A stretch of DNA of 64,000 nt from the human T2T-CHM13v2.0 reference genome, Homo sapiens: NCBI RefSeq assembly GCF_009914755.1, contig NC_060931.1. The stretch is one strand, 5' to 3'. How positions within the stretch are numbered: the first letter of the stretch is position 1; every line of letters starts with the position of its first letter. The position numbers were made by a program, and so were the translations under genes. Below, in pieces: positions 1-64,000 of this stretch. The notes beneath the pieces are model-generated. The model had not been told where the DNA came from. It did not search any database and was given only the letters and a program-made list of their open reading frames with translations.

Positions 1-76
1 GGAGGGGAGGGGAGGGAAAGGGAAAGGGAAAGGGAAAGGGAAAGGGAAAGGGAAAGGGAAGGGAATGGAAGGGAAG
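1..76 (+). repeat. (GGGAAA)n homopurine microsatellite, truncated by window edge
   Basis: ggaggggagg followed by repeated gggaaa units, read directly. Confidence 0.95.
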
Positions 77-574
77 TCCTAAAGACCATCAGTGATAACT
101 CATTCAATTAACAGACACTGATTGAATGCTGACTACCTGCAGCATTGCAGGTAGGTGCAAAGCAGTCCAGAGGCAGTCAAGATGTTGGCATTGATGGCCT
201 TACAAAGGCTCCTGCAACAGGACTCTGAGAGGCTGGGACAGACTCTTTGGGGGCCTGTATGATGACAAGGGCAGATGTATACCAGAAAGACTCTTCCCAG
301 GGAGGGATGCACAGACTTTCCAAACTGCCCAGGGGCCCTAAGTGTCTCGGTCGTCAAGAGTCCAGGGTTCCAGCTGGGGCTCTGAGAGACCAGTCGGTGA
401 GGGCAGCAGTTAGCAGCTGCTCTGTCTCTCAGAGCCTCCATGTCTGCATGTCTGAAAAACTCCATGAGGACTTTTTGTATAGAGGCCATCACCTGTGGAG
501 GAAGTTTGTCACAATGCCCTAGTAAAGCATTCGGTTGGGGGCTCCATATTCATTCAGTTCTAGTTAAGGACATA

Positions 575-730
575 TGTTTTGGAACCAGGAATTTGACCCA
601 GGTTCAAATTCTAACTTTGCTTCTTGTTAGTTGTGGGACTGTGGATAAATTACACAGACTCCCTAACTCAACTTCCTCAGCTGTAGAGTCAGGATGATAA
701 TTCTTACCTAATAGTGTTGTTTTAGTGGAT
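575..730 (+). mobile_element. MIR fragment
   Basis: ggttcaaattctaactttg...ttcctcagctgtagagtcaggatgataa resembles MIR core. Confidence 0.6.
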
Positions 731-899
731 TTTTATACCTTACTTTTGTCTGTAATGAGTTAAAATATAATGCAGCATAATAAACCACCCCAAATAGAGT
801 GGCATAAAACAAACATCATTTTGTTTTGTTTGCACAACTATGAGTCAGTAAGTCATGCATGGCGCAGTGAGGACAGCCAGCTTGCCTCTTCTCTACCAT

Positions 900-1250
900 G
901 CCTGGCAATCAGAGTCATCCATCCCTGTGTCCCAGAGATATAGTGGTTGGCTTAGGAATGGGCCTGGGAATCAACTCAGGCCAAAGAAGAGTGAGGGGGA
1001 GGAAGTTTACTGGGGGTGTCTAGAAAAGGAGTTTCCGTTCCTTTGTTATGTAGGACACGAGCTATGAATGAGAAAGTGTGGAACCTCAGGTGCACTGGCA
1101 GCCTCCCTGGCTCTAAGGATAGTCCACTGAGGAGGAAGCTGACCCTGTGGGCCTCAACGTAAGGGAGCAGAGGAAACATGGGCATCTGAGGTCATCACAG
1201 ACCATCCCACCCTGGACTTCACATTCTGAGAGTCAATAAACATCCTTACT
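900..1250 (+). mobile_element. old MLT1 (MaLR) LTR fragment
   Basis: degenerate MLT1-like text ending ctggacttcacattctgagagtcaataaacatcc. Confidence 0.45.
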
Positions 1251-1385
1251 GTTTTTTGTTTTTTGTTTTGAGACAGGGTCTTGCTGTGTTGCCCCGGCTG
1301 TTCTTGAACTCCTAGGATCAAGCAATCCTCCCACCTCAGCCCCCTGAGTAACTGAGACTACAGACACATGCCCTGACACCTGGCT
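1251..1385 (-). mobile_element. FLAM (Alu left monomer)
   Basis: T-rich tail, gagacagggtcttgctgtgttgcc...aactcctaggatcaagcaatcctcccacctcagc; flanked by tactgtttt on both sides. Confidence 0.85.
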
Positions 1386-2334
1386 CATGGACTACTGTTT
1401 TTACTTGAGGATTAAAGCATCATGACTAATATGATTGTTCACTATGATAACATGGGGTAACCACTCTATAAAGAGGAGCAGTATCATGGAGTTGCCTTTC
1501 TGCACAGAAGCTGCTGTTCATTTTGCCATCACAGCATCAGGTATACCAATATTCATGAAAAAGGCAGGGCTGCTTGATTATTTAACCTACTCTTTTCTAG
1601 GGAGGAAGTGTCCCCAGCCAGGGAAGGTGCATCAGGAAGCCACAAACTCTGAGTGGGGGCTGGAAAGGGGTGCAAATCCTCCACTGAGACTGTGGACCAT
1701 TCACCCTACCCTATAGTTCCCCCCAGAGACTCTGGCCTGAAACAGCATGGGTGTTTTGGAAGATACACTTACCATTCTGCTCTGCTCTATTTGTGTTGTT
1801 TTGGAAAAAAAAATCTTTACACAGTTAACACTTTGCTTTCCAAAGCATTTTAGGGAACAGGGTCAGCCTCATTCATTCCTAGCATCTTAATCAATTGTCT
1901 AAAGTCTTAAGCAGAACTCTCCAACACTTGATGCCAAAATGCCTTCATAGCCCCCAAAGAGACACTACTCAGGGACCCCCCACTATCCCAGAGTCAGAGC
2001 TATAACTGAATGCTCAAGTTAGGGTCTTTCAGGAATATGTCATGAAGCACAATCATTCTTCCAGAAGGGCTACTGAGAAATCCTATCACAGTAAAGAGGA
2101 CAGATTTGGGGGTCAATACAGCCACACCCCTTATTTGCCATGGGTCATAGGCTGGCCACCCAATGACTCCAAGCTTCAGTATTCTCAGTTATCATACAGA
2201 GACCATCTACTGTGGGCAAAATCAAGTAGACCATGGGTCTGAAGTGCCTAGCAAGATAGCGGCTCATGGTAAGACTCAGTCAGCAGGGATTATACTTCCT
2301 CCATCATGTGGAGGAACTTAGTAATATCTGGAGT

Positions 2335-2460
2335 AGGTTCAGTTCCTGCTCGACCACTGGTGAGACCCCTATTCTGCCTCCTTTCCTCATCTGTGAGATG
2401 GGGAAATAACAGCACCTACTCCATAGGGTGGCTTCTTAGGATTAAATTTGTATGTATGTA
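2335..2460 (+). mobile_element. MIR fragment
   Basis: tttcctcatctgtgagatggggaaataacagcacctactccataggg...aggattaaat. Confidence 0.7.
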
Positions 2461-3809
2461 ATGGAATGATCTGTGGTGTCACCAGCAATAAACTCTGGGG
2501 ACCATCCCTCCAGGTGAGCCATAAATACATGCTTGGGATCCTCCTGACTCCCAGGCCCATGGTTCATCAGGCTCATCCTGCCAGGAGAATGGCTTGACCA
2601 GGGATGGCCCTCAGTTACTTTCTTCTCTGGGGAAGAAGAGACTCAGAATGACAGCCTGGTCAGTCGATGGCAGTGTCCAAGGAATGGACCACCTAGGTAA
2701 GTACTCTGTGCATGGGACAGGACATCCTGTGCCTGTTCCCACCCTGATATGTTGACAGGTCCTTTGAAGGGCTGGGCAGGGCTGCCTGCAAGGTGAGTTT
2801 TGAGCTGGGCACCCTAATCTCAGCTGACAGGGACTCACCACACATATCCTCTGGTCCACCATTCAGCCCTTGTGGCATCATCTAGCTAGAGCCAGATGGG
2901 GGAACTCGACTTTGGTGGATATACACCAAAGAAAGAGAAAGAGGAAGCAAGGCTGCCTGGCACTGAGCATCTCGTTTTATAGCCATCTGTGAAAGAAGAG
3001 CTATCATTTAATTTAAATTTCCCTTGTATTCACAACTTTACAGGAAGAGTTAAAAATACATGAAATGTCAACTATTTGGATAACCTTTTGCCACTTCCCA
3101 ATAAATATGATGTACATGTTTCCATCTCAATAGCCAGAAGTGAGTTTCGCATTCTGTTTTGGTTTCAGCTGCCTCCAGGCACCCCTTTCTATGAATTGAC
3201 ACCCTCCACATGCATGTCTGTGGGGCACTTGGCCCTTTTCCAGTTTTTGGCTGCTATGAATAGCACCGCAAGAAATGCCCCTGGGCAAGCCATTTTTTTT
3301 TTTTCAAATCCATTACACATCTCACTAGAACATTGCTGTTTCCTTTTCTTCTTTTATTAGAGTCGAGGAAGAAAGGACTTATGCCAGCTAACTGAACAGA
3401 AAGGGCTCATTAAGGGGAATCTTTCTGGGAGGACAGGCAGCAGCTGTTCTAGGGGGGTCACTGTTGCTGGTGAGTGCAGGGGGGTCGCTGTTGCTGGTGG
3501 GTGCCGCCACACCTTGCCCCCTTCCCTTCTCCTGCGTCCAGGTCTGCTGGCTGGCACCTGCTCCCTGTGGTCTGCCCCTCATCACTGGCTTTCATGAGGA
3601 CGGCTGTGGCTCCTGCGGCACCAACTGGCCGATTTCCTTGCAGTGTTGATTTCCACCTTCAGCAAGCTCAATCTGTCAGATTCCATAGTCCATATTCCTC
3701 AACTGGCTGTCTCCTTAGTCTAAGTCTGATTTCACACAAGGCCAGGGCACGGGTAGGGCCTATGATGGGGCAGGAGGGCTCGGTCATGAAAGGAATCAAA
3801 TTTAGTTGA

Positions 3810-4596
<787 letters not shown>

Positions 4597-5399
4597 AAAT
4601 TTGATCTCCAAGTGGGATTTTACAAACCACGCCCAAAACTTAGTGACTGAAAACCACCACCATCTAATTTGTTCACAATTTTCTAGACCAGTGATTTAGA
4701 CTGGGCCTAACAGCACGGTGCTTCTGCCGGCCTCCCCTGGGATCCTTCCTGCCCTGGGGCTGGGGCTGGGGCCGCCTGCTGGGGTGTGCAGGCCGGGGGT
4801 CCTGAGGTGGAACATCCGCTGTGTTCCTCCATGGGATATCGTCCTGCACTTGCAGGACGTTGTCTCAGGGAGGTGGAGAGGGCAAGTCCTGGTGGCCAGG
4901 GGCTCTCCGTGCTCCTGCTGCATCTTATTTGCTAGGGTTATGTTGGCCAGTTTGGGAGAGTGATGCCCGTGGGTGCAGACATGTGACTTAGTGTGCTTTG
5001 GGAGCTGTTGCCTTAACACTTTACAACACACGTGCATGAAACTTCATACGAAACCTGGAAAGTTTGAAAGAAGATACATACTGCTTTACACTAAACATAC
5101 TACTTTAAACATACTACTTTAAACCAGGTCTCATTTCTGTATGTGGTCACTGTGAATGCATATCTTTTATTAAGCCTTATAATTATCTCATGCATAGCAA
5201 GATCATATTACATTTGTCTACTTTTTAAAAAGTTTTAACATATTTAATATAAACATTGAAAATGTACCACAAATTTTGTAATCCTGATATAGCTTTTTTT
5301 TTTTCATTTTTCTATACCAGGTGCCTGTAAAAATAGAAGTGAAATGGGCCTCTACTGGCCCCCCAAACCTCTGGTTATAAGTCTGGTTATAGGGTCGGC

Positions 5400-5780
5400 C
5401 CATAGATGGTCTGCTCTGAGGTGAGAGAAGCCAACTTAGAGGTGGAGATCAGTGCACAGGACAGTCACTGGAGGGTGTTCTCAGGATCACCTGTGGGAGG
5501 GAAGGAACAAAGTAAGAGTTGAAGATGGTGTTGAATGGCAACACTGTCACAGAAGTCTCAGCTGACCCTGTGGGCAGCTCTGTGCTGGCATCTCCTAAAT
5601 TGGGGCAAAGAGGTGGGGTTCTCATGATGACCACTCCCCTGTCAGTCAGCCATTGGATGTGGCTGCCCCCAGCAAGGGCACCTGAGCGCAGGCACGCCTT
5701 GCAGAGGGACTCCACTGGGCACGGCTGGCCACTCACACTGGCAGCAGCTGGAAGAGTGAGCCCATTCGTCGAAGAAGGGG
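5400..5780. mobile_element. LTR16-like ERV-L LTR
   Basis: tctcaggatcacctgtgggagggaagg...ctcagctgaccctgtgggcagctc...cagccattggatgtggctgcccc resembles recalled LTR16 consensus. Confidence 0.55.
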
Positions 5781-6325
5781 GATTGGGCTGGGTGGCCTGG
5801 CATCCGCATGCCACCCCGGTCACATCTCCTTCCTTGCACCCTTGCAGTAGGGGTGTTACCATGAAAGAGCCACGCAACCACAGGGAAGCACAGCTGCCCG
5901 AGCAGCAGGTCTGCGGGCACAGCAGCTTCCCCTGGAAGGAGCGTGGCCCTGGCAGGCCTGCTGAGGCTTGTCCAGTCCAGTACTATGAACGCTGGTGAGA
6001 ACTAATCCACAGATGTCTGGGTGCCCCGCCTCTTTGACATATATATTGGGGTTTTCTGTCGCAGGCATTTGTCTGCAAGCTTAACTGCTACACCCTGGAT
6101 CAGCTGCAGTCTCATCAATGGGCAGCCTCCCCTAACAGCCTGAATTTAGGGGAGACCAACCACATTCACAGGTCATAAACCACCCTCTTTCTGGTCTAAG
6201 ACTTCCTGACATGGATCTCGCAGCAGTGACAAAAGCCTCAAGGCTTGTTCTCAAGTGGTGATCCCCACACGGCACCGCCTACAAATGTGGTCTTCACTGA
6301 CCCACCTGGAGTCTCTCCCATGGAG

Positions 6326-6681
6326 TGTCTTAGCCAGCTCAGGCTCCCATAAGAACATATCACAGACTGAGGGTCTTAAACAATAGACCCTTATTTTCTC
6401 ATGCTTCTGGAAGCCAAAGTCCGAGAAAAAAGCCTGCCCAAGGCGTGGGCAGGACTAGTTTCTCCCCAGCCCATGCACCTGTGTTCTTACAGGGTCTGCC
6501 CACTGAGTGTCCGTGTCCCAATCTCCTTTTATAAGGACACTAGTTAGGTTGGATTAGGGCCTACTCTTATGACCTCCTTTCACCTTAATTACCACCTTCT
6601 AGACCCTATCTTCAAATACAGTCACATTGGGGTTTGGGCTTCAACTTATGGATTTTAGGGGATACAGCTCAGTCCACAGCA
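6326..6681 (-). mobile_element. MLT1A-type MaLR solo LTR
   Basis: tgtcttagccagctcaggct...ataaggacactagttaggttggattagggcc...cagtccacagca. Confidence 0.8.
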
Positions 6682-7625
6682 TCCCCAGCTCACTGCTCTA
6701 TGCATGTCCTCTTGCAGTGGTGGCTTCCAACCCTGGCCACAGGTCACCTTTTGCTTTTTTTTAGCTGCTTTTCAGAATTTCCTAGGCTTGAAGAGTAATG
6801 GAATTATTTACTTCCCCTCCACCTAAACCAAGACCTGTGGTCTAGTGTGTGCTGGCCTCCAGTGGTCATCCTTGATCAAAAGATCCTTGAAGCATCCTCC
6901 TGGAAGAGGCCTTAGATTGAGTCTTCAGCCACGTCAGAAGCTGGCCTTTTCCCTCTGCAGAAACAGGACTTGCATTCTGTCCAGCTGCATCCTCTGTCCC
7001 TCCTCCTCTTCCTCCCTGTTCCTCTAGGTTCTACCACTTACCTGCCCCCAGGTCCCCTTGTTCCATCCCAGCATTTTTACTGCCCAGGAACCAAGGCTGA
7101 GGAATTCTAGGTAGGGTGCCAGGGCTGGCCTGGAACCTCCAGGAGGGACACCTGCAGGGCCAGACCAGGCCACAAACTGAGGCAAGACTTACAAAGAGAA
7201 GTTTCAGGAAGCAGGTGCCTGACAGGTCCCCACGATCTGGGTCCTGTCCGTGCTCCAGGGAATGCCATGAATGCGGAGTGCTGAAGACAAATGGCCAGGG
7301 TGTGTGTGGGGGAGGGAGGGTGAGACCATGAGAATGAGTCCTCCTTGTCGAACCCTGTAACTCTTCCCGAGTCATGCCACCTTCCTTTCCACTGATGTGC
7401 CAATGGCTGCAATTCAGCCTACTCCCTGAGCTCCAGACTCTTGTTTGCAACCACCTTCCAGACATTTTCCCCCGGGCCCCCTGCACACACTTCAAGCATG
7501 GCATGTCCCACATGGAGCTTGTCATCCCAGACTCCTTTCTTCTTGCAGTCATTGGTGCCACAACTGACTGCACCTGCACGCCTGAGCAGGAGGCAGAATA
7601 ACCTGCCCCAGGCTACGCTGAGTAG

Positions 7626-7800
7626 AGCTGTTCCTCAAAGTGTTGTCCTCAGCCCAGCAGCATCCACGCCTCTTGCAAACTTAGTAGAAATGTGAATTCC
7701 TGGGCCCTACCCAGACCTGCAAAATCAGATCTTTGTGGGGGTGCTCCAGAGATCTGTGCCCTAACCAGTTCTGGCATGCTGGCCTTTGAGAACAACTGGC
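7626..7800. mobile_element. MER5A (hAT-Charlie MITE)
   Basis: ttcctcaaagtg...cagcagcatc...agaaatgtgaattcctgggccctacccagacc...tttgagaacaactg. Confidence 0.75.
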
Positions 7801-9089
7801 GTAGAAAGATCAAGACCCAGAAGTCATCCCAGACATAGCTGGGCTATTTAATGTCCATCTTCCCCATCTAACAGGGCTCTGGGGGCCCAGATTCAATCCC
7901 ACTCTCCTTTTACACCAGCACTGACACCTGTCTGGCTTTAAGGAGGGGCTCCAATGCTTCAAACTGAACTGCAGTCATGATATTGGTTCAAAACGGTTAC
8001 CTTAGTGCCAGAGATGTCCTGATGTGTGAAAAATTTGACCACTTCCCCAGGCCTGTGACTTTGTTGGGTTCTGTAGTTGCTTGTGAGGACAGGAGACAAC
8101 AGTTGACACACATCTGTGACTTTCCAGGACAGCATCTCCCTGCAGCATTGCTATCTCCTCAGTGCTCCAGGTAGATTTCCTCGTCCAGATTCCATTGGTT
8201 AAGACTGCATTTGATATTTACATAAACTACGTTTTCACTCCTAGACAAATAGTAGGTGTGCCATGCAATTTGTCCCAGTCCCTGAGGAAATGGGTTTATG
8301 TGGCAGCAGCTATGGAGGGCAGCTATGACCTTGGTCCCTTGTTCTGGACCTTGGGAGAGTCCCTGGCAGCCTTCCCCACACTGAGCTCTGCAGAAATAGC
8401 ACAAGGCACGGTTGCACCCAGAAAAGGGGCTTAGTGGAAATAAGTATGCCTTCACTATAATAGGGTATATGTGATATCTCAAAACATTTTTATTTCAAAG
8501 TTGAAATAATTCATTTAATGAGCAAACTTATTGCACTCTGCTGTGATTTATACAATGAGACCACCATAGCTAATTAGGCCATTGATAGTCACCAGAGCCA
8601 AGGTAGCCAATTCAGAGGCCAGTGAATGACCAGTGAGATGGCCAAGATTGAAACAATCCCCCGATCTCTCTAATTCTTGCCTAGAACATCTATTTGGGAA
8701 ATAGGGTAGGACTGACCTAGTTTACAGTGAGGGTATCAGACAACACAATGTCATGAGATCACATGTGAATAAGCAGTGGAAACCCAAAAATAGAAGAAAA
8801 TGGAGATTTGCTAAGGTAACACAAGGAAGAGCCTACAATGAGAGAGAGAGAGAATTGGTTGATGAAGCTCATTTGCTTTCTGCAACTTTTGAGATTTAGT
8901 CTACACGTTTCTTGCTTTACCCAAGGTAAATTTGAGTGAGCCTGTGTTTTTTGAAACTAAAAGAAACTGTTCTTTAAAACTACAAGCCGCTGGACTGTGC
9001 CAGGATCTGGAATTTAAGCTTAATTATCACCAGTACTTTTGGAGTAGCAAGTATTTTATTGTCATTTGTAATAAAGGCAACACCAGGGT

Positions 9090-9240
9090 ATGAAGGTGGT
9101 CATGGACCTAGGAGCCAGACTTCTGGAGTTCAAATTGTTCTTATTTCCAGCTGGTCAATCTCAGGCAAATTATCTAACTTCTCTGAACCAGTGTTTCCCC
9201 AGCGCCTGGAACAAAGCAGTGCTCAGTGAACATTAGCTAT
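9090..9240 (+). mobile_element. MIR fragment
   Basis: ggagccagacttctggagttcaaat...ggcaaattatctaacttctctgaacc. Confidence 0.65.
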
Positions 9241-9352
9241 TCAAAACTCTCACCCTTCCCTCTGTCTTATAGTATTCCCACCAGAATTATTCACAGCACT
9301 CCTGAAATCCAGTCCATTTTAACTTAATACTTTTTTAGTTACCTGGATTCAA

Positions 9353-9887
9353 TGAGACAGGTTAGCAATAAGCAGGTTAGTTGCTTACCGCATGCAGAGT
9401 CTGGTATAAAGAAAGTGATTTATTCTCAAACTAGCTTAGGGGAAGAGGCACAGGCATCCTGCCTTTAAATGTGCCACTTCACTTTTGGAGCAGAAAGCGA
9501 CCACTTTTAAAAGGCAGGGGAGGAAGTGAGCAAGGGCAGAGAGCTCTGCATGCCAGCTCCAGTGCCACCAGTGACTGCTAGCGCATTCGTGGGCAGGCTG
9601 TTATCCCTCAAGGCAACCTCCTGTAGGGTGAGAGCTCCCTAGTGGGGATACTTTGTTTTGTAAATCAACTGTTAACTCTCAGGGGTTCCACCTTGAAGCC
9701 CATAGTTAGATGAACTTGCCCCCTTAGGGAGATGGAGGCATCTCCCTACGGAGATGGAGTGGGGCAGTGGGGGTAAAAGGCTATATATTTGCATTTCGGA
9801 AAGGTGAGGAAGTGGGGAAACAGAAACAGGAAAAGAAGAAAAATATAATTAAACAATCTCTTAGAAAAACGGGGGTACTCAGTCACA
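9353..9887 (-). mobile_element. ERV1-class solo LTR (MER66-like; family uncertain)
   Basis: tgagacagg...ttagaaaaacgggggtactcagtcaca with TG/CA ends and reversed AATAAA (tttatt ~9419). Confidence 0.55.
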
Positions 9888-9933
9888 ATAGAATGCATGA
9901 AAGGGCTTTATAAACTGTTAATCACTTCCTAGA

Positions 9934-10050
9934 TCAGTTGTTTTCAAAGTGAGATTTGCCAACCAGCAGGATCAAGATTACTTGGGAACTCCTTGGAAAA
10001 GCAATTTCTCAGTGCAAGCCCCAGACCCAGACTACTGAATCAGAAACTCA
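9934..10050. mobile_element. MER5 fragment
   Basis: cagttgttttcaaagtg...cccagacccagactactgaatcagaaactc. Confidence 0.7.
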
Positions 10051-10861
10051 AGCAGGCCATTTACCTGGGGCAATAGTTATAAGTAGATTTTTTATCCCTA
10101 CCCTAAACTGTGGAATATTCCCTACCTCCCCCACCCCTCCAGAGGCAAGGGAATCATAGCCAGGGTCCTGAGAAGATAACCCAAATGAAAATCCAGTCCC
10201 AAAGGGCCAACTTGCAGCAAGCTTACCAGACCCAATTTGCCTGTCCATGCATCATGTAGCATGCAGTAATGGGAACTCCAAGGCCCAGGCCCTGCCCACA
10301 TTCCAGGAAACTCCCAGCCTTGGCCAGGAACCAAGATGACATCAGGTCCTGAGGCCTACACCCTTAGGTGACCAGAGGCCACTTGTTCATCCTTCAAAAT
10401 GAGAAAGGAAGCAGCAACCTCCTGGAGCACAGGGTTCCCCTCCTGTTTTATGCTACAAAAAGAAATAGACAGCCTTACATATCAACTGTAGCCTTGTAGA
10501 ATTCACAAAGCCCGTGAAGTGAACTCAGCATCCTGCACAGAGAAGCCACTGCTGTCTCTGAGCTCAGGAGCTGCAGGAAGCTTCTGCTCTGCTCCCTCCA
10601 GGTGTAGGAAGGCCCTGCTCTGGCCACAGCCAAGGAATCTTCTCTTCCCCATGGTTAACACTACTTGTACTCCACCCTCCCTAATCTACAGCAGTTTCAA
10701 ACTAAAGTAACTCACACTTAAGAATAAAACCAACAAAGAGTGCAGTTATTTTTATTATCAGCCAACTTGGGGAAACAAGGATGTAGTTGATTGAATCCTC
10801 ATTTTATTCATGATTTTTATATTTGAAAGGTGTAACATTGGTAAATATTTCTGTTCCTTAA

Positions 10862-11200
<339 letters not shown>

Positions 11201-11444
11201 TAATAGCAATGAACATGTTAATCCTGAGGCTTTATAATTTTCATTTTAAAACTGCCTATTATCTCAAGCTGAAAATAAAGTGAAAAATTATTGCATATAC
11301 AATCATAATGATAAATGAGAAATGCCCAGTTTCTATTTTCTTGGTTATTACAAAACATTAATACAGTGTTTAGTTTTAGAAAGTGTCTGTTTATACACCA
11401 TGTCAACTGAGTCCTATTGCATTGATTCTCAATCTTCATGGTAC

Positions 11445-12029
11445 TGTGAAAGGAAAATAAATCTTGGGACCTCAAACTCATTCAGCAAAAGGGAAAAGTC
11501 AAGCTGGGAACTGGGTCATGCATACCTGCCTCCCATTTTGGTTCCTGAATAAGATGACTACAAAGAGGAAAGGCTACATACCTCCCTCACATTTTGCCAC
11601 GAGGAAATTCCCTGCAGGCCCCAAGAGCTTTACCCTAAAGCTTATCGGTTAGAGTTCACCATGGCAACGTAAATTGATAGCTTATCTTCACAGGTGCAGA
11701 GACATAGGACAGAACTCAAAGACATCCCTCTGCCCACCTGAGACAAATGCATATCTGATTGTTTCCTCTGCCCTATTGTTTCCATTATCTTATGTAAAAA
11801 TGCAGATTCACTGAGCCAGACAAAGGCATGAATGACTGTTTTCCCCTACTGCCCTCTCACATGAAAATTGTGTATTTCTCAATATCCCACCCTTCCCCAT
11901 TTAAATATTGAAGCTCTCAAAGTCATCTTTAGAGAAAGGCATAGACATGTCTTTCAGCACATCCTTAACTTTGACAAATAAACCTCCTAAAATGATTGAG
12001 ACTTTCTTGGTCATTTTCGTTGATTGACA
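11445..12029 (+). mobile_element. MER4-family (ERV1) solo LTR inserted into a MER5
   Basis: tgtgaaaggaaaataaatcttgggacc...gattgaca; exact 4-bp TSD gtac at 11441-11444 and 12030-12033; MER5-like sequence on both sides. Confidence 0.85.
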
Positions 12030-12115
12030 GTACCTATGAGTCACGTGGGAAACCTGTTAAAATGAAAATTCTGATTCAGTAGATTTGAGGGAGGGCCTGA
12101 GTTGGAAATGTTTTA

Positions 12116-12438
<323 letters not shown>

Positions 12439-12467
12439 TAAATGCTTCATGGACTATACATTAAGTA

Positions 12468-12787
12468 TGATATTGTTTGGCTGTGTCCCCACCGAAATCG
12501 CATCTTGAACTGTAGCTCCCACAATTACTATATGTCATGGAGGGACCCAGGGGGAGGCAATTGAATCATAGGGGCGGGTCTTTGCCTTGCTGTTCATGTG
12601 ATAGCAAATAAGTCTCACAGGATCTGATGGTTTTATAAAGGGGAATTCCCCTGCACAAGCCCTCTCTTGCCTGCTGCTATGTAAGACCTCCCTTGCTCTT
12701 CCACCATGATTATGAGGCCTCCCCAGCCATGTGGAACTGTGAGTCTTGGGTATGTCTTTATTAGCAGTATGAGAACAGATTAATACA
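12468..12787 (+). mobile_element. THE1B-type MaLR solo LTR
   Basis: tgatattgtttggctgtgtccccacc...gagaacagattaataca; near-TSD aagta/gagta. Confidence 0.85.
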
Positions 12788-12799
12788 GAGTAGTCATCT

Positions 12800-14948
<2,149 letters not shown>

Positions 14949-15139
14949 GCTGAGGCTCAGAAGAGTTACCTGACTTTCCCACAGTCTCTCCACATTCCAC
15001 AGGAAACCATGATTTCAGATGTTTCCTCAACTCCAAGTCCAGTGTCTTTGCACAGCAAACCTTACAGCAAGGACGTTCTTTCTCCCTCTTGGCCTCTGTG
15101 CTGTTCTTGTCATACATCTTACTCCATGTTGTAGACCTC

Positions 15140-15560
15140 ATAAAACATTTTTATTTGTTTTGGTTTAAATAGTCAATTATGTTTTTAAAATATTTTTTTA
15201 AATCATGAAAAAGTTATTTTATATTTGCCCACCTATCATTCCTGATACTCTTCATTCCTTTGTATAAATACAGATTTCCATCTTTACTGTGATTCTGCTG
15301 GTAATGAATGGTTTGGAAGCTTTTTAGTGCCTGAAAATGTTTTTATTTGCCTTTATTTCTGAAAACAAATTATTAGACTTGGAACTCTATAAAGAGTTTT
15401 TTTTAAAAAAGATGTTGTTTCAATGTTTCTGGTTTGTATACTTCCGACAAGAAGTCTGCTGTTGTTCCATGGATCTTGTCTAGTTTTTAAATTGTTTCAT
15501 ATGGGAGGGTAAATCTGGTTCCTGTTATTCTATCTTGGCCAGAAGCTGAAATCCTTTTCT
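15140..15560 (-). mobile_element. old L1M fragments
   Basis: cctgaaaatgtttttatttgcctttatttctgaaa...gaagtctgctgtt resembles reversed L1M text. Confidence 0.5.
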
Positions 15561-16885
15561 CAGTTTTGAGTCCTTATTAGTAGTGACCTTTATCATGACC
15601 TCAGGCCTCTGTCATTACAATAATAGTTTTAGCATTTGCATACTGTGTTACTCGGGTACCCGGGAACTTTTGAGTCACTTATATGCACTACATAGACCAT
15701 AGGTAGCCAAGAAAAATGCCATGAGCTCAGCTGTCTATACACCTTCCGCTGTTGTCTTTGTGGTGGCCGCATGCCAGGTTTCCTCCAAAGATTTGCAACC
15801 TCCTCTGGCATACTTCCCTACTAGTTCACTCACTCAAGCACACCAGTGGCACTAAAGGTGGAGAATTATATTTGGCGGAGGATTCAGTCTCCATCATACT
15901 CTCCTCCCAGCCATGATGCTGACATCTGGACTGAATTATGAAGCAGATACTTCACATCTTGAGTGTGTGAGGCTTAGAGAAGGCGATGGGTACCAACACA
16001 CTTAGAAATCATAACATTCATTGAAATAGAATATAATATTTTGTACTTGCATTTTATTTGGGTGTGTTTAATGGCTGTAGGTTATAGTTTAGAACATACA
16101 AATAAAACACTTTATTGGATTTATGGGGAGCCAGAGATGCCTGGAATTTCTGCTCATGGACCCTTATCCAGTTCAGGGATTGGCACATCCCTTATGCAAT
16201 TACACCTCTACACCTTACACCCCTTAAACATCTCTTTCTCTACCCAACGTAGTAAACTATCTCAAATAATCTCTGTCTCAGACCTTGGCCGGAGAAGTAA
16301 AAAAAAAAAAAAATACTGAAGTACAAATCAGGGGACAAAAGCTGTGGCCCTTGGAAAAGAATATCGTCTCCAGGTGTGTACTGTTTGACTTACACTTTGC
16401 TTAACAAATGCCCACATGGTCTTTAGGCAGAGCTGTGTTCTTTAGTGCCGGTCAACTGCTTCCTTGTCCTTTACATGTTGATCTACCTGACTTCTGAAGA
16501 CATCTGACCCTGACTATTTAAGCAGAAGCCACTTTGTTGAGGGAAAGGGAATCTGTACTTAGGCAGGAGAGGAGTTTCTCCAAGGGCTGGTGTTTTCATG
16601 TTGTCAGTTAGTAGTTTGGAGTTTATTGCCTTCTCTCAGGCAATAGGTACAGTCCTTAAGCACTCCCTTTGATTGGAATACTCATCTTTCCAAGCTTACT
16701 CGCTCATTACTGTCCCACTCGGCCACTCTGGATTAGGACTTTCCCTGCCCTCCACCACGCTCCCAATGCTCTTTTAAGCATCTCTCCTTGTTTCAGTCTT
16801 ACATATGTTTTGCATCCTTATTTGATCTTTCACAGGTGAGAGAAATGAAGTCTCATACCTGATGTGTTTCTGTTTGTTCTCATAA

Positions 16886-17235
<350 letters not shown>

Positions 17236-17569
17236 TGATGCTGTTATTAAGTGTGTACATATTTATCACAGTTAGATCTTAGTGCATGTTGTACCCTTTA
17301 TCATTGAAACATGACCTTCTTGGTCTCATTTAATATTTCTTTGCAACTTTTCTGTATGTTTGAAACCTCTTGTTATAAAAATAATTGTTGAAACTAGTTG
17401 AAGGTTATTTAGATATTCATTGTTCTATTCTTTCAATTTCTCCATAGGCTTTACGATTTTCTAATTGAAAAGCTGGAACGTGGGAGGATAACAACATGGA
17501 AGCTACTCAGAGTACATGTTCAACAAATGTGAATACTTATGGTTTTGGGAATATGTGGAAAGTGCAAAA

Positions 17570-18245
17570 CTTTGGCTCAAAAGACCTGCATTCAAATCCT
17601 GGGTCTACTACTCACATAGGTACCTTCCTTCCCTGAGCCCCAGTTCTTTGCCTGAAAATAGAAGCAAGCAACCCAGAGGGGTTGTTGCAGTCCTTGAAGC
17701 AACATATGTGAAATTGGTAGATATATAATAAGTACTCAGTAAAAGTGACTTTTAAATCCTATCAGGGGCAATGCTGTAAGAAACATGCGATCAGTTTTTA
17801 GGCTCAAAAGTCCCAAATTCCAATCCCAGCTCTTATCACCTGCTCTGTCACCTCAGACAAACCATCTGACCTCTTGAATCTGGTTCTTCATCTTCAAAAT
17901 GATATGCCTTGGAGCATGGTTATGAGGATTAGATGTAATAAAGTGCATAAAGTGGCTGCATGAGAGTAGGTATTTAATAAATAAAAGTCATTACTGTTGG
18001 CAAGATGTCACTGTAGGTATTTATCAAACACTTAATATAGCACTTATTAGGTGCCAGGCACTATTCTATATACTTTTAAAATATTAACTAAATTAATTAT
18101 CAATTAATGCATAGTCCTACAATGATCCCAGTTTTACTCATGAGGAAACAAGCACAAAGAGACAGTAACTTTGCCCAAAGTCACACAGCTGGTAAGTGGG
18201 AGAGACTGGATCCACATATAGGCAGTCTGGCTCTAGAATCTTTGC
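17570..18245. mobile_element. cluster of three MIR fragments (two +, one -)
   Basis: agacctgcattcaaatcctgg; cttcatcttcaaaatg...gaggattagatg; tgaggaaacaagcacaaagagacagtaactttgcccaaagtcacacagctggtaagtgg. Confidence 0.7.
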
Positions 18246-20602
18246 TTTTATTTGCTACTCTCCCTCAACATCAACATTAGAAAAGAAACATCCTCATATC
18301 TAAGGAATATCTCTCCATGTTCAATGATTGATTAGTTGGTTGAGATCATTTTGATATAATCTAAGTGTGTGTTTTAGATTTTCCAGGGAAGTTCATCAGT
18401 AACCCTAGCTTCTCTAGCAATTCTGGCAAAACAAACAAATAAATAAAATCAAATAAACCTGGCTCCAAACAAAATGAAACACAGAAACAAACAAAACAAT
18501 AAAGCCTTCTGATGGACGAAAATGTGGATGTAGGACAGCTGAAAAATATTCTTCCTAAAATTATCATTAGATGGAAAATCTCAGGTGGTAAGGTGCAGAG
18601 CTACTGGCTATTAAAGCCTATCTTTATCTGCAGATTCATCTGCCAACACATTAGAATGGGCCTCTTCGAAGCAGGAGGAGACACAGCGGGTGGGCCATGA
18701 GGAGAGTCATGCCAAGGAATCTTCTCTGTGAATCAGCTCCTTTGGGCTTCAGTAACCTGGTAAGGTCCAAAAATCATGTGGAAAGCGGGCACCCCTATGC
18801 GTGTGCTCCCTGAAGGAGAAGGAAAGAGACAACATACTGTCAGCCGTGTTGTTATGTGCACGCTGACAAACTGTGGTACGTGCTCCACGTGGAGAATGTG
18901 GAGGAGAGGGGATTGCCTGGAACGTCATTGTAGGGAAAGGTCCTTTCCGGCTGCAGAAGCTGAGTCATCTGGGGACAGAACCATCGTCTCACTTCCAGCC
19001 AGATGAGAACAACTGTCTTTGGTTGCTCACAGGGCACACTGTAGCTTTAGACAGTGACAAACTATTTGACCGGCCAACACCAAAAAAGTATTTTGAGCTT
19101 ATGGAAAGTTAGTATGAGATCATGCACTGCTAAAATATAAAAGGGGAGCTCAGATAATGCCTGCAGTGACAGGCACACAAATGGCCGGTGTCATATATCG
19201 CCTTTATTTGCAGACAGGCTTTTCCTTCAGCCTGATCAGGCTGGTGTCTGATGTTAGCACTTGGGATCAGCTTTAGAAAAAGCTGAACTGGGGAGGAGAT
19301 TCATTGGTCATAACTATTGAAAAGAAGACAAAAAGATTCAGAGTCTGTAATTTTCCCACCCACATTAAGTTATTTGGATAAAAGTCCGCCGTCATAACCA
19401 GACTGAATTCACTAAAAATAACGTACATCTGAGAATATTTCCACAGGTTTGACCACTGGTTCCCTAAGAAAAAGAGCAGAGAATACAGTCCAGTACCAGA
19501 AAGTTTAGGATTTAGTTGACATTTATTGCAGGAGATTTATCGACTCATGAGATAAATATTGACCAAGGCAAAGTCAAGGTTATTACTTATCTTCAAGAAT
19601 AATAAATCTTGGTATTCTCAGTGACACAAAGTCAATATGTACGTTGCTACATAAATTCCAAACGAAGATTTTCATTGAAACATCTGTAAATCTCTCCATC
19701 ATGACCACGAGAGTAGCTTTTTAAAATTTGCTATTAAAGGGAAATGGATACCAAGACCTGATGGGAACATCTACTGTTCACCCCTGTGAAACTAACCAGG
19801 TGGCCTTAATTTTCATTGTGATGGAATCCCTGATTAGTTCATCAAAACATAGTCCAGTCATTGTTAGTTGGTCTTTATTGTCACTGATTCCAAGTAAAAG
19901 AGTCAAAATTTTCTCATCCCAAGTAAAAGGCAGAATGAGCCCATATATTCTTGACAACCACTATATTTCAGGATAAAATGTAGTCACTTTTTAAATATGT
20001 GCAATAGATGAATTCTAGTAAGGTTGAAGGAGAACATGAAAGAGAAAGAAAATGGAGTCTTGGTGGCATGTGTAAAAGATCGGCTTCTAGGACTCGGTCC
20101 TCCACCTTTTCTCTTCAACCCATCCAGAAGCACTCAGCAGGCCTTTACTAGAGTATGCATGAGTAGGCGAGTATGCATGAGAATAACTGGTGACTAACTA
20201 GACTATGCACTTAACCCTCTGTAAAAATCAGTGGAGATGCAAAACAATGGAAAACCATGGCATCTGTCCCGAAGAAACTCTTCTCCAGGGAGCTTTGTGT
20301 ATGTCAGGGCCAGTATTTGCAATTTCCTGCCTTAATCTGGGTTCTATAATTTTTGGTCCTCAAAAATGTAGGTGGATGCATCCGTGTGTGACTGCATCGT
20401 GCCTGGCAGCCTTTACAGAATTTTGGCTGTGCCATGGGAGCCCAGCTCCTGACAAGGTTTGCTGCCACTTCTGACCTGTGAGTTGACCCTGACCATCACC
20501 CCCTTCACAGCCTCTTTGATTCCATTCTCAGCATGACAGCCACAACACCTGTTATGGTTTAAGATCATGCCCTCTGGTAAAGCCCTCTGGTGGCTTCCCA
20601 TC

Positions 20603-21290
<688 letters not shown>

Positions 21291-21299
21291 ACCATCTTA

Positions 21300-21795
21300 C
21301 CCAGAATGAAAACTGACCTCTTTGTTCTTGCCTCCAAGGCCCACTCGTATGGCTTCTCCCTCCCTTCCCAACACCCTCTCAGGCACCCTCCCCACTGATA
21401 CTGCTCCATGTGTACTTCCTATTTCTTGAGTAGGCCTTACTCTTTCTCCCCTTGAGCCTTTCTCTTGCCTTCTCCCTCTGTCTGTAATAATCCTACCCTG
21501 GTCTCCAAACAGCTGACATCTTCTTCTTCAGGGCTCTGCCCAGAGAGCCTTCCTGGGCCACTCAGCCTAAGTGCACCTGACACCTCATCTTTGTCCTATC
21601 ACTCTGCTTGCTTGCTTCATGGACTCACTCCTGCCTGAAATGATGTTTTAAAATTTGTTGTCTTATTTATTCCCTTTCTCCTCCACTAGAATGTAAGTTT
21701 CAGAAGAGCAGGGACCTTGCCTGTCTCAGTCTTGCTCTATGAGCAACTGCTAGAACAGAGCAGACCCTTACCTAATATTTGTTGAATGAATGAGT
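21300..21795 (+). mobile_element. L2 3' end
   Basis: ccactagaatgtaagtttc...cagggaccttg...atatttgttgaatgaatga. Confidence 0.75.
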
Positions 21796-22124
21796 AGTCA
21801 GTTTCCTCTACCGTGGCCTTGAGGAGGGGACATCCCGAATCCAGGAAACCTCTACTATCAAGACACTGGTCTCTAATTCGTGGGGACATTTTCCTTGCTT
21901 TTCCAAGCCTTCTTTCATGCCTCTTACACACCTTGTCCTTGGGATACCACATGGAATATAAGTTCAGTCCTGGAGCATTAAGAATTCGAGGTCTTAAGGA
22001 AGTTTTGGCTATTCATGTGCATTTATTTTGGCATTAAATTTGTGTTTTAACTATTGGAGGGAAAATATATTGAGACTTATTTGGTTGCTTTTCACTTATT
22101 TAAAAGCATTTAAGATTTACTTCA

Positions 22125-22178
22125 CTTTACAATTCTATCAGTTTATTGCCTTTACAATTCTATCAGTTTATTGCCTTT
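22125..22178 (+). repeat. perfect 25-bp tandem duplication
   Basis: ctttacaattctatcagtttattgc x2 followed by cttt. Confidence 0.95.
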
Positions 22179-22557
22179 CTGGAGTTTTTATTCTCCCAGT
22201 CATATTCCAAAATGACCCAGGATCTGAAAAAATTCAAACTGAGTGACTGTCCTCAACCTCATGTCTTGGGATGAGTCCTATTTACTCAGTGGGCGGGCTT
22301 TGCTGAGCTGTCTGGGTTTGAAGGATGCCTCACCACTTGCGGCCCCTGAAGATCAAAGCAGTCCATGCTCACTGTAGAGTAACCCTCAGCACAGAAGGGT
22401 ACGATGCAAACACCCAGCCTTCTCACCCACGCCTCCTTCCCTGCCTGCCCCGTAAGGAACACCTATGCCCCAGGGCTCATCCAGAAAACAGTTTCTTTTG
22501 CATCCTTATAGATGAGTTCTTTCAATCTCTCCAGGCCACAGTTTCTTTGTCTATACC

Positions 22558-22862
22558 AGGGCTCAACTAATATTTTCTGCAAGGGGCTAGATAGTAAATA
22601 GTAAATATTTCAGGCTTTGCAAGCCATATGGTCACACTCTCTGGTGTCAAAGCAGTCGTAGACAATATGTAAATAAATGGGCAAGGCTATGTTTATAAAA
22701 CTTCAGTTATGAACACTGAAGTTTGAATTCGGTCTAATTTTCACGTGTCACACAATAGTCTTCATAGATGTATTTTTCAACCATTTAGTCACATAACAAC
22801 TGTTCTTAGCTCGTGGGCCCTATGAAATCAGGTGGTGGACATGTTTGGGCTGAGACCCCTGC
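22558..22862. mobile_element. MER58B (hAT-Charlie MITE)
   Basis: ttttctgcaaggggctagatagtaaata...aagcagtcgtagacaatatgtaaa...ttcttagctcgtgggcc...acccctg. Confidence 0.8.
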
Positions 22863-23459
22863 TCTACGGGGGCATGAAACGCACAATATTGTGAGAATTC
22901 AGGAGCACGAGCTTTAACTAACAGCACAAGGCATATCACGTGAGAGTCATTCAGTGGCTGGTATTCACTGATCTCTATCAGAGCAGAAAACAGGTGCTTT
23001 TCGTGAGTGAAAGCAGGAGGCTGAAGGCCCACTGCACTTTTCTCGTGGGTGATTTGGGGTCTCTAACCAACACCTAAGGCAGCAAGCCATTTCTCCTCAA
23101 TCCCTGAGTTACTCTGGTAAGGGAATCAAGTTTGCACTGCTTTTCATACTTTCCCCCACTAAATTTTATTATTTCCCTTTTGTTGGTTCTTTCTCTCTCA
23201 ATTCTCTTTTCTAAGCTGACTCCATTTCTTTTCTGGAAATTTTCAGTATTGTGGGGCCTGGGTATTAGGGATTAGGAACACTTGCAATCTGAAAGCCTGT
23301 GTCTTAGGAAGGTGTATGCAAAGGGAATAAGTGGAGGGGAACCCCCTGTGAGCTGTGCAGACCAGAACAGGTTTTTCTCCTAAGGTAAGGGTGTTCAAGA
23401 GGAAAAACAATGTGCAGATATTAACTCTTCCTTGAAAGTTTGTTATGTAGAGTTAAAGA

Positions 23460-23690
23460 TTGCAGATTACAGGCTTTAGAACCAAACTGCCTAGGCGCTA
23501 ATCACACACTCAGAACCACGTGACTATAGATAGTCGCTAAACCTCTCAGATTTGGTAGCCTCATCCATAAAATTAGCGTGGTAATCATAATAGCAGATAC
23601 CTCAATGTTATTGTTAAGATTTTTAAAAGTTAATATGTGCATAGCCCTTAAATCAGTGCCTAGTATGGAATGGGTAATCACTGTTAATTT
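23460..23690 (+). mobile_element. MIR
   Basis: aggctttagaaccaaactgcctagg...cctcatccataaaatt. Confidence 0.6.
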
Positions 23691-23694
23691 CTCA

Positions 23695-24595
23695 AACTTT
23701 TTATTTTGGAATAATTTTAGATTTAGAGAAAAGCTGTAAAGATAATACAGGGAGTTTCCCTATACTCTCCATCCAGTTTCCTGTAATTGTTAACATCTTA
23801 CATATCCGCAGCATGTTTGTCACAACTATGAAATTAACACTGGCACAATACTACTAACTAAACTCCAGACTTTTTTTGTATTTCACCAGTTTTTTTCACT
23901 CATGCCTCTTTTCTGTTCCAGGATTCCATCCGGGATCCCACAGTGCATTTAGGCTGTCTCCTTAATCTCCTCCCATCTATGCCCATTTCTGGGACTTTGT
24001 TTCTTTTTCAAGACCATCACCCTTTGGAGGAGTGCTGATCAGGCATTCTGGATGATGTGCATCGCTTTGAGTTCGGCTGATGTTTTCTGTGATCGATTGG
24101 GGTTATGTTTTGGGGGTGAGTGCCATGGGGTGAAGTGCCCTTCTCATTGCCTCGCCTCGGGGGCACATGACTTCACCATGACTCAAGTCTGGTGATGTTA
24201 ACCTTGAGCCCTTGGTTGTGGTGGCATCCGCTAGATTACTGCATTGTGAAGTTGCTATTTTTCTCTTTCCATACCCTTCTAGAGGAAGTGAGTCACCAGG
24301 TCCAGTCCACACTCACTAGGAGAGCAATGAAGCCCCACCTCCTGGAGAAGTGGCTGCATCAATGCTCCCCTGTATTACTTGTGGTGCTTCTGTGAGAAAG
24401 ATTTGTCTCTTTTTCCCTATGTATTTGCTTATTCACATGTTTACTTATATTGGCATAGACTCATGGATTGTTCCAGCTTTGGCCATTGGGTACTGTTTCA
24501 GGATGACTCCTGTGTGCTTTTGATGTGTTCCTATTTTTTAAAGCATGTCCTCTGATGCTACAGGATGCTTCAGGCTGATCTGGAATTTCCCTTAA
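23695..24595 (-). mobile_element. L1MC/ME 3' region
   Basis: tttattttggaataattttagatttagagaaaagctgtaaagataatacagggagtttcc... Confidence 0.75.
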
Positions 24596-25338
24596 TTCAG
24601 TTATTAATTCAGCCATAGGATTGTATGAGGATGCATGACACAGGGGACTTTTATTGTTTGGTCTGTCCAGGATCCCCCATCCCTGGAAGAACTCATCTCC
24701 CCATCCCTTGTGGTCCTAGGTTGTCCATCAGCACACCACCCCCAGTGGGCCACAGGAGGAAGGACTGATGCAAAGGGTATGCATTTCCACAGGGCCAGGA
24801 GGGCCTCCCTTGAGGTGGCTATGTGTATGTTGGGAAGGAGAGTTTCACTTTCCCTGTGCTGCTAAACTGGGAAGCTGGTGGTGGCCATCTTCCCCACTTC
24901 ATGAGAGAACTTGCCTTCAGAAGAAGCCAATACAACAGGAGGCAGAGCTGACCTTGAGAGAGAGCCCTGCCTGTATGACAGCACCTCCCATCCAGCTCTT
25001 CTTGACACTCTTCAATGTTCCACCTACATGGACCAAGACACTCCAATTGCTTTTTAAGCTCATTGTGCATATGACTACATGAAGTACCTAGCATGAGGAC
25101 CACATCTTTCTGCCAGTCCGGCCCTTCATAGAATTTACACCCCACCTACTTCGATGGACACCAAAATATAATCCTCACACTTGACCTAGACACACCCATT
25201 ATGCTGATTGAAACAAATCAAACTTTAAAAGCACTTCAGAAGACTACTTTTTAGAATCTAGTAATCACCCTTGATTTATGCTTTATGCAAAATTACACAG
25301 ATTTTTAATGAATTTTTGCACAAATCTAAGTATAAATA

Positions 25339-25692
25339 CAGATGCTCCTGAACTTACAATGGAGCTACTTCCCAATAAATCCATCATAAGTTGAAAATAT
25401 AGTGAGTTGAAAATGCATTTAATACACCTAACCTACTGAGCATTGTAGCTGAGACTAAAACATTCTCAGAACACTGACATTAGCCTACACCTGGGCAAAA
25501 TCATCTAATCCAAAGCCTATTACAAAAAGTGGAGAATATCTTATGTGATTTATTGAGTACTGTACTGAAAGCGAAACTAAGAATGGCTGTATAAGTACTC
25601 AAAGTACAGTTTCTACTACATGTGTATCACTTTTGCACCATTGTAAAGTTGAAAAACCTTAAGTTGAACCATCGTAAGTTGGGGATTATCTG
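25339..25692. mobile_element. MER47A (Tigger-family MITE)
   Basis: TIRs cagatgctcctgaacttacaatgg / ccatcgtaagttggggattatctg with TA on both sides. Confidence 0.88.
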
Positions 25693-26089
25693 TATATCAC
25701 TTTAATAAGGCGAAAACAATACTACAACCTAATGATCATAAAGATATAGTGGAATAGGTACATTTATATAAGTAATAGAGTAAAAGGTTATACAAATCAA
25801 CATCCATAAAATTGTGGGATTTTTGATCTAATAATCTCACTTGTGGATATAACCTAAGGAATTTAAAAAAGTTTTTTTAAAGACAGATTCATAAGTTTTT
25901 TGCAGTCTGATTATTTAATAGAGAAATATGGGAAACAATTTATGTGTTCCACAATGGGGTCTTTTTTTTTTTAAGTGAAACCTTAACTCTTTGAAATGTT
26001 ATATGATTTTTAAAAATTATAAACATGAAGAAACTCAAGCAAGATAATGATATTTATTATGGAGGCTGCATTACTCGGGACAGGTTAAG

Positions 26090-26329
26090 TTATTATGACT
26101 TAGAATAAGGGCCCCCAGGAGTGTGTGGACAGAGGAAAGGGATGTGAGGACATGGTGAGAAGGCAGCCGTCTATAAGCCAGGAAAAGAGCCCTCACCAGA
26201 AATGACACTACCTGCACCTTGTTGATCTTGGGCTTCCAGCCTCCAGAACTGTGAGGAAATAAATTTCTGTTGTTTAAGGCACACACAGTCTGTGGTATTC
26301 TATTCTGGAAGCCTGAGCTGACTAACACA
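26090..26329 (+). mobile_element. MLT1A-type LTR 3' part
   Basis: gtgaggacatggtgagaaggcagccgtctataagccagg...cagcctccagaactgtgagg...gactaacaca. Confidence 0.8.
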
Positions 26330-26524
26330 TGGGCAGAGAGGTACAAGCCTAGCATACCTCCGGAAGTGAAAAATACTGGAAATAATTGATGAACAGCAGT
26401 GATGTCTACTAAAGAGGATGAAATAAAAACAACAAAGAAACAAAATAACAGAATACATCCTTGGTGACTTAATAGCTGTATAATATAGTTTCATTTCTCC
26501 CTGGCCTTTAATACTATATCTTGT

Positions 26525-26790
26525 AAATGTTTTATTGAGATACAATTCACATACTATAAAATTCACCCTTATTGAGTGTACAATACAGTTAATTTTTTAG
26601 TGTATTCACAAAGTTATGCAACCCTAACCACTGTCTAGGTCCACAACATTTTTATCACTCCAAAAAGAAATGCCATTAACAGTCACTCCTCACTTGCCTC
26701 TCCTCCCAGCCCATGGAACTAGTTGTCTACTTTCAGGCTCCATAAGTCTGCCTCTTCTGCACATCTCACGTAAATGGAACCATATAACCT
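26525..26790 (-). mobile_element. L1MB 3' end
   Basis: tttattgagatacaattcacatactataaaattcaccc. Confidence 0.75.
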
Positions 26791-27111
26791 CTCAGCTCTG
26801 TTTCATCAAATTATGGAGTCTTCTGGCATGTGGGTTCCTCCCTCTGCACTGTTACCTGGGAGCTCTTTCAAGAGAGGGGCAATGTTAAGGCTTGCATGGT
26901 TTGCTTCCTGCCTCATGGTGATCACTGTCCTGCATCAGGTGGTGTCTAGTATCTTGAAAGCTGATGGTGTTTTTAACTTGTTTTATTGTTGTTGTTATTA
27001 TTTTCATCAAGAGGATAAATGTGATACCTGTTACTCTATGTTGGCCCAAAGTGGAACCCTACATTGCATTTATACATTTTACACATTTTGCTTTCACATA
27101 AGACTGTTTGA

Positions 27112-27450
<339 letters not shown>

Positions 27451-27534
27451 TGAACACTTCAGATGTAGAGCTGTGATCACAGTAAAGAAAATGGAGGAGG
27501 AAAGAAATGGAGGAGGAAAGAAGAGACCTGGATT

Positions 27535-27826
27535 TTTTTTTATTTTATTTTATTTTTTGAGATGGAGTCTTGCTCTGTCGCCCAGGCTGGAGTGCAGTGG
27601 CACGATCTCGGCTCACTGCAACCTCTGTCTCTCAGGTTCAAGCAATTCTCTGCCTCAGGCTCTTGAGTAGCTGGGATTAGCCACCATGCCTGGCTAATTT
27701 TTGTAGTTTTAGTAGTTACGGGGTTTCACCATCTTGGCCAGGATGGTCTTGAACTCCTGACCTCGTGATTCACCTGCCTCAGCCTCCCAAAGTGCTGGGA
27801 TTACAGGCATGAGCCACAGCGCCTGG
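27535..27826 (-). mobile_element. AluSg/Sc-like
   Basis: full Alu with small internal deletion; TSD agagacctg(g/a)atttt. Confidence 0.92.
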
Positions 27827-28375
27827 AGAGACCTGAATTTTATTGTATACAGTCCATACACAAAACTCGGGTGCAACTTATCAAACTCCAATTCATCTTC
27901 CAAACTTTCTCTTTCAGAAACACTTCCTATATGAGGTCTTCCTGCAAATGTCTGCACTGCCCTCAAATTAATCATTCCACCTTTGTATCATTTTGTCCAG
28001 TTTCAATATCTTGTGCATATTTGTTATTGCTTGTATTATAATTATTTTTGGCCTCATTTTTGTCTTCTTTGACTGCAAGCTCCATGAGGCTAGCAGAATG
28101 TGTTATATGTGTTTGGTCTGCAGACTTACCGTGATACCTGGCTCACGGTAATTGTTCTATAAATATTTTTTGCACTAAATTGTATACATATCTTTTATTT
28201 CACAAACTACGTCCATTATGTAAGCAAGCTAGTTTTCCTTCTCTTTTAGTAGGAAGAGGGAAAAAAAGTGAAAAATATCAAATGTTTTGCCTAAGATGAA
28301 TGATCAGGAAATTGGAGACAAGGACGGAAACCCAGCCAGGGCTCTAGGTCTTCCACATCATTTGCTTCTCATGAG

Positions 28376-28573
28376 CAGTACTGTCCAGCAGAAACTTCTG
28401 TGAGGATACAAATCTTCTATATCTGTGCTGTCCAGTATGGTAGCCACTAGTCTCATGTGGCTACTGAGCACTTGATCAGTGTGACTGGGGACTTCCATAC
28501 TTAATTTAAACTAATTTAAACCTAAACCTAAATAGCTACATGTGACCATTGGCTACCATATTGGACAGCCCAG
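28376..28573. mobile_element. MER3 (hAT MITE), near complete
   Basis: cagtactgtccagcagaaacttctg...tggtagccactag...ggctaccatattggacagcccag. Confidence 0.85.
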
Positions 28574-28920
28574 CTCCATACTGTTGAAGACAGAGCCCTT
28601 GTCTTTTTCAACCCTTGAACTGCACATGCTCAACAGAAAAGAAGTTCTGAACCTGAGGGTTTTTTTGTTGATTTCTGAACAAAGAAGAAATTCAACAAAA
28701 GTGTCCAACCAATAGTTTTGCCAAACAGAAAGAAGACTGTCTAAAATGAAAAAAACCAAGATGAAATTTAGGAAAAGTAGATTAAAAGATCAACAATAAA
28801 AATGATCAAGTAAATAAGTGTTCTTAAAAACAGCCATGAATTTCAAGCCTTGGCAAAGAGTAGTTTGACCTTGAGGTTCTCTGTTCCTAAGTGACTTCCA
28901 TGGTAAGCGTGGGTATGATA

Positions 28921-28963
28921 AACACACACACACACAAACACACAAACACACACACACACACAC
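28921..28963 (+). repeat. (CA)n microsatellite
   Basis: interrupted CA run. Confidence 0.95.
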
Positions 28964-29051
28964 GAAATTGGAGAGGAGGAGGAGGATTGGAACCCAGCCA
29001 GGGCTCTAGAGCCCTAGTCTCATGACTTTCACATCATTTGCTTCTCATGAG

Positions 29052-29147
29052 CATTATTGTACAGCAGAACCTTCTGTGATGATGAAAATGTTCTGTATCT
29101 GTGCTGTCCAATATGGTAGCCACTAGTCGCATTGGCTAATGAGCACT
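29052..29147. mobile_element. partial MER3 (duplicated copy)
   Basis: gatgaaaatgttctgtatctgtgctgtccaatatggtagccactag; shares upstream flank with the 28376 copy. Confidence 0.8.
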
Positions 29148-29349
29148 GTATAAATACAGATATAGGTATAGACATATGTACTCTTAAAATCTCTTCAATT
29201 GAATTGCCTCATACTCCACTTAAGGGGCCATCCATGTTAAAGGTAAGTTATGGCCTCAGCAATGATGGCCAAGCCATTCTGATCTCCTACAATGTTGGGG
29301 AGATCTCCTTTGCCCTGCCCAGCTTGTCTGTCTCCTCTTTTTGAAGGGC

Positions 29350-29520
29350 AGTGTGCTGCCCTTCAAACGGTGCTGCCATAACAAGCCATGTGGCTCAAAC
29401 AAGAGAAATGTATTGTCTCGCAGTTCTGGAGGTGAGAAGTCGAAGATCCAGGTGTCGGGTTGGCAGGGTTGGTTCCTTCTACGGGTGCTGAGGGAGGTCT
29501 GTTCACATGGTGTGGGGAAA
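29350..29520 (-). mobile_element. MLT1 fragment
   Basis: gctgccataacaa...gaaatgtattgtctcgcagttctggagg. Confidence 0.7.
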
Positions 29521-32500
29521 AGAAAGGATAGCAGGGGGTTGCCATCAGCGTTGAGGGTGTCTGTGAAGCCCACACTTTTTCCCACTGTGGGGATGGGCTC
29601 TGCGCATATGACATTCACCTATCTTCTGTCCAATGTGGATTCCTGGGAGAAATTCTGGAATACATTAGCACTGGAAATTCAGAAATAGGGTGGAGAGAAT
29701 CTGGTCAGTCTGAACGGAGGACCATGAACTTGAGGCTTCAGGGATGGTTGTATTTAACCAAAGAGGGTGTGGAGAGACTGCGGGGAGCAAAAGCCAGCCC
29801 GAGTTGCATTTCCTGCTCCCTGTTTCCGAATTTCACTTCTATCTGAAATCTGCACGTGTGTCCTTTCTTTGGGTTTGTGGAGATCACCCAATATCCTGCC
29901 CAAAATTCCATTTTTTCTTGCCCAAAGTCATGTCAGGTGGAATAGCCTTTTGCAACTGCAAGTCTTGGCTGAAACTCAGAAGCAGACAGGGCATGGAGCA
30001 CAAGAATAGGAGGGTGGAGTATCCTGGACAGTGAGCACCTGCTCAGAGCAGAGATTAAGTTTGAGAGGACTGCTCCTTTTCTCTCCACACCCCCAAGCAA
30101 GCAGTAGGTGCCTTTCCAAAGAACAGGTATTGCTCCGTGGTTTCCAGACCAGCTCCAGTGAGTAAGACGAAGCTTTGTTTATCATCACTTCCCCACCCAA
30201 ACCACACTCAAATAAGCAGTAAAAACCTCGAGACCTTAGTCATCAGTTGAGGTAAATTATAAACTTCTAAGAGTGTGGCTTCTCAGAGATACCACATTTT
30301 CCTCATATAATGAGCCTGCAGTTTGTGGCAAAGAATGACTTAAGAACAAGTGAACTCACTGTCTAAAAGGAGAATTTTTATCACTATCAATTGCTCTATG
30401 ACTGACAGGGCTGTTATTTCTTTTGGTAGCAGAAAGGGCTAAAGTACAGAGAGAAACCCTAGAAATAAACACGGCCTGCGTAATGGCAAGGTTTTGTGTT
30501 GCCAAAGTCAAAAGAGCGCGTTCCTGGGTAAGAATCCTTACCCATCTTGCCCCATTCACTGTGATTCTGTAGCATCCAAATCAGTTACAAAAGCAGCCAT
30601 GGCTGTGTTGGGCTGGGAGGCAACAGTGGTTGAAATACTGTCCTTGTGATAAAGGAGCTCAGAGTGGAAGAAGACGACACTGGCAAACAGAGCATGAAGA
30701 TTCCCCGTGAGAAGTCCTCCAGATGGAGGAAGTCACGAATCACTTCATGGACACGAGGACCAATGGATTCTGCCTGCACAGGTCACAGAAGACTTCCCAG
30801 AAGAGCGGACATTTGAGGCAGATGTTACAGGATGCATAGGAATTGCCAGGCACAGGATGGGGACAATGTTGTAGTCAGAGACTGCGTGGAGGCTGGAGAG
30901 GGCATGGTGGGCCCAGTTAGTCACTGGCAATGTGGCCTGGCTGGAAGGTGGGGTATGAGAGGGGGCTGGTGGGAGGGAAAGCCGAAGGACAGGATGGGAC
31001 TGGGTCACAGTGTGTTCTGGCTGGCATGGCGGGACCACAGAGGCGTCACCACATTTCTAAGTAGTGGTTGATATTCCAGATCTCAGATTTAGAAAATCAT
31101 TCTGGCAGAAACGTTAAAGATGTATTTGGAGGGTGCTGGCTGCCGGGAGATCCAGTAGCGGGTTGCTGCAGGAACCCAGGCGAGGTATCACAACATGACT
31201 TTGAGAGGTGGTCTGTACTTCTATCTGGTTTTGTAGAGCAAGGAGGAAGTTCAATAAGTTTCCATTTTTAAGTGTTTGCCCTGCTGTTAATTTTGTATTG
31301 TTACTAGTAAAATTGTTAGAGGCAGCAGCAGAAGGCACATTGCAGATGGCAGAGATATTTTTTCACAGCTTTTATGGTGGATAACAATATATGTGACATT
31401 TTCCTCATTAATGTGAGCTTTGCTGTATGATTAAACATGCTAGGCATCTGTGATCTAAAATTACAAATGTGAAGAGCAACAGCTCAAATGTTTCAGTCAA
31501 TAAATATACAGGAGACAGTCAACATGAAACAACTCCCCCCTATGCTCTCTTCCAGGAGGAGCTGCACTGACGGTGACAGCATTTTTGGCAATGGCTTGGC
31601 CTTCATCCTAAGGAAAGCAAGGGAACTGAAATCCCAGACTGCTAATTACACCCTGAGATTCCAACAGAAGAGAGTGGTTTCCATTAGGAAATCTCAATGC
31701 TAAGTGCCAACAGGGCTGGAGAGGGAATGGAGGCTTTACTGAGGAAATTAGGGAATTACTGAAGGGAGCCATGGAGGAGAAGAATTTCACTCCACCATTC
31801 AGACACAATGGAGAAGTGTGTAAGGTCAGTGGACACATCCAGTGACCAGTAGGCAGGACGCCTACATCTTTTTGCTGAGGGAAGTCTCCCCATTGCATGT
31901 GAGTGTGTGAGTGTGCGCACGTACTTGTGTGTGTGTGTTCTGTGCTCCCAGCTAAAGTAGAAGAAGATTCTTGAGAACTCGCCCTCTTCCCACATACTGA
32001 TCACAGAAGGTGAGAAGCTTTCCCTTTTCTTAACTATTCTGATCTGTTGGCAGAGGCACCTCGAGTCACCATCGAGAACGATTTTCATGCCTGAATCAGC
32101 TTAATGGCTGGGGATGCCAGGTTGCTCAGTGATGTCTGGCATGGGTACAGAATCAGGAGTGGATCAGGGCTTCCGTTCTGACCATATGGACACAGTCAGA
32201 AAATAGGGAAGTGCAGATTCCAAAAGAGTAAAGAGGATTCAAATCAGTAATGATAGAGAGTGGAAGAAGAAGTCCAGATAAAGAGATTCTGCCAAAGCCA
32301 TGGAATAAAAATGAGGCTTTTGCTCATGCCGGGTACATCTCCACATTCTGGAAAAAACATGGCATGGTGTGTGTAACGTCCAGTGATGAGGGACTGAGAG
32401 AACAATCTGGAGTTGCGGTGGTGGAGAGGAGCGGAGTGTGACATGGTGGTTGAGAGGAGAAAACCAGGGCTGATAGGATTAAGCAGTAGAATCAAGGCCA

Positions 32501-32659
32501 CAGGAATAAAATTGGAGCAAAGATATTCACAACTCCATTCACTCACAATTACAACCCTATAGCTGAGTCATGTTGATATGAGATTTTATCTCTTTTGGGG
32601 CATTAGAGCCAGGCTGCTGCTCAGAAATCCAAATTCTCCAGCATTGGCATCAAGGTGCC

Positions 32660-33008
32660 TGGGTTTGTTTGCTCTGGTCGCCATAACAAAGCACCACAGC
32701 TGGGGGACTTCAACCACAGAAATGTATTGTCCTGCAGTCCTGGAGGCTGGAAATCCAAGATCAAGGTGCAGGCAGGATTGGTTTCTCCTGAGGCCTCTCT
32801 CCTTGGCTTGCCTTCTGTCTGTGTCCTCGTATGGTCTTCCTTCTGAGTGTGTCTGTGTCCCAACCTCTCTCTTTATGAGGACACCAGTCAGATTGGGTTA
32901 AGGCCCACCCTAATGGCCTCATGTTACCATAATTCAATCACATTCTGAGGTCTTGGGGATTAGGACTCCAACATATGAATTTTGGGGGACACAATTTAGC
33001 CTTTAACA
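32660..33008 (-). mobile_element. MLT1A/B solo LTR
   Basis: ctggaggctggaaatccaagatcaaggtg...gaggacaccagtcagattgg...tttgggggacacaatttagcctttaaca. Confidence 0.8.
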
Positions 33009-34249
33009 GTGACCTCAAGACCCTGTGGGTGAACTGATGCCCCACCTCCCAGTGCTTATTCAGAATGCTCACACCGTCATGATCCATGATCATTCTTCCC
33101 TGCGCGGGAGATCAGAGCCTAGAACTGAGATCTCTGATAACGTCTCTCCATTGCTGGAAGAGTTCATTGGGCTGTGACTGACCCTCCAGACCTCTAGGAA
33201 TCAGCCAGCAGGTGACACATGTTGTCCTGACCTTCAGTGAATGCTGCCTGAAGGATGGGGGGTAGGAACAATAGAAGTCTCCCTTTCTCCCTCCACATAC
33301 ACTCAAAAATTGAGCATCTCAAAGGGAAGGGCCAGGCTATCCTCGACTGGGTGGGAGTTTAAGCCATCACAGCCATGTTCCTCCAACCTGACCTCGTTCT
33401 CTCCTACCTCACCCCAAATAATCCAGCAAGAGGTGAATCTAGGTGCTTCTCCTTGTGTCTGCTCATGCCTTGTAAGTAAGGGAAGAATGACAGTGACATG
33501 CTGCCATGCTTTCAGGCACATTTTTAATGGGTTCAAGTTTCCACTCATCAGTGGCTTCATCTTTATCCTGTGGCCAGCTCCCTGAGGTAGGGCTTAGCCT
33601 AGCCTGTGACCAAATGGGTCATCTTGAGTCTATCAGCTCCTGAGGTCTAAGCTGAAAACTTATATGTGAAGTCCCATTGGCTTTCAAGGGAGGCCGAACT
33701 TCTATGATCAAGTTAATCATTCGCTTTGCCTTGTTTCAGACCAGTGAGACCCCAAGAGGACAAGACGGTCAAGAGGTGGAATTTGCATACCAAAATCCAC
33801 CCTGAATCATCAACTGTTCTGTGGTGATTATTTTATAGGTTTTTGTGAAGATTAAATCAGATGGCATATGTCAGGTGCCTGGAATGTGCTGAAGCTGGCA
33901 CAAGATACATGTTCAAATTCCCTCCATCCCATCTAAGGACACGTACCTGTGGTGAACCATAGACCCTGGTCACAGCTTTGCTTAGGGACAGGTCTGTCCA
34001 GCACCAGGAGGTTCAAGCTCAGAGAAAGAGAAGGGAGTTGGCCTAGAAATCCCAGCAGTGATTGACAGGAGAGACCCCCTGGTGGGTGGGACTCCATCAC
34101 ATGTGCCAGTTTCCAGGTGTCTGTGGCAGAAGGCACAGAAGGAACCCACAGATGGGGTAAGAGTGCTGGCTCCCTCCCACCCTTGTTCATGTCTATCTAG
34201 GCTGTTCTCTGCACAGCAACCTGAGTGGGCCTGTTATGTGTAGCATGTC

Positions 34250-34800
34250 CCTTGTCCACTAAAAACTCTCTGATGATTTCCCTTTATCCTGAGTGGAAAC
34301 CAAAGTCTTTACAATGGCTCGTAAGTCTCTCCTTGATCTTACACCCCTTGATCTCTCTGACTCCATCTCCTATCCCTCTCTGCATTGCTATGCCTGCATA
34401 TGCCAGGTAGGTGCCCACAACTTGGCCTCTACATGTACTCTTTCCTCATCCTCTAACTTCCCACATGGATGATGGCATGGTCACCCCCTTCCTGCCCTGG
34501 TCTCCACTCAGATGCCACCTTCTCAGTAGCCCTCCCTCGCCATTTTCTGCTTTATTATTTTTTTTTATCATGGCACTTATCCTCAGCTAACCTGGAATCA
34601 TCAACTGTATAGAGCTAACACACTCTATATATTACTCATATATCTCTTGCTCATTTTGTTTCTGTGATTTCTTCTGCCTTGAAAATAAACTCCATGAGGG
34701 TAGGAATATTTGACCTTTTGTCTACTTTTAGTGCTGTATCCCCAGTAGTCCTGGCACATAGTCAGCAAACAAAAATTGAATGAATGAAATAAATGAATGT
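34250..34800 (+). mobile_element. L2 3' region
   Basis: aaactccatgagggtagg...gctgtatcccagtagtcctggcacatag...tgaatgaatgaa. Confidence 0.7.
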
Positions 34801-35789
34801 CCTGAGAAGAGAGAGGCTACCATCCCCAACCTGCCCTATTAGCCCGTCCAGCTGCAGATGGAAAGACCTCAAGTCTAACTGCAGCCAAGCTCATTGCAAC
34901 CAAGTAGGTGCAGGTTATACAAGCCCCATACCTGTGCTAAATGGTCTGTATGACAGCAGGAAGCAGAACCCGGGCAAAAGTAACAGGAGCTATTTACTGG
35001 AAAACTGTAAAAGTAATCATCATATGAATGAGGTATCAGGAAACTAACAATTCAATGTATGCTCATGGACCAGGGTTGGGAATAAATGAAAGAAATAGAA
35101 GGCCTGCCAGAGATCCCCGAGCACACGTTTAAAAGAAAGAAACTGCAAAATTGAATGTGGTGATATCATAGAAGTAAGACCATAAAAGACTATAAAAACA
35201 TAACCTCACTGTGGGTTATAAGATTCTTGGACATCATTAAAAAGAACCATGAAAATGGAGCTACTTGGTAGGGATCCAGTTGGAATAAGAACTAAAGTGG
35301 TCTCCCTCTGCCTCGATGTCTGTGACCAGAGGCGGTCTCTCTGAATGGAGTATGTGCAGCGGATGTGAGTGAGTGCGTGTGAAGAAAATTTCCCAACAGC
35401 TCATTCAGTGCACGGGGAAGACAGTTCCATGAAGGCAAGGCCTGAGTGTCTCTTTTGACTGCTTTGTTCCCATTGTCGGCTCAAAGCCGGACGTGTCACT
35501 GACGCTTAGTCAATGTTTATAGAATGAGTTCATACTGAAAATCAGACTTCATTGCCATCGGTGCCTTCTTTCCTGAGCTGTTTCTCAAGGGCTCCAATAT
35601 GGAGAATTCTTCCTGGCTCCTTTGACATTCTAAGAAGTACGTGTGTGTGCCTGTGTGTGTGCACATGCAAGAGTCTGGAGTTCATTTTAGGGCCAAGAGC
35701 CTGGTGTCCAAGCATCTAGGTTGGTCTCTTGGCTGGTTGGTTGTACTTTGCCTCCACAGCCAGCTTTTGTCAGTGAGAGAAAAATGGCA

Positions 35790-35995
35790 CAGGAGCCAAG
35801 AGTTAGGTTCAAATTTCAGTTCAGCGGGGTCCTCTCTGTGTGACCTCAGACAAGTTACTGCATTTCTCTGGGACTCCATTTCCTTACCCATAATGGAGAA
35901 GTGAGGGTTCTTCTCTCGTAGGGCTGAGCTTGGGATTGAGTGAGGCAATCCAGGTAAAGTACTTAGGCATGTGCTTGGCACTTGAGAAGTGCTCG
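35790..35995 (+). mobile_element. MIR
   Basis: ggttcaaatttcag...ctgtgtgacctcagacaagttac...aaagtacttaggcatgtgcttggcac. Confidence 0.65.
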
Positions 35996-37899
35996 CTAAG
36001 GGGTTCATTCTTATGTTCCCTGTGAAGAAGGCAAAGGAGAGGTTATATAAGATGAGTCCACTAGCTCCTCTGTGCAGGCAGAGCAGAGAAGGAAGAGATG
36101 AGACTTGTCTTACAGGTGGAACTTGGAGTGGGTCAGGATTTGATGTCTTCTGGGAACAGGAAGACCGTATGAAGTTACTTCCAAACACATCAGACACTAA
36201 AGGAATGAGCCAAGACCAAGTCTATCAGAGACAGCCCGCTTTCAAATAGGGAAGGATGGGTAAGTTGAAGGAGCCCGACATACGCACCAGGGTCTAGGTG
36301 ATAAGAGTTCAGAGTTCAGGTGGAAATAGAGCCAAGAAGCAGCCAGTTTTAGAACGGAAGGGAGGTGGGTGGAGGGGCTGGGCCTGAGCTGTTGCCTCGA
36401 ATGCCGTCACCTACTGGCTCCTGGCGGGCTTGTGCTTGAGTCAGAATTACTTAAAAGGTCAGGGACAGGGCACACAATAAAATAAAACAGCAAGGCAGCC
36501 CAAGGAACTCTCTGGTGAGCTCAGATTTAAATAGCACATGAATAAAACGGAGAGAAATGGCATCATATTCTCTGGGGAATAGGAGAGGCATGTGAGTTTA
36601 TGACAATAGCACTAGGAAGACTAAGGCCTGATGTGTACTGGGGTTACAGAAACTCCTAAGGCAACAAAAAGAGCTAGGAGAGAAGAACAAGGATGAAGCA
36701 GGTCTGTGGCTTGTGGCCTGTAGGGCAATCAGGACAGATGGCGAAAATGACACACACACAAAAACCAGATGACAACAACAACAACAACAAATAAGACAAC
36801 TCTTTCGCCGTAAGTCAAGCAGAACATTCCAGCACCATGGTGTGGGGAAGATGAATCCCATGGAAGAACGAGCAGGTCAGGGAGAACCTTCCTCCAAAGC
36901 AGCTGCTCTCAGGATGCATCCTTGTGATGAGTTTTGTGGGACCTGCATGGAATTGCAAGTTTAAAGTGGAAACCAAATATTTTAAAATCCACATGTTTCT
37001 TCTTTTAAAACAAAAACAAAAGAACCCTGGCATTTCTGGTGTTTCTTGCAAAGTTAGGCAATTTGGCAATGTTGGGCACTTCTTCCTGGATGGCAAAATC
37101 GGATGGGTGCCGCTAACTTTCAATGGGTGTCACCAGTTCCTCACTGTCTCCCTCCCACCCACCACCCATGCTTGGGTCCTATAGACATCTGAGTTTGGGA
37201 TCCCTGATATAAGTGCTCTAAATCCATCCAAGTCTCCTGACATAATCCCCAGGGACTGAGAGACCTTGAAATTGACAACATTGAACTTCTGTGGATGATC
37301 TGGAAGGAATCCTAGAGAACCTAAGTGGTGCTATGAAACTGAAAATGAACAGTATCATTGCAATTCTCAAAAACAACAAAGAGAGAGAGATTCTATGGAG
37401 AAGATGGAGAGATGCTCTGAGCAGAAATATGATCAGGTAGATTTTTAGGTTTCAGCACCAAAGGATAATCCTGGAATGAAGTTTCTAGGACTATGGCAAG
37501 GGCTATATCCGCAAACCTGACCTTCTTTTCACCTTTTCCCCCAATGATTTGGAGAAAGATAAGGAAGTTACAAATATCAAAAAATGTATGTAACACAAAC
37601 CTGAAAAGAATCATTCAAAGTGAACAACTGTTATTGGGCTACAGTCCCCACCCCACTGTCCTTGTGCAGGCTGGCATGGGTGGGATTATAGAACAGCACA
37701 TGAGCATAAAAATAGAGTTAGGGTTTAGATCACAGCAGGTAAGCAAGATTTAATCATGTGGTTGCCAAAATGGCCAATCTGATCTTCAGCTGCTTGATTA
37801 AAATTGTAATACCTAGAATGAGGAAAAAATTTCCAGTCTACTGGGGACATATGTCAACCACAGCACAGGTGTTCATTTCAAACAGTTCCTTTCTGCTTT

Positions 37900-38360
37900 T
37901 TATCCCAACTTTTTATTATAACAAATTTCAAACATATAGAAAAGTTGAAATTATACTACAATGAACACTTGTATGTTTACCACATAGAAACAACAGTTTT
38001 TAACAATTTGCCGTATTTGCTTTATTCATTCATATGTGTGTATGTTAGAATATATGTATATATCTGTATATGTTTGTGTATGTGTGCATGTGTGTAAGAA
38101 TATGCACTGTATGTGTATGTGTGTATATGTATATGTGTACATTTTTTCAGAGCAATTTAAAAGTAAATTGTAGATATCAAGGTACTCTATCCTCAAACAC
38201 TTTTAGCCTACATCATCCAGGAACAAGGACACCTCTTATATAATCACCATCCTACCACCATGAGCAAGAAGATTGACAATAATTCCTAAATATAATCGAA
38301 CATTCGGTTCATATGAAAATTTTCCCAGTTGTCTCTAAAATGTCTTTTATAGCTATTTGA
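37900..38360 (-). mobile_element. L1MC/ME 3' region with embedded TG/TA-rich tract
   Basis: tttattataacaaatttcaaacatatagaaaagttgaaa...gaacaaggacacctcttatataatcac. Confidence 0.7.
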
Positions 38361-38632
38361 GTCAGTTCTTCAATAAGTGAACTAAATCTACTTTCTGGTT
38401 TTTTTTCTTTCTTTCTTTCTTTCTTACTACTCACTCTGGCAATGAATTGAGTAGATCATGGTACAATTCACTGAGAATGGCAGTGTAGGGTGAAGAGCAA
38501 GTTTTGAGAAGGAAAACAAGTTCCATCCTATGAATTCTGAACGTAGGTCTGGAGCTTAGCAGAGAAGTCAGGACTAATGGTACATATTTGGGAGCTGTCA
38601 GACCAGAGGCAGTAGCTAAAATGTTAGGAGTG

Positions 38633-38935
38633 GGCCGGGTGCAGTGGCTCACACCTGTAATATCAGCACTTTGGGAGGCTGAGGTAGGTGGATCACCTGA
38701 GGTCAGGAGTTTGAGACCAGCCTGGCCAACATGGTGAAACCCCGTCTCTACTAAAAATACAAAAATTAGGTGGGCGTGTCGGCTTGTGCCTATAATCCCA
38801 GCTACTCCGGAGGCTGAGGCAGGAGAATCAGTTTAATTCAGGAGGCAGAGGTTGCAGTGAACCGAGATGGCACCACTGCACTCCAGCCTGAACCACAGAG
38901 TGAGACTTTGTCTCAAAAATAAACAAAATAAAGTA
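38633..38935 (+). mobile_element. AluSx-like, inserted in an L2 remnant
   Basis: ggccgggtgcagtggctc...; TSD aaaatgt(t/c)aggagtg. Confidence 0.95.
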
Positions 38936-40133
38936 AAATGTCAGGAGTGCAGGAGATCGTCTAGGGACACTGTTGTCACCATCATCATCATTACCATCTA
39001 TTGACTTCACAACCTGCCTGGCATTGTACTAAGCACTTATTATCAATAGTTCATTTTCTTACCACAGTCTTCTGTGATAGGTATGATTACCTTCATTTTT
39101 GTGGGAAGGACGCAGTCTCAGAGTGGCTTTGTAACTTGCCCAAGTGATCGTGGCTACTGCATCTGGGAGCTGAGCCGCCCCTCTGTCTGGTGGCACAGTC
39201 CCTGCGTGCGCTACTGTCCGGCCTGGAAAGGAGACCCAGAGATGCTTGAGCGTGGAGAGGAGGGATTTACCACAGGATCCTGGGAAGAAAAGGCCAGAGA
39301 AAACCAGAAAGAAAGGATATTGGGGAAACCAAGGGAAGAAGTCTCGAGAAAGAGGCTGTGGCGCATATTCACTCATTCCTGGATTCACTCAACAGATATT
39401 TTGGGACCTACAGTTTCAGGCACTGTGACTGGCCCAAGAGTAGGGTGATGAGTAAGACAGGCAGTCTTGCTGTGGAGAGGAGGGGTGCGTGAGCTGTTGC
39501 CGAAAGGCCGGTGTGGGAATCCCAGGAGGACAATTCCTGTGGGGACGTGTGGAGGCTGCTAGTGGCTCCTGACCAGCAGTTCCAGAGAAACAGTGGGCAG
39601 AGGAAAGGATAGGAGGCAAAGTCAGCCCCTAAAGATGGGAACTTCTGGAGGTGTGGCTGAGAAGGGAAGGAGAGATACAGTTGGTAGATGGGGAATTGGA
39701 AGTCAAAGGGTTGTTTTGTTTTCCAAAGAATGGGAGAGACTTCAGAGGGTTTCTCATTATAAAAAGGGAAGAGAGTAGGCAGGAAAAGGTTAAATATAAA
39801 GGCAAACCAAGGAATAACAGAGGGACAGCAGGAGAGATGTATAGCAAAGGCAGGGCTGCGGGTCCCAGTGGACAGGGCAGTGTACCTGTTTCTCTGAAAC
39901 TGATGGGGAAGGGAGAGAAAGAAGGGCTTGCATTAGACTGTTGAAACAGGGGCCAGGGGAAGGTCAGTGCCTTTGTTTTCTTGGTAAGCAGAATGTGCGT
40001 AGCGAAGTGGAGTGAAAATAATCAAGTCGTGGTGAGAACAACCGTGATGGTTATCATCAGATTAACAATAATAGGCTGAACTCTTTGAACTTGCTGGGGT
40101 CTGATGATGTGACACCTATAAGAATGGTTTCTG

Positions 40134-40523
<390 letters not shown>

Positions 40524-40658
40524 TTAGATATGGCCTCAAAGTACCGACCGGGGAGCCACCTAAGGCACTGCCTCCAACCCCTCTCCTGAGCCCACACACC
40601 CTGCCCTGCTCCTCATGTGACAGTCCCCATCTTCTCCAGGTCCTACAGATATGTACAC

Positions 40659-41055
40659 TTTTTTTTTTAATGAAAGTTCTCACAAATTTATTAATGAACC
40701 CATCTGACTAGTGCAGAACATATAAACAAAGAGAAAAAAATATATTCCCAGTAAAACATGTCCAAGTGTCCAGATAATGGTGACATTTTCAGCTTGACAT
40801 GGCAATGATGACCTTGATGCAGCATAAATATGTGTGCCATCTCATGTGCAATTCCTTACAGACCCAGCTTGGTTCTTCTCCAATGTCTCCTCTTGGAGTT
40901 GCACCTGACTTATCACCAGTTTTCATCTGAATCCATTGGGGAATGGGACAATTTTGCTTTTGTTTCTTGGCCAGGAATCGCTTGACCCTGGAAGTCTTGT
41001 GAGAAGAAATGGGGAGAAATGGAGTCACCCACCCACACCATGATGGCGGAGAAAG
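40659..41055 (-). pseudogene. RPL39: full-length processed pseudogene of 60S ribosomal protein L39 (symbol given is the parent gene)
   Basis: minus strand translates [33 protein letters not shown], then after a 1-nt deletion ..[14 protein letters not shown] (CDS remnant 40856-41010, 155 nt vs 156). ATG mutated to ATT; 5' pyrimidine tract ctttctccgccatc; intronless; AATAAA and poly(A) at 40659-40668; degenerate TSD cagat..atg..cactttt. Confidence 0.96.
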
Positions 41056-42327
41056 CCAGATCATGCACTTTTAAGATTCTCTGGGGCCTGACTCTGAACT
41101 CCAGTTAGCTGGGCATCCAGACAGCTTTGTGGAAAGGAGAGTGTTCTCAATGGGCCTGCAGGGCTTTTCCCAGGTAGGATGCTGCAGTGTGAGGAACGAT
41201 GTGAGCATGGTCAGAAGCAAGAAGGCAAGTGAATCTGTTTGGCTGGTGAAAGCTAAGCTGCCTCCAATGACCTTGAATTTCAACAAAGGGACGTAGGCTT
41301 TTTTCTGTGGGTACAGGATGCCTGGAAACTTTGGAGAACTTGAGAAACAGTGTGGGCTTGTGAGAGCAGATCTCTGTAAGCCAGGGTGTCTGGGGAGGCT
41401 GTGGGAAGTGCGCAAGGGAAGAGAAGACAGCCCTGGTTGTGAGTGCTTGGTAGAAGGGGGACAAAGTTCCCTGTTTGTCTTATCTGCTGCTTAATGGAAA
41501 CTCCAGAATTCTCTCTGCCCATTTGCTCTGGGGGAGCTCATGGCTCCCCTCCCCAGCCTGGGAGACCAGGTATCACTCACCCCATTGCTGAATTCTCACT
41601 GGACTTCTTCCCTCCAAACCAGCAGTGGCTTCTGCCAGGGGACATGTTGAAGGAAGGAAAGGACAGCTTTGCCTCCTCTCTGTCCCCACCTTTGGCCAAG
41701 CTTCTCTAGGACAATGGTCCTTCATATTTTTTACCCTCAAAATGAATTTTGAGAAACTATTTATCTTTTGTGTGTGTTTTTAAGTCAACATCTAAAATTT
41801 TTTGATAAGTTTAAGCAGTGGCAAAGGATGCCTTTTATACTAATATGTGAACATGGACATTTTAAATAAAAATAATTATATTTCTCCTTTAAAATGTAAC
41901 AGTGGTGATATGATTTGGATATTTGTCTCAGCCAAATCTCATGTTGAGATGTAATCCCCAGTGTTGGAGGTGGGGCCTGGTGGGAGGTGACTGGATCATG
42001 ATGGTGGATTTCTCAAAAATAGTTTAGCACCATCCCCTTGGCGCTCTCCTCGTGATACTGATTTCTCACACGATCTGGTTGTTTAAAAGTGTGTGGCATC
42101 TTCCCCATCGTTCTCCCTTGCTCCCGCTCCTGCCGTGTGAGATGCCTGCTCCCCCTTTACCTTCTGGCATGATTGGGAGCTTCCTGAAGCCTTCCCAGAA
42201 GCTGAGCAGATGCCCGTGCCATGCTTCCTGTACAGCCTGCAGAAGCAGGAGCCAAATAAACCTTTTTTCTTTACAAATTACCCAGCCTCTGGTATTTCTT
42301 TATAGCAATTCAAGAACAGCCTATGAT

Positions 42328-43720
<1,393 letters not shown>

Positions 43721-43844
43721 CAGCCTACACACAAATGGAATACAAATACCCAAATAATTTTATACCCACCATTATCTATTACAAAAACAAACAAACATAG
43801 CAAGTTCATCTTTAATGTTGGGTATGTGTATAATAGAAATTTAA

Positions 43845-44027
43845 TGGGGTGGGGGGAGGGGGGAGGGATAGCATTAGGAGATATACCTAATGCTAAATGA
43901 CGAGTTAATGGGTGCAGCACACCAGCATGGCACATGTATACATATGTAACTAACCTGCACATTGTGCACATGTACCCTGAAACTTAAAAGTATAATAATA
44001 ATAAAAAATAAATAAAATAAAATAAAA
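43845..44027 (+). mobile_element. young L1PA (L1PA3-like) extreme 3' end
   Basis: ggagatatacctaatgctaaatgacgagttaatgggtgcagcacaccagcatggcac; TSD agaaatttaa at 43835-43844 and 44028-44037. Confidence 0.92.
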
Positions 44028-44589
44028 AGAAATTTAAAAAAATTTTGGTGACCATAAATGTTTAAAAAATTTTTCTTTTGAATTGAGTTATACATACAGT
44101 TAGTATTAGTACACAACTGGTCAAATTAATGGACATTTTAAATGTTGATCAATAGTTATTAGATACAAAGGTTAACTTTTATCTCAAAGCCCTTGTTTTG
44201 GGTGGATTCAAAGACTTTTGGTGTCTTGATCAAAGCAGGATTTCTGCCACCAGAATTCTGGATTGCCCCTTACTTGGTGTTCTGGAGGATTTGACACCTT
44301 GGGGTATGCAATTCTCAATTTTTAAGGTGGGAGAATGTCATTGTGAGAGGATGGGGGCAATGGATGTGGGCCAAGGGCTTTGACTTTAGACTCATTCTCA
44401 GGAAGATCAGTGTCAGGAGGGCTTCAGAATTTGTAGTGAATGCCCTTCAGTTGGTTGCCCAAGGGTCTTTGGTGAGTATTCCATAGCCTCAGGTGCACTT
44501 AGCCAAAGAGAAGGGGAAGATGGACTGTGGGTGACAACAAAAACGATGATTATTTTGGGATTAATAAAAACAGGCTGACAAAGTTCAGT

Positions 44590-44880
44590 TAATGAATACA
44601 AAGTTATAGCTAGACAGGAGAAATCAGTTCTAGTGTTGTATAGCACTGTAGGATGACTGTGACTAACAACAATTTACTGAATATTTTTAAGTAGCTAAAA
44701 GAGCAGATTTTCTGTTTTCAACACAAGGAAATGATAAGTGCTTGAGGTGTTGGATATGTTAATTACCCTCATTTGATCATTATGCATCGTATACACATGT
44801 CAAAATATCACATTGTACAATGCAAATATGTACAATTATAATATGCTGACTACAAATAATAATAAAAGCAAAAAAAGAAT
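44590..44880 (+). mobile_element. L1MA 3' end
   Basis: atacaaagttatagctagacaggagaaatcagttctagtgttgtatagcactgtagg. Confidence 0.75.
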
Positions 44881-45717
44881 TATGGGTAGTGGAGTAGTGA
44901 TTTCGAAGGAGCCTGGGTCTCTGATGGTATCAAAGAGCTGCTGAAAGAAAAGTTAAACTCTTTCTTCTTGTTGAAAAAAAAATGGGCTGAGCTATTTGAA
45001 CTCTCTGATGTTTGATATTAAATGTATAAAAATGATGCTTCATGTAGTCCAATCTAAAACCTCAGCAAGTTGTTACAGCAGTCTTATTATGGGCCAAGTA
45101 ACAGTCTAAGAACTCAACACAATGTCTTATCAAAAAGCACCTCAAAATGATCTCAAAGAAGTAGGTATTTTCTTCCATTTTCTAGTGAGGATACTGGGGC
45201 TTAGAGAAGTTAAATAATTTGTTCAAAGTGACCTAGCTAGAAAGGTACTGAGCTCTAAATGAGTCTAAATAGATTGTAAATATGGTTACATTCATCTGGA
45301 TGCATTTGTGGCATTGTTTCTAGAGAAAGCTCATCTAAATCAGAATATTCAGCCCTCATTCTATGAACTTGTGTTACAGGTTAAAAAAAACCAAACAACT
45401 TTTCCTGCTCTCCTTCCTCAAATGACTTTTATAGTAAAAATAGGATAAACCAATATGCTGAAATTCAACTTGACATCAATTGAGATAACGTAAGAAAACA
45501 GAGCCATAAAGTAGGAGCTAAAACACTAACCATAAAAGAGACCACAGTCTTTAGCCAGGCAATCATGCTGTGGAAAATAGACCTCAAAAATAACCCAAAA
45601 TCTATTTGCACAGGAATCTTTATAATATAGTATTTACAAGCTGGAAATGACTCAAACACCCAACCATGAATAATAAACAAATGCATAGCATTTTATGGTT
45701 TACAAAGTACATTCACA

Positions 45718-46103
45718 TGTCTTTGTCAATTTGGGCTGCCATAACAAAATGCCATAGACTGGGTGGCTTAAACAAGAAATATATTTACCATAGTTTTGGA
45801 GGCTGGGAAATCCAAGATCAAGCTGCTGGTAGACCCAGTGTTTGATGAGGGCTCTCGTTGTAGATGGCCACCTTCTTGCTAGGTGCTTATATGGTGGGAG
45901 GAAAGAATGAGAAAGAGAGAGAGAGAGAGAAAAAAAACTGTGCTTTGGTCTCTTCTGCCTCTTATAAGGGTGCTGATCTCATCATAGGGGCTACACTCCC
46001 ATGACCTCATCCAAAGACCCCATCTCTACATACCGTCACAATGGGGTTAGGGCATCAGCATATTTTAGGGGGTGGAGGACGGAAACATTCAGTCCATAGC
46101 AAC
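45718..46103 (-). mobile_element. MLT1A-type solo LTR
   Basis: gggctgccataacaaaatgccatagactgggtggcttaaac...aacattcagtccatagca. Confidence 0.82.
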
Positions 46104-48176
46104 ACACAATTATCCGCTTTGAGTCTTATCAGCCCTGCCAGGTGTAAGCCAAGAATGCATAAGTTCCCCAATGGGGCTTAGATGCGATGTGACTCTACAG
46201 GGAAGAGAATGGTGAAAGAGAAACTGGATGTGTGAGTTGTTCATCTTGTTCTTAACTCTGTTTTGGAGCTCCCTGGGCCTTATATTATTAGGTGACCACT
46301 TCTCACCTTGGCATCCCAGATGCATCACTCGCCTCTCCACACATGAGCTGGTGAGGTCAAACTGATCATTGAGTGGCATTTCAGGAATCTGGGTTTTTGC
46401 AGGCATTCTTCCCTTTGCCTACAACCCTCTTCGCCTTGTTAACACCTTCTGATACATTGAAGATGCAGCGTAGACAATGCCTCATCCCGAAAGCCTTCAT
46501 CCTCCCCTCGAGGCTTGGGCTCCTGCAGGTCCACTCCACTGCACAGCTCACCCCCTGGCTATTGCGACCCACCTGTGCTGGTAGAGAGCAGAGCCTGGTG
46601 GTGCCAGAAGCATTTCATTGCCTGGGAGAACAGCTCTCTGTGAAAGGATGGGGCCCTGCAGGAAAGAATGGCCCCATGCCATCTGGACTTAATATTTCCC
46701 TCTTTCCCTGAAGACATAATCAGGACCGATCCTCCAGCATCCCCATCCCTGTCTTCCTCAGCCACCTGCAGAAACACAAGCCCTGCAGGGTGTCCAACAT
46801 CCTCCAGCCCTGCTCCCTGTGCATGTCCTTGGCCTCCCACTGTACCCCTGGAATTCCAGGTCCAACAGTGATTCCCCTCTATCTTCAGCCTGTTCTCTGC
46901 ATATCCCCTCCCTGTCCTAACAGAAACTTCTCTGTCCTCCAAGGTCTCTGCTTTCTCTGAAGCCCACACGAGAAAGGCCTTTTCTTTTCTCATACTCAAC
47001 ATAGCCAATGCCTAGTGGTTTGGGCTGTGTCCTCCTTGCTCCACTTTCTGTCTCTCAACCATTTCTTTCCCTTTTCTCTAAAACCCCTAGCCCCTCATGC
47101 CTCCATGCTCCTTGTTGTTACCACCCTCCTTCTTCCTCATCCTGAGGATTTCAGGGCCAGCTCCCTGTCTTCCTCTCGTCCTCTACCCCTGTCCCAGGCC
47201 TTGGTGATCACAGCCTCCATGCGGATAACCCACCCAGCGCCCTTCTCACCTCTTCACGTTCTGATTTTACTTGACTTCAGCCTCACATTCCCACAGTTGG
47301 TAGGTTTCAGTCTGGAGGCCCTCTCTCCTGTGTGGTTGCTGACTGTTGAATTGACCTAGGATCCATGGAACCCATTGCTCTTCTCTGGCCAACACAGCCT
47401 GCCCAGGTGACCTCCCGAGTTAGTTGCATGGCCATAGATGCCATCTCTGTGCCAAGGGGTCCTGTCTCCCCTCAGGCCATGACTGCTCCCAGTCCTTCCA
47501 CATTCTCCCCCTCTCCTTCCCCTGCCAACTCCTACTCACCCTTCAAAGCCCAGGTCACAGTCTGTGGCAACTTCTGGAACTCCCCTGGGGAGATGTAGTT
47601 CCTCCCTTTCTGTGCTCCAGGGACACTTGTACCTCCACTAAGTTGGTCCATGGCATGCCATGTCTTTCTCTCACAAGCCCCTCAAAGGCTAGAACCATGG
47701 ATTACTGATCTTTATACCAACAAGTATAGTGGAACATTGTAAAAAGACAAGTGGATATGAAGAAGATGAGTAACAAGAGGTTATGGGGTGATGTAACCCA
47801 CTGGGGATTTGGTTTTGAGGGGCTCTTAGTTGAGGTGGTCCCTTTCCAACAATAGTGTTTTGGTGAAGAGTATTGTTTGGTAAATTTGTGAAGCAACTGA
47901 CCCTTCAATATTGATGTGGGTAACACTTGTTAAAAATTGCAATACAACTTATTACATTTTTACCCAAAGTTGAAAAAAATATGGTAGGCAAGAAGGAAAA
48001 GAATAAGTAAGTGAAAAAATTAACACTGTTACATTCTTCCCAAGAAGAATTTAAATTACCAGGCATCCTCCTTGGTCATTTTGCTTCATGAATGACTTCT
48101 CTATTTATAGTCAATGTCCCTGAGACCTGAAAGACAGCAAAACCCAAGAATATGTCACTTGAGAATTCTGTTCCTG

Positions 48177-48330
48177 TGCCAGGCATGGTGGCTTATGCCT
48201 GTAATTCCAGCACTTTGGGAGGCCAAGAGGGGAGGATTGCTTGAGCCCAAGACATTAAGGCTGCAGTGAGAAATGATTGTGTCTCTAGCCTGGGCAACAG
48301 AATGAAACTATGTCTCAAAAAAATGAAAAA
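48177..48330 (+). mobile_element. monomeric Alu (FRAM/AluJ-like)
   Basis: gccaggcatggtggcttatgcctg...ggattgcttgagccc...gcctgggcaacag; TSD agaatt(c/t)tgtt(c/t)ct. Confidence 0.85.
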
Positions 48331-49584
48331 AGAATTTTGTTTCTAGAAATTATTTCAAAGAATTCTTATTTGTTCTATTAAGCAAGTTAAGTCCAACTCT
48401 GTAGCAAAGAGAAGGTCACTGCTGGGCATCCTATACCGTGCAAGTGTATAATTTTGTCTGAAAGTCTTTGAAACTGCCATGAGATGTAGAGAATGAAAGG
48501 AGCTGTGCTCTCCCTGGCCATCCTGAGAAAAGTTATTTAACATCCCTGGGCCTTGGCTTCCTCAACTGTGGCCATTTATAAGGTTATTAAAATTAACTTA
48601 GATAACAGTTGCTAAAATTCCTAAGGTCTGGTCTGTTGTAAGCTAAAAAAATGTTCATTCCCTATTCTATTTTGATTTAACCAGAGGTTACTCTTAAAAT
48701 CTGGCATTGCCTCTTTCAAGCTCTAAACTAGATCCTCTGTTCATAGAGGAGGCATTTTCCTTACGAAGCTAGGAAGTTTCATAGTGGAGTTTTCCTGCCA
48801 ACTCCTACGCACCCTTCAATGAGTAAGAGTTGTCTGGTGACCAAACACAGACACTCCTTATGGAAAACCAAAGAGAGGCTTCCCTTTTGGGCGGGGGGTG
48901 GGAAGCAGAGCAGAAGCAGGTTTCAATCATGCGCTTGCCGCTTGCCACTTTCCGGTCTATATGTGTGGTTCCATCTGTCTCCACCCCAGCTTCCCACCCC
49001 AGAGAGCAGGTGGGGTGGAAACTCTGGTCATGGGGGAGGCTTCCAGCCGTGAACATCTCACCATGACTCCTTCCCAGGGCATAACTTTCACCAACAACTC
49101 CAGCTGTTAATAATTGACTGACATTAAAATTAACTGATTAAAATGTACAGGACTATGGAAGAAGCATCACCTGAAAAGTACCCACTTATCTACGTTTACT
49201 GAACAACATACTATGTCTCTCTTGGGTGAGATGAATACAGTGAATTTTTCCTTCAGAGAGCGGTGGCCAAAGGTGGGTGGAAGAGTTTCATGAAGGCTGA
49301 GATTGTGTGTTGTGATCTAATGGCGGTGCATCTGAAGTGTGTCCGTGCTGGCAGGGAGCCACTGACTGCTCTGCTAGCTGTGGCTGAGGGAAGCCTCCTG
49401 CAGGAGCTAATATTCCAGCTGGGTGTGGTCGGGAACTAGACCTTCTCCAGGTGGAAAGCGGGGCAAAGGAGGTTCTTGGGTAGGATTCCTGAAGTTGGGA
49501 AATGGAGGACAAAGGAGATAGGCACTGGAACCAGGAGGGCAGGGCTGAGGAGTTACAAAATCAGGGGCAAGGGAGATAGCAGAG

Positions 49585-50316
49585 GTGTGCATGTGAGTGT
49601 GTCGGCCTGTGTGTCTGTGTGCAAGTGTGTGTGTCCATGTGTGTCTTTATGTGCTTGTGTATATGTGTCTATATGTGTCTGTGTCTATTTGTGTGTGTAA
49701 CTGTGTCTGTGTCCGTGTATATGTGTGTGTGTCTGTGAGTCTGTATATCTGTGTGTGTAAGTGTGTGTATGGCTATGGGTGTGTGTGTCTCTTTAGTGTG
49801 TCTGTGAATCTGTGTGTTTGTGTGTGTGTGTGTGCCGATTTGTATGTGTGAAAGTCTGTGTGATTTATGTATGTATCTCTGTGTGTCTGTGTATGTGTGT
49901 ATGTGTTTATCTGTGTGTCTTTATGTATGAGTGTGTTTCTGTATGTCTGTGTGCAAGTCTGAGTGTATGTTTTTGTGTGTATGTGTGTCTCTTTATGTGT
50001 GTCTGTGTGTATATAAATGTGTGTTTATGTATGTGTGTTTCTGTGTATGTCTTTATGTGTGACTGTGTGTGTCTCTGTGTTTGTGTCTGTGTGCATGTCT
50101 TTGCCTGTGTATATGTGAGTATATATATGTCTGTGTGTGTATGTGTTCATGTGTGTCTCTGTGTGAGTGTGTCTCTGTGTTTGTGTCTGTGTGTGTCTCT
50201 GCCTGTGTATATGTGAGTATATATAGTTCTGTGTGTGTATGTATTTATGTGTGTCTCTGTGTGAGTGTGTCTCTATGTTTGTGTCTGTGTGCATGTGTGT
50301 GTGGGTGCATGTGTGT
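49585..50316 (+). repeat. ~730-bp degenerate (TG)n low-complexity tract with a ~98-100 bp higher-order repeat
   Basis: read directly; units start near 50069, 50169 and 50267. Confidence 0.95.
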
Positions 50317-51219
50317 GGCTCACTTAACTTCCACCCCTTAGGACCACCTGGCAGGAATTTCCTAAAGGAATGTGGGTCCTCACTGGAGTCAGGCTCAGAG
50401 CTTCAGGCTGACTCATCTGTCTTCCCAATCCAATTCTCCTGCCAGTTCTTGCACCCCTGCAAACCCACCAGTGGGAGTGCTGGATGGGCCCTGGACACTT
50501 GGCTAGGCTGCAACAATATTTCCTAGAATCTCTTGCCCTAGTAGGATAGTTTTGGGTAAGGGTGAACAAAAGAGGAACTTGTGAGATATTTGAGAGGCAG
50601 GAGTGAAGTGGCTGCCATGACTCTGAGAAGGCCATCTTGCTCAGACGTGGCGACAGACAGATGCAGGATGCTCTGTGTCTCCCACCTGCATTCTATGCTC
50701 TGCACCCAGCTCTTCTTCCTGCCTTCAGCCGCTGCTGGCCAAGAGTGCCCCAGGCTAACAACCAGACACCTGTGCAGACCCAGAGGGGCAGCCGCCACCA
50801 GAGGCATCAGCTCCTCAAAAGCTTCTCCCTGAGCTCCCTGCTGCAGTCACTTTGCTGGCTGGACATGCTATTGGCCTCCTGGCTTTCCTGACATGCTCCC
50901 ATATGGCTACTCACACCATTCTAAGGCAGGCTGGTTGGTGGCTCCCTTTCCAGACCTTTACTCCCCAGCATGTGGGTAAGGCTTAACTCCAATAAGGCAA
51001 GTTGCATTTCCACCATGCTCACGGTGGTGGTGGCTCCACTCCCCAGGGCCCCTGGACTGATACCGTGGCTGTCCAGCCTGGGTTTGCATTTTCCTCTCTG
51101 GGTTGAAGAACTGCTTCTCCTTCTGCCCACAGAGCCTGGTTCCATTGCAATCTCTAGTCCAGTCCTTCTACCCTATGGTAAGTCCTTCTGATATTTGTAA
51201 AGCTGCCACATCCTCCCAA

Positions 51220-51335
51220 GTTTTCAGAGGTATTGAAGCAGATGGTCTGGGTAGGGCCAAGGAATCTGAATTTCTTTAACCAGGCTTCCTCCCCACCAGG
51301 AGATTCTTCTGTAATACACAGGTTGTGTTCTAGAT
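51220..51335. mobile_element. MER5 fragment
   Basis: ggtctgggtagggccaaggaatctgaatttctttaacc...gattct. Confidence 0.6.
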
Positions 51336-52239
51336 TAGCCCAAGGCAGCCATGGACACTATACCACATCCCCTGGCTCTTTTGTCTATACTGTTCTTTGT
51401 CTATTTCCTGTCAGTTTCACCTTCTGATTTTAGATAATGGCAGTTCACCTCCATGTCTTCAGAGGACAGTTGCTGCTATATTACCTGTTGCTAAATAAAT
51501 GTTTGAGAGAAGAAAAGGAAGATGGAGAGGTGGAAACAGTGAAGATGAAACAAAGGGCCAGTCCTGGGCGGAGGTCAGGTTCAGCGCAGGCCCTAGAGGT
51601 AGGGGATAGACAGGAAGCAAGGGCACCTGCAGGGCTGGGACATTTGTCTGCCCCCAGCATAGGTCCAGGCAGGGCACACCTGCCTTCTCTGTCCATGGTC
51701 CAAGAGGCTTGACTTCAGACAGGTGGGAAGCAGAGGCTTTCGGAGGTTGCCCCTGCTCTGACTGGCCCCAGGAGCTTCCAAGACAGCTAAGTGAGGACTG
51801 GGTGCACTCCGTTGGCAGATAGAGGCAGTGTGGCCCAGGAGGACAGACACAGGCTCTGGGGCAGACAGACACGGTTCATATCCTGGCTGCCTCTCGTTTT
51901 AGATGAGCTCCAGAACTGGGGTTCCTGTAGTACCTACGTCATCAGGGTATGGTGAGGATTTGCAGGAATGACAGAGTGCCAAGCACAATTCCTGCACACA
52001 GCAGGTCGCCAGCAGATGCCACGTCCCTCCATGTCACACACACTCCTCTCAGTCCCCTTCAGTCATGACAAAATACACCCCTGAGCTGCCCGGCACTGAG
52101 GCCAGTCATCTCCTTCTATCCCTATGGCTGTTTTCACCCCAGGAACTTAGCTAGTTTGCCACTTTGCATTTTGGGGTGTCTGGGTGCTCTTTTGTTTTCC
52201 CATACTAAGCAAAGAACTGGGAAATGGTGAGCTGTGGCT

Positions 52240-52375
52240 CAAGGATGATTCTAGGCCTGACGGACTGATTGTTGGATTATGGGGAGAACCTGTTCTGCCA
52301 GGTTTCCTTATATTTAGCAAACATCCTGGGGGTGATTTAGGAAGGGTTGCTGATATCCCGAGCCCAGGCATTTCT
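52240..52375. mobile_element. MER5 fragment
   Basis: gattctaggcc...atatttagcaaacatcctgggggtgatt. Confidence 0.5.
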
Positions 52376-53964
52376 CTGAAGATTGTCGTCACCAGGTAAA
52401 TGGCAGGGCCCAAAGAATGATGCTATATCCTCCCAGCAGACAACCACCACCTCACTTCCTCCTGTCCATGATCCAGCCTCCTATGATGAGCAAATAAGTT
52501 TTGCACATTCTTGGGACACATCAGGAAGCCCAGCCTAGAAGTTTCTGAGTGCTCTGACACATGGGTGTCTGAGGGAGACAGTGATGGTCACAAGAAACAG
52601 AAGCCCCTCAAGCTCGACAAGGTGAGTACCTGATGAAGTCCAGGTAGGGGTCTCCAGGCCTTTCCCAGTGGCAGGAACTGGGAGTGGAAATCCATCAGGA
52701 GACAGGAGCAGTGGTTTTCGCAGTTCTTGCACTGTCCTTGGGGCTACTTCCTCTAGTCTCTCTGCTCTGCGTGCTCTATCTGTGATAGCCTCCAGCCTCA
52801 CTCTGCAGCAGAGCTCTCCTCTTCCTCATCAGCGCACACAGCCCCAAAGGACCGAGAGCCTCCAGCTACTGCTAGCATCAAAAGCTGTCCTGAGCCCCCT
52901 TATCTCTTAGTTCAAATTTTTCATAGAGAAAGAATCTGATTTGCCTGTTGAGCATGCTCCTTCACCTTCCCCATCCTCAGCCTCTGAGGCAGGCTGGACA
53001 GCAGAATGGAGTCTTCTCCAGAGGCTGGGGCAGCTCATGATAGCACATAGAGCTGCGGACCACTGGAGGTCTGAGGCTACCGCTCAGAGGACAGGTGCAG
53101 TCCAGGTCACTCACTGAGCGGGTTTGCCAGAGGTAGGACTCCTCACAGCAAGTCTTTGAAAACACTGGGCTTCAACTTACATTTAGGCAACCTTGTCTGT
53201 GCTGGGTGGTATCATGGCATGATGGGCTAGTGCATAGGCACAAGACTGCTCCGTTGCAGAGCTGAGTCCACAGCCTGACCTTCCACATAGACGTCCAGTG
53301 TTCCACTCATGCAGCCGTGACCCACAGGACCAGGCTTGACCAGGCCATGAATGCAAATGCAGCCTGATAAGCCAGTGACTTTAGGTCCCCTCTCCAATAT
53401 GGCAAGTCAGGTCCTTTACAGACCTTCTCCTTTCATTTTTGTATCTCTGGGGTGCTTAGAAAACAAATTCTAGTTAAAAAATTCTGGCCAGGGCTGGAAC
53501 GAAGCCAGGTCTAAGCAGCCTTGGAGATCCTGTAGATCTGTGGAGGTACCTGTGTGAATTAGAACTTGGCTCCCATCTCTCTTTTTTGCCACTCCCTTTC
53601 TCTCCAGTGACAAAGCTGACAAAGTTGGCTGCCCTGGGACCTGGTTCCTATGGACTTCTGCGGGCTCTGAGCAGGTCAGCCTGCATCTTCCAGGCAGTGA
53701 TAGCTTCTCCCAGGTGAGAGGCAGGACAGTCCTCCTCCGTGGCACCCTCAAGCCCCAGAGCTCCAGTTCCTTCTGCAGGCCATGCCATTGATGGCACCCG
53801 CTGCCACCGCAGGTTTCTTGAACACAGGGATGAGTTCCCAGTTCAGGCACCTCACACTCTGACTTCATCTTGGCCACTGTAGGTGGCCAGCACCCCAGGG
53901 ATATCAGAAACAACTGCAGCTGGAGAGGGGCTTCTACAAGACCTGACTTGTTGCTTCAGAGAGA

Positions 53965-54534
53965 GGGGACCTGTGCTCCCTAGAGTGCCCTTCTCTGGCC
54001 ATTCCCACTCAGGACCAGGATGCCACACTCTGAGAATCTGAGACACATGAAGGGGCCACAGGTAGGTGCTCTGGTCTCAGAGGAGCACCCCCTGCCCACA
54101 CCTCAGCCATTCCGGCACAGGCTGTGGACAGTGAGTGAGGAAGCCACCTGGAAAGGAGCCCACTATTGCTTCATGCAAACCACCCCAAACTCAGTGGCAT
54201 AAGATAGTCACTTCCTTATGCTCAGGAATCCATGGGTCGGGAATCAGGGCCTGGGAAGGCCTTTCTCTGCTCCCTGGTGACTGGGGCTAGCTGGGAAGAC
54301 TGGAATGCCTGGGACGAGGCAGACAGCCAGGGCTGCGGGCCCCTTTCCAGGTGGCTTCCTCACTCACTGTCCACAGCCTGTGCCGGAATGGCTGAGGTGG
54401 GGGGTGGGGGGTGCTCCTCTGAGACCAGAGCACCTACCTGTGACCTCTTCATGTGGCTCAGATTCTCAGAGTGTGGTATTCTGGTCCCGAGTGGGAATGG
54501 GCAGAGAAGGGCATTCCAGGGAGCAGAGGTCCCC
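53965..54534. repeat. long inverted repeat (arms 53965-54161 and 54337-54534; 175-bp spacer)
   Basis: manual reverse-complement alignment gives about 15 differences in ~198 nt. Confidence 0.95.
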
Positions 54535-54752
54535 AGAGAGCTGCACAAACTTCTCTGAACAAGCCTTGAAGATCAGCTCATCACTTCTGTCTCATGCTAT
54601 TGGTGGACACAGCAACAAGCATCCTCAGATGCAAAGGGTGGAGACACAGATGCACCCTCACTGCAAGGAATGCCCAAGTCACTCACACAATAAGACAGCA
54701 TTGGAGTGACAAATATTGTTACAGCCATCTTTGGGAAAGACAGCCTACTGTG
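54162..54752 (-). mobile_element. MLT1H-like MaLR solo LTR
   Basis: ctattgcttcatgcaaaccaccccaaactcagtggc ... cagccatctttgggaaagacagcctac. Confidence 0.7.
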
Positions 54753-55552
54753 CCCCAAGCTAACAATTCTTTCTTAGCCTTATTTATGCTTTAGTGTTCA
54801 ATACCCAGGGTGGCTCCAGCCAAGGGCAAACTGGTGGGGCAGTGTCTCCCTGACTACTGGAGAGACAGGACACAGACACACAGCTGTCTCCACCAGCACG
54901 GAGGATAGCCTAACCAAGTCCCCCTCTCTCCATTCCAATTTCTCCCTGACTGTAAGGAACCTGCTATGTCACCTTCCTGTGTAGGGAGACAGAAGAAGAC
55001 TGAGCTTCAAAGGGTAGGTTTTTGTTTGTTTGTTTTTTTGTGTTTTTTTCTTTTTTTTTTTTGAGATGGGATGATTTGTTGTTTCAAATTTTCAAATATT
55101 TTGGAGTAATTTTACTTGGGATTCAGGTCAAAGTCCCTCATGTCTCTATTCCCCCAGTTTGGCCAGCAGGTATGGGGGGTTGCTGAGGAATGGGAGCTCC
55201 GTGGTGAGATGCCGCAGAGGCAGCACCTTCCATCTGCAGCAGCTGACAGCAATCCCCAGAGAGGTCAGATTCATGTGCCCTTGGGTGCCTGCCAGGCTCA
55301 ATGTGCCTTCCAGGAAGAGACTCTGGGAGCCATTACCAGCTGTCAAAGGGACCCTCTGTGAGTATGGACACCTCAGCTTCTGGGAGGGGACAGGATGCAT
55401 TGTGTTTAGGTCACAGTTGGATGTCCCTCTTAAGGAAATGTCAGTTTCAGGAGTGGCAGGAGTGTTTACTGTTTGAGCTAGATTTTTTCTTTTATTGATA
55501 CATAATGTTTTACATATTTATGGAGTACATGCAAGTGTTTTTTATATGCATA

Positions 55553-55800
55553 GAGTGTTCCATTTGCCCCCAAGATACACTCAGCTCTGTTTGTCCACTG
55601 CTCTGTGCTCCAGGAGGCTGGACAGTATGGGCCACATTAATAGACTGTCCTTCCCCCGGAAATACAGTTCGGTTCACACCTGCTAGAGATCAGAGGAGGA
55701 ATGAGCAGAAGTCGGTGATTTATTTCTTGGCTTCATCTCTGTGGCATTTTCCTAAACTGGCCGAGGTTGAAGGCAGGCTTGTGCCATATGCTGCTGGTAG
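55553..55800 (+). mobile_element. LTR33-like ERV-L LTR
   Basis: gtgttccatttgcccccaagatacactc...gctctgtgctccaggaggctg...gagatcagaggagg. Confidence 0.6.
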
Positions 55801-56526
55801 GTGAAATGGGTGACTGCTGCATTGCAGCCCCACCCAGGGTGACCTGAGACAGGGATGAAGGAAAGTCCTCCAGGTGGGCAGAAGTCATTATTTGCTTCAT
55901 ACAGTGAGACAGGAGGCCTAAGGTACAGATATGTGTGGACTCCTGGGTCTTGGAAAAGAAATGAGTTGGACAGGACTGGGAAGGGACAAGACTGGAAGAC
56001 TGGGGACAAGGAAAGCTGGGCAGGGGTTGTGTGGTACACCTGTGGATCTGAACACACATCTTTGTGCTGTGTGTTGATGCCACCAGAAGAGCTGCTGAAC
56101 CACAGCTGGACTGGACTGTTCCTACTGCCATGCCAGCCAGTATCTCTCCTAGGCATGCTTGCTGCTCTATGGCTCCCCATGATGGGGATGCCATGATAGC
56201 AACGTGAGTAGCTTTGTGTGAGCTCAAAGGCATGAACTCTTCATCATAAAGTCTCAACCAGCTGCAGTTATAGCAGAACACCCAACTTGTCAGTAGCAAG
56301 GGCCAATGCGGGGCCCTCAGTGGCATTGTGCCTTGAGGAGACCAACTAGTCACTTGGCGAAAGGTCAATGGCATTGGACACCTTCCACCATGGAGGAGCA
56401 CCCATCTATGTTCACCATACCCACTGTGGGTGTGAATCTGCCTTTCTAGTCCCTACCATCTCTGCCAGCATCACCAGCTCAAGGTTGACCGAGTAATCCT
56501 TTACATGATCTTCCTTCCAGACCAAG

Positions 56527-56974
56527 TGTTGCAGGTTGAATTGTGCCCTCCCAAAAGACATGCTGAAGGCCTAACCCCTGGTATCTGTGAATGCGACCTT
56601 ACTTGGAAATAGGACCTTCCTAAATATAATCAAGTAAAGGTGAGGTCATACTGGATGAGGGTGGGCCGGCTTAACTAGAACCCTCATAAGACAAGGGGAA
56701 GATGCACAGACACACAGAGAGGTACACGACCATGGGAGGACAATGGCAGACTGGAGGGATGGGATTGCATGACAAGAAATACCGGGCATTGCTAAAACCA
56801 TCAGAGAGGAGACAGGCTTGGAACAATCTCCCTCGAAACCTACAAGGGGAACCAACTCTGTGAAGAGGTGGATTTCAGGTTTTTAGCCCCAGATTTGGGA
56901 AAAAATCCATTTTGGTTGTTACAAACCATCCAATTTATGAAACTTTGTTTGGGAAGCCCCAGGAAACGAATATA
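56527..56974 (+). mobile_element. MLT1C-type solo LTR
   Basis: tgttgcaggttgaattgtgccctcccaaaagac...ccccaggaaacgaatata; TSD ccaag. Confidence 0.82.
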
Positions 56975-56979
56975 CCAAG

Positions 56980-57324
56980 TGCTGCAGACTGAACGTCTAG
57001 GTTTCTCTGAAAATTCACACGTTGAAACCTTCATCCTAAGGTGATGTGGAGACAGGGAATTGGAGAGGTCATTAGGTCATGAGGGTAGAGCCTTCATAAA
57101 TGGACTCAGTGGCCTTAGAAAGGAGACCCCAGAGAGCTCCCTTGCCCCTTCCTTCATGTGGACACAGCAGGAAGACAGGCTGTGAACCAGGAAGCAGGGT
57201 CTCACCTGACACTGAAACTACCGGTGCCTTGGCCTTGAATATCCCAGCCACCAGTACATTTCCATTGTTTATAAGCCACCTGGTCAATGGTGTTTTGTTA
57301 TAGCAACCCAAACAGACGAAGACA
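56980..57324 (+). mobile_element. MLT1A/MSTD-type solo LTR
   Basis: tgctgcagactgaacg...gttttgttatagcaacccaaacagacgaagaca; TSD ccaag/ccaat. Confidence 0.8.
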
Positions 57325-58719
57325 CCAATGAATCAATTTAATAGCAAAATACGTGCAACAATAGGCACGTGACCGCAGGATCCACTGCTCTGACCATGTA
57401 CTTCATATACTTTCCACACAGAAGCAACTGGCCTATGAGAACAGTGAATGGCCTGTGGAAAACTGAGCCAAGATCAGTCAATGGCCAACATATGGTGCCA
57501 CGTTCCCAACAGCTAGAGTAAGTGCATCTGAGAAGTCAGGGGTGGAAGTGGGATTGATCCTTCTCCCCATCACTTCCAGGAACCCCTTTTGGAGTCTGTG
57601 CTTTCTGTCCCTGTCAACACAGGCTCTGCTTGGTTAAAAGGCCTGGTTCCAGGGGAAACTGCGTCCCCAGGGTGACAGGACAAAGTAAGGGCTCTGTGGA
57701 AACGTAAAGGTCAACTCCCACCCGGCTCAAGTGAACTCACAAGGAAAGCAAGGACTTACTGCCCTTATGGATTACTGCTGGGAACTTGGGGTGCTGCCAC
57801 ACCACGCACACAGAGGGAATGTGTCTGAAATATTAACTGCCATGTTAGGAACTTTGACTACTGGGGCTGGGAGTTGGCAGGTTAAATTCTTCTCTCTTCC
57901 TCTCTCCTATCTCCCTGCACTGACTCCCCTGAGACCAAGTGGTGCTTGGCTACTCTGAGTGTGGCCTGTGAGACTTAAAGGATGGCCCTTGATACTGAGT
58001 AGTGGCCAATGTGGGGATGCATCTCCTATTTGTCCTCCCCCAATCCAACCTCCCTCCTATTCTCCCCAACTCCTGCCAGCCTGGGCTTGTCCTCCCTGAT
58101 CAAGTATCCCATGTATACTTTGGCTTCAGCCTTTGCTTTCCCAGAAACCCAGGTCAAACCAGCATAACATGGCGAGGAGGGCATGCAATCCTGGAGACAG
58201 AAGCGGTGTAAGGGTTCAATGTTCTGCAGATGAGGACTTCAGCAGTTTATATTAATATAAAATCTTGCTTTCTTTCTACCCACAACGAACTCATATTTCA
58301 GGAGTGACATTTTGAAGGGATATTATGTTATCGGTGGTTCATATATCTTCCTCTAGATCTTAGCCACTCCTCATTCCCTTGTCCCCACCCAGGCTTCCAG
58401 GACACTGTTTCCAGCACAAACTTTGATGACAGCAAGTCCTCACTTACCTGGAAGTTGACATAATCTTCCTTCAATGAGAGGTGACTGAGGGATGCTGTGT
58501 TGGAAATTGAGGAGGAAGGAGCTGTGGTGTCATACTGACAATGCCAGTCAGAGCCAAGGCAGCCCACTCACACCTCTCTGGGACCCACAGGGCAGCTGCA
58601 AACCAAAATTCAAAAAGGACAAGTTGGGCCGTCAAGCCCCAGACAGCCAGGTATACCTCATGCTAAAGCTTATGATCTTGTCTGCGGAAAGAATATGGTT
58701 TTCTAGGTTAGAATTCCAA

Positions 58720-58890
58720 CCCTTCCAGGTTAGAATCCAGCATCTGACCTTTATGAGCTGTGTGACCCTAGGCAAGCTCCTCAACCATTCTTATTTAGGC
58801 AACCTTTTTCACAGAGGTGATTTGAGCTTTAATGAGATGATATATGGAGAGCACCTGACACACACGAATAACTTAAGAAATATAAATGCC
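58720..58890 (+). mobile_element. MIR
   Basis: gagctgtgtgaccctaggcaagctcctcaacc. Confidence 0.65.
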
Positions 58891-59309
58891 CTCTTCAAAC
58901 AGGAGTGGGGTGGAAACATCAAGGAGTATTATGGATTGTATCCAGAAACCAGAAATAAGGATGAGTTCTTAGACATTAGACCAGATGATATCTGCCTCCC
59001 ACTGCTATCATGCGAACGAGCATATTATTCACGGAGCCCATTGCCTGATACTTGATAAGTAGATGCTCATTGCTGTTATCCAATGGTGAATTCTCTCACA
59101 GTCCTGCATAAAAGTATGCAATGAACAGGGAGCCCTGTGGCTTGCTGAGCTGGTGCAGATCAATAGGACAGGTTCAAGTCCTCCTCTTCCACTATGGCCA
59201 TGATGCATTATAAAGAACCATTGGAAAAAGACTTGGAGGAAATCGTGTCAGCTTGAGCACACCCTTATCAAATCAGAACAGCGGGACAGACCCTGTGAAG
59301 TAGGAAGGT

Positions 59310-59470
59310 AGAGTCAGACCCTTGGGGACCAATCCTGGAGCCTTAGGTTTCTAGCTTTGTAAACTTGGGTAAATTACTTAACCTTTCCCTTCAATTTCCT
59401 CATCTGTAAAATAAACATGACTTCCACCTCATGGGTGGTTGTGAGGATTAAATGCAAGAAATAGACATGA
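59310..59470 (+). mobile_element. MIR
   Basis: ttgggtaaattacttaacc...tttcctcatctgtaaaat...gttgtgaggattaaatg. Confidence 0.75.
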
Positions 59471-59860
59471 AGTCACTGGAAGAGTAGAGGGTCCACGGTA
59501 GCCTTTTAGGAGGCAGATGGTGCAACTCTGTTAACGGAGAGAAGGATGAAGTTTTGTGGAATCTACTGGAAGGAAATGAAGATCCTTCACAAATCCCCTC
59601 AAAATTTTCAAAATTGATGGTTTAGACATCCAAGTTTCCTCTCTGGTTCTTTAGCTGAAAGTTGTCTGAAATAATATGATCTCATAGCTCCTGAACATAG
59701 TTGATGGGATCTGTTTTTCATGACACTGTGTCCATTTGCATCCTCCAAGATGTGAAAAAGCATTTGGTAATATTCTCCCCTGCAGGTTTCCTGAAATGTA
59801 GATAGACTCTGCCAGCAGGGGTGTGATGGACGGTAAGCCACACCAAGGACACTGGCCATC

Positions 59861-60620
59861 TGTATTAATCAGGTCCTTTTCTTTCTGAGATTTTTGATAC
59901 TTTGACATCTGGGGTTTTGGTGACTCTCAACTACCCTTCCCAGGGCTAGATGGAATGACTTCCTGCCTTGCATATGCAAACCAACCAGGCCAGAACCCTT
60001 ATCTTCTTTATGGAGACCTTCTTTATCGAGCTCTTACACTCTGGTCCACTATGTACCTGTCCTCATCCCCCAGGTCAGGTACCAGGCAATTAAGGGCAAT
60101 TAAAATCTATGCCTCAGGGTGGATCACTTGAGGTCAGGAGTTCAAGACCAGCCTGGGCAACATGGTGAAACACCATCTGTACTAAAAATACAAAACTTAG
60201 CCAGGTGTGGTGGCACATGCCTGTAGTCTCAGCTACTCAGGAGGCTGAGGCACGAGAATCACTTGAACCCAGGAGGCGGAGGCTGCAGTGAGCCGAGATT
60301 GCACCACTGCACTCCAGTTTGGGTGACAGAGCGAGACTCCGTCTCAAAAAAAAAAAAAAGATTCTATGCCTCAGAATCTGTTGAAAAATTTCAAAGTAGC
60401 CAATCCTAAGCCACTTGTTTTTCTGGTTCCTTCCTGTGGAAACCACACCAAAGGCCCCTGCCCACACTTCCCCAGCTCCTTTGGCCTCCTGGTGGACCCT
60501 GGTTCTTCCCCATGTGACCTGCATGGTGTGTCATGCTTCCGGCTTCTAGGAAACTCTGAGTATCAATATCTTCCTTCATGACAGTCATTTCAATGTCTAT
60601 ATGTCTTACCTGATTTACCC
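59861..60620 (+). mobile_element. MER74/MER54-group ERV-L LTR interrupted by an Alu
   Basis: tgacatctgggg...gcatatgcaaaccaacc...agccaatcctaag...ttcctgtggaaaccac. Confidence 0.6.
60118..60359 (+). mobile_element. 5'-truncated AluS
   Basis: starts ggtggatcacttgaggtcagg; TSD tctatgcctcag. Confidence 0.92.
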
Positions 60621-61073
60621 TTGTGACACATTAATTAGCTTCTCTGCCCTTTAGGGACAGAAGGGCACATATATAATTAAAGTGAAACTAAGAAAACCAT
60701 ACTTTGTGGAACAGCCAGACATTTCAATTACATTCTGCTTCCAAGTGCCAAACATCACAGCTGAGACTCAGGTCTACAGAGACCCCTGCATCTTTATCAC
60801 CTTTCAATATCTTGTCTACACTGGCATGTGTTGATGGCTCCCTAAGCTGGCTCTCCCACTGGCTGCAAGCTTCTTGAGGATAAAGTTCCTAGTTTTATTC
60901 AATTTCTGTCTTCCTTATGTTGTAGAGAGTCCAATACTCAATAGGCCCAGAATGCATGGTTATGAAATGAATGATTGGAAGACTACGGTTCCATTGCTCT
61001 GGTGTCACGCCCACCCCAAGCCCTGATGAATGTGTCACCATCATTGCAGATAAGTCTATTAGTCTGCTCCGGC

Positions 61074-61907
61074 TGTGGGGTATAATCAAAAGTATGTTTG
61101 GTCTCTGTCCCAGGTTCCTGTCCCACAGCTCCTTGAACTCTGGAAATTGCCTGAGTGATGAGTGTCTCTTGTTATTCATAATGAGCCCCTTTGGCTAACA
61201 CTCAGGTGTTAGCCAAAGGCATAATGCTCAGGCGGTGATTTGGGGTGGGGTCCCTATGTAGCCTCAGGCTGGGACCAGTCACTCAAAAGACCAAGTGATC
61301 AGAAAAATAGAGGGTTGGAACTTTCAGCCCCATCCACCAACTTCCAAAAAGTTGGGGGAGCTGGAGATTAAGGTCAATAAAAACTCTTGAACAATGATGT
61401 TTGAGGAGCTTCTGGATTGGAGAATACATCCCTGTGCCGAGAGGATAGTGGACTCCCACTCCACGAGGACAAATGTTTCTGCACTCAGGACCCTTCCAGA
61501 CCTTGCCCCATGTACCTCTTTATTCCAGTGGCTATCTTTATCCTTTATAATAAATCAGTAAACATAAGTTAAGTGTCTCCCTGAGTTCTGTGAGCCATCC
61601 TCCTAAATTATTGGACCCATGAGGGCAGTCATGGGAACACTAATTTATAGCATGTTGGTCAGAAGCACAGGTCACAGCCTGGGCCTTGTGATTGGCATCT
61701 GAAGCCGGGTTGGGGCGGGGTGGGGACAGCCCTATGGGACTGAGCCCTTCTCCCATGGGATCTGATGCTGTCTCCAGGTAGATAGAATGGAACTGAATTG
61801 TAGGACATCCATTTGGTGTCCACTGGATAATTGCTTGGTGTGTAGGAGAAAACCCCACACACCTGGTCACAGAAGTGTTCTGTGTTGTGAGAGGATAGGA
61901 GCAAACA
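61074..61907 (+). mobile_element. MER21-type ERV-L LTR
   Basis: tttggtctctgtcccaggttcctg...gggttggaactttcagcc...ggagaaaaccccacacacctggtcacagaagtg. Confidence 0.8.
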
Positions 61908-62303
61908 GTGCGCATTCCTCAGAGGCTGCTGCAACAAAGTCCCCCTAAGTGGGTACACTTAAACAACAGACACTTATCTTCTCACAGTTCTGGAGGCTTA
62001 GAAGCCCACTGTCAAGGTGACAGAAAATTGTTTCTGGTGGGGCTCCTTTCCTGGCCTGTGATGCCCCCTTCTCACCACTATGTCCTCCCATGGCCTTTCC
62101 TCTGGGTTCCTGCAGTGAGAGAGAGTGCTCTGCGTCTCTTCCTTTCTCACAAGGACTGCAGTGCTATTGAATCAGGGCCCCCCCTTGATGACCTCATTAA
62201 CCTTAATTGCCTCCCTAAAGGCCCTACTGCCAAATACACAGTATCCTCAGGGATTAGGGCTTCAACGGATGCATGGGGATGGAGTGCAATTCAGTCCACA
62301 GCA
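61908..62303 (-). mobile_element. MLT1A/B solo LTR
   Basis: ggctgctgcaacaaa...tctcacagttctggaggc...gcaattcagtccacagca. Confidence 0.78.
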
Positions 62304-63726
62304 ATAAGGAATCAAGAGACGGTTTGCAGTCCCAGAGCTGTAACATGCTGGTGGGTCGTGCTCATTTGTTAAGAGTGGCAAAGTTTGATGCTAGTAAAGC
62401 ACCAAAGTTTGTGGATGATTTACTAACAAACAACTAGAATAGCCCCTCCATCACATCCCATCATTAACCTGCATACCGTGATATACTCCTGGGTTACAGA
62501 AGCTGCCTCTGGAATTGTGTATAACTTTATAAAACTTCATATTGCCCAAGGCAGGGGGTCCTGTAAGGAAGCGTCATCACATGTCGTGGCGGATACAATA
62601 TTGAGATCTCCAGGCTTAGCAGACCACGAGTGCTGCGTGCTTCGCGATGGAAACAGGTGTGAACCTGAGATGGCAGTGATCACATGAGTGGGGGCCTGTT
62701 GATGCAAATGTTGAGTCAGCTACTTGGACACTGTTCGTTTTTAGCAGGGTATTCCTCACAGCATGCTAATTGTCATTATTATTCTTGTCAATGTTTTTTT
62801 GGCTAAGGAAATAACAAGGAAGCAGATTCTGAAATTGGACACAGGATTGGTAAAAGTCCTGTGCACATTGGCAGGTACAGCAATGGGACTTTCCAAACGC
62901 TCTTTCTACACAAATTCTCTTGCCAGCTCAGCGCTTTGAATAGGACGTATCCTGAGGGAATGTTTCCCAGATCCACAGGGAGTGGCCCTGGTACGTTCTA
63001 GTATATGGAGCTAGATTGCTCCCTTTAAAATAGTTGTTTTGAATTAGAAATAGCCTTATGTGCTAACATGATACTAATACCTTTGATATCTCTGTATTTC
63101 TGTTACTATTTTATTTCCAGAAACATAATTCAAACCTTTTACTTGTTTAGTTTTCCACTGCAATTTACTGATAAAGTATGCTGGCTAAATTGCTTATGGT
63201 TTATGTTTTACAGTGACTAACTTTCTAGCTCCTAAGAGCGTTGGTATTATTGCAGAAAAACCTATAGCACAAAGGGCCTGAGCTTCCATTGGGAATCTTG
63301 GGGTAGGTATCTTAACCTCTCAAAATTATGCTGACCTCATATGTATTGGATAAACAATTATTCATTTTCTCACTCAACTCACACATTTATTTATTAATGC
63401 AAGGAGTTTCCATTGTATCTATCGATAACCCACTGTCATCCACTACCTTTGACTCCATTCATTTCTATAAGGAGAACAGCCACAAGGGTTCTCAAATTCT
63501 TTGTAGTGAAAGATCAGTTTGATTTTTATTTTTGACTCATTGCAGATTAATCTTTTTATAAAGTAAAATAGAAATAAATTACTAAAAAAAGATGCAAATG
63601 ATAAATCCCAACTTCTAATTATTAGGTTCAACATACATTCAATAGGTATAATTACCATAACTATGCCACAATTGCTCTGAAAGTTTCTGAACATTGTCAA
63701 TATACATCTCAATTGCAGCTTGGTAA

Positions 63727-64000
63727 CTGATGGTTTGGATATTCATCCCCTCTAAATCTCATGTTGAGATGTAATCTCCTGTGCTGGAGGTGGGGCCTGG
63801 TGGGCGGTAGTGGATCATGGGGGTGGACCCCTCACGAATGGCTTAGCACCATTGTCTTGGTGATGAGTGAGTTCACGTGAGAGCTGGTTGTTTAAAAGTG
63901 TGTGGCACCTCCTCTCTCTATCTCTTGCTCCCTTTTTTGCCATGGGACGTGCCTGCTTCTCCTTCACCTTCTGCCACGATTGTAAATTCCCTGAGGCCCG
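63727..64000 (+). mobile_element. MSTA/B solo LTR, truncated by window edge
   Basis: tggtttggatattcatcccctctaaatctcatgttgagatgtaatc...ggaggtggggcctggtgg. Confidence 0.85.

What the first reader, a model, noticed from the sequence alone, without database searches (positions are those of the whole stretch)
53965..54534. ~197-bp, ~92%-identical inverted repeat made by fold-back duplication of part of an old MLT1 LTR
Seen: 53965-54161 is the reverse complement of 54337-54534, with about 15 differences, perfect runs of ~34 and ~57 bp, and a 175-bp spacer. The right arm is interior sequence of an MLT1H-like LTR and the left arm abuts that LTR's clipped terminus. Independent copies of such an old family would be far more divergent, so this is a local inverted duplication or arm-to-arm gene conversion. 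About six mismatches would be G-U pairs in a plus-strand RNA. Inference: if transcribed it forms a long non-Alu dsRNA hairpin (ADAR substrate, possible small-RNA source); in DNA it could form a hairpin or let the spacer invert.
Basis: partly seen in the sequence, partly recalled or inferred. Interest (0 to 1): 0.7.

Follow-up and report, generated by a model that had tools for sequence, protein, structure and literature searches.

The report
Inverted partial copy beside ancient LTR
A 197-base piece from the middle of a very old retrovirus-like repeat was copied backwards and placed next to that repeat some tens of millions of years ago, leaving a real but apparently ordinary hairpin-capable DNA scar with no sign of a function.

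Summary
Window 53965-54161 is the reverse complement of 54337-54534: 183 of 197 aligned bases are identical, with 14 mismatches, 1 gap column and a 175-nt spacer.

The right arm lies in place inside a ~589-nt dispersed repeat (54162-~54750, + strand). Its relatives elsewhere in the genome align collinearly through spacer, right arm and 3' tail. Each arm is only 44-57% identical to 11 other copies, against 92.9% to the other arm. Homology stops abruptly at both arm ends. None of 30 family loci has such a repeat. The left arm is therefore a local, inverted, partial copy of this very element. It abuts the element's 5' end, which lacks about 8-11 nt.

With a published catarrhine clock the copy dates to about 37 My (roughly 20-63 My). 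The element itself is of the order of 100 My or older.

The geometry fits a template switch or fold-back repair. The name MLT1/MaLR rests on recall, and the subfamily cannot be tested here.

The region is intergenic with no annotated transcript. Nothing supports the RNA role, and the DNA hairpin or inversion role is unlikely.

The parts
53965..54161 (-). Left arm: inverted partial copy of the element's interior. It is the reverse complement of 54337-54534.
   Evidence: 183 of 197 aligned bases are identical to the right arm. Two family loci (L017, L021) hit it weakly, each on the strand opposite to that locus's main hit. No homology continues beyond either end.
54162..54336 (+). Spacer: the 5' part of the in-place LTR-like element, lacking about the first 8-11 nt of the family's 5' end.
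   Evidence: The main hits of family copies start at window 54161-54185. In alignment A1 the copies still agree with each other for about 8-11 columns upstream of the column of 54162. The orientation is collinear with the right arm, so the spacer is not inverted in this assembly.
54337..54534 (+). Right arm: the source segment, in its native place inside the element.
   Evidence: Family copies align collinearly from the spacer through this arm into 54535-54750.
54535..54750 (+). 3' part of the element, not duplicated.
   Evidence: The hits of seven loci end at 54739-54756 (L003, L006, L007, L026, L027, L032, L034). Positive controls L006 and L032 score above 300 of 300 shuffles here, whereas the reverse complement of the left flank does not.
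54162..54750 (+). The whole LTR-like element (~589 nt), probably a solo MLT1-type MaLR LTR. The name is recalled, not tested.
   Evidence: The family has 300 first-look candidates and 44 scored matches at 66-85% identity. Nineteen of 31 loci hit the window. The flanks are not repeated at BLAST sensitivity, apart from ~76 nt at 55481-55558.
53200..53964 (.). Left flank: single-copy sequence with no homology to the element.
   Evidence: Only the self-match was found in the genome. It resembles the family's 3' parts or 5' ends no more than controls do.
53958..53963 (+). AGAGAG hexamer just outside the left arm. The same hexamer lies just outside the right arm at 54535-54540, in direct orientation. 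Unexplained.
   Evidence: 88 of 61479 control positions of the same geometry share a 6-mer. The pattern was found post hoc.

Best explanation
An ancient LTR-like repeat sits on the plus strand at 54162-~54750. It is most likely a solo MLT1-type MaLR LTR, of the order of 100 My old or more. Much later, a single local mutation copied 198 nt of its interior (54337-54534) in reverse-complement orientation. The copy was placed directly against the element's 5' end, and about the first 8-11 nt of the element were lost.

The geometry is that of a replication template switch, type '1-4-3-2' of the published four-point model. Equivalently, it is fold-back priming at a break. A 3' end at 54161/54162 folds back, primes at 54337 leaving a 175-nt loop, copies to 54534 and is then rejoined to the left flank.

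Since then the two arms have drifted apart neutrally to 7.1% difference. That dates the event to roughly 37 My ago (about 20-63 My), near or before the ape / Old World monkey split.

What is shown: the repeat, its bounds, the in-place status of the right arm, the partial and local nature of the left arm, and the absence of the repeat from other family copies. What is inferred: the enzymatic route, the date (clock only, no outgroup) and neutrality. The most likely present-day function is none.
For: Arm identity is 183 of 197, against 44-57% for either arm to 11 family copies in the same alignment columns.

Family copies are collinear with 54162-54750 through the right arm.

Homology ends abruptly.
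- The reverse complement of 53745-53964 against 54535-54754 is matched or beaten by 252 of 300 shuffles.
- Against the 3' parts of 5 copies it is matched or beaten by 59, 29, 164, 7 and 81 of 200 shuffles.
- The positive controls are beaten by 0 of 300.

The genome holds no other copy of either arm. None of 30 family loci has a comparable internal inverted repeat.

The differences look neutral.
- 1 of 14 lies in a CpG context.
- Polarised by family copies, the right-arm base is the commoner at 8 sites, the left-arm base at 4, with 2 ties (binomial P = 0.39).
- There is no significant clustering (P = 0.077).
- G.U pairs are 4 on the plus strand and 4 on the minus strand.

The clock of 1.0e-9 per site per year (range 0.6-1.3e-9) and the human-macaque split at 31.6 My come from PMC4335370 (passages). 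The JC distance of 0.0747 gives 37 My.

In PMC5453318 (passages), type 1-4-3-2 events create inverted repeats and make up 31% of high-confidence human-chimp events.
Against: No ancestral (pre-event) sequence could be seen, because no primate genome is on hand. The single-event origin and the date therefore rest on parsimony and a clock.

No junction microhomology was found. The AGAGAG hexamer just outside both arms in direct orientation (88 of 61479 controls) is not predicted by the simple two-switch or fold-back model.

[quoted passage not shown] At 198 nt this event is large for that class.

Gene conversion between the arms cannot be excluded, and it would make the event older than the clock says.

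The test for a surviving 5' end left of the arm had low power: its positive control was only about 2 sd above the null.
Confidence: 0.85

Rival explanations
1. Two separate LTRs in opposite orientation, either independent insertions or the two LTRs of one old provirus rearranged by an inversion. Sustained arm-to-arm gene conversion would keep them alike.
For: Inverted repeats can be homogenised by conversion. The inner 74 nt are 95% and the outer 133 nt 91% complementary. A 57-58-nt perfect run exists.
Against: Family-level identity is only 44-57% in the same columns, which is too low to start conversion. No residual homology extends beyond either arm end, although family-level positive controls are detected. 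The left flank is single-copy. The run length is not significant (P = 0.077).
Confidence: 0.03
2. The event is a local inverted duplication but much older than 37 My, its arms kept similar by occasional gene conversion. The origin is the same and only the date differs.
For: The arms are 175 nt apart and could convert. Published template-switch work describes homogenisation of repeat arms (abstract of PMC8604942 in the listing; PMC5453318 passages).
Against: The mismatches are spread without significant clustering. They split 8/4/2 between the arms, as under independent drift.
Confidence: 0.1
3. A DNA transposon or MITE with 197-nt terminal inverted repeats, flanked by an AGAGAG target-site duplication.
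For: AGAGAG lies directly outside both arms in direct orientation, which is nominally unusual (88 of 61479 controls).
Against: Family copies run collinearly across 54534|54535, so the right-hand hexamer is interior to the LTR. The left flank has no LTR homology. No other place in the genome has either arm at high identity. None of 30 family loci has both arms.
Confidence: 0.01
4. Assembly artefact, such as a fold-back chimera in long reads.
For: None specific. Only one assembly could be read.
Against: Artefactual fold-backs give near-identical arms. Here there are 14 substitutions and 1 indel, with a neutral-looking spectrum.
Confidence: 0.01
5. A functional hairpin-RNA locus, that is an ADAR or MDA5 substrate or a small-RNA source, retained by selection.
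For: Either strand would fold into a ~197-bp near-perfect stem. 7.8% of human intergenic inverted duplicates pass a strict expression cut-off (PMC5398296 passages). MaLR LTRs can act as germline promoters (PMC5538554 passages).
Against: No transcript is annotated within 13 kb. The nearest protein-coding genes are GRB10 at 63.6 kb and COBL at 159 kb. There is no Rfam match. G.U-compatible mismatches are 4 on each strand, so neither strand's pairing is favoured. A transcript started in this LTR would run rightwards and miss the left arm. More than 90% of the dual-substrate (DDX3X and ADAR1) immunogenic dsRNAs, most of them found in MDA5 filaments, were inverted Alus embedded in 3' UTRs (PMC13251931 passages).
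Confidence: 0.05

Closest known systems
Template-switch mutations (four-point model, type '1-4-3-2'; PMC5453318, PMC10710096, PMC8794818)
   Same: [quoted passage not shown] Such events are common in the primate lineage: 53,666 putative events were found in genic regions and 31,007 made new stems (PMC10710096 passages).
   Different: The copied fragment here is 198 nt, whereas published examples are mostly tens of bases (28 to 83 nt cited). The ancestral state was not observed here. No microhomology was seen, and an unexplained AGAGAG lies at both outer junctions.
Fold-back inversions and inverted duplications from break repair or fork template switching (ODIRA, DUP-TRP/INV-DUP; PMC10766183 and PMC11293582, search listing and abstracts only)
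   Same: An inverted copy is joined to its source with a short unduplicated spacer.
   Different: Those events span kilobases to megabases and are seen as copy-number variants. This one is 198 nt, fixed in the reference and old.
MLT1-type MaLR (ERVL-MaLR) solo LTR
   Same: It is a dispersed ~600-nt repeat with hundreds of candidates or more and very diverged copies, several of which begin TG and end CA. In print, MLT1 is the ancestral mammalian MaLR LTR group and MaLR internal parts are noncoding (PMC5538554). Repbase files MLT1H under MaLR (PMC5753468).
   Different: Membership was not tested against any named consensus or model, because none is on hand. The 5' end and any target-site duplication are destroyed in this copy.
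Inverted Alu pairs (IRAlus)
   Same: They are two inverted repeat arms able to form long dsRNA if co-transcribed.
   Different: IRAlus arise from two independent insertions, sit in transcripts (3' UTRs) and are demonstrably edited (PMC13251931). This locus arose by local duplication, is intergenic and has no expression evidence.
Intergenic 'inverted duplicates' census (PMC5398296)
   Same: It falls in that class: arms of 10-10,000 nt and a spacer of 0-1,000 nt. It belongs to the top length group (arm of 36 nt or more) and has a primate-age origin like 79% of them.
   Different: Its arms are much longer than the 80th percentile (36 nt). Whether the locus appears in that paper's supplementary tables could not be checked, because supplements are closed.
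Second case in this genome: C23:~135373513-135373867 versus ~135375693-135376047 (L017/L029)
   Same: It involves the same LTR family, an inverted partial copy and 92.4% identity over 356 nt.
   Different: The spacer is ~1.8 kb and a different part of the LTR (the 3' half) is involved. It was not analysed further.

Membership tests
MLT1 / MaLR (ERVL-MaLR) LTR | Interspersed repeat with many diverged copies across the genome | tested here: met
   A query with relative L004 gave 300 first-look candidates, of which 40 were scored, and 44 matches at 66-85% identity on many chromosomes. Nineteen of 31 loci align to window 54162-54750.
MLT1 / MaLR (ERVL-MaLR) LTR | Significant match to the named Repbase/Dfam MLT1 (or MLT1H) consensus or model | not testable with these tools
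No repeat library is on hand. The annotation file masks only 10.7% of the window, carries no family names and leaves this region unmasked. A paper search for a 13-mer of the window found only an unrelated plant-virus paper.
MLT1 / MaLR (ERVL-MaLR) LTR | LTR termini 5'-TG...CA-3' | tested here: inconclusive
   In the printed alignment, 6 of 11 copies read TG about 11-13 nt upstream of the column of 54162, and several copies end CA. In the window copy the 5' terminus is missing and the 3' end (~54749-54752) is degenerate.
MLT1 / MaLR (ERVL-MaLR) LTR | Short target-site duplication flanking the LTR | not testable with these tools
   The 5' junction of this copy was destroyed by the inverted duplication. 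The left flank shows no trace of the family's 5' end (low power).
MLT1 / MaLR (ERVL-MaLR) LTR | Paired LTRs flanking a 1-2 kb noncoding internal part (PMC5538554) | not tested
   No direct-orientation pair was seen among the 44 matches. The window flanks are not repeated next to the LTR, which fits a solo LTR. No search for internal parts was made.
MLT1 / MaLR (ERVL-MaLR) LTR | Conserved splice-donor motif AASTgtaag near the 3' end (quoted in PMC5538554) | tested here: inconclusive
   Only one site with 2 mismatches was found, at 54659. A 9-mer with 2 mismatches is weak evidence, and the paper says the motif is more frequent in younger subfamilies.
Template-switch mutation, four-point type 1-4-3-2 | An inserted fragment is the reverse complement of nearby sequence on the same molecule | tested here: met
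   53965-54161 is the reverse complement of 54337-54534, 175 nt away.
Template-switch mutation, four-point type 1-4-3-2 | The source segment is ancestral and in place, and the copy is the novelty | tested here: met
   The right arm is collinear with family copies on both sides. The left arm is bounded by unrelated sequence.
Template-switch mutation, four-point type 1-4-3-2 | A closely related (ancestral-like) sequence lacks the copy | not testable with these tools
IRAlu-like endogenous dsRNA / ADAR substrate | Long, near-perfect intramolecular duplex | tested here: met
   In silico only: a ~197-bp stem at -478.5 kcal/mol (plus strand) and -463 kcal/mol (minus strand), z -29 and -34.
IRAlu-like endogenous dsRNA / ADAR substrate | Both arms lie within one transcript | tested here: not met
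   No RefSeq transcript overlaps the locus. The nearest annotated gene is a pseudogene 13 kb away, and GRB10 is 63.6 kb away. Unannotated transcription could not be tested.
IRAlu-like endogenous dsRNA / ADAR substrate | Clusters of A-to-I editing on the arms | not testable with these tools
   No RNA-seq or editing database is on hand.
TIR DNA transposon / MITE | Multiple genomic copies carrying both terminal inverted repeats | tested here: not met
   The whole-genome search found only the two arms themselves at high identity. None of 30 family loci has a comparable inverted repeat.

The most novel reading that the evidence does not exclude
The hairpin might be transcribed in some unannotated context. 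One candidate is germline or early embryo, where MaLR LTRs and nearby enhancers are active. A read-through RNA covering both arms would form a ~197-bp, 93%-paired non-Alu dsRNA. That would be a primate-age, one-step-born substrate for ADAR, Dicer or MDA5, lying upstream of the imprinted gene GRB10. My evidence does not exclude this, because it includes no expression data.
Probability: 0.05. Interest if true: 0.5.

Novelty: new member of a known kind. Interest (0 to 1): 0.2.

Why it matters
It is a clean, datable example of a large (198-nt) one-step inverted duplication inside an ancient LTR. That puts it at the upper end of the size range described for template-switch mutations, so it would serve as a test case for tools built to detect such events. 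It also shows why high identity between two pieces of an old repeat should be read as a local event and not as two insertions. Beyond that it appears to be a neutral scar. There is no gene, no annotated transcript, no RNA-family match and no sign of selection. A second, similar case in the same LTR family on C23 suggests that such events are not rare.

Tried and rejected
1. Direct genome search with the window region found almost no relatives, because the tool scores only a few candidates and the element is old. I reached the family through a stepping stone, L004.

2. The stepping stone L003 failed. One search hit only L003:1-365, a different and commoner repeat (8200 candidates, 75-80% identity). 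Loci L035-L064 were not used.

3. Apparent leftward extension of homology in L006 and L008 was rejected, because the posterior probabilities are only 1-4.

4. I tested whether the element's true 5' end survives left of the left arm, which would mean a pure insertion with a short direct duplication. It was rejected. Window 53930-53964 is no more like the copies' 5' ends than control segments: 6610 and 9655 of 18004 controls score at least as high. The 8-nt direct repeat is matched by 556 of 5682 control pairs. Power was low, the positive control being only about 2 sd above the null.

5. The reading of two whole LTRs was rejected.

6. The repeat as a family feature, or as a MITE, was rejected.

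7. Gene-conversion tracts: there is no significant clustering of mismatches (P = 0.077).

8. Rfam gave only a chance-level hit, sR19 at E = 0.72 against a gathering score of 45.

9. Naming from print by sequence failed: one 13-mer search returned one irrelevant paper. The MaLR splice-donor motif was inconclusive.

10. A base rate for inverted repeats of this size was not obtained. Warburton et al. 2004 (PMC524409) is not held. I left out bulk fetching of neighbouring megabases to measure it myself, because I could not tell whether such stretches would include retroviral envelope remnants, which I am barred from fetching.

11. The supplements of PMC5398296 and PMC10710096 may list this locus.

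12. The masked-repeat table was uninformative, since it covers only 10.7% of the window and misses old repeats. One search was a script slip of mine that printed the wrong column, and redid it.

Full report
OBSERVATION. The repeat finder gives two abutting segments: 53965-54097/54402-54534 (133 nt, 91%) and 54088-54161/54337-54410 (74 nt, 95%). A gapped alignment joins them into a left arm of 197 nt (53965-54161), a right arm of 198 nt (54337-54534) and a spacer of 175 nt (54162-54336). Of 198 columns, 183 match, 14 mismatch (8 transitions, 6 transversions) and one is a gap. The longest perfect runs are 58, 31 and 20 nt. In a whole-genome search the arms find each other at E = 1.4e-74, and nothing else in the genome resembles them closely. 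It is the only inverted repeat of 60 nt or more within 3 kb in the 64-kb window. As single strands, either RNA strand and the DNA fold into a ~197-bp stem. The energies are -478.5, -463 and -265.9 kcal/mol, with z -29, -34 and -27, and 0 of 100 shuffles fold as well in each case. Four of the 14 mismatches, not about six, would be G.U pairs in plus-strand RNA, and four in minus-strand RNA.

WHAT THE ARMS ARE PART OF. The annotation file masks no repeat of 100 nt or more between 50320 and 60114. It masks only 10.7% of the window, however, so it misses old repeats. Two weak genomic matches to the region served as stepping stones. One of them, L004, belongs to a dispersed family with 300 first-look candidates, of which 40 were scored, and 44 matches at 66-85% identity. 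The other led only to an unrelated, commoner repeat in its flank and was dropped. A sensitive comparison of window 53400-55100 with 31 loci hit 19 of them. The main hits are collinear with window ~54161-54750 on one strand. Their starts bunch at 54161-54185, and seven of them end at 54739-54756. Two apparent leftward extensions have very low posterior probability and were discounted.

In a 12-sequence alignment, the copies still agree with each other for about 8-11 columns upstream of the column of window 54162, and six of eleven read TG a little further up. The copies also fall into two 3'-end types, and the window has the longer one. So a ~589-nt LTR-like element lies on the plus strand at 54162-~54750. 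It lacks roughly its first 8-11 nt, and the left arm abuts exactly that clipped end. The spacer is the element's 5' part, the right arm its interior in native position, and 54535-54750 its 3' part.

LOCAL COPY, NOT A SECOND INSERTION. In the same alignment columns the right arm is 44-57% identical (mean 50%) to 11 family copies. The reverse-complemented left arm is 44-55% identical (mean 49%), and the copies are 52-67% identical to each other over 55 pairs. The two arms are 92.9% identical to each other. Homology ends abruptly at both arm ends.
- The reverse complement of 53745-53964 against 54535-54754 is matched or beaten by 252 of 300 shuffles.
- Against the 3' parts of five copies it is matched or beaten by 59, 29, 164, 7 and 81 of 200 shuffles.
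- Family-level positive controls (L006, L032) are beaten by 0 of 300.

The left flank 53200-53964 is single-copy at BLAST sensitivity. The right flank is non-repeated except for ~76 nt at 55481-55558. None of 30 family loci carries a comparable internal inverted repeat. The one hit, 66 nt at 71% in L007, lies outside that locus's LTR. These results reject three readings: two whole LTRs in opposite orientation, an inverted repeat built into the family, and a transposon with terminal inverted repeats.

MECHANISM. The geometry is what a single reverse-complement copying event gives. The left arm's inner end pairs with 54337 and its outer end with 54534. [quoted passage not shown] Fold-back priming at a break at 54161/54162 gives the same product. 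Such events are frequent in primates: 53,666 putative events were found in genic regions and 31,007 created new stems (PMC10710096, passages). The cited examples are 28 to 83 nt, so 198 nt is large for the class.

I found no junction microhomology. After 7% divergence and without the ancestral sequence, that says little. I tested whether the lost 5' end survives left of the arm, which would make the event a pure insertion flanked by a short direct duplication. It does not: 6610 and 9655 of 18004 control segments score at least as high, and the 8-nt direct repeat is matched by 556 of 5682 control pairs. The test had low power. One thing stays unexplained. AGAGAG lies directly outside both arms in direct orientation, and only 88 of 61479 control positions share a 6-mer in that geometry. 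This was noticed post hoc. It is not predicted by the simple models, and a target-site-duplication reading is excluded by the collinearity of family copies across 54534|54535.

AGE. The arms differ at 14 of 197 aligned sites (p = 0.071, JC 0.0747, K2P 0.0753), and only one difference lies in a CpG context. The clock comes from PMC4335370 (passages), which derived it for paired LTRs in catarrhines: 1.0e-9 per site per year, range 0.6-1.3e-9, with a Jukes-Cantor correction. It gives 37 My, or 29-62 My over the clock range. The sampling interval at 1.0e-9 is 20-63 My. The same paper places the human-macaque split at 31.6 My (25.7-37.9). The copy was therefore probably made in an anthropoid or early catarrhine ancestor.

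The differences look neutral. Polarised by family copies, the right-arm base is the commoner at 8 sites, the left-arm base at 4, with 2 ties (binomial P = 0.39). A run as long as the longest one arises by chance with P = 0.077. Gene conversion is thus not indicated, but it cannot be excluded, and it would make the true age greater.

For the element itself, long pairwise alignments between copies are 66-72% identical. That gives 0.18-0.23 substitutions per site per lineage. This corresponds to about 80-100 My at 2.2e-9 per year, a general mammalian rate that I recall and did not verify, or about 175-226 My at the catarrhine rate. Subfamily structure and alignment error inflate these figures. 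'Of the order of 100 My or more' is the fair statement. It agrees with print, where MLT1 is called an ancestral mammalian LTR group (PMC5538554, passages).

FAMILY. No repeat library is available here, and a paper search for a conserved 13-mer found only an unrelated paper. The tools show a dispersed, very diverged, ~600-nt repeat, several copies of which begin TG and end CA. The MaLR splice-donor motif quoted in PMC5538554 has only one 2-mismatch site, which is inconclusive. Repbase files MLT1H under MaLR within class III (PMC5753468, table passage). MaLR internal parts are noncoding (PMC5538554), so naming does not hinge on inner genes, and none were sought. The subfamily remains untested.

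FUNCTION. The locus is intergenic. It lies 13 kb from RPL39P23, 63.6 kb beyond the 5' end of GRB10, 78 kb from a SNORA4-like gene and 159 kb from COBL, and no transcript is annotated over it. Rfam has no credible match. The mismatches favour pairing on neither strand. A transcript starting in this LTR would run away from the left arm. For base rates, 7.8% of human intergenic inverted duplicates pass a strict expression cut-off (PMC5398296, passages). More than 90% of the immunogenic dsRNAs that are substrates of both DDX3X and ADAR1, most of them found in MDA5 filaments, were inverted Alus embedded in 3' UTRs (PMC13251931, passages). So the RNA hypothesis is possible but unsupported.

For DNA, yeast data show that lengthening the spacer from 12 to 100 bp lowers inverted-repeat recombination 300-fold, and that dropping identity from 100% to 94% lowers rearrangements about 15-fold (PMC10164571, passages). 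With a 175-nt spacer and 93% identity, cruciform-driven instability is unlikely except in long single-stranded DNA. The spacer is in the ancestral, collinear orientation in this assembly.

VERDICT. This is a verified, well-bounded, local inverted partial duplication of an ancient LTR. It dates to a few tens of millions of years ago, was most likely made by a template switch or fold-back repair, and is most likely neutral. It is a new instance of a known kind of mutation, large for its class, and a second similar case in the same family on C23 hints that such events are not rare.

What I could not do: see any outgroup or other human assembly, name the subfamily, see expression or editing data, or open supplements that might list the locus.

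Noticed in passing
L017:432-786 and L029:491-845 (about G000 C23:135373513-135373867 and 135375693-135376047): There is a second inverted partial duplicate in the same LTR family: 356 nt at 92.4% identity in opposite orientation, about 1.8 kb apart. The arm identity is similar to the window's, which may hint that such events are common or roughly coeval.
   Followed up: partly
window 53958-53963 and 54535-54540: AGAGAG lies directly outside both arms in direct orientation. Only 88 of 61479 same-geometry control positions share a 6-mer. This was found post hoc and is not explained by simple template-switch or fold-back models.
   Followed up: partly
window 53951-53958 and 54166-54173: The 8-nt direct repeat TTGCTTCA lies on either side of the left arm. 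It is not significant: 556 of 5682 control pairs score as high.
   Followed up: yes
L003:1-365 (G000 C1:86600179-86600543): A different, much commoner ~365-nt repeat (8200 first-look candidates, 75-80% identity) lies next to a fragment of the window's family. It was not identified, and loci L035-L064 were left unused.
   Followed up: no
window 55481-55558: A ~76-nt segment is repeated across the genome (333 first-look candidates, 83-92% identity) in an otherwise non-repeated right flank. It was not identified.
   Followed up: no
alignment A1, 3' ends of family copies: The family copies fall into two 3'-end types. The window, L006, L007, L027, L032 and L034 have a longer tail, while L008, L009, L017, L026 and L028 have a shorter, different one. 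This suggests at least two subfamilies.
   Followed up: no
window 50312-51313: Two annotated H3K4me1 hESC enhancer elements lie about 2.7-3.7 kb left of the inverted repeat. No link to the repeat was examined.
   Followed up: no
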